From the NCBI GenBank assembly GCA_002104945.1, contig MCFH01000085.1, positions 94,736-158,735 of the forward strand: a stretch of DNA of 64,000 bases, read 5' to 3'. A program made the position numbers and the translations under genes. The DNA is from Piromyces finnis finn. Taxonomy: Eukaryota > Fungi > Neocallimastigomycota. The notes beneath the pieces were generated by a model. The model was given only the letters and a program-made list of their open reading frames with translations, was not told where the DNA came from and made no database searches. Positions 1-64,000 of this stretch are shown piece by piece; positions within the stretch are counted from its first letter, which is position 1; every line of letters begins with the position of its first letter.

Positions 1-3000
1 AAATACTGAAATGCTAAAATGATATAATGGTATGATATATCCTCCTTTTTTTTTTTTTTTTGCTAAATATAACTTTGTTTTGTAATGAAATTATAAAAGA
101 ATACATCATATTAGCTATACATTATAAAAGAATATATCATATTAGTTATATATTGTTAATTAATTCAAATATTATTCTTTAAAAGGCATTCTATCTATAC
201 TATTTATAGTGAATTAATTTCATTTTATTTATTGATAGAATATAGTATATCTGTATGGGTATATGTATAATATGTATAATAGATGGTGAACTCGGTCACC
301 ACCATCAATATACTATATTAAATATTCACTTTTATTATACCTATCATTATATGAATTTATAAAACCATCCTTCACCTTTATAAAATAAAAAAATGGAATA
401 TATTATAACATTTAATAAAGTATCTTGTTCTTCTACATCTTCTACAATTCAATCCTTTTTTTAACCTGCCTAAACGGAACCAAGATTTTGTATAGTAATT
501 TTATAATATTTTAATTATTTTAATATATATTAATTTTAATTTTATTAAAAATGATTCAATAAAATAATTTTAAAATTTTATTTTTTTAAATTTTTAAAAA
601 TAATTTTAATATTTTAAATTAAACTTTAAATTGTTTAAAATTAAATAATATAATATTAAGATTATATTGTAATATATAGAAAATAAATTCAAATAAATCA
701 TCCTATTTAAAAGAAATATTAAAATTTTTAATTAATGAAGGAGGAAGGATGAAAATAAAAAAAAAAAAAAGGCTGTAAAGAAAGAGGTTTATTTCAAAAA
801 AAAAAAAAAAAAAGTAAATTATAAAATATTTAAAGTAAAAAAATGAATATAAAAAGAATGAATAAAAGTTTAATTTTGATATACAATACCTATAGGTTTG
901 AATAAGAATAGGAAATTTATCTCATAACTATTATTTATCCATGGTCATTTTGATTTTATTTATTATTTAAAAAAAAAAAAAGTATTTTATACACATAATA
1001 AAAATAAATATAATTTAATGAATTTAATGAATAGGATGGTGATAATAATAAAAACTTTTGAATAAATAAAAAATGACTAATAATTATCAATATTCTAAAT
1101 GTTTTTTTTTTTCTAATTTACTCGTGTCCAGTTAAAGGAGGATCATTCACCATGATTTAAACTTTAATTAATCAAAAAAAAAAAAAAAAAAAAGATTCTA
1201 TTTTTAATAAATAAAAAGCTTATGCATTAATGAAAAAATTAAAATATAAAAATACAATAGTAACGTTACTTTTATCATATTAGAAAAAAAAAAAAAGTAT
1301 TACAATGAGTTTTATATAATAATAATAAAAAAGAGATAACTTTTTTTATATATACGTATTTATTGAATATTTAGTGAAGATAATAATAAATACATTTAAT
1401 GAATATCAATAATAAAAGAAAACTTATTAGTAATGGATAAATGAATATGATTTCGTTAAACTGAGATTACTAAAATCATAGTGCAATATAAATAAGAATG
1501 TATTATTACAATAAAGAGTTGTTCTATTGTAATAATACATTCCTATTTATTACAATAAAAAAAAGCTTGCTAAATGATAAAAAAAAATGTATTTTTATAT
1601 TTTAATGAAATGATTAAATAAATAGTAATTCATACTAATAATAATAATAACAAAGTAATGAAAAAACAGCAAGTTTAAAAATACATTTTGTAAATACATT
1701 GTTGTTGTAAGTAAATTCATTTTACGTAAACATTATATAAATTAATGTTTCAAAAATTCTTTTTTCCTAAGAAATACCTTGTTTTTTTAATAACATTCTT
1801 CAATTCTCTTATTATTAGAAATAATTTTCTGTACAAATCTACCACCACAATCCTCCTCCTCCTCCTCCATTACCACACCCACACCAAACAATAATTTATA
1901 ATTTGGGAAAATCTTATTAATAAATTGTTTTTAGGATAATTTTTAATAAATTAAAAGATTGCAAATATATTCATGCTTAATAATCCTTATCAGTAACACA
2001 TATTATCAAATATTATTATATATATTAAATGATATATAATTTAAAAAAGTTTAATTTTCCATCTGATAATGTTCATGTGATAACATTCATGTGATTTAAT
2101 CGGAAATGATCATTTTTTTTAATATAAAAAAATATGAAAAAATACAGAAAAAAAAAAAAGATTAACTAAATAATAAAAAAAACAAAGAAGAGAAAATATA
2201 GAAAAAATATGGCATTTTCATCTTTTTTATATTTAACCTTATGATTATATACTCGTTACAGTTGTTACCTTTTTTATCCTTTAACTATGAAGTTTTATTT
2301 TAATTTTAAGAAATAATAATAAAAAAAAAAGAAATCCTTTTTATACCAATAAAATAAAATGTTTTAGGGACAAAGTAAAATTATGACTCACCTAACTATA
2401 GAAGTTTATTTTTTAAAATTCTTATAAATATATAAAAAAAAAGCTTAATAAACATCACATAATTAAGTGTATTATTGTTTTCAATCATTTTTTTAAAGTA
2501 TTCATCTTTAATTTTTAAAGGAATTTACTGCCATTGTTCTTGTTGCTTTACTTTTCTTCTTTTTTATGTTTAAAAAATGAAAGGTTAGAAAATAAAGATG
2601 AATTATTAATCTAACCCACAAATTTTATTTAATCTTTTTTAATAATTTTTTAGATAAATTAAATTTTTTTTTAAAAAAATAAATACAAAAAAATTAAAAA
2701 AAAAGCAATATTTTATTGAAAATGCTTTTTTAAAGGTAAGTAAAAATGAAAAAAAAAACCTTTTATTGCTATTGAAATTCAGATTCAACATTTTTTAAAT
2801 TCAAATATAAAAAGGTTTATCAGATATTCTTTATTTTTAATTTCTTTTTCTTTGTTATCTTTTTTGTGTCTTTTTCACCTTTTTGAAACATTTTAATTTA
2901 ATAAAAAAAGTGTGTTAACAAAATATTTGTTCGCAATTATAAAAGTGATTATCAAAAATGAGTTAAATTTTGACCAATAAGAATCACTTAAAATATAAAA

Positions 3001-3929
3001 GATCTTTATGAAATTCTGTATAAATTAAAATCATACATTACATTACATAAACACTTGTGTAAATGTAGGACACATTTTTAATAAATTGTTGCTTAGCATA
3101 AATAGCATTAATAGGAAGAAGAAGAGGTGGTAATTGAAAAACTATTTTTCTTTTAAATAAAGGTAAAGATTAAAAGGTTAAAAATTAAGTTGTTTTTTAT
3201 TAATATATGTATATATCTCTTTTTTAATGACTTTCTTTTATAGAAATTATACATAAAACCTTTGAATAAATAAAAAATTATTAGTAATTATTAATGTTCT
3301 TCCAACAGCTTTTTCTTTTTATTTTTTTTTTTTAATTTGCTTGTGCCTAGTTAGAGAATCGTTCACCATGATTTTAAGAAAACGATATTAAAATAATAAT
3401 TAATACTTTTATAATAAAATCTGCATTAAAAATTATTTTGTTTTATCTTTAATTTTTAAAAAAAATAAATATTAATATAAATAGTTTATATTATCATGAG
3501 GTATATAATAGTCCTTACAAAAGATATTTATATATTCATAAGCTATATATAAGTAAATAAATGTATTTCAATAATTCCAAAGTATTTAATTTTCTTTTTT
3601 AAAATAATTAGTATTTTTTTTTGATTTTTAATATATATATAATATTTTTTTGTGAAGATATATAATTGAGTAATTTACTTTTTTTTTTTTTTCTTTTATT
3701 TTTGTTATGGAAATATAAGAATTATGCTTTTGTTGAATTTTTATTTAGTAAATTACTCATTTATATTATTATTATTATTATTATTTATTAATATATATTT
3801 CAAAAAGAGATAAATATTGGAAAGAATGATAATTATAAAATGTTTATACTGGAAGTCTTGATAAAAATATTTAGGGCATAAAAACATTGTATAAAGTATT
3901 TTCTGAAAAATAAATATATATTATATATA

Positions 3930-4267
3930 TACTATTACTATTACTATTACTATTACTATTACTATTACTATTACTATTACTATTACTATTACTATTACTA
4001 TTACTATTACTATTACTATTACTATTACTATTACTATTACTATTACTATTACTATTACTATTACTATTACTATTACTATTACTATTACTATTACTATTAC
4101 TATTACTATTACTATTACTATTACTATTACTATTACTATTACTATTACTATTACTATTACTATTACTATTACTATTACTATTACTATTACTATTACTATT
4201 ACTATTACTATTACTATTACTATTACTATTACTATTACTATTACTATTACTATTACTATTACTATTA
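3930..4267. repeat. (TACTAT)n hexanucleotide microsatellite, about 56 copies
   Basis: Uninterrupted tactat array read directly from the sequence. Confidence 0.97.
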
Positions 4268-5095
4268 TAATAATATATAAAAATATGAAAACTAGTAGAG
4301 TCGAAAATGAAGTAAAGATTTATAATGTAAAACTTTTAAAGAGTTGAAAATGATATAATTTCTTATATTAGAAAATGCTAATGCTAATGAAATGGATAAA
4401 TAAAAGCAATAGCAATTTTATTTTGTTATCGTTGAATATAATTATTTTTTAGAAAAGATTTAGGAATCAAAATTTTTTAATGAATTTTAAAAATACTGAA
4501 TTATTATTATTATTTTTTTCAATCATTAGAATAAATAAAATAAATGAACCATAAATAAACCCCTATATAAAAGAAAAAAAACATATTTATATTTAATGAT
4601 ATATCGATTCATCAATAAGTAATAATTTATTGTTGTTCTTCACTTAATTATTATTATACATTAAAAATAATACTATAAAAAAAATTGATATATATTTATT
4701 AATCCTTTTTTTTTTTATTTACTTATTTATTTAAAATAATAAAGATATTTCTATTTACAAACATTTTGTGTCATACTGTGATAAATCATAATAAATTATA
4801 GATATTATATTGAATACAATATAACTATTAAAAAACTTTTTAATTATATATCATATTAAAAGATAGAATGAAATTTATTATCAATAATTTAAAGTTTAGT
4901 TTGGTTTGACTTGGTTTACTATTAATAATAAAAAAAAGGTATTTTTTTTAATGTGATTTTTTGATAAAATAATGAAAACTAAGATGAATTAATGTTCATT
5001 TTATTTTTTGGGTGATATGTAACAAGTTGACTTGTCATTTATATGAATGTCATTTTTTTTTAAAGATTCTTATTATGTACAAATGGAATATTTCA

Positions 5096-6342
5096 TTATG
5101 TTAATTTATCCATATTATTAAGCTGAAAAAAAGAAATGATAATAATACAGAGAAAAAATATTTGATATATATATATATTAAATAAAAATAAACAGGTCAG
5201 GAATGAATATAAGCAAATAATTATGTTTTATTAATATTTTTAAAAAATTTAAACCATTCTTTAATTACATTTTTATTAGGTTGATTAAAATGAATCGTGG
5301 CCCATGTTGGAAATTCGCGTTCTATTTTCATAATTTTATCTTCTAACACCTTTATTCTTTCATACATTTTTGGTGGTAGTGGAGTCACTTTAAATAGTAA
5401 TAAGATAATAACATAATAATAAAAATTAGAAATATTAATGTCATATTATGTTATAATGGATTGATTTGGAAAAAATAGTTTACAGTATTAAAAAACTATT
5501 ATTTATAATTTTATTTATTATTTATAATTCTTAATGCAATTTATAAAATTATTTATCGGTACTACTACTATAACTATTTTTTTTTTTTTTTTTAATTATA
5601 TAAAATAAACACATTACATTATATTTAATATATTTATATATATTTTACCTATATTTAGGTGCTCTTTTATGTTATTAATTCTTTCTGATAATCCATTATT
5701 GTCAATATTTTGACTATCTTTTGATTTTGATTTACCATTTTTATTATCATTATCATTGTCTGTCACGGAACGATCGAGAGGTCCCACTTCATTTTTAATA
5801 ATATTTAATTTTAGCTGTTGATTTCGATTAATTCTTGCTGGACATGTTCGCGAACACATTTCTTTTTTGTATTTATTTTGGTCGATAAATTCCTTTTTAT
5901 TACTTTCATTATTTTCCGTTTTCTTTTTATGTATATATGTATTTATTTTTGTTTCCATCTACATGAACACATATATATAATAGAATAATTTTAAATTAGC
6001 ATGGATGTCTAATGAATGAATAGAAAAAGAAAATAATAGCATTAAAGAAAAAAGAGGTTTATCTTTTTTTTTTTTTTTTATATAACTTAAAAGTACCTCA
6101 TTTGATTTTTCTTTTAATTATTAAAATAAATTTATATATGTATATGTATAAATAAACAAAATCATTAATTAATAATATAAATATTTGTATTTAAAATAAT
6201 TTATATATAAAAAAGGAATGTTAAAATTTACTTTGCATTTTAGTTTCTTTTTGATCTTCTTTTAACAATAATTTTCGCTTATAAAATTCTTTTGATTTAC
6301 AATGCTTTTTGTTTTATTTTATTTTAGATATAAATTAAAAAA

Positions 6343-6378
<36 letters not shown>

Positions 6379-6955
6379 ATATAAAAAGAAATTTAATATC
6401 ATAACAGAATTTTAAAAGGAAATCTTATTTATATATGCATTTTTAAAGAATCAAAGTTTTTATGTATACCATAATATCCTGTACAAAAATTTTTGTTATT
6501 TCACGTTGTTCTTCGGGCTTTATTGAACTGTAAATGGTATCCATTTCATTTTGTAACATTGTTAAAGAGTTTTCACAACCAAGCTATCGATATTTTATTT
6601 TATAAATATATTGTTTATTTACATTTACATTTTATATTTTATATAAAAACATTATTGAAAAAAACAGTTATTTTTACTATTATTAATTATTATTATTATT
6701 TTTAGGAAAAAAAGAATTTCTAAAGATTTCATTTTAATTTTTAAAAATTAGATTTCATGGAAATTTTATAAATTGTGAAGAAACATTTTCTTATTTTTAA
6801 GACTATATATATAATATTATTTTGTTTTGTTTTCCTCTTTTTTTTTTTCAAAAAATAAAATAAAAATAAATCAAAATCATTTCAATTACCAAACTAAGAT
6901 ATGAATATAATGCCAAGTGAATGGAATTAGTAAAACTGTCTCTTTCATAGGCCAT
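5096..6955 (-). CDS. MBIP: MBIP (MAP3K12-binding inhibitory protein 1)-like protein, 7 predicted exons
   Basis: Phase-consistent GT-AG exons: 6955-6890 (MAYERDSF...), 6583-6470, 6304-6232, 6110-6097 (14-nt microexon), 5958-5649, 5387-5269, 5122-5096 (last exon tentative). Peptides METKINTYIHKKKTENNESNKKEF...CSRT...LKLNIIKNEVGP, GLSERINNIKEHL and PPKMYERIKVLEDKIMKIEREFP resemble, in order, the MBIP blocks recalled as IDRRISAFIERKQAEINENNVREF...CART...VKVSRVVNTYGP, VEERLQNIEAHL and PRDIYQRIKKLEDKILELE. Confidence 0.65.
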
Positions 6956-9900
6956 TTTGAAAATTCTTTTTTTTTTTTTTTTCCTATTATTTATTTTATT
7001 AACCTAATTAAAAAATAAAAATAAATTAAAACTGTCTTTTGTTATTTTCAATTTATTTTTATAAATATATTTATTGATAGTCGTTGGATTATATCTAATA
7101 TATAAATACTTTTTATTCTAATTTTTATTATTATTATTTATTTATTTTTCTTTTTATATATATATATATAAATTAATAATAATAATAATAATAATAAAAA
7201 TTTTAATTAATAGATATTTAAAAAAAAAAATTAATGGAAAAATTCAAATATAGAATTAAAATGGAAATGATTATAGTAGAAAAAAAAAATATAAATATAA
7301 CATTTCTCTAAATAAAAGAAAACCCTTAATAAATAATATTTCACACAAACATACACACAAATATATGAATGCACATTTATTTCTTTAGAAATGCTTTTTC
7401 AATATAATTAATTTCAATAAAATTATTTTTTGAATTTTGGTGCTCAAAAAACTATTATTATTTGTTTTATTTTTACTGTGGATGATGTTCATATAATAAC
7501 CAACCAAAAAGCAATAATACAAATAACCAACATCATCAATAGCAGTAGCAATAATAATCACTATTTAATAATAACTTTATTTTAATTTATTCAAGGATTG
7601 ATATATTTTAATGAATTAAATAGTAATTAATTTTATATTTATGATTAAAGATATTAACTATAATAATAATAATAATTATAGTAGAATAAAGATAAGATTT
7701 TAATTATATATTCGTATATATATAGTATTTATGTTTTAGAATAATACAATTACAAAAATACAACACAATTGTTTGTATTTCTTTTATTATTTTATTAGGC
7801 GGAAAAACTCTTTTGATATTAAAAAAAAAAAAAGTTTTAAGATTTAATATATGTATTTTTAATTTATTAAGGATATATTAATTTTTTTTAAAATTTCTTT
7901 TCTAAAACAAAATGTAATGTAATCCATTCTCTTACCTTAACATAAGCTTTTGAATAAAGAAAGAATGCTATGAATGGGATCGTGCTTGAGATAATTGGAA
8001 TAAAAATCAAAATTAAAAATTATATCATTCTTTATTAAAAACATACATAAATTTCTTTTCTTTTTTTTTTTTTTAAAAAAAAACAAAGAATGAATATAAT
8101 ACTAATAAGATATATTTTATCCAATTAAAATTATAAGATATGAATTCTTTTATTATCATTAGAGGTTGCCTTTTTTTTTTTATATATTTATAATAACCTT
8201 TTTAGTATTAGGAAAATAGATTAAAACATTAACTCTTATTAATCATTATATAGTTTATATTTTACCATATATATTTTAATGGTACTAATTTGTATAAATT
8301 AAACCTATTTTTAATTATATATTAAAAACTTTATAATATATATTTTTTTTATTTAAACTTTTACTGGTCTATAACTAATAAAGAGTAATAAAACTACTCT
8401 TTATCAAAAATTTTCATTTTAAAATGTAATTTAATTTGATATATTTAACTTTTTTATATTATTTGAATCGTTGTATATATAATGTCATATATATTTTGAA
8501 TAAAATAAATTATCTTTCTCTCTATACAAAGTAACTATTTATTACATTTTTTAAATATGTATTTGATTTATTACAATTTTAAATGTACCTTTTAAAATTA
8601 TACTTTAATTTATAAAATATAAATATTATAACATAATTAAAGTGATTAATTTAGGTAAGAGGAATAGATTATAAAATGATATATTTATATAAAACAGATT
8701 ATCCTATTATAGCATTAATATTAAGAAATAATTATTTGTTATTATATTTCTTCATAATATCAGAATTAAAAAAATGATCATTTCAAAAGTAAACAAATAA
8801 TTATATTAAAATGAAAACAATTTTTTTTTAAAAGAATATACATTTTATTGAATGTATATTTCAAATTTCTCATTTATAAATTATAATATGAACTTTTAAT
8901 ATATTGTAATATATTTTAAATAAAAGAAAAATGGTGAAAATAGTTGATTTATTAATTTCATCAAAAACTTAATCAGTTTTATTAGTTGAATATATATGTG
9001 CATATTTTATTTTTAATATTAGCTCTATTAAATATAACATTTTTTTATTTAAAAAAAAAAAATACAATAATATGATATATGAAATTTAGTATTTTAAGTA
9101 ATTTGGTTTAATTATTAGTTAATTTTTAAAGGTATAAAAAGCTTTATGCTAATATTAAAAATAAAAATAGACACTTTAATATTATATACCTTTTTATTAT
9201 TACATTAATATTATTATTACAATCACTATAATAAATGATTTCTTTATTTTATAAACTTTTTTTTTTTTTAAATTAATTAAATGATTAATGTTGAGTTTCT
9301 TTTAATTGATTTATATATTTTGTGAAATTACAATTATATTTTATATTATTGATAGTCCATTTACATAAATATATTCATATATTATAAAAGGTAAAAAAGT
9401 CCAGAGTAATAAAATGAGTATATAAAAGTTTAATAAAAGATAATTTTATTTAATAGTATTTCTAATTATCAATCTAATTTTATTTAATAGTATTATTAAA
9501 TGTATTCCTTTTTTTTTTATGATAAATAAAATAATTTATTTTTTTAGTAAAAAATGAATAAATAAATGATTACCAATTTTTTTTTTCATTAAACTTTATT
9601 TTTCATTCATTTTTCAATTTTTCCTTATAATATAGGTTAATAAAAAAAAGAAAATATATATTGAATAAAGAAAGGTAATGTAAATTATATGGATTTTAAA
9701 TATTCATATTTTAATGATAAAACACAACTAATGATTGTAACAAAAAAAAAATAATTATAATAAAGTATTACAATAGTATAAATAAGATTAAAATGCTGTA
9801 TAAACACATAAACACATAAATAATGTTAATATTTTAAAAAAATGTCTATAAAATTATTATATTTTTATTATCATTTTCTAAATTTAAAATATTTGTCAAT

Positions 9901-12145
9901 TATTCATTTTTTTTTATGTTTCTTTTAATGTAAAAATAATAGGAAATACACCTCGCATTAACAGTTCTATTTTATTGCGCAGTTAAGGTTAATTATATAA
10001 AATTAATAACAATTTTACTTTTTAAACTTTTTAAAAAATTAATTTATGAATAAATCTTTTTTATTATCAATTTCATTTATATTAAAAATGGTCCAAAATA
10101 ATTCTTGTTGGTAAGCACAAAAATTTATTATAAAATATTAATATAATAATGGAAAAAAAAAAAAAAAAAAGAATTTTAAACCAAATAGAGGCTTCCTTTT
10201 CAAAAAACAACGATATATTATTATTATTATAATCATCATCATCATCATCATCCTGTTTATTTAACAAATATAAAATAATATAAAATATAAGTTATAAAAT
10301 TTAAAAAAGGGGAAATTTATAAAAATAAAAGTTTGTTTTAAAATAGGAGAAAGATACAAAAAATTAAAAAAGGATTTAATAATTAATGTAATTATTATTG
10401 TCTTCATTATCCTTGTTAGCATTGTTGCTAATTCTTTTTAATGAGCCTTTTTTTTTTTTTAATTAAGTAAAAGTCAAAATTTATTATTTATATTTTATCT
10501 AGAAAACTGTCTTTCCCTTTCCTTTCTATTACTATTTATTTCTTAATAATTACCATTAGTAGTTAAAACCTTTCCCTTCTTTTTTGATCATTTTTATAAA
10601 GAATATTTTTTAATAAAAACCATTATTATTATCGTTACTTTTGTCTGCTGTTGTTCTATTCTATTTTAATTTATTTTTTATTTTTTTGAAGCTTTATATT
10701 AATTAGTTTTATTAATGTATATATAAAAAAGAAAAGTTTAGTTATATTATTATCTAATTTCTTTTATTTTTTTTTTGTTAATTGTTTTAGGCTATTATTA
10801 TTATTATTATTTTTTTTTTTTTTTTTTTTTTTGACTTTCTTAATTAATGCAAATGCATGTATAAAGTACAAATTATGAATGGTATAGAATGTGTTATTTT
10901 TTTTTTTTTTTTTGTATTATTTTTTGAGTTTAATATCTCACGGAAAAAGAAAAAAAAGGTTTAATTAAAAAGTTTAATTATTTGAAATGAATTAAAAAAT
11001 ATATATAAAATACTTATATATTATATATATATGAAATACAAAACCATTCAGCATATATTTTGTTCATTTTAGGTTTTAGTTATCAGCTATTATTATATTA
11101 TCAAACAACGTCATCATCTTTATTGTTATTATTTTAGATTTTAATTTTTTTTTTTTAAACTTTTTCATTAAAGATGTATATATATATATATATTTTTTTT
11201 TTTATTAATTGAAATACAATAAAATACATAATTGAAGAGTTGTAGTTTTATCTATATTTTTTTCATTTTAATAATGTAAAAGGGGACTTTGACTATATAA
11301 ATAAAAATTTTTTCCCAAAAAAATATTTTTTTTTTTCTTTGCTCAATTTGTTTCTTTTAATATTTATAAAAAAATTAATAATAAAAATTCAATTATATAA
11401 ATAAATTTATCAATGTCACTATCAGTAAAATAATAATAATAATAATTGTAATGAGTAGTCATTATAGAGATATATAAAGTTATATAATTAAATTAAAAAA
11501 AAATATAATTAATATAATTAATTACCAATATATATTTTTTTTTAATAATTATATAACTTTCAACATTATAAACATTAATAATAATATCATTAAATAATAT
11601 ATTTCAATTTTTTTTTTTTTTTAAAGTGGTATATATTAGATATTTTTTATGAATATAAATATAAAATTTTAGTAATTTATTTCAAAATCTCAATAAATCA
11701 ATAATTTTAAACTAGAAGAAATTATTTGTAGTAGAATTTATATATTTTTGTTCTAAATTTTTTATATCATTTTTATTCCAATAAAATAATTTAGTTAAAG
11801 ATATATTATTATTTTCATTTAGTTTAATGAATAAACATATACATATATAAGACGATCTATTAATTATTTTATTATTATTAATATAGTAAGAAACTATTTT
11901 TTTCCCTCCTATTATATATATTTTTCTTAACTATCTTTAAAAAATAATTTAAATTATTAATAATAATATAAAAGTTATATTATATATTTATAAGTAATAA
12001 GCAATCACAAGAAAAAAAAATATATATATATATATTTTCTTTTTCTTCCATTGTGTATTAGTTTAAGTATAATATTGGTATAATATAACTTTTTATTTTT
12101 AAATAATAAATTAGAATTATAGACAAAAAAAAATAAAAATTAATA

Positions 12146-13301
12146 ATGGTTTTCAAGGTATTTTGTGATATCAATGTCTCTCACATAACAAGTGAAGATT
12201 TAAATAAAAATGAAAATATATGTTATGATATCATACCAAAATATGATGATAATAAAGAAAATTGGGATCCTAATGAATCTAAAAAAAATAGTGCTATCTC
12301 TTCTTCATTAACCTCTCCAATACCTTCAAAGAATGAACAAAAAATTAATGAATTAAAGTCTGAAAATAGAATAGAAAATATTGAAAATTGTTCAAAGGAA
12401 GATAGTGTAAAAAAAGATACTCCAAATGAAGATGTTTCACCAAAACAAGATAGTAAAAATGAAAATTTATTAAACAAAGAATCCGCATATACTGAAAATA
12501 TAAAGAATGAAAAAGTAAAAAATGAAAATCTAAAAGCTTCAACTACCACTGAATTAAAGGAAGAAAAAGGAAATTCTGAAAATTTAAAAGATAATAGTAA
12601 AATAGTTGAAAAGAAGGAAATTCAGCAATCGTACAAAAGACAAAGAGCACCACTTGAAGATATAACCTATATGTTTGTAAAAGAAAAACCAAAAATATTG
12701 TCAAAACGTATAAAAATAGTAAAAGTAATTATTAATCTCAATAAACTTTAATTGCAATTCAAATTTTAATATTTTATCTAATCTTTTTTTTTTATTATTA
12801 AAAAAAAGAATGAACAAGAAAAATCTTCAATATCTTTAAAGGCTATAAAAACTGAAGAATTATCTGTAAGTATTATTATCAATCTATTTTAATTGTACCT
12901 AAAAATTAATTCCAATCTATAATACATACTGTTATTATTTATACTAAAATATAATTTATTATTATTATCCTTTGAAATTGTTAAAATTATAGTCTAAAAA
13001 GGAAGATAAAGAATTAAATAAATGTTCTAAAATTTCATCAGAAAACTTAAAAGAAAATAAACAACCAATACGTAAAACTCCATTGGGAAATGTTCATAAT
13101 CGTTCTAACATTAATATTTTTAACAATAACCTTAGTATAAAGAATAATGATGATACAAAAAAAGATATACCCAAACCATTTTTTATTGATGTTAAAAAGA
13201 GTAAAACATTTAGAAAAACACTTATACCAAAAAAATCTTTAAAAGCAAAACCAAATCCATTTAATTCATTTAATAACGTATCTGCTAGGATGCTTCGTTA
13301 A
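12146..13301 (+). CDS. Orphan low-complexity protein (~314 aa, 3 exons) with ABBA, two KEN boxes, D-box(es) and a C-terminal LR tail; candidate APC/C regulator
   Basis: Exons 12146-12724 (or 12718), 12809-12865 and 12993-13301 join in phase 0 with GT-AG ends. Motifs: FKVFCD, DNKENWDP, RAPLEDIT, KENKQP followed by IRKTPLGNVHN, and C-terminal SARMLR*. Confidence 0.75.
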
Positions 13302-14734
13302 ATTCAATATACCATTTCCAAAAAAAAAAAAAAAAAATACAATTATCAATTCGTATTTTTTTTTTTTTTCCCCCATGTATAATAGTTTTTTATTTATTTT
13401 ATTTTATTGATGTTACAACAACGTACGATTTTACAAAAACAAACAAACAAAAAGTATTATTATTGTATATATATATTGTTACATTATGAGTGTATTATTA
13501 ATAATGAACTCTACCTTTTAAAATTTATAAATTTTTATATTTATAATATACTTCATTATTAAATAAAATACATCTTAAATTCATCATATAACAATATATA
13601 CCATATAATAATTTTTTTTTATTTTTAATAACGTTCTTAAATATATACTATTTAGTATATTTCTATTAGTATTATTATTTTTTAAAATTCAAATTGCAAG
13701 TAATCTATTATATATACAAAAAAAAAAAAAAAAACATGTTAAATATTTCAACTTCATTTTACATAATAACCATATAATATAAATTCTAATTTAAAACGTC
13801 AAATAACCTCATCATAAATATTCATAATACTAATTATATAACAATAACTATTATTTATAATTAGTTATTTATTATAGTAATATTGGTATTTCTCATTTTT
13901 AACACAAAATATAAATAAAAAAATAAAATAAAATAAAATTGAAGACATTTAAAATTAAAAAATTGTGGTGGTGTGTAGTGCACACAAATCTTTAAAATTT
14001 TATTCATTTTGCCCATTTCGTTCCAAAATTTTAATTTATTTATTTTTTTTTTTAATCTTGAATTTTTTTTTTTTTTTTAATTTTTATATTGTTTATAGAG
14101 CAAAAGTTGAATTAAAAGTTTTTAATATATTTTTTCTAAAAAAAAAAAAGTGAATTGATTTCTATTCTTTTATAAAATAAAGATATTTATGTATGTATGT
14201 GTTGCTTTATAATAATAATAATAATAATAATAAAAATAATAATAATAAAAAACAAATATAAAATTATATAAATTGATAATTCATTCATCCAATATAGAAC
14301 TATTATTAATAATATATATAATTTACTTTTAGTAATAATATTATATAATAATCCAGGAAATATAGTTCAATTTTTTAATAAAAAGATCAAATTGTATTTT
14401 ATATTCAATACAAAATTTTCATTTTTCATTTTTTTTATAAATATTTTAAGCTATTATCAATCAAACTTGAAACAATTAAATTTTCAAATCAAAAATGAAA
14501 TCTATTAATCTTTAATAATTAAACCATTTTAATATTGTTATGCTTGAATCACAGTCATAATTTTTTTTTTTTTTTTTTAATCTTTTCTTTAAACATATAT
14601 ATACATTTTCTTTCTATAAGAAAATTCAAAAATAAAAAAATAATACAGTATACACAGTATACATTTGATAATAACAAAATTAATTTAAACAACGACAATA
14701 ACAACAAATAAAAGTAAAACTAATATTAAAAAAA

Positions 14735-21304
<6,570 letters not shown>

Positions 21305-21821
21305 TTTAGCAATAACAATTTATAAGATTAAAAATATAATTTAATTATTATAATAATGAATTTTTATGTTTTTTTTTTTTTTTTTCTTTCATTTTGTTTT
21401 GTTTTGTTTAGTTTCACTTTTTAAAAACATAAATATATATTCTTTATTTTCTTTATCAGTTTTATATATTATATATATTTTTTTTACAATTTATTAAAAA
21501 TATTTGTATTTATTTTTAATTTTTATTTATTTATTTAATTTATTATAAATATATAATTATTCAGTACTGGTACTACACCAAAGTTATAAAATAAATGGAA
21601 AGGTTTTTTTTTCATTATTTTATTTATTAATCATTTTACATTATTAAAAAAAAATAATAATAAATCATAATAAATATATATAACATTTTATATATATATT
21701 GTAATAATTTATTCAAATTACATTTTGTAATTTCATAAAAAAAAAAAATAGAATTTTAATAAACTATTATTAATAATAAGATATATGAATTTTATATATA
21801 TATATACTTGATTGAAAAAAG

Positions 21822-21825
<4 letters not shown>

Positions 21826-21900
<75 letters not shown>

Positions 21901-22763
21901 GAGAAAGAAATGACAATGATAAAGAATGAACCCTACCTAAAAAAAGAAAAACAATATCAGGTATGATAGATAATAGTGAGATATTCATTAAACTCTCTCA
22001 ATGAGGTCTAAATCTTCTCTAACATTGAATCCTAATTACGAAACATTAGAAAGGTTCCTTTGCTATATCGATACGACGTTGGCGTTTTTGATGACGTTAG
22101 GTGTCATATTAAATCTAATCAAAAAGTAAACTTTAGCTACTAATGATTAAGGATTGCTTTTGTAAGAAAAGCCCTAAGTTCCTCTATCTTTGGAACATGA
22201 AACCCACGATGAAGTAATTTATTTAAATGTCTTTGTTCCACCTTATCGATCAGTAGCTCATCATAAGTTAAAGTTTCCACCAAGAAGGAACGTAAAAATA
22301 GAATTATAAAATAATCTTGTCTTACTTTTATTTTTTCTTGGAGTAAGTGATGAGTTAATTCATATATTTATTATAGAAAAGGGGCTAAAAAGATCGTTAA
22401 GAGAAGAATTTTTATATTTAAAGAATGTAGAACGCATTCTAACATCCTATGATGATAAAAAAAAAAAAAAGATTGTTCATCATATTTGCAACATGAATAG
22501 CATGAATAAACGAATGGACAGTCAGGAGTAAGTCTTTCCAATTTTTATCCTGGTTGTTAAGGCGTATCCTTAGTATACATTAGATTTCTAGCCTGTAGTT
22601 TTTCTCCATTGGTTTTTGTCATGGGTTGGGTTTATGATATTCAGATATGTATTAATGTACTTTTTAATTTACTACTATGATAATACCACTCGTCTAACTA
22701 GCCTGAGAGGGTCTAAGTATACATGATACATTTCAAATTAGAACTTTATAAATGGTGGTGACT

Positions 22764-22765
<2 letters not shown>
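21826..22765 (-). pseudogene. Degenerate 3' fragment of an older LINE, interrupted by the young LINE and continuing at 28473-~28570
   Basis: Minus-strand peptides with stops and frameshifts match the C-terminus of the intact LINE ORF: CPFVYSCYSCCKYDEQS...H..MLEC (vs CPNYCPCCKCGDQSIKHWLLDC), IFTFLLGG (vs IFKFLLGG) and AFLTKAI (vs ELLTKIM). It ends in a (TAA)n tract at ~21826-21898. Confidence 0.65.
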
Positions 22766-22808
<43 letters not shown>

Positions 22809-23045
22809 GGCATCAAATATTTTAAACTTTATTATTAATTTAATTAAAATTATAATACATGTAATAAAAAATTAAAAAATAAAAATAAAAATAAAAAAAA
22901 TATGTTTAAATAAACACAAATGAATAAAAATTGGGTATAATGTATTCTAGTAATTTTAATTAAAGTAAGAAAGCCACTATCATACTAAAGTATAATAATT
23001 GTATTTGACTTCCAATGGGACACCGAGCCAAAGATCAAAATTTTG

Positions 23046-26000
23046 TCATGGAACAAAATTATGATCTCCATTGGTTGCGCTGGCCCTCCTGGCCTGTCTT
23101 ACTGTTTCTTCAGCATTGACGCTCTTGGATGTTGCTTCAAACCTTTTGAACATTGACCATTGCTGGCCAATAGCAAAAGGCATGATTTTGGTTAGAAGTT
23201 CCGCGGTTACCGTCAAGAATGGTGTTCCTTCGTTAGTACCAGAATGAATCTGACGCTTACAAAGTTCTTTCCATTCCCTTGAATTGTAATTAATATTGTT
23301 AAAACTTCTTCCCCCAAGAAGGAATTTAAATATTTTACTGCACACACTAGAATAATCATACACATTAATATTCACCGGATTATTAGAACTATTACTATCA
23401 TTAACTAAATTACTATCTAAATTAGAATTATTATCTTCACTATTGCTATCATTACTAATATTATTATTTCTATTATTGTTATTATTACTATTGTTACTAT
23501 TACTATTGTTACTATTACTATTGTTATTACTACTATTGTTACTATTACTATTAATGTTATTACTATCTCTACTGATATTATCAATTTCATTATTATTGAT
23601 AGGACTATTGGAATTACGTTGACTGAAAAAATTTAATAGCTGGACTATGGAATCATAATGTTTAATACGGATATCTCTAAATGTTGGACAATCTAATAAC
23701 CAATGTTTAATACTTTGATCTCCACACTTGCAACATGGACAGTAGTTAGGACAAACTGGATCAACAAATTTGGCAGCTTTGGCAACTCTAGCATCCAACT
23801 TGTATCCGCTTCTTGCTTTCAATAGCCAGTAGAAGCCATAGGCAAACTCTGGGTACTCATAACATAATTTAATAAAATCTTTAGTTTCAATAAATTTATT
23901 ATCATCATAATATTGCGCTTTGATTGAATTCCCTTTGAGATCTTTCCAATAAAAGTTTTTAACTGCTTTAACATCTCCATGTTTCTTTAATTTTTTATCA
24001 AGTGTCCTACTTGATTTGCACCACGTGTATTTTCTAAATTTAGGAATGTAATTGACAAGGTGTGAGATAATACAATTTGAGTTTTTCCATTTGTTAAAAC
24101 ATCTAACCTGAGCTAACGCACATTTGGCTGACAATGGAGGAATATTCAAATCTTTTGAAATAGAGTATAAAGATATAAACGATACAGCTTTATGAACTCC
24201 GGCAACCCATCGTATTCCTTTGTTAACATGCTTCTGAGCAATCCTAGACCTGGCTTTGTTGGATCCAAGTAATGGTGCAAAGTATGAAACTCTGCTAATC
24301 ACTTGTGAGTTAAGTACTAGTTTTTTGAAAGGAATAGGAATATTAGGATTTCTTAAGAATTTACTGACTGAGAAAAGCCCTTTCAAAACCTTGTTAATAA
24401 GAGCTTTAATTACTGGTTTAAGGGACAGATTCTTATCAAATGGAACACCAAGATAAGTATAGCAATCAGTAGTTGGAATGGGTTGTCCTGCTAAGTAAAA
24501 TGTTGGATCTCTCTTGTTCTGATTTTCTATTGATTCAGGACGAATCACCATCGTTGAACATTTCTGGATACCAAATTCCATTTCATTATACAATGCCCAT
24601 TCATTAACTCTTCTAAGCATCTTTTTTAAGCATCCTCTTGTTAGAGCACAAATAACTATATCATCTGCAAAAAGTCCACCACAGCATCGAGTGTCACCTA
24701 AACTGACTCCTAGATCTTCGCACTCTCTAAATATATCATTAATAAAGAGATTAAAGAGAATAGGAGAAAGAGGGCAACCTTGACGGACTCCTTTCTTCAC
24801 ATCAAAAGATTTCGAGAATTGTCCATCTAATTTGACATTAGCCTTAGATGTTAAATATAAATTTTTGATAAATTGTAGACTCTTACCTCGGATTCCTAAA
24901 CAATCTAATTTATGGAGAATATTACCGATTGGGACTGAATCGTATGCTTTCCTGAGATCTAAAAAGGCCAAATATGTCTCTTTATTATCTAATTGACGTC
25001 TACGGCATATTTCTTGGATTGAAATGAAAAGACTAATACTTTCTTCCTTTTTTCGAAAACCAAATTGTTCAGGTCTAATGAAATTATTCTTTAAACCATA
25101 TTCTGAGATTCTAGTGGTGACAATTTTGGAAATCAACTTAATACCATTATTGATAAGTGATATACCTCGATAGTTATCACAATCTGTCAAATCTCCCTTC
25201 TTAGGAATAGAAACAATACTGGATTCATTCCATGAGTTGGGGAAATCTCCATCCCAAATACGGTTGAATAATTTAAGAATAAAATTTAAACCATGAGCAT
25301 CATTATATGAAGTAGTATTACCAGAAGAATTATTATCTGTAGCATTATTAGAATCATTACTTGGTGGAACTAATGCTTTGTAAAATTCAATTGGAATACC
25401 ATCCGGACCTGATGCTTTATAATTTGGAGTAGTGAGGATAGCTGACTTGACTTCATCAATACTAATATCTTGGTTGATATCCCACTCATCAAGCATAGGA
25501 AGTGAAAAACGTTTATTCGTTGGTTCTTCATACCAATGCTCCAAATCAAGACTTACACCACTTGGGTCTGATGCAAGATTTTCGAAATGATCATGCCACA
25601 CATCTAGTTGTTCTTCCGTAGCAACAACTAATTCTCCATTTTTATTTTTAATTGGTTGAGCAATAAAGAAAGAATCTTTTCCAATTTTTGCAGTTTTCTT
25701 GATCCATTTCCAGGCCTTCTTAGGATTATGACTCTTCATATACTCACATCCTGTTTTAATCCAATGAAGATATTCTTGCTTCCTAAATTCATTACATCTT
25801 TTGTGGATGTAATCAATGAGTTTACGGTAGATTTTAATTCTTTTAATAAATTCATCTATATCATAAATTCTTTCTTTTTTAAATCTCTTATACAACTTCA
25901 TTTTGATTTTTTGAAGATTAAAAATTTGTTGTGAAATATGAAATGAAGACTTTATAACATTATTTGCTGAGGTAATACTGAGCTCGTCTGCAATTGAAAA

Positions 26001-27581
26001 AGCAGTTGAAGTAAACTCTTTGGAAAGTTCATCTGTAGAAACATTAGGATCGTTGAATTTTGCTGAAAGTATTTGGAATTTATTATGACTGAGAATAGAT
26101 TCCTTTTCCTCAATACATTTTAATCTATTCCATTTCAGAATTTTCTTAGGAACATTAAAGTCATTAGAAAAATCTTCCATAGGAATAATTTTACCATTAA
26201 TAATAAGTGGCTTATGGTCTGATACAGGATAAAAATTATTTATAAATGATCCTGAGTGAACAAGATCTTTCATCTTCGAATTGATAAGAGCATGGTCAAT
26301 GTCGGAAGATTGATCACCTCGAGTCCAAGAGATAGTAGACCCTCTAAGCGGAAGAATTTCCCAATCTCCTAATCCATTAGTTGATAACCAGTTGGATAAT
26401 TTTACTTTAGACATATTAAAATCACCAACAAGAATCGATGGATGGGATGAATGAGTTTGTAACCACAAGCGAACTTCTAACTTTGCATGATCAACATAGA
26501 TGTTGTGATGACTATGAGGCATATAAACATTTCCAATCGAGCATTTGAATCTATTCCAGAGACTAAAAGTATAAATAGAAATAATATACTTTCCAGAGAA
26601 GTTTTCAAGTGAGGCTTGACACGAATTGTGAAAACCTAAATATAAACCTCTCATTCCCGGAACTGATTCGTCAGCTTTCTTGAAAAAGTGTCTATAGTTT
26701 CGCAAAGTAACACGACAAGGATAATCTGTATTCGAACCAGAACCATTACCAGTTTCTTGGAAACATAAGAATAATGGTTTGAAAATAGCTGTGAAATAGC
26801 TAATACTATCTCTCTTTTCATGATTCCACCCATTGGTGTTCCAACTAAGACAAAAAGAAAAGTTATCAGGCTTGTTGGATGAGGAAGAATCGTTGCTATT
26901 ATTATTATTATTAAAGTCATCGTTATTAATGGATGATGCATCAGAGGAATAAGTAGAACTATTACTAGATGGCTGTGAAACTGAAGAACTATCAACTATT
27001 GAACTGTTATCAGAGTTGATAGAGCTATTAGAATTAATTGTTGAATGTTGAGATTGAAATTGTGTTTGCTGTAGATCTGGAATATTTTCATGATGGGAAA
27101 CTTGTTGAAGATCCTGTTGAAGATCTTGTTGAAGATCGGATTGTTGATGAGATTGTTGAACTGATTGTTGAACTGATTGTTGAAATGATTGTTGAATAGA
27201 ATGTTGATGTTTATTAGAAACTAAAATTTTACGTTTGAGAGTGGAAAAAGTGTATTTGTGATTCCTTCTACTACGAGCTGAAAAGGAAATTGAGGTAACT
27301 GAAAGTTTCTTCTTTAACATGTGTAAGATTTTAATACAATCTTTTGATGAACCATGAACCTTGACTAAGAAAAAGTGATCATTGAAAGTTTGAAAATATT
27401 TAACACTAATAACTGAATTAAATTTATCTTCTAGAATAACCTCGAGTTTTTCCCATAGCATATTTACTGACCATGATCGAATACCACGGATAAAGAAGGA
27501 GCGAATATCATCTAAGGGGATACCATAAGACCGGGTACCACGTCTGATATAATTCTTGTCTTTAATATAAAGGACTGACAT
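23046..27581 (-). CDS. LINE polyprotein: N-terminal extension + AP endonuclease + reverse transcriptase + C-terminal Cys/His motif
   Basis: APE motifs SWNTNG, FQETG, VGDFN, IDHAL, SDHKP. RT motifs ASGPDG, YRGISL, QFGFR, FLDLRKAYDSV, GVRQGCPLSPILFNLFI, LFADD. C-terminal CPCCK...HWLLDC. Confidence 0.96.
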   Translation of the reverse strand: MSVLYIKDKNYIRRGTRSYGIPLDDIRSFFIRGIRSWSVNMLWEKLEVILEDKFNSVISVKYFQTFNDHFFLVKVHGSSKDCIKILHMLKKKLSVTSISFSARSRRNHKYTFSTLKRKILVSNKHQHSIQQSFQQSVQQSVQQSHQQSDLQQDLQQDLQQVSHHENIPDLQQTQFQSQHSTINSNSSINSDNSSIVDSSSVSQPSSNSSTYSSDASSINNDDFNNNNNSNDSSSSNKPDNFSFCLSWNTNGWNHEKRDSISYFTAIFKPLFLCFQETGNGSGSNTDYPCRVTLRNYRHFFKKADESVPGMRGLYLGFHNSCQASLENFSGKYIISIYTFSLWNRFKCSIGNVYMPHSHHNIYVDHAKLEVRLWLQTHSSHPSILVGDFNMSKVKLSNWLSTNGLGDWEILPLRGSTISWTRGDQSSDIDHALINSKMKDLVHSGSFINNFYPVSDHKPLIINGKIIPMEDFSNDFNVPKKILKWNRLKCIEEKESILSHNKFQILSAKFNDPNVSTDELSKEFTSTAFSIADELSITSANNVIKSSFHISQQIFNLQKIKMKLYKRFKKERIYDIDEFIKRIKIYRKLIDYIHKRCNEFRKQEYLHWIKTGCEYMKSHNPKKAWKWIKKTAKIGKDSFFIAQPIKNKNGELVVATEEQLDVWHDHFENLASDPSGVSLDLEHWYEEPTNKRFSLPMLDEWDINQDISIDEVKSAILTTPNYKASGPDGIPIEFYKALVPPSNDSNNATDNNSSGNTTSYNDAHGLNFILKLFNRIWDGDFPNSWNESSIVSIPKKGDLTDCDNYRGISLINNGIKLISKIVTTRISEYGLKNNFIRPEQFGFRKKEESISLFISIQEICRRRQLDNKETYLAFLDLRKAYDSVPIGNILHKLDCLGIRGKSLQFIKNLYLTSKANVKLDGQFSKSFDVKKGVRQGCPLSPILFNLFINDIFRECEDLGVSLGDTRCCGGLFADDIVICALTRGCLKKMLRRVNEWALYNEMEFGIQKCSTMVIRPESIENQNKRDPTFYLAGQPIPTTDCYTYLGVPFDKNLSLKPVIKALINKVLKGLFSVSKFLRNPNIPIPFKKLVLNSQVISRVSYFAPLLGSNKARSRIAQKHVNKGIRWVAGVHKAVSFISLYSISKDLNIPPLSAKCALAQVRCFNKWKNSNCIISHLVNYIPKFRKYTWCKSSRTLDKKLKKHGDVKAVKNFYWKDLKGNSIKAQYYDDNKFIETKDFIKLCYEYPEFAYGFYWLLKARSGYKLDARVAKAAKFVDPVCPNYCPCCKCGDQSIKHWLLDCPTFRDIRIKHYDSIVQLLNFFSQRNSNSPINNNEIDNISRDSNNINSNSNNSSNNNSNSNNSNSNNSNNNNNRNNNISNDSNSEDNNSNLDSNLVNDSNSSNNPVNINVYDYSSVCSKIFKFLLGGRSFNNINYNSREWKELCKRQIHSGTNEGTPFLTVTAELLTKIMPFAIGQQWSMFKRFEATSKSVNAEETVRQARRASATNGDHNFVP

Positions 27582-28225
27582 GATAATAAATTCTAATTAA
27601 AAATATTGAATATAAAATAAATACTAATAAAAATTATAAATATAACGTATATGGAAAAAAAATCTGTCTCTCTCTCTCTTCTTAAAAGTACTGGATAGTA
27701 CAAAAATTGTTACGATGCTTTGTTTAAAGTTTCTTTTTTTTGAATTCTAGTTGTAAATTTTCTTTAAAAATTCTAGTTTTGGTTTGTTGTTAGTAAATTC
27801 GAATCGCTTTTTGACACTAAACTTGTTTGACTTTACTTTTCATTAAATATTTAAATTGGTAAAAAATTTGAATCAAGAATGTCGACACCAGAAAGCTTGT
27901 GAATAGTATTTTTACATGATGTAGAGTGAATCAGTCTCTTACAAGAAACAATACAACAATAGCTACATGAATATAAAAATACAATGCAAATGCTAAAGTT
28001 GACTACATTGGATTCTTACAAGAGAAGAGTAGTACTACATGAATACATGAATAAAAGAAAAAATACAGCAACAAAATGTATTACTCTTCTAATTAAATAC
28101 TATACAAACTTACCTGAATATCAAACATTCAACTTATTCATCAAATACTTAATTCGATGAATAAAATGTTTTTTAATCGCTCAGTACCATGAGCTTAGTC
28201 CTAATAATTTTCCCTTAAAGACTAA

Positions 28226-28472
28226 CCAAGCATCCATTGCGCAATGCTTGGATTTAATTCTTTCTACTCTCTCAGTACCATGAGCATGAGTAGACTCCCT
28301 TGATAAACTACGTTTATTAAATAAATGAAGGCACGTTTCCAAGAGGGCACCAAGCATCCATTGCGCGATACTTGGATTTAATTCTTTCTACTCTCTCAGT
28401 ACCATGAGCATGAGTAGACCCCCTTGAGAAACTACATTTATTAAATAAATGAAGGCACGTTCCCAAGAGGGT
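28226..28472 (-). repeat. Two tandem 124-bp monomers forming the 5' end of the LINE; a partial third motif lies at ~28180-28194
   Basis: ccaagcatccattgcgc starts at 28226 and 28350; ccaagaggg ends at 28347 and 28471. Confidence 0.92.
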
Positions 28473-29140
28473 TGGTGGTGACTTAAGCTATGCCAAAATA
28501 CACAAGCATCATTCCTCAATTTAAGTGTAAACATTAGGGAATTATTTTCACGTGATCAAATTGACGCTTATTAAAAAAAAAAAAAAAAAAAAAGAATTCT
28601 TTTGATTCAGAATAAAAAGAGATATTACTGATTTGATAATAGATTTACAAATTACTTTTAAAATTAATTTCAAATTTAGAAAAGAAAAAATGTTTTTTAT
28701 TATTATTATATTATTATTATTTATAATATTTTTTTTTAGTTTTTTTATTGTTTATTTATTTTTTTTTTTTCTTTTAATATTATAATAAAAAAAATATATA
28801 AAAATTAAAATAATTACATAAAAGATAAAAAGATGAAAAAGATAAAATAAGTAATAAATTAAATAAATAAAAAAATAAATATTAATTTTCTTTTATATAT
28901 ATTATTTATATATTATTTATAAAAAAATAATAAAAAAAAATTAATATTTATGTATTTAGGTTATTTGATTATATTTATTAAAAAAAAAACCCTTTTAATT
29001 TTAAATGTTTCTATGCATTATTAATATTTTTTTTTTTTGTTGGTGTTTCTTTTTTTAAAAGAAAAAAAAATAAAATTCATAATATATTGAATAATTAATG
29101 AATAATATTTTTTTCTATTTTATATTAATTTAAAAACATT

Positions 29141-31528
29141 CTAGTTTTTAACAACATATTTTGTAACAGTGACAACTTTCTTAACAGTAACCTTCTTTGT
29201 TACTCTAGCTCTAGTTGTAGCAGTTTGACTCTTAGTTGTAGTGGATTTCTTTGTAGTTGTAGTTTTAACAACTGATGGAGTTGTCTTAACAACGATAACT
29301 GGAGATGTAGTAACAACAGGAACAGTAGTAGTAGTAACTTTAGTAATAGTAGGAACATTATTAATAATAACAGAAGTAGTAGTTGGAGCAACAACAGAAG
29401 TGGTTTTCTTTTGAACGGTAGTTATTGGTTCAGCTTCAGCAGCAGAACCTAAAGCCTTTTCAGCGTAAGCTTTACAGTATCCACCTCTAGTTTGAACCCA
29501 TTGTTTGATACCATAGTGAGCATCATTGTAACTAACAGCAGCATTATAACCAACAAATTTAAAGTTTGTATTATCATCAAAGTTTTCAAGAGTAAAGTGG
29601 TTAACATAACCTGGAATATTTGGATCAAGATCATCAATTAAATTAAAGTTCCATTCAACATCATCTCTAATTAATTGAGAAACACTATCAATGAATGGAG
29701 AAAGACTTTCAGTATTAAAGACATTATTAACAGTAGCTGCTAAAATTCTTTGATATCTTGTTTTAATAATATCATGTTTAAAGAGATTATTTACAAAATA
29801 TTTATCTGGAAGAGTGTTATCAGCCCAACCAATACAATCAGAAAGATAATTGGAAGCATAATAATCAGAACCATTAGAACCGTAAAAACTACCATCAAAA
29901 TCATATGGAATAATTTGGTATCTATTGGTTTCTGGGTTGAAGTAAAGAGCATAATTACCAAGTTGAGCCCAGAAATTATCGTAAGCAACAGTAAGGGCTT
30001 CAATAGTCATTTGTCTAAGAAGAGATTCAAGATCAAAGAAGCTTTCAAGAGCTTCAACAGCTTCATTAGATTGATCATCTTCATAATCATTAACCCAATT
30101 TTCAAACATTTTAGTGAAACGTGCAAGTCTGTAGAAGGTGTTTGGAGCTTCAGTATCCATTTTATCGATTTCATCAACTTCATAGGAACCACTATTAAGA
30201 TATTTATTTGGATCTTCACCAAGGTATCTAAGAGAAGCGTATGGACCATTTGGAACAGAAGAGTACATTTTATAGGAATAACCAACATGAGCATCTTCAT
30301 TACCATGGATCATATTAGCAATCCATTTTCCACCAATAGTATCGACAATACTATATAAACCCCAAACATCATCATTAATGATAACTCTAGCGTAAGTTCC
30401 ACTGTAAACTGGAACACCGACAGCCCTGTATAATTCAGAAGCTAACTTATCACGCATGAGGGTTGGATCAGAAGCAAGGGCTCTAACCTTTATTGTTTTT
30501 CTACCTAAAATTTTTTTATCAAGTTTGAATTTCCATGATAATTTTTTAAAGGTACGACTATTGTAACCAACTAAGTAAAGAGCACCTGTCTTTGATTCAG
30601 AACTGGTTGGAGTAATAAAGTTTATAGTACAATTTGAATAGTTTTCATTTTTATGTGAACCAGTAAATGGATGGTATTTTAAATCTGTATATGCTTCATC
30701 ATCACATTTTGCGTAAATAGTATAAATTTCATTCTTTGGAAATTCTTGGTATTTTTCAGTACCACTATTGTAAAGTGGATCAAATACTTTTGGGATTCCT
30801 GAAATATTAACGTTTTTAGTTACTCTATAATATTATTTTTATTTCAAAATTTTCAATGTCAATTCGTTGATAATAATTAATTGGTTAATTTATTGATTTT
30901 TTTAATTTATTTGTCATTATCATTTATGGTTGTTTTATAAATTCATTGAATATTATTTATAAGAATTAAAAAATATAAAATCAATAAAATATATAATTAT
31001 TACCATAATTACTTTTTATAATATAAAAGAGAAAATATACCTTTCATAAACTTCATTAATGTTTGAAATAGCATCAGTATAAGTTCTTTCAAAATATTCT
31101 TCTTCTACAACATTACCACTCTTGTCTAATAGAACATATTTATAGGTATTGCTAGCACCAGATTCTATTGTTGTAGTATATACTATATTAAAAACAAATC
31201 AGTATTTAATCCTTTTTCTAACATTTTACTATTTTAAAGTATTTACATGGATAGATTTCTGAAGTCATCTTAACAATTTGATTATTATATTTAAGACCCA
31301 TATCATATTCAGATCCACTAATATTTACAACATTGAATTTCCAAGTGGCAGCTATTTATTTATTTATTTTATTTATTGTTTAAAATATTAATATATATTA
31401 TTTTTCTTTTATAATAATTTATTGATTACTTATTAATGTTTTTCTATTTTGTATCATTTATTAATAAACTTACCATTAGTTAATGCCACCATAGAGGCTA
31501 ATGCTAAATTAATGGTATTTATTTTCAT
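29141..31528 (-). CDS. cotH: Secreted CotH kinase-family protein with Thr/Val/Lys-rich tail, 4 exons
   Basis: Exon 1 at 31528-31474 encodes signal peptide MKINTINLALASMVALTNA; two internal exons lie at ~31348-31233 and ~31183-31041; the last exon is 30824-29141. CotH motifs: DPTLMRDKL, YARVIINDDVWGLY, YDNF...GNY, IPYDFD. Confidence 0.88.
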
Positions 31529-33454
31529 ATTGAACTACTTATTTTATTCGAATTATATATTTAATATATTTATAATTATGATTTAGTTTTACATGAATTA
31601 TAATTTTTTGACAAAATAAAGAATTTTAATATATATTTATATAATGTTATAATTGAAATTGATTTATATTATATAAATAATATACATACTTTGATGTTTA
31701 TTGAAATATTTTAATCTATTTATATATGTACAATAAAAGAAATTTTCTATAATTTCTATTTTTTCTTTCCTTTTTTAAATTTCTTTATAATTTAAAAAAA
31801 AATCTTTATAATAATCCTTTTTTATTATTAAAAAAAAAGGAAATGTTTCTTTTTTTAACAAATTATTTAAAAGAAAATATTTTTTTTTTGCTCTTTTTTT
31901 TTTTCAAATTAAAAGCTATAATACAACTTTTCTTTTTTTAAAAATAAAAATTAATTATAATTTCGTTTATAAAAAAAAAATCTAGAAAGAAAATTTTTTC
32001 GGTTTATATATAAAGCACTTTTTGGTAGTGTTTATTAAACTTTAAAATTATATAAAGTTTACTTTAGGGAAAAAAAAAAAAAGATTTAAAGATAGTAAAG
32101 AAAATAAGAAAAAAAATTTTAAATAAAAAAAAAGAAAATTTAAAAAAATAAAATAATAAAAAAAAAAAAATTGTAATTATACTAAATAAATGAATAAATA
32201 AATAAATTATTAAATAAATAGATTATTAAATAAATAAATAGATAGATAAGTAGATAAATAAAGAATGATTGTTTTTTTTTCAATTGAACAAAAAATATTA
32301 AAACCTTATTTTTAATAATTCTAAAGAATCATTTAATTTATATTTAATATAATGTTTAGGAATAATTAATATAATTAATGAATTTATATTAAATAAAGTT
32401 TATTATTCCTTTTTAATTATATTAAATATTCATATTAATTATTTATTAATTCTAATTATTCAATATTCTGAACTTTTTGAATTTTTACGATTTGTTTCTT
32501 TTATTTTACTATTATTAGCAAGATAGAAATAAATTTATTTGTTAATTTAATGTATTAAACAAAATTAAAAGAAATAAATAGTAAAAGGTGAAATAATAAT
32601 TATAATTATCTTTCGATAATAAAAATAATTATTTTGTATTATACTTTGTTGTTGAATGATTTATTATATCTTAATATATGAGCAATTCTATTAATATATA
32701 TGAAATTAAATTGATTTTATAATTTTTTATATAAAATAAATTAAAATTTATTAAAAAATTTAAATAAAATTCATATATTTTATTCGCTATTTACAATTTA
32801 ATTAAACTCATTACACTATTTATTAATTGTGTTATAAACTAATTAATTAGTAATAATAAACAAATATATTATAATATATTATCTATACAATTGTATATAA
32901 TTAATAAACAATATAAACAATTAGTTATTGTAATATTGTTAATATATTATTGTAATATGTAATTTAATTATTCTATTTCTATAATAATAAATAATTTCTA
33001 TTTGAATTTGGTCCATAAGTGGTCAAATTATAACATATGAAAATGACTATTATTATTATTATTATTATTATTATTATCACTAATGTATACATCATTTAAC
33101 GTAAATAAGGACTTATTTGATGGTTAAAAGATATTTTCCTTTTAATGAATAGAATTAGAGAAATGAGTCAAAATATTAATCATTATAGAAATAAACAATT
33201 TAATTTTAATTCTTTAATTATTATTCTTTAAAATTAAAATTTATAAAAAATTTAATATATAAAATTTTAATTACTTCATATTTAAAAATAATATTTAATA
33301 GAAAAATAGCGGCCATTTTTATATTTGTTCTTTATTACTATAATAATAATGATACTAATTAATTATTAATTAATAATTATTAACAGCATTATTCCTAATT
33401 CTATAATTTAATATTTCAAAAAAATTAGTATTTTATTCATTAAAAAAAAAAAAG

Positions 33455-33511
33455 AAAAAGAATTTGAAAATAGTAATAATAGTAATTTTTTGCTATTTTC
33501 AAATTCTTTTT
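33455..33511. repeat. 19-bp perfect inverted repeat with 19-nt spacer
   Basis: aaaaagaatttgaaaatag (33455-33473) and ctattttcaaattcttttt (33493-33511). The arms are AT-rich and the function is unknown. Confidence 0.7.
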
Positions 33512-36141
33512 TTTAATCTTATTACTTTATCAATAATAATAATTGTTTTTTTTTTTGGATTTTCTATTCATAGATAAGATTACACAAACTTTAAATATTA
33601 ATATTTTTTAATTTATTGACCATGTTATCTTGAAACTATGTTTATTAATAAAAGTAACAATTTTGGTGACATTTTGTGTAAAATGAACCGAAATTTTAAG
33701 AAATAATAAATTAATTTTTATATTAATTTTAAAAAAAAAATTGGCATTTTACTTTCAAGAAAAGTTTTTATTTTATTTGTCACAAAAACAAAAGAAAAAA
33801 AAAAGTTTATACTTTTTCTCTTCATATTTTATTCATTATATGCACTTTCTTCATATTTTTATTTAATAATACTTGTAATAAAATAATAATATTAATAGCT
33901 GATTTATAAAATCAAAAAAAGCACTATAAAAAAATTTATAATTAAATTATTATCTTTATCTCAACATTTGATTGCTTTTTAGTGATGTAATCAACCAAAA
34001 ACTTTATATTATCCAATTACTATTAATTTTATATCAACTTTTAATTACTTTATTTAAATAAAAAAAAAGTATTATTATTAATACAATTATACGTTTTTTT
34101 CTATTTATATTTATAGCCTAAATTGTAATTGAAATTTAATATTTTAATTATAAAAATATTAATAATTGCACTTTATAATAAGAATTTTAAAAGATAATAT
34201 TATTAATAGTAAAAATATATTTATAATATTCCATTAATTCTATTAATTAGATTTATTGTATGAAAATTCAAATATCAACTCTATTGAAGAATATATAGAT
34301 TTATACGAATATTTATTTGCGGCTCTTAAATTTATTATATTCATTATATACAATATTATATTGTTTTATACTATTTATTTATAACTTTTCTTATAAATTT
34401 ATTATCTTATATTACTTTGGTAATAAAAAATAAGATCATTTTATGGAATGCATTATCATCATTTATTGTCATGACTAATATTATTTATGTATTATATTTA
34501 TAGAAAAATGTTAATTACCCATTGAATAACAATGAAAAAAGGCTTAAAAAAAGAATATCCAAATTATTTAAAAAACGGCAAGAAATTAATTTTAAATTTT
34601 TAAAAAAAAAAGATCTGCTAGTTTAATTTTATTTTTATATATTAATTTATTTTTAATTTATTTATAAAGCATTAATTACTATAAAAGTATTTTTACGGTT
34701 AATATTGGTGTAACAAAAAATGATAAAGATATCGAAAATAAATTAAATAGAAGTTTATCAATTAAAGCTTTTTTTAATAATATTGAAGTTACTTAAAAAG
34801 CTATGAATAATAAAACTATTACTATAATGTCTTTTACCATCATTTTAAAACAAAAAAAAATAAAAAAATGGTTATGAGTTATGGAGAAAAGAAGATAATT
34901 CAGCTAATAAAAATAAAAATTAAATTGATAAAAAAGTTTTACAATTTGATGAAATAGTAAAATCTTTGGCAATTGATCTAATTTTATAAACTTTACTTTG
35001 GTTAAATGATTTTATGTGTATCTTTATATTAATTTCTTTTCATCTTTAAAAGAATTGCCTTTTTTTTTTTTTCAGTTGTCTCTTCTTTATTGTTTCTGTT
35101 TTATTTTTTCTTTCTTTTTTTATTTTTTTTTTATGAAAACTTTTTTTTTTTTAATTATAAAACAATTTCTACATTCGTATTAATATAAATATGAATATAA
35201 TCTAAAATGGAATTTTATAAAGTCTTTTTGATGAAATATGAAATTGTAAAGTTAAAACCTTTTTTAAATTAAAAAGACGATGTTTTAAGGATTAGAAGAA
35301 TTTTTTTGTATTTATAGAATAGAATTTCTAAAAGGTTAGAAATTAAAATAAACAACAAAAAAAGTGAATATTTAATTAATACTTCATTTTAAATAATTCA
35401 TTCTTTGTAGATTGTAGTGAAATAATACATATATATTTGTTAATTGTTCTTATTTTTTAAGTCAATTCAAGTTTTTACAAATCAAATAGGATTAAAATAA
35501 AACTATGCTATGTATTAAATTCTTGTCTTTTTATTCATTAATTCTACCATATGTTTTTTCTCTATTTATACCTAATTCTAAATGAAATAATTATTTATAA
35601 AAATATAAAAAAATAAGAGAAATAAAAGTATTAACTTTTTAATAAAATAAAAGAAAAAAAGAATTTAATTTTAAATAATATTATAATATTAAAAAAGAAA
35701 AGAACAAACTCCAAAACATAAAAATATTTTTAAAATGCAATTCTATATAAACTATAAATGCATTTAAAAGTATATATAATGCTAGACAATAGATCATAAT
35801 AAATACATATATATTTAAATCCAATACTTCAGAGAATGATCCGTGCAGTCAAGCTCACTCCTCTTCTCTGTCCGTATTTTATTTAAATATATATATATAT
35901 ATGAAAAAAAAAAAAAAAGAATATTGATATCAATTATCTTTATACTTTTAAATGCATTTATAGCCCGATATATTAAATTATAGATAATAATATATTCTGA
36001 TTAATATGATATTAAAAGGATAAAAAGGTCTATTGCATAATAACATATATCATATATATAGAGAGAGTTTTTGAAAAACTAACTTTTTTTTTTGTTATTA
36101 TTCTATAGAGATTTTTTTAAAGAATTATTATTATTATTATT

Positions 36142-36397
<256 letters not shown>

Positions 36398-37277
36398 AAT
36401 TTCTTAAAGAATTAAAAAAGCTACATTTTTATTTATTATTATCAATATATTAAAAAAAAAAAAAGAAAAAAGAAAAAAGATTGGGAGAGTTTTGTTTTAT
36501 AAAAATTATTATAAAAAAATAATTATTAAAAAAACTTTATAAAGCTTAAAAATAATAATTGATATACATATTTGACGGATATAAGACATTTCAATAATTA
36601 ACCACTCATTAAAAAAAAAAAAGTAATTATGATTAATATTTTTTACTTTTCTTTAACTTTCATATTTAATTAAAGTTCATAATAATAATTCAAAGGTAAC
36701 ATCAAATGAATTATAATATAAATATCTAAACAAATTTATTTCTACCAATTTTTTTTACAAAACTATATTCATTATAAAAAAAAAAGGTAAACTTTATGAA
36801 AATTTTAATTTTAAATAAATGATTAATTATATAGTTTTTATTATGTATATTACTTAATATTAGTAATTATTAAGAATATGATATCAAATAGAAAATAGTA
36901 ATTATAATAATATGGATTAAATTATTAATAAACTTTATTTTTTGATACATAAAATTATACCTTTAATTCAATTTTAAATTATATTTATGTTTTTTACATT
37001 GACAATCCTTTTTTGTAATAATTATTAATTGCTTATTATAATATTATGATAATTATTATTTTCTCATTAGCATTATTAAATATATAATAATTTTATAATT
37101 TAAAATTTTTAATTTCTTTTTTTCTTTTTTTTTTTTTTTTAAAGATTAATAATTATTAAATAAATTACATTTTTGGATTATATATATAAAATTATTATTA
37201 TTTTTTCTCTATTTTAGAATATATATAACAAAAACTTTTATAAAAAAAAGTAAAAAAGAGCAAGAAGTATATATAGA

Positions 37278-38003
37278 ATGATATATAAAAACTTTAATAG
37301 AATACTATGGTTCATTACCATAGTTACATTATGGATGTTTGCTAATGCTAAAACTGGGGTATCTCGTATGAAAGCATTAGTACTTTACGCTCAATTTCCA
37401 ATGAAATCTATCACCAATTCATTAAGATCTTATGATATTGATTACCAGGAATGGGATGTCACAAAATTAAATGAAAATGAAAAACTTACACCAAAATTAT
37501 ATGATGATGGTAAAAGACCAATTTATTTTATGATTATTATTGATGGTAGTTTAGAAATTTATAATCCAGATAATAATGTTTGGGAATCTGTTCTTTCCTT
37601 AGATCAATGGAAGGAATTAGATGATTATGAAATGGCTAGTCATGCTAGACGTGTTATTGTTAATAATTTTACAAAACCAAAAATTGAAGGTCAATACATT
37701 TATTATGATGAAAAACAAATGATTACTCAAGATGTCGTTAGTGCCAGTAATAATTATGCTTTAAAGATATTTAATGATGCTAGAATTAAGAGATCTGCTC
37801 CATTAACTTCAGAAGGGTAAATATATTTATAAATCAATTATAATAATATAAAAATGTATTTATAGGATTCTAAGTATATATATATTTCTATTTCTTTAAT
37901 CTCTTAAATATATATATCATATATATTAATTTTTTTCTTTATATTATTTATCTATATAATTTGTATATTTTTGAATTTTTTTATTCATTATCCCTTCATA
38001 TCA

Positions 38004-38034
<31 letters not shown>

Positions 38035-40760
38035 AAAATTATTCAATACTACAATTATTATTACTATATAAATACATATATATATATATATACATATTTA
38101 CTACTAACCTATCACCAATAATAAAACCATTTATTAATATTATTTTAATAAAAATGGTTAAATTTTTTTTTTTACTTTGTATAATTCAAATGATATACTT
38201 TATATTTTAATGATACAATCCAATTTTATTTTCATTTATTTCATTTTCATTTATTTCATTTATTATATGAATTTAATAAATATGAATCGATAGTCTTGTT
38301 CATTCTGGTTTAGAATACTCAAAAGATAAAGGTATTATTCCAATTTTATATTTTAAACCTACAAAATCTGTCATTAAAAAAACATTAGCAGCAGCTATTA
38401 TAAATCAAGAAGATGGTCGTGAAATCTTTTCATTCTTTATTCAATTCACAGAAGATTCACTAACTTCTACAATGCTTAATCATCTTTGGATTATCTGGGC
38501 TTCACGTAGTCTTATTCCGGGTCATCGTAGAGTTTTCTTTAATCCACAAATTGAAAATGTTTTCCTTTCCTCTCGTATTGTTGATGAAACTATGGAAGAT
38601 CGAGGGGTCACCGTAGATAACTTTGAAAATGCACTCTCCAAAAAATACCGTTCTTCTGTTCATGATTTCGAGAAAATAATTGAATTTGTCAAGAATCTCA
38701 ATAAAAATGGAGATATGACCGTAGGTTCTAAACTTCAAATTGAATTAGCCTTCAATGGAGATGGTATTCATCAATACCTTGATTCCATAGATACACCTTC
38801 TCATGATATTCATGCTAGATCCACTGAAGGAAAGCTTGTTGCAATTGTTGGTAATAAAATTTTAAATGCTAGTTCAAAATCTCAAAAAACAGAAAAAGAA
38901 ATTCTTTTAGAAGAAATTTCAAAGTATTGGAATACTCGTCATGAAACTTTATCCGAGGATGAACTTTTCAATTTCTTTAACGATATCAATATTCGTAAAG
39001 AATTTAATTGGGTTTCAAACACCTTTTCTAACGATGTTTTCGTCAATACCACTCAAAAGGAAGTTCGTGATGAAGTTCTTAATAATCTCGAAGTTGCCAT
39101 GCATTTAGGCCTTTTAAGTAAAGATTTAAGTAATTCAGAAAATTGGTGGTCCAAAGGAAGTATAGGAACCAAAGGTTCTTTAGGTTTCACAGATCAAACG
39201 GTCGTCAATACATTTAAAGATTTTAACATTCACTACGGTTTGGGCAACAGACATCGTGAAGATATTGTTAATCATGATAATGACTACTTACCATTCATTT
39301 CCCCATTTAACAATTTTTATGTCATTCCAAGAGACAAACGTCTTGCCTTAAGATGGTCTTCTTCTCCCCTTCAAACCATTTGGCTCTACAAAAAATTCTA
39401 CAAGGAAGACTATTTTTCCGAAACTACCAATACAAAAAAATCACTCGATGAGAAGGAATTAAATCAACAAAACCTTTCAGATTGGTTTAAGATTTTAGAT
39501 ATTGAATCGGAGGATGCAGTTCAATCCCTTCTTAGCCTTAAACATGATCCATTTGTATTTAATCAAGCCAACATTAGAATTAACGATAGTAAAACCAATG
39601 ATAATAATAGTATTATGGCTCAATGGCTTCAAGCAACCATTCAAAAATACAATGCTTACGTTCACTGGCCAATGATATCTTCAAAATCAGATGATCTCGC
39701 CAAATATTATGTTGATCGTGCTCTTCGAAAGGATTGTGGCATTGAATACAGTTATTCGCATAATGAAACTCACATTTTAAGTATTCAAGTTGTTTCTCGT
39801 CAAGCTTGTCGTGTTCCTATCACTGTTGCTGAAGGTGTTAAGAAAAATCTTGAGGATAATGCTTTTACCTATGAAAAGATTGGTAATGATCCTTTAACTG
39901 TATGGATTGATTTACCAGGGGATAGTGTAACCAAAATTATTCCATTAGAACCAGCCCTTTCCTATAACGATCGTTCTATCTTCCATTTATCTGGTGATTC
40001 AGAATTTGATGCTGTTGACAGCGGCACTGAAGGTGATGATGAAACAGAAGAAAACCCAGAACAAAAGATTATGGAAAAAATTAATGTTATTACCAAACCT
40101 GTGAAAAAAGTTGGAAAATCAAAATCTAAGTCTACTATTTTAGCCTCAACCACCACCACCTCTACTAAACCATTGACAACACAAACATCCACTCCAACTA
40201 CCAATAGTATTAAGTCGAATATGGAAAGAATTTTAAATAGTCATCGTCGTATTGATAAAAGATCTGAAATAGATCCCCCATTCGAACATCACATGGCTTC
40301 CGTCGAAGATATTTATAATAAAATTATTCAAGAACACCGTCCACACAACGAAGAAATGAGAGAAAGAATAACAGATGATGAATTCCGTATTAGACATAAA
40401 GAAGCTTTTGAACGTATGTTAGATCATGTCGATAAAATGAAGGAACCTCATCATGAAATGTTTAAAAAAATATTTAAGGAAAGACTTAATAGAATAAAGG
40501 AAGAAGAAAATCATGAGCAATCACAAAAGAATGAAAAGGAAACAGCAGTAACAGATGAATCACAACCAAAAGAAAACATAATTCGTAGATCCAACCAAAA
40601 ATTATATCGTAGAAATGAAGTTGTTGAAGATATCAATCCAAATTATTATATTTCTGAAATGGAAAGTGGAAGAAGAGCACAAGAAGCAATGAATATAAAA
40701 TTTATGAAAATTAATGATATCTATTTGAAAAAAGCTAAACAAGAACGTGATAAGCAATAA
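37278..40760 (+). CDS. Secreted Agd3/CE18-like polysaccharide deacetylase homolog, predicted catalytically inactive, with charged C-terminal extension; 2 exons
   Basis: Exons 37278-37816 and 38294-40760 (phase 2, GT-AG), with an N-terminal signal peptide. Agd3-like blocks: DGREIFSFF, MLNHLWIIWASR, RRVFFNPQIENVFL, WVSNTFSN, LLSLKHDPFVFNQANIR, WPMISSK, RKDCG. Confidence 0.75.
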
Positions 40761-43700
40761 AAAATAATTATGCACTAAAAAACAAAGAAAAAGAAAAACC
40801 AAAAAAAAAAATATATATAAATGTTTATTAAAAATTATTTTAATTACCATATACAACTCTTTTAATGACCTTATATAGAGCAACATATATATTACTCTAT
40901 ATAGAAATTAAAAATACCTATATTTTCCATATCTATACACATTCCATATACAATTTATTAGGGATAATCCAAAAGATATTTTTTATTACTATTACTAGAT
41001 ATAAGTAATTTAATTTAATATTTAATTAGTACAGTTGTTTTTTTAATAAAATATAAAATCTAAATGCAGTAAATAAAATAAAATAAAATAAATATAATAT
41101 TTTTTTTTATATTACAAAACAAAATAAATAAATATTTTATTATAATTATAAACCAAGAAATGGTTTACAAAGTTACAGAGTAGTGAAATATTAACAATAT
41201 TTTATACTATAAAATATTTTATTTTCATATATAAAAAAAAAACCTCTTAATACTATTAAATAGGTGTCTTTTTTTTTTTTATCAAAACAAATCTCTTAAT
41301 TCTTTTCTTATTTCTATTCATAAAAAAATACTTTTAAAGCATATATCTATTTCTTAATGTTTCCACGTGGCTGTATATCAGCTGTTATACTGCCTGTCTA
41401 CATAAATAGAAAGCCTGATTTTTGATTGAATAGGGAATATTTTGAAAAAGTAGGTTCATTGGTAACATTAGCAATAAATTGAAATGTAAATTAATATACG
41501 AAATATTATATAGATATATTTATTATGAATAAATTTTATTTTTTTGTATAATAAAAATTTCCTTTTTTACCTGTAGAAATTTAATATATAATTATTATAT
41601 CTTAATTTATGGTAAAGTATACTCATACATATATTATTAATTAATGGATGATGTTTTAATTATTAAAAATAAACTCTAACATACACCAAAAAAGGAAATA
41701 AAATTATGAATTAATTTATTTTTTAAAAAAAATATTTTGTGTATTTAATAAAAATAAAGTTTTAAGTAATATATTATACAATCAATTATAATATATAATC
41801 AATTTATTTTTTTTGTAGATTTTTTTTTAAAAAAATAACAAAAGAAATTTGACTAACTGAATCAACATGACAAGTCGAAGAGGTGCCTTTTTTTTGGGAC
41901 AGATAAAAATTTTATGGTTATTGTCATTAAGGCATAAAAATTTTGTTGCGTTTTGTTAGTACAATAAAATGTTTTGCCTAAGTCTAGAATAAAATCACAA
42001 TTAACTTTCTTTTTATTTAATTCCACCTTCAAAAGAAAGATAATTCAATGTAATATTAAAAAATTATAAAGGTTGTTGGCCTAAATTTTATAGATATAAA
42101 AAAAGAAAAGTTTTTTTTTGTGAGAAATACATTTATTTGTTTTATAATTTTATTTATTTATTTTATATAGAAATTATTTACTTATTCATTTACATTCATC
42201 ACACAGTCAGATGATATATTTTATAAATTCAATTTCAATTTATTTCAATTTATAAATAATTCAATAAATCTACACTCATAACTTATATTACATTATACTG
42301 TAATATATAATATAATTAAATATTTCAAAAATTGAATTATAATGACTATATTGTAATATATGAAAAATTAAATTATGATATTAATTTATATGTGCGATTT
42401 AATTAACATATATCAAAAAAATCAATTTTCCAATATGTATATTAATAAATTAAAAATTCAAATTTTAATTGTTAATATTTTATAGATTTAATTACAGTTA
42501 TATTATTATACATTTATTCTATATTATAATTAATTTTAATATATATTATGTGTTTTATAAAATAAATTAAATTTAATATTTATACAACTATTATAATATA
42601 TTATAATATATTATATGTTAATTAAAATATAATTACAATGATAATACAATTAAATTTTCTTAATTAAAAATTATCAAATTCATAAATTTGTGAATTCTAT
42701 AATAAGTAAATGAATAAAAACTTTTAAATAAATAAATTATTATAAATAAATAAATAAATAGATGAATAAATAACTAAATAAATAAATAAATAGTTAACTA
42801 AATAGAGTGATAGAATATTAAGTCTATTTAAATAATAATAAAATAAATAATAAGTGATTCATTATTTCATTATTTCATTCCTAAAAGATGTTTTTTTATT
42901 TTATTATTATAATAATAATAATAATGAAACTGGTTGTAGCTTATTAATAATAAAAACATTGAATGAATAGATTTAGATTTACAATATGTTTATATTTTAC
43001 GCCATATTAATAATTTTTGTTTATTTGTATTTAATTATATAATTATATTCATTCATTTATATATATTGTATAATTTATTTACATAAATTTTATTCATTTA
43101 TATATACTATATAATTTATTTAAAATATTTTATCTATTCATTTATTTAGCATTATACGTTTTTTTAATTAATTTATTATATTATTTAAATTGATTTGCAA
43201 TAAATAAAAAATTTATTACAATAAAAATTTTAATTTTTTTTTTACTTTTTTTTTTTTTTTTTTTTGATATTTACTTTGATCCATTAATAAAAATTTATAA
43301 AAAAAAGAAAAGCCTATTTTATATTTAATAATAATAAAAAAAGGCGATTGATTTGGATTCATTTTATTTATTTAAAAAAAAAAGTATCGAATTATTATTA
43401 AAATAATCGATGAAGATAATCCAATCAATAAAGTAATAATAATAAATACAAAGTAACATTTGTTTTTACTTATAACAATACATTCATTAATTTAAGATTT
43501 GATTTCAAAATCAAATATAAAAATCAAATATAAATATATATTATTCATTGATTTTTGAATTTCCTATTTTATTTAAAAAAAAAAAAATTGAATATACAGT
43601 TTTCTATTATATATATATATATTAGACATTAACCGTTTAAGAAATAGAAAAACAATATTCATATTATTCATATAAAAAAAAAGTTTGAATAGATTAAATT

Positions 43701-44406
43701 AATTAAATAAATAATAATAACAATTAAAAAAAAAAAAAAAAAACATCTTTTTCATTTTAAGTAACTTTTTTTTTATTAATCGAGGGAAATCAATTAATTA
43801 TTAATTTTCTTCCTTTTGAAATAAGATAATTTTTAATTTTAAATTGTATTACAACTTACAACAATAAAGCTTTTTTTTCTTTTGGAAATTTAAGAAAGAA
43901 AAAAACTTTTAAATATCATATCTTTTCTTTATGTGAAATTAAGATAAACAAAATAAATACTTTTATTATATCAAAAACATAAATAAAATATATTTTATTT
44001 AAAATAATAAAAAGTATTGTACAATAACTAAATTATTTTTTTTAAAAAAAAAAAGTTTTATAGAAAGACGTATAAAGGTAAATATATTTCATAAACAAAA
44101 AAATAATAAGAGAACAATATCATTAAAATCAAATTTATAAAAGAATAATAAATTAAATAAATATTTAAATAATTAAAAATTTATTAATGTTTTTTTTATT
44201 ATTATTATTTCTTAAATAATCTATTATTATTGTATTTATAGTGTAAACAATAAATATTAGACTCAATAAAGTATTATCTTTTTATTAATACTAATAGATA
44301 AAATCTTTTTTCAACAATTTTGAAAACGATTAAATAAAAGTAATTCAATACTTATCAATTCATAAATTAAAAAAAAAAGATTATTATATTATATATAAGG
44401 AACAAA

Positions 44407-45855
44407 ATGAATAACTTAATATTTTTAATGGTACTTTTACTTTCTTTCGCAAAGTATAGTATTCAAGGTAAACAAAAAAAAAAAAGATTAACATGAAAAA
44501 AATTGAAATACTACATTACTATTTACTTAAATGAATAATATTGAAAAAAGATAAAATTCATGACTTTAACTAGTTTTTTTTTTTTTTTTTTATGTATTAT
44601 TAATAAATTTATTATTTTATTTATATAATCCATACATTCTATTATAGATTGTTGTTATGTTGCTCAAATTCAGGGTGACGGAAAAGTATCCTATAATGTT
44701 GATATTATACTAAAACCTGAAGCAAATGAAGTTAAAATTAATTATTATGATGATTATATTGTTAGTGGAATAGATTCATATTGTCAACCTGGTCAATCAG
44801 GAGTTGACAGTTCAGGTAAAGTAGTTTGTCAAAAAAGTGGACATCCAGGTTACTTCCAAACTCGTGTCATCATGCAAGATCCAAATGGTGGAATTATTAA
44901 CAATGTTGATTTTGACATTAAAGCTGATGGTATGAGATGTAATAGAAGTTATGATACCTGTAATCCTAATGGAACAATTTCATCACAAAATGCAAATGAT
45001 TATTGTTTAGGAATTTTGGGTTGTTACCCAAAAAAGGCATGTTATATTGCTCTTGTTGTATTTGTTGTTTGTATTGGTGGTATTATTCTTGCTATTGTTC
45101 GTAGAAATTCTGGATCTGGAGAAAAGGCTGCATTAGATCGTCCAAATACTAGAAGAGATCACTTAGATGACCGTCCAGATCCTATCAGTAATTATAATTC
45201 TCCAGCTAATAATAAAGAAACTTTAATTCAAATTGAGGAAATGCCAGTAGATTTCAAGGAAGCTGGTACCACAAATTGGGTAAATAAAAAATATAGTTCT
45301 CCAGGAAAAGATTTGGGTTTGGGTTTAGGTAGTGGTAGTGGTTTTGGTAGTCGTAGCTCATTATTACCAACCTCTAATGTTACTGTTATTAATGATCCAG
45401 CAGCTGGTTTAAATCGTGGTAGATCTGTTAAGAGAACTCAATCTACAAGATCTACCAAGAAACCACGTTCTAATGATCCAAATCATATGAATGCACCACC
45501 ACTTCCAAATGCATCTCCATTATACAGTACAGCTAGTCTAAATAGAAATAAGAGTACACGTTCAGTTAAATCTGTAAAATCTGTAAAATCTGTTAAATCC
45601 ACTAAATCTATAAAGAAACCAAGACCAACTGAAGGTAATGGTAGTAGTACTCTTACTGCAAAAAAATCAGTAAGAAGACAACCATCTCAAAAGAGATATC
45701 AAATACCGTCAGATTCTGAATCAGATTCAGATTCAGATAATGAAGTTTTAGGTTTAAGAGCTAAACAACCTTCAATGAAAAGACCTAATAATGGATCTGG
45801 TTCTTATAAAACTCATCATACCACTCATAGTAAGGGTAAGACCTCAAGATATTAA
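44407..45855 (+). CDS. Orphan type I single-pass membrane protein (422 aa), 2 exons
   Basis: Exon 44407-44467 encodes a signal peptide; exon 44648-45855 follows (phase 1, GT-AG). Cys-rich ectodomain, TM segment YIALVVFVVCIGGIILAIV followed by RR, and a Ser/Lys/Arg/Pro-rich cytoplasmic tail. Confidence 0.85.
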
Positions 45856-47392
45856 GCATCTTTTTTTTTTTATTATTATTAAAAAACAATAATTCATTTT
45901 TTACTTTTTTAAATATTATTTTTATATACAATTATTTAATTTATACGAGGACTTAAAAAAAAATTTTTTATATGTTATTAAAGAATGTTTTAATATTTTA
46001 TATTATATAGTTTTTAATTTTATTTATTATTACTGTAACATGTTATATATATATATATATTTTCTTAGTTTTATTTTATATTTATATATATATATATATA
46101 TTTTAAAAGAAAAAGACAAAAATATTATAATATATAGTATTTTATTATTTTTAAACCCCTTTTTATAGAAAGAAAGAAAATAATAATAATTAACATTTGA
46201 TAAATATTTAAAGTGAGTAAAAAAAATAAAAATAAAAATAAAAAAAATTAAAAACAAGACAGAAACTATCAAATATACAAGTCTAAAAAAAAATTAGAAA
46301 AAAAAAAAAAAAAGAATCATTAAAAAGAAAATAACAAAATCAATACACAATCTTTAAATTTTCTTAAATAAAATTATTTATATCAAGGAATTTAGACATT
46401 CTTTTTCATTTTCTTTTTAATATTTTTTAAAGAGTTTTTGTTTTTGTTTTTACTTTTTTTATTTTTTATTTTATGCTTACTCTTTTTTATCATTATTATT
46501 ATCATTATTATTCTTATAATAGATGCAGATAGAAGTTAGATTTTTTTTTTACAGATGATAATAAGTTTTTTTTTTTTCCTTCTTTTAGAAAGAGAGAAAG
46601 AAAAAACACTTTTAAATAATAATAATAAAAAAATATTAAATATAATTAGTTTTTTATATAAAATCTTTTATTATTATTATTAAAGATACACCTTTTTTTT
46701 TTATATGATTATATATTTTTTATTATTATAAATACAACATTCTTTTTTACATATGGTTATATATAGTTTTTAAAAGCATACCTTTTTATATGATTATATA
46801 GTTTTTATTTTATTATTATAGATATATACCTCTTTCTTATTTTATACATATTTTATATAGTTTTTATTATTATTATTATTATTATTATTTTTTTTTTTTT
46901 TTTTTTTTGTTATTTAAGATTTAAAATTATTAAACCTTTTATACTAATTCTGGTACTAATAAAAATTCTATTTTTTTTTTTTTTATTTTCATTACTATTA
47001 TTATTATTCTTATTTATAAATGCTTATCGCTAATAGAGAAAAAAGTAAAATATACCTCACCACGTTATAATAAATATTAATGGATCAGAAAAGAAAACTA
47101 ATAATAAAAAAAAAATAAAATACAAAATTAAAATACAAAATTAAAATTAGAAAAAAAAAACTAAACATTAAAAAAATAAATAAACAAATAACAAAACAAC
47201 AAATAAATATATATAATAAAATAAATAAATAAATACATAATAAAATAAATAAATTTATTTTAATCTTTTTTTGTATTTAATTTTTTTTTTTTTTTTTAGA
47301 ATTTTTATATAAGTAAATAATAATTAAATATAAAAAACCATTCTTTACCATTTATTTTCATAAAAAAAAAAAATTAAATAAATAAAAATAAA

Positions 47393-48316
47393 ATGGAAAT
47401 CTCAATAGAATTTATCCTATTAGAATTAATAACATTATTAATATTTATTGTATCTATTAAAAAAGAGATATTAACTGTTGGAGGTTCTTTTTCAGCATTG
47501 ATTGTTGGTACCATTATATCATTATGTGGATTTGAATATTTTGTTGTCTTGGCAGCATTCTTTTTCTCATCTACTAAAGCCACTCATCTTCATAAACAAA
47601 TAAAAACAAAACTTTTAGGAGAAACTTATTTAAAAGAGAAAAAAAGAAATGCTATTCAAGTTTTATCAAAAAGTTTATTTCCAACTTTGGTATGTTTCAT
47701 CATTTATGCAAACTATGATGGTAAAGGTATGAATATTTTTAATATAAAATCACATCCTTCTACGACTACCCTTTGTAAAACATTCTTAGACGCCTTTTTC
47801 ATAGGATTCTTTGAATCCGCCAATGCTGATACTTGGGCCAGTGAATTGGGTATATTAAGTCGTGAATCACCTATATTAATATTACATGGATTTAAGTCCG
47901 TACCCAAGGGAATTAATGGAGCAATATCTCGTTATGGCACAGTTTGTAGTATTTTAGGAGGTATGTTTATAAGTTCTGTTGTTATCCTTTGTAATATATT
48001 TAGAATGGGTTTAGTATCATTTTTAAAATCTGATAACAGAGTATTCCTATTGGGTGTAAAAATATTAGTATTTGGAGGTTTTATTGGTTTTATTGGTTCA
48101 CTAATTGATTCTATACTAGGTCAAACGGTTCAACTCACCATTTATAATGTTACCAAAGAATGTGTCATTGAAAAAGAAGCTGAAGCTGAAGCTCGTAAAA
48201 ATGGCGATGAACTTAAATATTATGGTAAGGATCTTTTTAATAATAGTGGAATTAATTTAATAACTGGTGTTGTCACTGCTTTAATTGCAGGTTATTTAGC
48301 CACTCTTATTTTTTAA
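47393..48316 (+). CDS. TMEM19: TMEM19/DUF92 family multi-pass membrane protein, intronless
   Basis: DUF92 motifs LTVGGSFSALIVG, FFFSSTKATH, RNAIQVLSKS, ANADTWASELG, VPKGINGAISRYGT, GSLIDSILGQTVQ. Confidence 0.92.
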   Translation: MEISIEFILLELITLLIFIVSIKKEILTVGGSFSALIVGTIISLCGFEYFVVLAAFFFSSTKATHLHKQIKTKLLGETYLKEKKRNAIQVLSKSLFPTLVCFIIYANYDGKGMNIFNIKSHPSTTTLCKTFLDAFFIGFFESANADTWASELGILSRESPILILHGFKSVPKGINGAISRYGTVCSILGGMFISSVVILCNIFRMGLVSFLKSDNRVFLLGVKILVFGGFIGFIGSLIDSILGQTVQLTIYNVTKECVIEKEAEAEARKNGDELKYYGKDLFNNSGINLITGVVTALIAGYLATLIF

Positions 48317-48646
48317 ATGAGAAATAAAAATACCAATTTATTGAAATTTGCCTTTTTTTTTTTTTTTTTCAAAATTTTAAATTAATTTCTCATTTAGTTT
48401 ATGGAATAATAATATAAAATGAAAAAGTTAAGAAAAAAAAAACTATTTATAAAATGAAATTTTTAAAATGAAATAAAAATAAAAATAATAAAAATAATAA
48501 TAACATGAAAGATAAAAATATCAAAATAAGAAATGTAATTATCAATTTAAAGATTTAAAAATAAAAAGAAAATAAAAGTACACTAATTTAAAATACTTTT
48601 TAATAGTTTTTTTTTTTTTTTTTTTATAAGATGATATATACATCAA

Positions 48647-48777
48647 ACATTTATTTTATTTTCTTTTTGTTAAAAAAGAAAAAGTACCTTTAATAATTTG
48701 AATGACATTTGTTTTATTTTCTTTTTATTAAAAAAGAAAAAGTACCTTTAATAATTTGAATGACATTTATTTTATTT
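48647..48777. repeat. 58-bp tandem duplication, about 2.2 copies
   Basis: acattt(a/g)ttttatt units start at 48647, 48705 and 48763; aaaaagtacctttaataatttgaatg occurs twice. Confidence 0.85.
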
Positions 48778-48873
48778 AAATGTTTATGTACAATAAATAT
48801 TATAAACTTTTATTCATTAATATATAAAATATATTTCCATTAAGAAAGATAGTTTATAATGTTGATAACAACG

Positions 48874-48906
<33 letters not shown>

Positions 48907-48964
48907 TAATAATAATAATAATAATAATAATAAAATGAGTATAACATATTAAGAAAATATAATG

Positions 48965-48997
<33 letters not shown>

Positions 48998-50224
48998 TAA
49001 AATAAAATAAAATTAATTTCAACGCAAATATATAAAATTATTATATTTAATATTAAAAGATTTTAAATTGTTAAAAAATAAAGTAATTAATGAATGAATA
49101 ATAAAATATATATATTGTTTATTTGGGTTGTTTATTTGCTGAACAGTAAATCCTCTCTTTCTCAATAACTTTCCAAAAAAAAAAAAAAAAAAAAAAGTAT
49201 AATCTTTTTTTTTTTTTTTTTTTTTTGACATTTTAGATAGTTTGAGGGGAGAAATTAAAAACTAATTCTTATACTATATATCAAATATCAACTATAGTTC
49301 CTCTTCTTATTATTATTATTTAATAACTTTTTTAAAAAGTATAAAATGGTTTTTATAAACCAGAAATAAAATATATTAAAATCATCTTAAAATCTATTAA
49401 TTTTTATTATTATCATAAAAGTACTTTTAAAAAAGAAAAAACACGATATATAATATTTATACTTTAGTTTGGACTCCCTTTTAATTTAAATATGTATCTA
49501 TACATAATGTTTTTTTATATATTTCATGTTTAGCTCTAAAGTATCTTATATCTTATATATCATAATAACAAAGAAAAATAAATTTATATACTATTTTTTT
49601 CAACTTGTTAATGAATAAAAATTATACTACTTTAATTCTTTTGAGATTAACTCTCTAAATAAACTTATCTTTTTGTAATATACTTTATACTACCTTAAAA
49701 CAAACTCGAATATTACTTCTTCTTCTTTTTTTTTTTTTAATATACTAATATTGATAATAAAATAAAAAAAAAAGTGTATCTATTATTCATTCAAATATAA
49801 AATTATTCCATTGAATCATATTTAAATATATATTCTTATTATTAAAATAATGATATCATGATTCCATTGATTTGTATATTTGTACTTTTATTTAATTTAT
49901 TATTATATTTATATTTTAAATAGAGATAATGTTTCTTTTGTTAAATTGAAATTTTTAAAATAATATAAAATTAAAAAAAGATAATAAACTAAATTTATAA
50001 AAGGTAATAATAATAAAATAAAAACTAAAAAAAATCATTTATTTACACTAATGTTAATTGCTAATATTTAAAAAGAACAAAAAAAGTAAGTTTAAAGCAT
50101 ATTATTTTATAATTTCATTATAAATAGTATAAATGTATATCTATAAAAAGCATATGGGTATAAGGAATACATTTTCATTCATTCACAACTTTTTATGAAA
50201 AAAAAAAGGGGGGTTTAATATCAT

Positions 50225-51151
50225 TTAATTATTTTCTTTTCTTATTATGATTGTTGCATTACTTTCCATAATAGAATCTTCATGTATAATTTCACCAACA
50301 CTATCAACAGTAATAGTACCACTCTTTGGATTTTTAATTGAATCAACGTGTCCATTAATTGTGGCTTCAACTTCTGAATATTCAAAAGATAAATCTGTTG
50401 CTTCCATTGTACAATTAATCAATTTTAGATTTTTACAGTAACATAATGGTTGGGTACCAATAATCTTGCAATTAATCAAAGTTAATCCTTCAGAGAACCA
50501 TGCTAAATATTCACCTTTAACTGTAGAATTTTGAACAGTGACATTCTTACTATGCCAGAAAGCATCTTTAGTATCAAGATATGAATTAGTAATGGTTAAA
50601 TTTTCCATATATTGGAATGAATATTTTCCACTAAATTTTAGATTGTTAATTTTAACATTATTTGTTCCAAAAAGCATATAGACAGAATTGATAGTACTAT
50701 TATTAATTTCAATATTGTTACATTTCCATCCAAATTCTTCTGAATTGATTGTAGAATTATTAATGATGGTATTTTGACATTCTCTTAAACATTTTACAGA
50801 TTCAACCCTACAATTATCAATGAAACCATTATTGGCATACCAGATTGGAGCTCTTGTCTTTTCATCTAAATTGGAGTTCATTAAAATATATTTTTGATCA
50901 TGCCATAATGGATATCTTAAAGAAAAATTACAGTTATCAACAACAATATTTCTAGCTTCTTTTAAAACGGATTCCCCATCTTTAGGACCAGCAAAAGTAC
51001 AATTTTTGATAAGTGTATCTTTAGCATTATATAAAGCTCTTTCTTCATCATAGGTTTGATTTTCTACCACTTTTACTGTTTCAATTTGTGGTTGTTTAAC
51101 CTTGAAAATATTTTGTATTTGATAGTCGTCAGTTTGAGCAATATCAATCAT
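50225..51151 (-). CDS. DUF3737 family beta-helix-type protein of bacterial type, intronless
   Basis: Family-like motifs ENQTYDEERALY, FAGPKDGESVLKE, LRYPLWHD, SEEFGWKC, GKYSFQY, LDTKDAFWHSKNVTV, GEYLAWFSE, GTQPLCYC, DLSFEYSEV. The likely start is the ATG at 51151 (MIDIAQ), not the 51211 start given in the ORF track. Confidence 0.88.
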   Translation of the reverse strand: MIDIAQTDDYQIQNIFKVKQPQIETVKVVENQTYDEERALYNAKDTLIKNCTFAGPKDGESVLKEARNIVVDNCNFSLRYPLWHDQKYILMNSNLDEKTRAPIWYANNGFIDNCRVESVKCLRECQNTIINNSTINSEEFGWKCNNIEINNSTINSVYMLFGTNNVKINNLKFSGKYSFQYMENLTITNSYLDTKDAFWHSKNVTVQNSTVKGEYLAWFSEGLTLINCKIIGTQPLCYCKNLKLINCTMEATDLSFEYSEVEATINGHVDSIKNPKSGTITVDSVGEIIHEDSIMESNATIIIRKENN

Positions 51152-52234
51152 TTTTACAATATTTTTTTTATTATAGCTTTTTATTTTATAATGATTATTG
51201 AATATAAACAACTATGTGTTTCTTTTTTTAAATTTTATAGTAAAAACCACTATGTCTTTTTTATTTGTTTATTTATCAAATAAAACAATATTTATTGATA
51301 TATTAAAGTATTTTTTTAAAAAAAAGAAATTTTTTTATCTTTTTATACTTTTTTAATTTTCTCATTTATTAATAAATAGAATTTTTTTTTTTTTTATTTT
51401 TCATATGTTTTTTATATATAGATTATTATTTAATTATAAATTTTAATTTTTATTAAATATTGAATTACTAATTAAAATTTTTTTATTTCATTTTTATTAT
51501 AAATAATTTTTTAAAGGAAGAAAAGGGATTAAAATCCGTTCCATTTTACTAAAGAAAAAGAAATTATCAATTCTCCGAAAAATACATCACAAATGACAAA
51601 AAATTAATACACAATTTAAATAATAATAAAAACATACTTTTTTTTTGGCAAAATCTCAATTTTTTTAGCATAAAAAAAGCCAAGTATTTTTAATTTCTTT
51701 AATTTTATTCTTGTTCTTGTTGTTGGTGTTTTTATTATTAAATATATAAGTATTGGTATTACTAATAACATTAGTTATTATTGTTATTATTATTTACAAT
51801 GTATATAATTTAAAAATGGATTTTACAATTGAAGAATTAAAATTTTAACAATTAAATCTTCTATTTATTAAATGACTTACTAAAAGACATTAAAATAATA
51901 ATAAAACTTTTTTTTTTTAATAAAATACAAATTCCATTCTTTTTTTCTTATTTCGTACTTTTTCTTCTTTTTTCTTCTATTGACTTAGCATTTTCTAAAT
52001 GTTTATTATTAAAAAAGTGGAATTTAAATCCGAAATTCATGATTTACTAATTTAAAATTTAAAATCTGAAATTTACCAATAAAAATTTAAATAATTAGAT
52101 TTTATGTAAAAAAAAAAAAAATAAAAATAAATTAAAATGTTTACTTTCCAATTTAGCCAGTCGTTTATTTTCATTATAAAGAAATAGTGAAAGTAGGACT
52201 TAACATTTTTATTTAATAATCATCTAAAATGCTT

Positions 52235-52265
<31 letters not shown>

Positions 52266-52501
52266 TATTAAATTTAACTATACTATTATATTATTATAAA
52301 TTTTGTTAGAATATGTGAAATTTATGTCACATGTATTCAAATGTATTGAGATGTATTATATTTGATTAGATGTTTAAGCCACAATGTAAATGTATAAATA
52401 CATGTAGTTTGAAAATAATGTAACGATAGTAGTTCTTTATCATAAAAATATATTAATAAAGTTGGCATAATTATAAAATCTAAATTAACCAACTCTTAAT
52501 T

Positions 52502-52811
<310 letters not shown>

Positions 52812-53139
52812 AATTCAATAACTAATATAATATATTTAAATATACTTAGTTAAATAATTCAATTTTTACTTTAATTGCAAATTATAAATATAATGATTAG
52901 AAATTTTAGTATTTAGTAAGAATTATTTATGATTTTTGCATTGTAGCTTATATATTTGATCGATCTATAACAATATGTTATATTTTAAACATTCTAATAA
53001 AATAAAATAATAAAAAATAACAATATAAAAATTTATATATTATATTTATATTTTCAATCTAATAATTCACTTTTAGTTAGTGTTACTATTCTAGGCAACA
53101 AAATTCAATGAACTGATAAATGTCTAAAAATTACTAATT

Positions 53140-53211
53140 AGGGGCGTTCCGGATTTGAACCGAAGACCTATTGATCTGCAGTCAATTGCTCTACCGCTGA
53201 GCTAACACCCC
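53140..53211 (-). tRNA. trnC-GCA: tRNA-Cys (anticodon GCA), intronless
   Basis: GGGGTGTTAGCTCAGCGGTAGAGCAATTGACTGCAGATCAATAGGTCTTCGGTTCAAATCCGGAACGCCCCT. 7-bp acceptor stem, A-box TAGCTCAGCGG, B-box GGTTCAAATCC, discriminator U. Confidence 0.97.
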
Positions 53212-53226
53212 AATTATTAATTTTTG

Positions 53227-53930
53227 TGTTAAGGAACCAACAAATAATGTTATTCTTGTCATAATTAATGATTATGACCTAATCCATTCATTATTGTTCC
53301 TAAATGTATGAAAACTTTACAATATTCTTATTTGTAAATTAATGTATACACTTAAATTATATTTAAAATTATTAATAATTATTTTTATTGAACTTAAATT
53401 TTATTTTATTAAACTTAAAAATTAATTTAGTAATAATAATATATTGAAAATTATAGTTTATTGAACTTTTAGTTTAATTTATCAAGTTAATGAATTTTTA
53501 TTAATTAAAATTATGAATAATATTTCTGTAAAATAGTAAAATTCTTTAGTTAAATATATTTAAAGTAAACTTTTAATGTATGTTAATCAATTTAATAATA
53601 TGTATAAATATTTATTATAATAGTAATGTAATTTTATTATTCATGTAAAAGTAATTTAAATACTAAAATTAATGTAAATAATTAAAGACTAATTCTTTTA
53701 ATTAACACTACTTAATTTTTTACAAAAAGTATAAAAAGGTGTATATTATAAGAATTAGAGAATAGACATATATTTTTATTTTTATTTTATTTTATAATTT
53801 TATATTAATATCTTAATAAAACAATTTTATTAATAAAACAATTTTTCTTATTTCATTTTAATATTATTTTTGAGTATTAATAAATTTATTAATATTTTAT
53901 AAATAAAAGTAAATTCCTCGAACCGTAACA
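53227..53930 (+). repeat. 5' LTR of element 1 (704 bp)
   Basis: Runs TGTTAAGGAACC...CCGTAACA. By manual alignment it differs from the 3' LTR by 4 substitutions and 3 small indels. Confidence 0.96.
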
Positions 53931-53937
53931 TAAAAAT

Positions 53938-53956
53938 TGGTGGAGATATCGGGGAT
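53938..53956 (+). other. Primer-binding site complementary to the 3' end of tRNA-Ala
   Basis: TGGTGGAGATATCGGGGAT versus the reverse complement of a typical eukaryotic tRNA-Ala 3' end, TGGTGGAGATGCCGGGGAT (17/19, from recall). It lies 7 nt after the LTR. Confidence 0.8.
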
Positions 53957-54808
53957 AATATTAATAAAAATTATTAATACATAGGATAAAGTAATATTAA
54001 AATATTACTAAAATATTATATAAATTTCTTAAAAATTTATTACCCTTCAAAGTTATAGGTAATATTTATATTACTGTTGAAGCTTTAAGGTATAATATTT
54101 TAGTAGAACTGAATTAGTACGCTTTAGAAGCAGTACTTATTTAGGAATTAGTGGTTAAGTTTTTAGGTCTAGTTTATCTTTCACAGTAGGATACTGGAAA
54201 GCGCTGAACCTTTCTATTTTGCTAGAGAAATAGAAGTGCCTCGCATAATTGCTACATGACACTGGTAATACGGTAAGCTGGGCAATTGTGAACTACTTAA
54301 GCACCCTAAATAAGTATTGGAAAATTGCTGTGAAATGCTGTTCTACTATACTTATTATTGTAATTCAAATTTTTAATAAATTAAATATTATTTTAGTATT
54401 TATAATTTTTTAAAAAAAAAAAAAAAAAAATATTTTTTTTTTAATTGAACGATTTTTAAAAATTATTCTTTTTAAAATATAAATAAATAATTCGAAAGTG
54501 ACCCTTAGCGTGGCAAGTTAAACTGCTGTACGTAATACTTTGGTGTTCAATTATATCTGATAATTGGGGAAGATAATCAATTATTTTCTTTCCGCTAATT
54601 AAGTTAGTGATAATAAAGAAATTAATTACGTTACTTCCTTTTATTAAATTATATTTAATATTAACCATCGGGTATATTTGTGGCTTATCATCAAAGAGCT
54701 ACGAGGGATTTTCACTTAGAATTACACAACCTATAATACTTGATGGTTTAACATTATATAGGTTGGCCTATATTTTTATAAAAAGAAATAAGTTTTTAAA
54801 TAATAATT

Positions 54809-54848
<40 letters not shown>

Positions 54849-55477
54849 GATATATATATCTATTCTTTTTGTTGATTCTCTTCGAGTAATTTAATATTGC
54901 TAATTGAAATATTCTTTTCTTACTGTTTTAAGTTAAACAAGTTATATCAGCATAGACAAGCCTTATTAACTAATCAACAGAGGTATACTAGGGGTGGTAG
55001 AAAGATCCTGAAGCACGTGACGGAACTTAGATCGTGTGAATAAGGTGACGGCAACATTTACCATTGGACAAAAGACTCTTAGTTAATAGTCTATTATATA
55101 TAATTTGGTCGGTAACTTGAATCAGTAATAACAATATTAAATTAAAATTCTTGCTAGTAAATTGAAAACAAATAATAATTAACTATAAGAAAAACAGAAA
55201 ACAAAAGTAATAATTTCATCTTTTCTGACTGAACTAAGATAGTAAGGAGTGATACTAAAAATTTAAATAAATAATTGGTAGTACGTGCTGTGCTAGATTA
55301 TTTGTATCTCATTCTGTCAAGTGGTCGATAAAGGAATTTCGAGCTTGGTTACAACTAATAAGTGGTCGATAAAGGAATTTCGAACTTATAATTTTTTTTA
55401 GACTATCAAAGGTATTTTTGAGTCTATACTGTGTCATCTTGTACTGCAATTAATTCGGTCAAGGAAAATACAAGAAA

Positions 55478-56359
55478 ATGAGCAATTCTACTACAAGGAT
55501 AGATTTCAAGGAGTTGAAGAAGGAACTCAAGGATATAGAAAAACTTTCCAAAGATAATTTGGACATAAGATCCTGGGCTTCTGAAATAAGTTTATGGATT
55601 GAACTTCAAGATATCACTAGTGCCAAGAAAATTTACATGGCATGTGTGCTTACTTCTAAGGGTGAACCAAGAAAGGTAATCCAAGAGTTGGAAGATAAAG
55701 ACAGTGATAGTGAAGATGAATATGAAAGTGAAAATGAAGAAGAGAATCAGAAAAATGAATCTAATGAAGAAGATTATCCCTCACTTGGGAAAATTATCAA
55801 TGCCCTTGAAACATTTTATGGGTTAAAAGAAGATCAAAGTATGTTATTACGGGAACTAAGAAGACTACGTATAAGAAGAAATGAATCAGTTAAAGATTTC
55901 AATAGAAGATATAGATCTTTATATTTAAAGTTGGATAAGAAAAAGAAGAAGCAGATTAGTGTGTTAGATTATGCAGATTCTTTACAAAATAATAAAGAAG
56001 CATGGAGAAAAGTATCTTTAAAAGATGATATCACCCTAGAAAAGGCCTTTAAGATAGCTGAGAAGGTAGATAGGTTATCTACTAGAATAGATAATGATGG
56101 TAATCTACCAACGACTACTGCAATAACCAAAAGTTATAATAATTTTCAACCATACAAGAGAAAAGTTTCTTTTACTGAAGCCAAAAAGCCTAATAAAGAT
56201 GATGAAATGAATAACCTAGTCAAGAAAATGAAAAATTTAACTATTAAAGCTTGTTTCTTCTGTAGTGAACCTGGTCATTATCAACAAAATTGCCCAAAAC
56301 TTCAAGCTATTATTGAAGGAAACAAGAAGCGTTATTATGATAATCATTTAAATCATTAA
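55478..56359 (+). CDS. gag: Gag of element 1 with C-terminal CCHC zinc knuckle
   Basis: Capsid-like segment LRELRRLRIRRNESVKDFNRRYRSL and knuckle CFFCSEPGHYQQNC. Confidence 0.92.
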   Translation: MSNSTTRIDFKELKKELKDIEKLSKDNLDIRSWASEISLWIELQDITSAKKIYMACVLTSKGEPRKVIQELEDKDSDSEDEYESENEEENQKNESNEEDYPSLGKIINALETFYGLKEDQSMLLRELRRLRIRRNESVKDFNRRYRSLYLKLDKKKKKQISVLDYADSLQNNKEAWRKVSLKDDITLEKAFKIAEKVDRLSTRIDNDGNLPTTTAITKSYNNFQPYKRKVSFTEAKKPNKDDEMNNLVKKMKNLTIKACFFCSEPGHYQQNCPKLQAIIEGNKKRYYDNHLNH

Positions 56360-59300
56360 GTGGGAGAAGAAGCACTCCCATCGTCAATAAAATAGCTTCA
56401 GCTCAGTATCAGTCAATGCCAAGTGAAGAAACAACAAGCCAGAGTGATTGGTCGAAAGAAGAATATGATGAAGAAATCGAAAGTGACTTTGAAGATACTG
56501 ATATTAATGAACAGTTCTTTGTATGTGCTAATAAAAGGAAGTTGGATAAAATAAGCAAAGAACAAGATGGTAATAAAGAAAAACGACTTCACAAAAACTT
56601 GAAAAATGATCCTAGACCTATTCTTACACCTGCTCTTAGGAAACGTAAAGCACAAGAATTAGAAAATATACCAATAGATGTTTCTCCTAAGCAACTGCAT
56701 CCTTCTATTATTGCTCAACCGAATATCAGAGAACAAAAACTAAAAGAAAGAAAACTTCGGGATAAAGAGCGTGCTAGTAGTAGTGAACAAAAGGAAGAAG
56801 AAAAGAATGAATTGGCAAGTTCTAATGAAGATCCTATTATTATCGACTATGATGAAGAAGAAATGTTGTCTGCAATTACAGATAAGAAAGGTGCTAAGGT
56901 GGTAGAGAAAGATAACACAAGTGAATCAACCAAATCTACTTCTAATTCAACTCTAAATAAATTAATGAAAGAGCAAAAGAAAGAAAAACCTGCAGAATCG
57001 AAGGTTAAGAAAACTGCTAGAAATATTCAAATGATAGCAGATACGGAAGAATATAATGTAGTTAAAGATCTTAACGAAACAAAATGCAATATTACTTTTG
57101 GTCAATTACTTAACTCGGCTCCAAAGTTACGAACGCAAGTGTCACAAGGTCTTAAACTGGAAAAGAACAACACAAAAATTGTGGGAGCTCTGGAGAATTT
57201 TAATGCTACTTCGGTATTAGTAAATAATGTAGATCATTTGTATGTAAGCAAAAGTAAAGAAGTATCAGAAGAAGATATCGCTATGGTAGATGCAACGGTT
57301 GATGGGGTACCAGGTAAATTATTAGTTGATTCCTGTAGCAACTTAAGTATTATAACAAAAAAATATTTAGATAAACTTCCCCATCAATATGAATCTATTG
57401 GATTGAGTTGTGGAAGAATACGTTTAGCTACTAAAAATGATGACTATTCGGAAGGTATAATTATTAGAGTACCGGTCCAGATAAATGATCTTACAATCAC
57501 TGCTGATTTTAGAGTGGTGGATAAAGAAGACCCCTTTTATGATATGTTAATTAATTTGAAAACCCAAATGGATAACAACTTAATTATCCACCCACTTCGC
57601 TATAGTCTTTGCAGATTTAATTCAAATGGATTTATTGAAGATATTGCTCCAATTAATAACAAATATGATGATGAAGAAAAGATTATGTGTATGATACGTA
57701 GAGTCGGTGATGAAGATTTTAAAAGTGATTTGAAAAATATTGAAGGTTTACCACCTTCAGAATATATTCACAATAAAAATTTTACTGAGACTCTTAATGA
57801 AAAGTATCGAGAACAAATTGTTCGGATATTGGAAGAGAATATTGAAATTATTGCTACTTCTTCTGAAGAACTAACACCTTCGAATTTAACTCCCCATAAG
57901 ATTAATTTAAAGCCAGGAGCAAAGCCAATTAAACAAAGATCATATAGGTTAGCCAAGTTCAAATCTGATATACTTAAGGAAGAATTGTCTAAATTGATTA
58001 ATAAAAAGCTAATTGAGCCATCGTACTCGGAATGGTCTTCTCCGGTGGTTTTGGTCCCGAAGCATAATGGGAAATGGAGAATGTGCGTGGACTATCGAAG
58101 AGTTAATGATTTGTCTGAAAAGGATGCCTATTCAATTCCTTTTATAGATGAGATATTTGATAGTTTACATGGTGCAACTATATTCACTACTATGGACTTA
58201 TATTCCGGCTATCATCAAATCCTTATGGATGAAGAAAGCGTTGAATTGACAAGTTTTACAACTAAGTTTGGAAATTACCAATTCAAGGTTATGCCTTTTG
58301 GTCTCACTGGAGCACCCGCTACATTTCAGAGGGAGATGAATCGGATTCTGTTTCCGTTAATTGGAAAGTGTGTTTATAACTTCATTGATGATATTCTGAT
58401 CTATTCAAAGAGTATTGAAGAACATATTGAACATATAAATCAAGTTTTAGCAATTTTCCGGGAAAACAAACTAAAAATCAATATTGAAAAATGTCATTTT
58501 ATGCAAACTGAAGTTGACGTGTTAGGCCATCGTTTAACTACAGAAGGTCTTAAACCATTAGATAACAAAATCCAAGCTATAAAAAATTGGAAACCTCCTT
58601 CGAATATCCATGAATTAAGATCATTCCTAGGTTCAATTGGATATTATAGAGATTTTATTCCTAATTATGCTAAACTTACTGCTCCCTTGTGTAAGCTGCT
58701 TAGAAAAGGTGTTCCTTTCAAATGGTGTAATGAACAACAAGAGAGTTTTATTATATTGAAAGAAAAGTTAATTAATGCGCCTATTCTGAAATTCCCTGAT
58801 TTTGAGAAAGAATTTATAATCCGAACAGATGCATCGTATGAAGGAATCGGAGGAGTATTATTACAAAAGGAAGGCACAGATATTGAACATCCAATTCATT
58901 ATATTAGCCGAAGTCTGACGAAAGCAGAAAAAAATTATGGAATTACTGACTTGGAAGGGACTGCCTTATTTTACTGCATTACTAAATTAAAGCCTTATAT
59001 AATGGGAAGTCCATTCAAGACTATCGTCTATACTGATCATAAACCATTAATTGGATTATTTAAAAATAAGGAGCCAAACAATGCAAGACAAACAAGATGG
59101 TGTTTAACAGCTAGTATGCTAGGAGTTGATATTCGTTATGAACAAGGTAAAAAGAATGTTGTAGCAGATGCACTGTCTCGAATGAGAAATGACAAAGATA
59201 AGGAAGTGTTAGCTACTAAAATTAATAAAGGTATAGAAGAAACCATGCTATCTAAGGTAATTAAAGAATTTGTTGAAGAAAAGTTCACCAAAATAGATGG

Positions 59301-60402
59301 GGTGGATTACTTTATTGATGGAAGGAATTATCGAAAACTGATCACGGAAACCAATGAAAAGCTGAAATTGATTTTGGAAGCTCATAACATTGGACATGAA
59401 GGATATTATAAAACTTATCAACGTCTGAGAAAAAGCTATTATTGGAACGACATGGTTAATGATATTCGAAGAGTTGTAGCCAAATGTGAAAAATGCCAAC
59501 TTAATCGCCCTCAACCATATCCAGAACCTACGGAAAATCTTCCAACTGAGGTTGAAGCTCCTTTCACTCATCTGGGTTTAGATATCATTGGTCCATTGGT
59601 AAAAACTCGTAACAATAACCAATATATTATAGTTGCAGTGGATCATTTCACAAAATGGGTCGAAGCAGAACCCACCGAAAATATCACTTCAAAGGATGTC
59701 ATAAAATTTTTAATCAATGTTTTCTCTCGGCATGGAGTACCACAAGTCATTACAACCGATAACGGTGTCCAATTTACCTCAGATATGACCAAAGTTTTCC
59801 TGGACTTATATGATGTCTATGTCAAGTTTGTCTCAACTTATCATCCTGAAAGTAATGGTTTGACTGAAAATAGAAACAAAGAAATTGGAAAGCTTCTAAG
59901 ACTGCTTGGAAAAGAAAACAAGGATTGGGATGAAATTTTGCCTTCTGCTCTTTGGGCGCTCAGAACTACTAAAAATACTGTCACAAACCATTCTAGTTTT
60001 GAATTGGTTTATGGAAGAGAAGATCAGCAACCCTTTGATATTGCCGCCAGACCTACTAAGGGTATTAATCAGTCTTCGGATGAAATCTTACTTGAGAAGT
60101 TTATTAATCATTACAGGTGGACGTTGGAAGCTTGTGAAAATATTAAAAATGCGAATAAATACTGGGCTACTAGAAGGGAAGAAAAACAAAGTATGACTAA
60201 GGGCAAAAATATCCATATCGGTGATCTAGTATTAGTTAGAAATTTTAATCGAACGAAGTTAGAACCTTATTTCGTTGGACCACTCAAAGTTGTCAAGAAA
60301 CAATTCAATACGGTTACTTTAGCTGATATATCCACTGGAATTCAGATGAACCGAAATGTTCATCTTAAGAACATTGTAAAGTTTAACTCTGCTTTTGCGT
60401 AA
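56344..60402 (+). CDS. pol: Pol of element 1 (spacer-PR-RT-RNase H-integrase with GPY/F module, no chromodomain)
   Basis: PR LVDSCSNLSII; RT WSSPVVLVPK, MCVDYRRVN, YHQI, MPFGLTGAPATFQR, FIDDILIYS; RH TDASYEGIG, VYTDHKPL; IN zinc finger H..GH...C..C, LDIIGPL, TDNGVQF, YHPESNGLTE; GPY/F YFVGPLKV. The first in-frame ATG is at 56416. Confidence 0.96.
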   Translation, partial: SFKSLSGRRSTPIVNKIASAQYQSMPSEETTSQSDWSKEEYDEEIESDFEDTDINEQFFVCANKRKLDKISKEQDGNKEKRLHKNLKNDPRPILTPALRKRKAQELENIPIDVSPKQLHPSIIAQPNIREQKLKERKLRDKERASSSEQKEEEKNELASSNEDPIIIDYDEEEMLSAITDKKGAKVVEKDNTSESTKSTSNSTLNKLMKEQKKEKPAESKVKKTARNIQMIADTEEYNVVKDLNETKCNITFGQLLNSAPKLRTQVSQGLKLEKNNTKIVGALENFNATSVLVNNVDHLYVSKSKEVSEEDIAMVDATVDGVPGKLLVDSCSNLSIITKKYLDKLPHQYESIGLSCGRIRLATKNDDYSEGIIIRVPVQINDLTITADFRVVDKEDPFYDMLINLKTQMDNNLIIHPLRYSLCRFNSNGFIEDIAPINNKYDDEEKIMCMIRRVGDEDFKSDLKNIEGLPPSEYIHNKNFTETLNEKYREQIVRILEENIEIIATSSEELTPSNLTPHKINLKPGAKPIKQRSYRLAKFKSDILKEELSKLINKKLIEPSYSEWSSPVVLVPKHNGKWRMCVDYRRVNDLSEKDAYSIPFIDEIFDSLHGATIFTTMDLYSGYHQILMDEESVELTSFTTKFGNYQFKVMPFGLTGAPATFQREMNRILFPLIGKCVYNFIDDILIYSKSIEEHIEHINQVLAIFRENKLKINIEKCHFMQTEVDVLGHRLTTEGLKPLDNKIQAIKNWKPPSNIHELRSFLGSIGYYRDFIPNYAKLTAPLCKLLRKGVPFKWCNEQQESFIILKEKLINAPILKFPDFEKEFIIRTDASYEGIGGVLLQKEGTDIEHPIHYISRSLTKAEKNYGITDLEGTALFYCITKLKPYIMGSPFKTIVYTDHKPLIGLFKNKEPNNARQTRWCLTASMLGVDIRYEQGKKNVVADALSRMRNDKDKEVLATKINKGIEETMLSKVIKEFVEEKFTKIDGVDYFIDGRNYRKLITETNEKLKLILEAHNIGHEGYYKTYQRLRKSYYWNDMVNDIRRVVAKCEKCQLNRPQPYPEPTENLPTEVEAPFTHLGLDIIGPLVKTRNNNQYIIVAVDHFTKWVEAEPTENITSKDVIKFLINVFSRHGVPQVITTDNGVQFTSDMTKVFLDLYDVYVKFVSTYHPESNGLTENRNKEIGKLLRLLGKENKDWDEILPSALWALRTTKNTVTNHSSFELVYGREDQQPFDIAARPTKGINQSSDEILLEKFINHYRWTLEACENIKNANKYWATRREEKQSMTKGKNIHIGDLVLVRNFNRTKLEPYFVGPLKVVKKQFNTVTLADISTGIQMNRNVHLKNIVKFNSAFA
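56347..56399 (+). promoter_or_regulatory. -1 programmed ribosomal frameshift signal: slippery heptamer plus H-type pseudoknot
   Basis: T TTA AAT lies in the gag frame at 56347-56353, followed by a 6-nt spacer. Stem 1: GTGGGAG (56360-66) / CTCCCAT (56375-81). Stem 2: GAAGC (56369-73) / GCTTC (56395-99). The pol frame is -1 and is open from 56344. Confidence 0.85.
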
Positions 60403-60425
60403 GCAAGAGACTTCGTGGGGGCACT

Positions 60426-61130
60426 TGTTAAGGAACCAACAAATAATGTTATTCTTGTCATAATTAATGATTATGACCTAATCCATTATTGTTCCTAAAT
60501 GTATGAAAACTTTACAATATTCTTATTTGTAAATTAATGTATACACTTAAATTATATTTAAAATTATTAATAATTATTTTTATTGAACTTAAATTTTATT
60601 TTATTAAACTTAAAAATTAATTTAGTAATAATAATATATTGAAAATTATAGTTTATTGAACTTTTAGTTTAATTTATCAAGTTAATGAATTTTTATTAAT
60701 TAAAATTATGAATAATATTTCTGTAAAATAGTAAAATTTTTTAGTTAAATATATTTAAAGTAAACTTTTAATGTATGTTAATCAATTTAATAATATGTAT
60801 AAATATTTATTATAATAGTAATGTAATTTTATTATTCATTTAAAAGTAATTTAAATACTAAAATTATGTAAATAATTAAAGACTAATTCTTTTAATTAAC
60901 ACTACTTAATTTTTTACAAAAAGTATAAAAAGGTGTATATTATAAGAATTAGAGAATATACAGATATTTTTATTTTTATTTTTATTTTATTTTATAATTT
61001 TATATTAATATCTTAATAAAACAATTTTATTAATAAAACAATTTTTCTTATTTCATTTTAATATTATTTTTGAGTATTAATAAATTTATTAATATTTTAT
61101 AAATAAAAGTAAATTCCTCGAACCGTAACA
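60426..61130 (+). repeat. 3' LTR of element 1 (705 bp)
   Basis: Same termini as the 5' LTR, preceded by a short G-run (GTGGGGG, 60415-60421) in the PPT position. Confidence 0.96.
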
Positions 61131-61134
61131 TTTG

Positions 61135-61758
61135 TGATAACGGATTGGTAGTTATATTACAACTTTTTAACTACTTCTTCTGTTATCTTATATTGTTTTA
61201 TCTCGACAGCTATTGTACGAGCTTTAACAATATCTACTAGTTTTATTAATTTATTTTAAGTTATTTTATAATTTTAATAGTTTTATTATTTTAATAATAT
61301 TTATATAGAATAATAACACCAGATTTATTCTATAAAATATTATTTATTATTAACACAATAATTACAAATTAGACAAGTTTAATTTCGTTTTTATATTTTC
61401 TTTTATTTATTGTTCTTACGCTCTTTTTAACAATAATTTTTATTATATAAAAACTTATTTTTTTTGTCTTTTAAATATTATTATGTATTCACTAATTAAT
61501 TATATTAACTATTATTAAAATTTAACTTATTATTAGTAATCTAAGTCTTCTCATTTTCTACTAAAAATTATTATTATTCTTTATAATAAAAATTATTTTT
61601 ATAATTTAACCCAATCAAATATATAAATTTATAAAATATTTGATTTTATGTAAATTATATTTTTATAATAAACTATATAAAATTATTTAATAATTATTTT
61701 ATAATAAAAATTTCTACTAATATCAAATGTATAATATATTTATAATTATTATTTATCA
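61135..61758 (-). repeat. 3' LTR of element 2 (624 bp)
   Basis: Termini TGATAA...TTATCA form a 6-bp inverted repeat. PPT AGGGGAGGAAA (61772-61762) lies 3 nt before it on the minus strand. The partner LTR is outside the window. Confidence 0.78.
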
Positions 61759-62093
61759 AGATTTCCTCCCCTAAGATACGACTTAGTGGTAGCTGATAAA
61801 AATATTCATAAATAATAATAAATATATAAGTTTTTGATATTTTTATACTAAAGATTTAAAAATTTAAATTTTTTTTTTTTTCTATATATATGATAAAAAT
61901 AATATAAAATAAGGTTTATAAAAAAAATGATGAAAAATTTGAAAATTTTTATTAATAAAATTTTTTTTTCAAAGAGAAATAAAAAAAATGAAGTGAAATT
62001 TTGTTAAATGTCGTAGTGTAAATATTTTTGTGTTTTTATATATTTTTGTAATGTAATTGTCGTATTATTTGTATATAAATGTTTAATGTGGTT

Positions 62094-64000
62094 TTATCTT
62101 TCTTTAAACTTTGAAAATAGATGAAATTTTGATTTTAATATGTCGAAATAATGTCGTTTTAAAATTGAAGTTACTGATTTGATATAATCTTTTAGATTGA
62201 AAATAATTGAATTTGAAATACTTTCTTTTACACTTTTTATTATACTGAAATATATATTCTTAAACGAATTATTTGATGAATTTTTGATTATATCATTTTG
62301 TTTATTTCGCTTTTTTCTTGATTTTAATTTCCTGTTAATATTAATATTCAAATGATTATATTTTAGAATTTTACTTTTATTTTTATATATCTTGATTTTG
62401 TGGCATTTTTCGTGAATAATTGGCGTTTTTTCTGCTTCATCACGGCCGACAAGATTTGACTTATTAATTGAAAATTTAATAAGTGAATCGTTTTTAATTC
62501 TTTTTGGAAATTTGCTGAAATTTGAATGAAAAATGTGATATTTTGGATAAAAATATTTATTTTTAAATTTGATTAAATGTCGAAATTTAATTGAATATAA
62601 AAGTTTGTTTTTATTGTTAAAAGTCGAATTAAAATTTTGAATTTTGATATTATTATTAAATGAATTAAATTGAGATTCATTAATATTTGATGGATTGAAA
62701 CAATGAATCATTGAAATATTTGAAAGATTATTTTTATTTTGTTTAAAATTTGAGGGACGAGCAACCATAATAGGAGATGAATTAGTTTTCATGTAGAGAG
62801 AGTCATCATCAGGATCAATGTATAATCGGTGATTCTTTTGAGATTGACGACCTAATATAATATCATAACATGAATCTTCATCTTCTAGAATCCAGAATAA
62901 TGCATAGATTTTTAAATCACCAAATTTAAGAGTTAAATTAACAGCTTGATTTGTTGAAATAACTTGTTTGCTAGCTAATTTAAAGAAAGTTCTCTTAAAA
63001 TGTGTAATATTATGATTTGCTGATATTAAATTAAAGAAGGATTTAGTAATAACATTAACATCAGAACCAGTATCTACTAAAACTCGGACAATGTTATTAT
63101 CAATTGAGCCAATGACAGAAGCAATGTTGATTTTATTAATGACATTAATTTCGTTATCTGCTATATTGATAATATCATCATCATTGTCATTATCAGCATC
63201 ATCATTGTTTTCATTATTTTTATTATTATAATTTTCATTAATGATATTAATAAATGAATTAATATCATCATCATTAAGATCCATATTTTGAATGGCGTTT
63301 ATTTTCCGAACGTCATTTGGATCAAGCTTTAAACCTTTGGCACAAAGTCTTCTGATGATAGGACTGACTGCAAGCAATTGTGCAAAAGAGATACCAGCAT
63401 TTGTATTATTAAGGGCATCAAAAATATTATATTCTTTATTTTTGCCCAACATGACAATAGAACGTAGGAAGTCATAATAGTTGCTTTTGGGAGACTTTTT
63501 GCTATCTATAACTTCTTCTAATTCGTCCTGTTTACTTGGTATATCTGGACCAATTCTTCTTTTATTTCTGGTTTCTTTATTTTTCATCTTAGCAGAGGAA
63601 ATATTCTTGCCTGCAATTACCGAGGGGTCTAAGATGTCTAGGCGGGAAGTAGTGGTATGAAAATTTGAATTTTTCTCATTACGAATTTCTTGCTGTTCTT
63701 TCATCTGAGTGGCCTTTGTATGTATTGGTAATGGATTTTCTCGAAGTTTCTTTTTCTTCGACTGAGTCACGTGATCCTCATCATCACTTTCATCACTTTC
63801 TTCAGAACTTTTTCTCTTGAATGCATAAATAAGGTTTTCGATGTCCTTATCATCGACTGTATTTGTCACGTGATCACGTGTAACGTAATCCTTATCATCT
63901 TCATTGATTGGATCATCCACCAAAGGGTTAGAGAATTTTTCTTTAGAATTTGGAAATTTTTTTGTTTTATGGAAATCACGTGTATCATCAACATAGATTT
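62094..64000 (-). CDS. Element 2 polyprotein (5'-partial): acidic spacer, pre-protease conserved block, aspartic protease, basic N/K/I/F-rich tail
   Basis: The frame is open to the window edge (IYVDDTRDFHK...). It contains YNIFDALNNTNAGISFAQLLAVSP, VRVLVDTGSDVNVI and YDIILGRQSQK, then ~230 codons with no RT motif before the stop at 62094. Confidence 0.85.
   Translation of the reverse strand, partial: IYVDDTRDFHKTKKFPNSKEKFSNPLVDDPINEDDKDYVTRDHVTNTVDDKDIENLIYAFKRKSSEESDESDDEDHVTQSKKKKLRENPLPIHTKATQMKEQQEIRNEKNSNFHTTTSRLDILDPSVIAGKNISSAKMKNKETRNKRRIGPDIPSKQDELEEVIDSKKSPKSNYYDFLRSIVMLGKNKEYNIFDALNNTNAGISFAQLLAVSPIIRRLCAKGLKLDPNDVRKINAIQNMDLNDDDINSFINIINENYNNKNNENNDDADNDNDDDIINIADNEINVINKINIASVIGSIDNNIVRVLVDTGSDVNVITKSFFNLISANHNITHFKRTFFKLASKQVISTNQAVNLTLKFGDLKIYALFWILEDEDSCYDIILGRQSQKNHRLYIDPDDDSLYMKTNSSPIMVARPSNFKQNKNNLSNISMIHCFNPSNINESQFNSFNNNIKIQNFNSTFNNKNKLLYSIKFRHLIKFKNKYFYPKYHIFHSNFSKFPKRIKNDSLIKFSINKSNLVGRDEAEKTPIIHEKCHKIKIYKNKSKILKYNHLNININRKLKSRKKRNKQNDIIKNSSNNSFKNIYFSIIKSVKESISNSIIFNLKDYIKSVTSILKRHYFDILKSKFHLFSKFKER

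What the first reader, a model, noticed from the sequence alone, without database searches (positions are those of the whole stretch)
12146..13301. Orphan protein with the full set of APC/C-binding motifs: candidate Acm1/Mes1/OSD1-like APC/C inhibitor
Seen in sequence: an otherwise disordered Lys/Glu/Asn-rich protein has an ABBA match Fx[ILV][FHY]x[DE] = FKVFCD (12152-12169), two extended KENxxP boxes (KENWDP from 12254, KENKQP from 13050), a D-box RAPLEDIT (12644-12667), a second D-box-like KTPLGNVHN right after KEN2, and a terminal ...ARMLR*. Established knowledge: ABBA, KEN and D-box bind Cdc20/Cdh1, and IR/LR/MR tails dock on APC/C TPR subunits. Pseudosubstrate inhibitors combine these motifs (yeast Acm1, S. 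pombe Mes1, plant OSD1/UVI4 with an RTPLRDIT D-box and MR tail). Inference: this is an unannotated APC/C inhibitor or regulator in a zoosporic fungus, located next to a mitotic-type kinesin-4.
Basis: partly seen in the sequence, partly recalled or inferred. Interest (0 to 1): 0.75.

Follow-up and report, generated by a model that had tools for sequence, protein, structure and literature searches.

The report
Candidate APC/C regulator of gut fungi
A small, unstructured protein found only in anaerobic gut fungi keeps, across all sampled lineages, nearly the full set of short motifs that dock onto the cell-division ubiquitin ligase APC/C, so it is most likely a new lineage-specific brake on, or privileged target of, that ligase.

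Summary
Window 12146-13301 (+) is a three-exon Piromyces finnis gene. It is already annotated, as hypothetical protein BCR36DRAFT_364161 (314 aa), so it is not unannotated.

The protein is predicted to be fully disordered and matches no Pfam, NCBIfam, PDB or ESM Atlas family. A profile search of 1.84 billion proteins found only eight relatives, all the same Neocallimastigomycota family.

In nine full-length orthologues (44-59% identical) the linkers diverge. These parts are invariant or nearly so:
- the N-terminal ABBA-type motif
- DDxKENWDP, at a fixed 34-residue distance from it
- a D-box R-x-P-L-x-D-I-T plus the extension [LM]FVxE
- a second KEN
- a PL-x-x-I/V D-box-like unit
- the C-terminal RMLR

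A polyadenylated Neocallimastix transcript contig shows the same three-exon splicing and encodes the tail.

APC/C and coactivator binding is likely (about 0.8). Whether the protein is an Acm1/Mes1/OSD1-like pseudosubstrate inhibitor (about 0.45), an early high-priority substrate, or the unidentified securin cannot be settled by sequence.

The same stretch was also noted from an overlapping window in this scan (s1-183582).

The parts
12146..13301 (+). Whole gene, start codon to stop codon. It encodes the 314-aa disordered protein annotated as Piromyces finnis BCR36DRAFT_364161.
   Evidence: P0001, 100% identical. AlphaFold2 mean pLDDT 46 and pTM 0.12. ESM Atlas pLDDT 0.40.
12725..12808 (+). Intron 1 (GT...AG, 84 nt).
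   Evidence: The intronless relative contig L001 aligns with a gap here. An intron sits at the same place in Neocallimastix and is removed in mRNA contig L006.
12809..12865 (+). Exon 2, 57 nt.
   Evidence: The middle exon is also 57 nt in Neocallimastix californiae.
12866..12992 (+). Intron 2 (GT...AG, 127 nt).
12152..12169 (+). ABBA-type motif FKVFCD, residues 3-8.
   Evidence: It matches Fx[ILV][FHY]x[DE] (PMC5179498). K4, F6, C7 and D8 are invariant. Position 1 is F or L and position 3 is V or I. The codons carry synonymous changes.
12245..12271 (+). KEN box 1 with its context DDNKENWDP, residues 34-42.
   Evidence: Invariant apart from D/N at position -1. D/N at -1 and a downstream Pro are the favoured KEN context (PMC5717348). 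There are no indels between the ABBA motif and this KEN in any orthologue.
12635..12685 (+). KRQR, then the D-box RAPLEDITY, then the conserved extension MFVKE; residues 164-180.
   Evidence: R167, P169, L170, D172, I173, T174, F177, V178 and E180 are invariant. The D-box shares 7 of 9 residues with the best natural-residue peptide RAPLSDITN (PMC12401543). It resembles the OSD1 D-box RTPLRDITH. Position 9 is never Asn.
12701..12724 (+). Basic stretch SKRIKIVK (PKRVKIVK in the orthologues), read as a nuclear localisation signal.
   Evidence: K187 and R188 are invariant. The nuclear-signal reading is inference only.
13038..13067 (+). KEN box 2 with its context SENLKENKQP, residues 228-237.
   Evidence: S228 and K232-E233-N234 are invariant. 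The following Pro is present in most lineages but not all.
13074..13100 (+). D-box-like unit KTPLGNVHN, residues 240-248.
   Evidence: P242 and L243 are invariant and the PLxN[IV]xN pattern is nearly so. Position 1 is K, I or S.
13167..13298 (+). Conserved basic C-terminal module, residues 271-314 (IPKPFF..VKK.K...IPKK...). It ends in ARMLR at 13284-13298.
   Evidence: K273, P274, K280, K281, K283, I290, P291, K293 and R311-M312-L313-R314 are invariant in nine full-length sequences. Conservation stops at the stop codon.

Best explanation
The gene encodes a Neocallimastigomycota-specific, intrinsically disordered protein that acts as a multivalent ligand of the anaphase-promoting complex.

Proposed mechanism (inferred, not shown):
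- The N-terminal module binds one Cdc20/Cdh1 WD40 propeller at two sites. The ABBA motif lies in the groove between blades 2 and 3, and KEN1 lies on the top face.
- The near-optimal D-box fills the D-box receptor.
- The non-Asn position 9 and the conserved hydrophobic extension keep Apc10 from engaging productively, as reported for Acm1.
- The C-terminal Leu-Arg docks in an IR-tail or C-box pocket of Apc3 or Apc8, as the MR tails of Nek2A and OSD1 do.
- KEN2 and the D-box-like unit could hold a second coactivator, or take over after the first set is released.

The net effect would be competitive, pseudosubstrate-type inhibition of APC/C. The protein itself would eventually be degraded, as in the Mes1, OSD1 and Acm1 mode.

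Shown here: the motifs, their conservation, their spacing, the disorder and the splicing. Inferred: every binding step and the direction of the effect.
For: Motif matches and their conservation:
- All motif matches are verified in the sequence.
- They are invariant or nearly so in nine full-length orthologues of 44-59% identity, whose linkers are only about 49% identical and full of indels.
- Synonymous codon changes inside the ABBA, KEN1 and D-box codons show constraint at protein level.

Spacing:
- ABBA to KEN1 is fixed at 34 residues.
- In BubR1, ABBA272 and KEN2 bind one Cdc20 and their spacing is functionally required (PMC5179498).
- In Acm1 the A motif lies at 61-70 and NEN at 90-92 (PMC3690534).

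D-box:
- Pro3 and Ile7, the residues found optimal for Cdc20 binding, are invariant here.
- The P. finnis D-box shares 7 of 9 residues with the best peptide RAPLSDITN (PMC12401543).
- Like the inhibitors Acm1 (Val at position 9) and OSD1/UVI4 (RTPLRDITH-IV and RTPLRDISA-VV), it lacks Asn at position 9 and continues with hydrophobic residues.

Tail and order of motifs:
- OSD1 and Mes1 share the order KEN, D-box, C-terminal MR, and the OSD1 MR tail is required for function (PMC3406007).
- Here the tail is RMLR in every full-length lineage of A5.

Other:
- Predicted disorder.
- No other domain or family explains the conservation.
- The chance of the full motif set in a shuffled protein is about 1e-5.
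Against: - No binding, ubiquitination or phenotype data exist.
- The protein is 17% lysine, so it is easily ubiquitinated.
- ABBA motifs and MR/LR tails also mark early substrates (cyclin A, Clb5, Nek2A, Kif18A), so the motif set does not separate an inhibitor from a substrate.
- The terminal pair is LR, not the MR or IR of the tested cases.
- One contig of the Neocallimastix cluster ends ARILL.
- The tail codons are also invariant at synonymous sites. Protein-level selection there is therefore not separately shown, although conservation does end at the stop codon.
- About 40 conserved basic residues before the tail are not explained by the model.
- ABBA position 1 is Leu in two lineages.
- The second D-box-like unit lacks Arg at position 1.
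- The ABBA pocket of the fungus's own Cdc20/Cdh1 could not be examined.
Confidence: 0.45

Rival explanations
1. It is a privileged APC/C substrate rather than an inhibitor. The ABBA motif and LR tail would give it high affinity and coactivator-independent docking. It would then be destroyed early in mitosis, even under checkpoint signalling, as cyclin A and Nek2A are. Its real function would lie in the conserved basic C-terminal module, for instance chromatin, nucleolus or spindle binding.
For: [quoted passage not shown]
- The protein is very rich in lysine.
- A 40-residue conserved basic block before the tail is not accounted for by known APC/C motifs.
- Degron affinity does not predict whether a D-box inhibits or drives degradation (PMC12401543).
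Against: - Nearly every conserved block coincides with an APC/C motif.
- There is no folded or otherwise recognisable functional domain.
- The non-Asn position 9 and the conserved D-box extension resemble inhibitor D-boxes more than substrate D-boxes.
Confidence: 0.22
2. It is the unidentified securin of anaerobic gut fungi. KEN and the D-box would time its destruction, and a conserved patch with an invariant glutamate would occupy the separase active site as a pseudosubstrate.
For: - Securins share only KEN and D boxes plus a variable conserved patch with an invariant Glu. They are otherwise unrecognisable between clades (PMC6690013).
- This family has KEN1, a D-box and an invariant Glu (E180) just after the D-box. 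It also has a nearly invariant Glu in the K[DN]ExEK patch.
- Size and disorder fit.
- No securin is described for this phylum. The paper search returned none in its listed hits, which is weak evidence.
Against: - No match to Pfam Securin, even at E up to 10.
- Degron-like motifs are spread over the whole length, instead of an N-terminal degron part followed by a C-terminal separase-binding part.
- The C-terminal half is strongly basic.
- ABBA motifs and an [ILM]R tail are not known securin features (own knowledge).
- The candidate Glu patches lie next to or inside the D-box region.
Confidence: 0.17
3. The conserved blocks serve an unrelated function, and their match to APC/C motifs is coincidence helped by the K/E/N-rich composition.
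For: - KEN arises by chance in 53% of shuffles, and the orthologues carry non-conserved KENs in their linkers.
- The N-terminal 47 residues are conserved well beyond the two motifs.
- The motifs are short.
Against: - The joint chance of the motif set is about 1e-5 per shuffled protein.
- Each motif is conserved at exactly its defining positions, including favoured flanks: D/N before KEN, Pro after it, and Pro3 and Ile7 in the D-box.
- The ABBA-KEN spacing is in the range of known bidentate binders.
Confidence: 0.12

Closest known systems
Arabidopsis OSD1/GIG1 and UVI4, and fission-yeast Mes1 (meiotic and mitotic APC/C inhibitors)
   Same: - A short, domain-less protein.
- The same order of a KEN-type box, a D-box and a C-terminal hydrophobic-Arg tail (PMC3406007).
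- The D-box is almost the same string: OSD1 RTPLRDITH-IV against RIPLEDITH-LF in the Pecoramyces-type orthologue.
- The tails are alike in make-up: RTLMSMR in cereal OSD1-family members against SARMLR here.
   Different: - No detectable sequence homology.
- The tail is LR, not MR.
- This family adds an N-terminal ABBA motif, a second conserved KEN with a D-box-like unit, and a long basic C-terminal block.
Saccharomyces cerevisiae Acm1 (pseudosubstrate inhibitor of APC/C-Cdh1)
   Same: - ABBA (A motif), then KEN, then D-box, in that order, on a disordered chain.
- The ABBA-KEN distance is about 30-37 residues.
- The D-box has a non-consensus residue at position 9 and a functional extension (PMC3690534; PMC12401543).
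   Different: - No homology.
- Acm1 has no [ILM]R tail.
- Acm1 has a 14-3-3 site and a Cdc20-specific D-box 1.
- In this family the linker between KEN1 and the D-box is about 125-140 residues, against about 20 in Acm1 (the Acm1 figure is from my own knowledge).
BubR1/Mad3 ABBA-KEN-ABBA cassette
   Same: An ABBA motif about 30 residues upstream of a KEN, with constrained spacing so that both bind one Cdc20 (PMC5179498).
   Different: No TPR or Mad3-BUB1 domain, no second flanking ABBA motif, and no link to Mad2.
Securins (Pds1, Cut2, PTTG1, PATRONUS)
   Same: A disordered protein of about 200-370 residues with KEN, a D-box and a conserved Glu-containing patch (PMC6690013).
   Different: - No Pfam Securin match.
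- Motifs are spread along the whole chain.
- The C-terminus is basic and ends in an LR tail.
- Separase binding is untested.
Nek2A and Kif18A (substrates with MR and LR tails)
   Same: [quoted passage not shown] The LR tail of Kif18A rests on my own knowledge of Sedgwick et al. 2013, which the review cites.
   Different: Those are a kinase and a motor protein with folded domains. This protein has none.

Membership tests
Acm1 family | Sequence homology to Saccharomycetes Acm1. | tested here: not met
   A profile search of 1.84e9 representatives returned only the Neocallimastigomycota family. A PDB profile search, which includes the Acm1 chain of 4BH6, gave no hit at E up to 10.
Acm1 family | A motif (ABBA), KEN and a pseudosubstrate D-box on one disordered chain. 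| tested here: met
   The motifs are conserved and in the same order.
Mes1 / OSD1-UVI4 class of inhibitors | A KEN or GxEN box upstream of a conserved D-box RxxLxx[LIVM]. | tested here: met
   KEN1 is at residue 37 and the D-box at 167-173. Both are invariant. Definition from PMC3406007.
Mes1 / OSD1-UVI4 class of inhibitors | A C-terminal Met-Arg tail. | tested here: inconclusive
   The terminal pair is Leu-Arg (RMLR) in all nine sequences of A5. One variant contig ends ARILL. LR is a related tail but not the same one.
Mes1 / OSD1-UVI4 class of inhibitors | Sequence homology to plant OSD1/UVI4 or to Mes1. | tested here: not met
   No plant or fission-yeast protein appeared among the hits. A profile-profile comparison with an OSD1 alignment was not run.
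Mes1 / OSD1-UVI4 class of inhibitors | Direct binding to Cdc20/Cdh1-type activators and inhibition of APC/C. | not testable with these tools
   This needs biochemistry or complex prediction.
Securin | Match to the Pfam Securin family (as I recall, PF04856). | tested here: not met
   It was not among the Pfam matches at E up to 10.
Securin | KEN and D boxes plus a conserved patch with an invariant Glu (criteria of PMC6690013). | tested here: inconclusive
   KEN1, the D-box and invariant E180 are present. The criterion is loose, and the Glu sits 13 residues after the D-box Arg.
Securin | Binding and inhibition of separase. | not testable with these tools
   No complex prediction or assay is available here.
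Emi1/Emi2/Rca1 | F-box, a zinc-binding region and an LRRL or RL tail. | tested here: not met
   No Pfam domain was found. C7 is the only invariant Cys. The tail is MLR.
BubR1/Mad3 | An N-terminal TPR (Mad3-BUB1) domain with KEN1. | tested here: not met
   No Pfam match. The protein is predicted to be wholly disordered.

The most novel reading that the evidence does not exclude
This could be the first dedicated ABBA-containing APC/C pseudosubstrate inhibitor outside Saccharomycetes. It would have arisen independently in anaerobic gut fungi. It would merge in one chain the Acm1 solution (ABBA, KEN, and a D-box with an Apc10-disabling extension) and the Mes1/OSD1 solution (KEN, D-box and a hydrophobic-Arg tail). 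A second KEN plus D-box-like unit would let it clamp two coactivator molecules, as the mitotic checkpoint complex does. It might control the synchronous nuclear divisions of zoosporogenesis.
Probability: 0.3. Interest if true: 0.7.

Novelty: new variant of a known kind. Interest (0 to 1): 0.55.

Why it matters
Motif-based APC/C inhibitors (Acm1, Mes1, OSD1/UVI4, Emi1/2) are unrelated between kingdoms and have each been found by genetics. This family would be another independent invention, found from sequence alone. It combines motifs that known inhibitors use separately.

It also gives a natural D-box that is almost the engineered optimum.

It offers a first handle on cell-cycle control in Neocallimastigomycota, where almost nothing is known. 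If it proves instead to be the securin, it would fill a gap for early-diverging fungi.

Tried and rejected
Searches that found nothing:
- Pfam, NCBIfam, a PDB profile search and the ESM Atlas gave no usable match. The Atlas best score of 0.78 is at chance level.
- A word search restricted to residues 1-50 found only family members.

Read evidence for P. finnis itself:
- The only P. finnis expression evidence is therefore indirect. Four small runs from three studies, guessed to be RNA, hold 0.69-0.77 of the sampled words, as expected if the introns and flanks are missing.

Other motif readings, checked by eye and dropped:
- PIP box at KDIPKPFF: wrong register, and FF is not conserved.
- PP1 RVxF at KRVKIV: no aromatic residue.
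- B56 LxxIxE at LEDITY: no terminal Glu.
- Separase ExxR site: not conserved.
- Coactivator C-box at [LI]IP[KR]K: it lacks the contiguous R-[FY]-I.

The alternative donor at 12718 was rejected, because the orthologues keep the two residues it would remove.

Paper PMC6873173 (Qin et al. 2019, on the D-box extension) is not held. Its content is cited only through PMC12401543.

Full report
**What is there**

The window is Piromyces finnis DNA with 21.6% G+C. At 12146-13301 on the + strand lies a three-exon gene: exons 12146-12724, 12809-12865 and 12993-13301, with GT-AG introns of 84 and 127 nt. Its translation is 100% identical to the deposited hypothetical protein BCR36DRAFT_364161 (P0001, 314 aa). 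The gene is therefore annotated but unnamed.

- FKVFCD, residues 3-8
- KENWDP, from residue 37
- RAPLEDIT, from residue 167
- KENKQP, from residue 232
- KTPLGNVHN, from residue 240
- ARMLR followed by the stop

**Chance**

The protein is 17% Lys, 13% Asn and 10% Glu. A bare KEN is therefore cheap: 53% of 200,000 shuffles contain one.

The other matches are rarer:
- ABBA match: 1.3% of shuffles
- two KENxxP: 0.05%
- RxxLxx[ILVM]: 9.9%
- an [ILM]R end: 0.4%
- the whole set: 1e-5

Orthologues carry up to six KENs, and most of them sit in linkers and are not conserved. Only the positionally conserved ones count.

**Relatives**

- Pfam, NCBIfam, a PDB profile search and the ESM Atlas give nothing.
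- A word-based search found nine proteins.
- An exhaustive HMM search of 1.84 billion representatives found eight at E up to 0.001, all the same family.
- A search limited to residues 1-50 found family members only.
- Named members come from Piromyces sp. E2, Anaeromyces robustus, Neocallimastix californiae and N. lanati, and an entry listed as Pecoramyces ruminatium / Orpsp1_1.
- A metagenome scan added further lineages.
- Several deposited or predicted models are truncated because they read through intron 1 (P0004, P0005, P0006, P0012, P0016).

**Conservation**

Nine full-length sequences that are 44-59% identical to P. finnis (alignment A5) have these invariant positions:
- M1, V2, K4, F6, C7, D8
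- D34, D35 and KENWDP 37-42
- K164, R165, R167, P169, L170, D172, I173, T174, F177, V178, E180
- K187, R188
- S228 and KEN 232-234
- P242, L243
- K273, P274, K280, K281, K283, I290, P291, K293
- R311, M312, L313, R314

There are no indels between residues 1 and 47. The 48-160 linker, by contrast, is about 49% identical and full of indels.

Synonymous codon differences inside the ABBA, KEN1 and D-box codons show that the amino acids are what is kept.

- ABBA position 1 is Leu in two lineages. This is still inside the broadened consensus discussed in PMC5179498.
- The Pro after KEN2 is not universal.
- A third KEN, about 17 residues before KEN2, is present in most lineages but lost in P. finnis.
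- The second D-box-like unit never has Arg at position 1.
- One contig in the Neocallimastix cluster ends ARILL.

**Splicing and expression**

In N. californiae the genomic locus (L005) and a JGI contig (L006) are 99-100% identical. The exception is two GT-AG segments of 110 and 112 nt that are absent from L006. L006 ends in a poly(A) run. It is therefore a spliced mRNA, its middle exon is 57 nt as in P. finnis, and it encodes the ARMLR end.

A Piromyces-like contig (L001) is one uninterrupted 310-codon frame. It aligns to the window with gaps at both P. finnis introns.

For P. finnis itself, four small runs from three studies hold 0.69-0.77 of the sampled words of 12000-13500. Those positions were not sent to any search tool afterwards.

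**Structure**

AlphaFold2 with the family alignment gives mean pLDDT 46, pTM 0.12 and no secondary structure. The ESM Atlas model has pLDDT 0.40. The protein is disordered.

**Reading the motifs against the literature**

- ABBA. The consensus Fx[ILV][FHY]x[DE] is met (PMC5179498). The Asp at position 6, which salt-bridges to blade 2 (PMC5717348), is invariant.
- KEN1. It has the favoured D/N at position -1 and a Pro shortly after.
- Spacing. The fixed 34-residue distance from ABBA to KEN1 is comparable with two known cases. In BubR1, ABBA272 and KEN2 bind one Cdc20 and the spacing is required. In Acm1 the A motif lies at 61-70 and NEN at 90-92.
- D-box. It carries the two residues found optimal for Cdc20 binding, Pro3 and Ile7. 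In P. finnis it differs from the best natural-residue peptide RAPLSDITN only at positions 5 and 9 (PMC12401543).
- D-box position 9. It is Tyr, Phe, His or Ser, never the preferred Asn. It is followed by the invariant [LM]FVxE.
- Known inhibitors show the same features. Acm1 has Val at position 9 and a D-box extension that perturbs Apc10. OSD1 and UVI4 read RTPLRDITH-IV and RTPLRDISA-VV.
- Order of motifs. OSD1 and Mes1 share KEN, then D-box, then a C-terminal MR. The OSD1 tail is required in planta. Cereal OSD1-family tails read RTLMSMR, which resembles SARMLR here.
- Tail mimicry. MR tails mimic the IR tails of coactivators and Apc10.

**Interpretation**

That this protein binds coactivator and APC/C is likely; I put it at about 0.8. 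What it then does is open.
- I favour a Mes1/OSD1/Acm1-like competitive inhibitor that is itself eventually degraded (0.45). The reasons are the inhibitor-type D-box end, the multivalency, and the absence of any other functional domain.
- ABBA motifs and MR/LR tails also mark early substrates, and the protein is rich in lysine (rival, 0.22).
- Securins are defined only by KEN, a D-box and a conserved patch with an invariant Glu (PMC6690013). E180 meets that loose test, so securin is not excluded (0.17).
- Coincidence remains possible (0.12).

**Context**

The downstream gene (14735-21304, +) encodes a kinesin. Its motor domain best matches KIF4 and KIF7 among solved structures.

**Novelty**

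The family has no detectable homology to any known APC/C regulator. It combines motifs that known inhibitors use separately. It is a new, lineage-restricted variant of a known functional kind, and it rests entirely on sequence inference.

Noticed in passing
window 13284-13301, and the matching ends of L001, L006, L007, L008, L010, L011 and L012: The last codons are AGA/AGG ATG CTT CGT TAA. They are identical at synonymous sites in all lineages apart from one AGG, and they use Leu and Arg codons (CTT, CGT) that I would expect to be rare in a genome this A+T-rich. Conservation stops exactly at the stop codon and the 3' UTRs are unrelated. A nucleotide-level constraint on the tail codons cannot be excluded.
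   Followed up: partly
window 14735-21304 (+): A multi-exon kinesin gene. The ORF pieces at 14735-15139 and 15723-17393 match the Pfam Kinesin motor domain. The best solved relatives are KIF4 and KIF7 (kinesin-4). A 969-aa ORF at 18395-21304 has no Pfam match and is probably the tail.
   Followed up: partly
window 12999-13016 (residues 215-220, KEDKEL): Most orthologues have a third, positionally conserved KEN here (KENKES or KENKKS), about 17 residues before KEN2. P. finnis and two metagenome lineages have lost it.
   Followed up: partly
window 13221-13238 (residues 289-294, LIPKKS): The invariant I-P-[KR]-K, preceded by basic residues, loosely recalls the IPxR core of the coactivator C-box DR[FY]IPxR. 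It lacks the contiguous R-[FY]-I. This is speculative.
   Followed up: no
P0004 (Piromyces sp. E2, PIROE2DRAFT_14109), P0005, P0006, P0012, P0016: These deposited or predicted models of about 200 aa are truncated. They read through intron 1 after PKRxxxxK and end in intron-encoded junk. The full proteins are 310-326 aa.
   Followed up: yes
P0010 (JGI contig in the Neocallimastix cluster): This single sequence ends ARILL instead of ARMLR. It may be a natural variant or a sequencing error. Other members of the cluster (P0013, P0017, P0018, P0019) end ARMLR.
   Followed up: partly
They lie in the 3' flank outside the gene.
   Followed up: no
window 1-12000: This is a long stretch of 12-20% G+C with a single ORF of 80 codons or more (5614-5958, -, no Pfam match). 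It is apparently gene-poor, A+T-rich DNA upstream of the gene.
   Followed up: no

Follow-up and report, generated by a model that had tools for sequence, protein, structure and literature searches.

Insertion at a fixed position just upstream of genes that RNA polymerase III (Pol III) transcribes is the case that textbooks give for transposon targeting without harm, and it serves as a model for inserting DNA safely and in a programmable way. To our knowledge, its mechanism is understood almost wholly from the yeast element Ty3, and the other known fungal cases are all from ascomycete yeasts. The SH3-like C-terminal domain (CTD) is the part of the Ty3 integrase that touches TBP. Residues 446-511 of the same protein form a vestigial chromodomain, which binds Brf1 and target DNA and helps to set the integration site (PMC8632968). 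The elements Tca8/beta of Candida albicans and Tyl3, Ylt1 and Tyl6 of Yarrowia lipolytica lie upstream of tRNA genes at distances between a few and 30 bp (Table 1 in PMC5911963). DGLT-A, a Ty3/gypsy element of Dictyostelium, sits upstream of the mature coding sequence of tRNAs at a distance of 13-33 bp (PMC5911963).

The window analysed here is a stretch of 64,000 nt from the anaerobic gut fungus Piromyces finnis (Neocallimastigomycota). The only tRNA gene called in it by ARAGORN is a minus-strand tRNA-Cys(GCA), whose mature 5' end is at 53211 and whose 3' end is directly followed by a T-run terminator. Two LTR elements are stacked upstream of this gene (Table 1). Element 1 (53227-61130) starts with TGTTAAGG, and its 5' LTR ends with GTAACA. 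The sole DNA separating it from element 2 is the right-hand TTTG, after which the element 2 LTR starts with its terminal TG (TGATAACGG at 61135). When 53227-61134 is deleted in silico, the element 2 LTR comes to lie exactly 15 nt from tRNA-Cys. Thus the 15-nt distance, the TTTG target site duplication (TSD) and the second LTR at 61135, all described in an earlier sequence-only reading of this locus, were confirmed base for base. Its proposal that two different LTR elements had entered at the same nucleotide is also borne out by the restored spacing. Element 1 is the newer of the two and has pushed the older element 2 outward; before its arrival the U5 end of element 2 faced the tRNA gene. That 61135-61758 is a genuine LTR follows from its many near-identical genomic copies, from pairs spaced 3,901 nt apart and from the adjoining purine tract.

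Table 1. Features of the tRNA-Cys locus and the two stacked elements (window coordinates)
Feature	Position	Strand	Basis
tRNA-Cys(GCA), intact target gene	53140..53211	-	ARAGORN, sequence
Spacer from tRNA-Cys 5' end to element 1, 15 nt	53212..53226	.	sequence
Left TSD copy, TTTG, the final 4 nt of the spacer	53223-53226	.	sequence
Element 1 5' LTR, 704 nt, TG...CA, U3 end towards tRNA	53227..53930	+	repeat search, alignment
Untranslated leader with A-runs, about 1.55 kb, unusually long	53931..55477	+	sequence
Primer-binding site, 7 nt past the 5' LTR	53938..53956	+	complement read from sequence
gag ORF, 293 aa, CCHC zinc knuckle	55478..56359	+	ORF list, Pfam
Candidate -1 frameshift heptamer T TTA AAT, in gag frame shortly before the gag stop	56347..56353	+	three-frame translation
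pol ORF, 1328 aa	56416..60402	+	Pfam, PDB sequence search, model and Foldseek, C-termini of relatives
Polypurine-tract region, G-rich, pol stop to 3' LTR, 23 nt	60403..60425	+	sequence
Element 1 3' LTR, 705 nt	60426..61130	+	sequence, repeat search, alignment
Right TSD copy, TTTG, 4 bp	61131..61134	.	sequence
Element 2 3' LTR, 624 nt, TGATAAAT...CCGTTATCA in its own orientation	61135..61758	-	sequence, genome search
Element 2 polypurine tract, AGGGGAGGAAA on the minus strand	61759..61778	-	sequence
Element 2 ORF, 609 aa	62094..63923	-	ORF list, Pfam

Element 1 has TG...CA LTRs flanked by a TSD, a CCHC-containing gag, a pol with protease (PR), reverse transcriptase (RT), RNase H (RH) and integrase (IN) in that order, a primer-binding site (PBS) and a polypurine tract (PPT). 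It is a young, high-copy and apparently coding-intact LTR retrotransposon of the Ty3/gypsy (Metaviridae) type. In a global alignment its two LTRs differ by three substitutions and four indel events across about 704 nt. The PBS is complementary over 19 nt to the 3' end plus CCA of the tRNA-Ala(TGC) seen in another locus (L017). One public contig lacks positions 54360-54498, a segment with GT..AG ends that could be an intron or a deletion variant; the public sequencing runs behave like DNA. Three-frame translation finds the pol frame open from about 56340, and pol would be reached by the candidate -1 frameshift. An acidic/basic N-terminal region of the pol product precedes the protease (residues ~277-372, active-site motif D-S-C), RT (547-707), RNase H (770-898) and integrase. 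Pfam matches follow in the order zf-CCHC, Asp_protease_2 (weak), RVT_1, RT_RNaseH, Integrase_H2C2 and rve. The junction of the PPT with the 3' LTR recurs at 30 genomic 3' LTRs.

The integrase is predicted to consist of NED, NTD and CCD domains, a 42-residue linker helix (residues 276-317 of the integrase segment) and an SH3-like CTD. The best structural matches of this model in Foldseek are chains of the PFV and Ty3 intasomes, aligned over the whole chain, and a PDB sequence search aligns the integrase to residues 1106-1444 of the Ty3 chain 7q5b_A. The pol stop falls five residues past the portion that aligns to the Ty3 SH3 CTD, and the model terminates at this domain. Pfam finds no match to the chromodomain PF00385 in pol, and the protein has no C-terminal extension; the 23 nt left before the 3' LTR are too short to encode another domain. 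Sixty relatives with about 50-86% identity were inspected; nearly all end no more than about 15 residues from the same motif, and the handful that do not are calls with a truncation or a frame shift. The alignment, the relatives and the model therefore agree with the sequence-only reading that the integrase terminates directly behind the GPY/F-SH3 module. The same reading called this lack of a chromodomain Ty3-like, which is wrong, because the Ty3 integrase carries a vestigial one (PMC8632968). The absence is a difference from Ty3, and the contact that Ty3 makes with Brf1 should not be assumed for element 1. A classification of element 1 as a chromovirus was considered and ruled out, as its integrase has no canonical chromodomain at the C terminus.

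Copies of the element 1 LTR were counted across the genome by an 18-mer from the U3 end. This gave 101 U3 ends, 30 of which belong to internal 3' LTRs, leaving 71 that face host DNA. Insertion just upstream of Pol III-transcribed genes is a property of the whole family: a B-box core lies 64-79 nt away at 31 of the 71 host-facing ends and at none in the control with the reversed pattern, the chance expectation among 71 flanks being about 0.4 by our own estimate. These targets comprise 15 canonical tRNA genes of six amino-acid types and 16 degenerate tRNA-like repeats. The gap at the canonical genes is 13 nt (2 cases), 14 nt (3), 15 nt (7) or 16 nt (3). Among the 30 best LTR1 loci, eight have a canonical tRNA 13-16 nt from the U3 end, and seven further flanks contain tRNA-like modules with the B box at 65-68 nt, matching class I tRNAs (background frequency of such B-box matches, 2.9e-4 per position). 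In the long-arm tRNA-Ser genes the B box is found farther away, at 75-77 nt, with the gap to +1 unchanged at 13-16 nt; the ruler thus starts at the 5' end or on the A-box side. Some repeats, an LTR-like unit and a SINE-like unit, carry degenerate tRNA modules that are themselves targets.

All 31 targets, degenerate pseudo-tRNAs included, are type-2 units with A and B boxes. The U3 end points towards the gene in all 31 and the U5 end in none, so that element and tRNA are divergent. The TSD is 4 bp in all 15 LTR pairs and solo LTRs checked, as the sequence-only reading had proposed in distinction to the 5 bp of Ty3. Spacers and TSDs vary from site to site and have no common motif, which means that the site is not defined by sequence and that the insertions are independent events. 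The scored LTR copies are 98-100% identical and hence very young. The remaining 40 of the 71 host-facing ends have no exact B-box pattern; those sampled abut other LTRs, which fits displacement. No LTR end was found upstream of the five 5S genes (in identical rDNA units) or the two U6 genes, which are tiny numbers.

At least ten LTR families are stacked at such sites. The distal flank is the terminal TG of another LTR family in 14 of 18 cases, with an offset of 4 nt in ten of them and 3 nt in the other four, so new insertions nearly always fall beside an older LTR end. In loci L013, L022 and L023 the distal flank is not an LTR, yet the insertion lies 13-15 nt from a tRNA or a tRNA-like module. 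Two bystander tRNAs in the examined loci likewise lie 13 and 15 nt from an LTR end.

Element 2 belongs to one of these families. Its LTR gave 301 first-look candidates in the genome search; the 40 full-length matches that were scored are 99-100% identical, and at least seven pairs show a spacing of 3,901 nt. The 609-aa ORF consists of a pol N-terminal region, an aspartic protease (DTG) and a low-complexity tail; it contains no RT, RNase H or integrase, and is 23% identical to residues 19-393 of element 1 pol. The contig stops at window position 64000, and the partner LTR at this locus is expected near 65036. This 5' LTR and the gag ORF lie outside the contig, and both are present in another copy (L033). 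The internal 3.3 kb of the family codes for a CCHC gag and the protease-bearing ORF only, and LTRs, PBS and PPT are present. Element 2 is a non-autonomous gag-protease element of roughly 4.5 kb. Twelve copies have the U3 end towards the tRNA and 11 the U5 end, with gaps of 13-17 nt. Both families are therefore position-specific, 13-17 nt upstream of tRNA genes, and this part of the earlier proposal of a further integration system stands. The word 'system' overstates the case of element 2, which has to borrow RT and integrase.

It is very probable that element 1 is a young, apparently coding-intact Ty3/gypsy element whose intasome is guided to genes with type-2 Pol III promoters, and that element 2 is mobilised in trans. 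The intasome would be guided to internal promoters made up of an A box plus a B box, and would join the cDNA 13-16 nt upstream of the first mature tRNA nucleotide, producing the 4-bp duplication. This joining point would be close to the Pol III start, just downstream of the position of TFIIIB. The U3 end would always be set towards the gene, resulting in divergent transcription of element and tRNA. Since the promoter is inside the gene, the target stays intact and can be used again after each insertion. The next insertion would then occur at the same phosphodiester, plus or minus 1 nt, pushing the earlier element outward, and repetition would build chronological stacks. Element 2, of a distantly related family, would use the same site in either orientation.

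A physical tether to the Pol III initiation complex is what we infer from the genomic positions alone. The guide would be a protein contact with the pre-initiation complex, TFIIIB, as placed by TFIIIC, being the most likely partner; the contact might be made by the SH3-like CTD on its long linker helix. Several observations do not sit easily with this mechanism. Pure TFIIIB tethering predicts some insertions at 5S and U6 genes, although the empty ones number only five and two; the Brf1-binding chromodomain of Ty3 is missing; 40 of the 71 ends lack an exact B-box pattern; and selection after insertion could partly account for the fixed orientation.

Some of these points could instead indicate a tether to TFIIIC, which sits on the A and B boxes, or to a Pol III subunit, the asymmetric complex then setting both position and orientation. 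The Ty1 integrase, for instance, binds AC40, a Pol III subunit. Such a tether is a tentative alternative. It would account for the restriction of all 31 targets to A/B-box units, the empty 5S and U6 genes and the missing Brf1-binding domain, and it would supply the asymmetric partner that strict orientation requires; TFIIIC is known to influence the orientation of Ty3 (PMC5911963; PMC4600332). However, single-nucleotide precision near the start site is typical of TFIIIB-guided Ty3 and not of Ty1, whose tether to a Pol III subunit results in a window of about 1 kb (PMC5911963). Furthermore, the gap is constant from the 5' end and not from the B box, and the empty 5S and U6 genes say little, because the 5S genes belong to rDNA arrays that are homogenised and the U6 genes number just two.

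Direct reading of DNA by the integrase, either of the tRNA gene sequence or of resident LTR termini in a nested form of self-targeting, is very unlikely. It would agree with the 14 of 18 distal flanks that are LTR termini with common TG(A/T)(T/A)A starts, but the three loci with non-LTR flanks keep the 13-15 nt distance, the constant partner is an A/B-box unit with little shared sequence outside the boxes, and spacers and TSDs have no motif in common. Hardly credible is untargeted integration followed by survival at a harmless spot: tRNA-upstream sites are classic safe havens and the data are fixed genomic copies, but these copies are very young, their positions at six tRNA types stay within a spread of 4 nt, later insertions return to the phosphodiester of earlier ones to within 1 nt, orientation is 31:0 in one family and 12:11 in the other at the same sites, and the genome offers plenty of AT-rich intergenic DNA in which neutral insertions would be retained.

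With guidance by the Pol III complex as the preferred reading, the finding would add an early-diverging fungal phylum and dozens of very young copies to what is known. The sequence-only reading was aware of no description in Neocallimastigomycota, and no paper on tRNA-targeted LTR elements in anaerobic fungi was found. It would also provide a natural comparison of two families that use the same sites, one fixed in orientation and the other not, and an integrase with Ty3-like precision that lacks the chromodomain helping to define the Ty3 site. Two questions become testable, namely the number of ways in which TFIIIB or TFIIIC can be read by an intasome and the determinant of orientation. The finding is also relevant to the view that compact genomes exert the pressure under which tRNA targeting evolves: the host genome measures 56 Mb and has much AT-rich intergenic DNA. 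Should Pol III factors be recruited by the degenerate tRNA modules, new landing pads would be spread by the elements, which would thereby enlarge their own safe-haven space. A broader and doubtful generalisation is that at least ten LTR families of anaerobic gut fungi, autonomous and non-autonomous, use the Pol III pre-initiation complex as their address, the tether of the lead family being independent of a chromodomain, orientation-fixing and opposite in polarity to that of Tj1.

Among the described elements, DGLT-A has a wider window than element 1, either orientation and a single gag-pol ORF; it has no full-length active copies left, belongs to a different eukaryotic supergroup and is a convergent case outside yeasts. 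Tca8/beta, Tyl3, Ylt1 and Tyl6 are, like element 1, fungal Ty3/gypsy elements or solo LTRs next to tRNA genes, and are all from Saccharomycotina. We know of no such element from early-diverging fungi among the reported fungal cases, nor of a set of ten or more families, some of them non-autonomous, that share such a target. Tj1 of Schizosaccharomyces japonicus inserts 5-11 bp from the mature 5' end with a 5-bp TSD, and makes Gag-Pol by stop-codon suppression, compared to the candidate -1 frameshift of element 1. The divergent 31:0 orientation of element 1 is opposite to the direction of Tj1, which its authors called unique. Tj1 also hits 5S genes, and 5S and U6 genes are among the targets of Ty3 and Tj1; none of the five 5S and two U6 genes here, too few for a judgement, is seen occupied. 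The TSD of Ty3 is 5 bp (PMC8632968) and that of element 1 is 4 bp; the Ty3 frameshift is +1 (PMC5911963). Ty3 inserts in both orientations, and its protein runs about 100 aa beyond the CTD, into the vestigial chromodomain, whereas that of element 1 ends with the CTD. Element 1 shares with Ty3 (Saccharomyces cerevisiae, Metaviridae) the PR-RT-RH-IN order, a PBS complementary to a tRNA, insertion within a few nucleotides upstream of Pol III-transcribed tRNA genes that are left intact, and an integrase with an NED, a long helix linking CCD and CTD, and an SH3 CTD.

The only tRNA that ARAGORN calls in the window is a minus-strand tRNA-Cys(GCA) at 53140-53211. The sequence-only reading had placed two LTR elements at one site upstream of this gene, and all of its coordinates were correct when the sequence was read. 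With 53227-61134 cut out, the distance between the tRNA and the second repeat is exactly 15 nt, as that reading had it. The two LTRs of element 1, the Ty3/gypsy retrotransposon adjoining the tRNA, are 3 substitutions and 4 indel events apart. The G+C content of the window is 21.6%, and its source is apparently an anaerobic gut fungus. A long tandem array at 52429-52857, with periods of 12 nt and then 9 nt, lies about 300 nt past the 3' end of tRNA-Cys.

Features of the tRNA-Cys site in the window
Feature	Position	Strand	Basis
tRNA-Cys, mature 5' end	53211	-	sequence reading
Spacer between tRNA-Cys and element 1, fifteen nt	53212-53226		sequence reading
First LTR of element 1, starts TGTTAAGG, ends GTAACA	53227-53930		sequence reading
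Second LTR copy of element 1	60426-61130		repeat search
TTTG on either side of element 1	53223-53226 and 61131-61134		sequence reading
Different repeat, begins TGATAACGG	61135-61758		sequence reading

A search of the genome with the LTR of element 1 (LTR1) gave 181 candidates; the best 40 of these 181 were scored and are 98-100% identical. Thirty loci were oriented and sorted into 5', 3' and solo LTRs, which resulted in 19 independent flanks on the U3 side. A canonical tRNA has its 5' end 13-16 nt from the LTR at eight of the 19, a degenerate tRNA-like module is found at seven, and four adjoin the end of another LTR. The modules carry a B box (at most 2 mismatches, for which the background match rate is 2.9e-4 per position) at 65-68 nt, the distance of a class I tRNA. 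No tRNA is present on the 3'-side flanks of the 30 loci. Allowing introns in ARAGORN revealed no additional tRNAs at the LTR1 loci, and Rfam matched none of the tRNA-less flanks (20 loci at gathering scores, seven loci at E<=1); the tRNA-like targets have degenerated beyond what the tRNA model recognizes. These targets were characterised by the position of their B box in place of Rfam or ARAGORN calls.

Genome-wide counts come from searches for exact patterns, with the matching sequence read out for each hit; such patterns undercount, and the copies examined are fixed ones only. The 18-mer at the U3 end of LTR1 occurs 101 times, and 30 of these occurrences are 3' LTRs with a polypurine tract before them, leaving 71 host-facing ends. 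The distance of element 1 copies from tRNA genes had been proposed as a check. The B-box core GTTCRA lies 64-79 nt outward of 31 of the 71 host-facing ends, compared to 0 in the reversed control and to about 0.4 expected by chance on our own estimate. Placed after the U5 end, the B-box pattern is found 0 times genome-wide, so that the orientation ratio is 31:0 (two-sided binomial ~1e-9). Transcription of element 1 is always directed away from the tRNA.

The 31 ends comprise 15 at canonical tRNAs and 16 at tRNA-like repeats. The canonical targets are Arg, Cys and Ser (three each) and Trp, Gly and Ala (two each), in a genome for which an RF00005 search lists 63 tRNAs. Their gaps, counted from the LTR end to the mature tRNA 5' end, are 13 nt (2), 14 nt (3), 15 nt (7) and 16 nt (3). 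Segmental duplication as the source of the repeated adjacency is ruled out, because tRNA types, spacers and target-site duplications differ between sites; contigs C136 and C188, which have an identical spacer, are the exception and may be duplicates. The genomic statistics lend strong support to integration that is targeted to Pol III type-2 promoters.

No common motif is found in the spacers or duplications across the LTR1 sites, and the DNA on the far side of the insertions may be any LTR or non-LTR sequence. The sole constant of the targets is the A/B-box unit. In tRNA-Ser, which has a long variable arm, the B box is at 75-77 nt, and the gap to +1 is still 13-16 nt. Since the gap stays constant though the B box moves, position is measured from the 5' end or the A-box side, the place where TFIIIB is loaded by TFIIIC and Pol III begins transcription. 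We infer a molecular tether to the Pol III machinery. Five 5S genes were located (L063-L065 on G000:C153, 8,534 nt apart, as well as L062 and L066), none with an LTR end upstream; these few genes all have an identical upstream context, and thus lie in rDNA-type repeat units. Both U6 genes (L067 and L068), only two in number, likewise have no LTR end upstream. With so few 5S and U6 genes, a TFIIIB partner cannot be told apart from a TFIIIC or Pol III partner.

The repeat on the far side of element 1 in the window belongs to a second family, element 2. A genome search with its 624-nt LTR gave 301 first-look candidates, and the best 40 of the 301 were scored as full-length matches, 99-100% identical. 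At least seven pairs of this LTR are spaced 3,901 nt apart, which gives the family a length of about 4.5 kb. The partner LTR of the window copy is expected near 65036, and the contig stops at window position 64000; the paired copies at other loci answer the question of a partner, and 61135-61758 is a genuine LTR. A purine tract adjoins it on the minus strand. The minus-strand ORF of element 2 (609 aa) contains an aspartic protease only and matches residues 19-393 of the element 1 pol (23% identity, E = 5e-21). The complete copy at locus L033 has a CCHC gag upstream of the protease ORF, and this gag is distantly related to that of element 1 (26% identity, E = 6e-6). Since L033 codes for gag and the protease ORF and nothing more, element 2 is a non-autonomous gag-protease element of a family distinct from element 1. 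An LTR family starting TGATAAATAATGAAATT is a lead to its autonomous partner.

Element 2 uses the same site as element 1 without orientation bias: its ends face a tRNA or tRNA-like unit 12 times with U3 and 11 times with U5, at gaps of 13-17 nt. Stacking is common. Of 18 distal flanks of LTR1 copies, 14 show the end of a different LTR family, whose terminal TG begins 4 nt off in 10 cases and 3 nt off in 4, so successive insertions hit one phosphodiester with a precision of 1 nt. The stacks contain at least ten distinct LTR termini. Element 1 adjoins element 2 a second time at L003/L058, and this is an independent event because the duplication there is TTGT, different from TTTG in the window. 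Two tRNAs that are bystanders in the LTR1 loci lie 15 and 13 nt from an LTR end, and a public contig with another tRNA-Cys copy has a further LTR family 14 nt upstream. Locus L016 (G000:C176:194666-198375) is an inverted duplication of a tRNA-Ser(GCT)-tRNA-Met(CAT) pair, in which both outward-facing tRNA-Ser genes have an LTR end of differing families 15-16 nt upstream.

The tRNA-like targets include recognizable repeats. Family X is a unit of about 434 nt (L006:1067-1500, L007:1066-1499, L022:2211-2644; also on contigs C20, C151, C198 and C194) that starts T(G/A)CTAGAAATAAC and ends ...TTTCTTTACA. Its start is followed by a degenerate tRNA-like module with an A-box-like TTAGTGGTTAGTA, a B box and a T-run, and at least seven independent insertions of elements 1 and 2 lie 12-15 nt outside this module. 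The sister version X' (e.g. L028) carries four further insertions. Family Y, which begins GTCGTTCCAGTTTTTATCC, combines a perfect B box with a longer body of non-tRNA sequence, and so resembles a SINE. Elements 1 and 2 target it 7-12 nt upstream of the unit start (upstream flank of L024; C13:414978, C14:45107, C167:414721, C197:103267, C1:2076964, C157:618904 and C198:146161). At G000:C1:134578-134678 an LTR end of element 2 adjoins unusually GC-rich sequence, GGGACGGGACCCGTCC..., in which a B-box core lies at the distance typical of the other targets; this may be another kind of Pol III gene.

In a public contig from a 2022 sample (X4), a tRNA-Ser(TGA) has the U3 end of element 1 at a distance of 15 nt. 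Its near-identical counterpart in this genome (C135:220061-220090, one mismatch) is without the element 1 LTR. This is a possible insertion polymorphism, as yet unconfirmed.

The internal region of element 1 is apparently coding-intact. The primer-binding site, 7 nt past the LTR, has 19-nt complementarity to the 3' end of tRNA-Ala(TGC) plus CCA, and the matching tRNA gene is found in locus L017. A leader of about 1.55 kb precedes a gag ORF of 293 aa with a CCHC knuckle and a pol ORF of 1328 aa, in which protease, RT, RNase H and integrase follow one another as in Ty3/gypsy elements; neither has internal stops. Among named relatives, an Orpinomyces gene model is the closest to pol. The pol frame is open from about 19 nt upstream of the gag stop, and T TTA AAT in the gag frame at this overlap is a candidate classical -1 slippery heptamer.

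In element 1 (window 57319-57327, in the region of pol residues 302-304) and its closest relatives (P0001, P0004, P0013, P0014, P0018, P0023 and P0025), the protease active site reads D-S-C or D-T-C instead of D-S/T-G. D-S/T-G is retained in element 2 and more distant relatives; the change is a clade-wide variant and no lesion of the window copy. One public contig skips 139 nt of the leader (54360-54498) with GT..AG ends. Splicing of an intron or a deletion variant could account for this, the type of run being uncertain: four public runs, labelled only as guessed RNA, have a read depth of about 117 on element 1 vs about 7 on the unique flank and look like DNA, which leaves room for a deletion. 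The core of the primer-binding site, TGGTGGAGATATCGGGG, is common to several LTR families (L004:~618, L011:~618, L002:364, L060:1075, L012:479, L070:368-384) and to an 80% identical element on a metagenome contig. Element 2 matches it over the first 9 nt only. The co-targeting LTR guild seems to use one primer tRNA.

The last 383 residues of pol align to 1106-1444 of the Ty3 Gag-Pol chain 7q5b_A, where the alignment stops. A model of the integrase (26 relatives, mean pLDDT 80) runs from NED and NTD through the CCD and a linker helix of 42 residues to an SH3-like barrel, where it stops; over the whole chain it is matched structurally by subunits of the PFV and Ty3 intasomes. Almost all of 60 inspected relatives (~50-86% identical) end no more than about 15 residues from the same motif, the exceptions being a few truncated or frame-shifted calls. 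Four metagenome contigs with 57-80% identical pol have the same primer-binding site and the same short integrase C-terminus; they contain no tRNA and no complete LTR pair, and are silent on targeting in other species. The integrase had been described as lacking a chromodomain, like Ty3. The first part holds, as pol ends at the SH3 domain and only 23 nt separate its stop from the 3' LTR. The likeness does not, because the IN of Ty3 has its SH3 CTD at residues 369-433 and, beyond it, a vestigial chromodomain at 446-511 (PMC8632968). The Ty3 chromodomain binds Brf1 and target DNA and helps to define the site (PMC8632968). Without a chromodomain, the tether of element 1 cannot be the CTD-chromodomain tandem of Ty3, and must differ from it at least in this domain. 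A candidate tether of the element 1 intasome is the CTD, held on a long linker, which in Ty3 contacts TBP.

Ty3/gypsy elements upstream of tRNA genes include Ty3, Ty3p, Tj1, Tca8/beta, Tyl3, Ylt1, Tyl6 and DGLT-A, and the fungal members of this list are all from ascomycete yeasts (PMC5911963). In a literature search, no report of elements targeted to tRNA genes came up for anaerobic fungi, in line with the sequence-only reading, which was not aware of one in Neocallimastigomycota. The position logic of element 1 matches that of Ty3, which integrates at -2/-6 relative to the start site (PMC8632968; PMC5911963). Ty3 (PMC8632968) and Tj1 (PMC4600332), however, make 5-bp duplications, whereas the duplication of element 1, already read as 4 bp in the window, is 4 bp in all 15 readable cases. 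DGLT-A differs in having a wider window and either orientation (PMC5911963). Tj1 is found in one orientation only, the direction of the Pol III gene, which its authors considered unique among wild-type LTR elements (PMC4600332); element 1 is fixed in the opposite direction.
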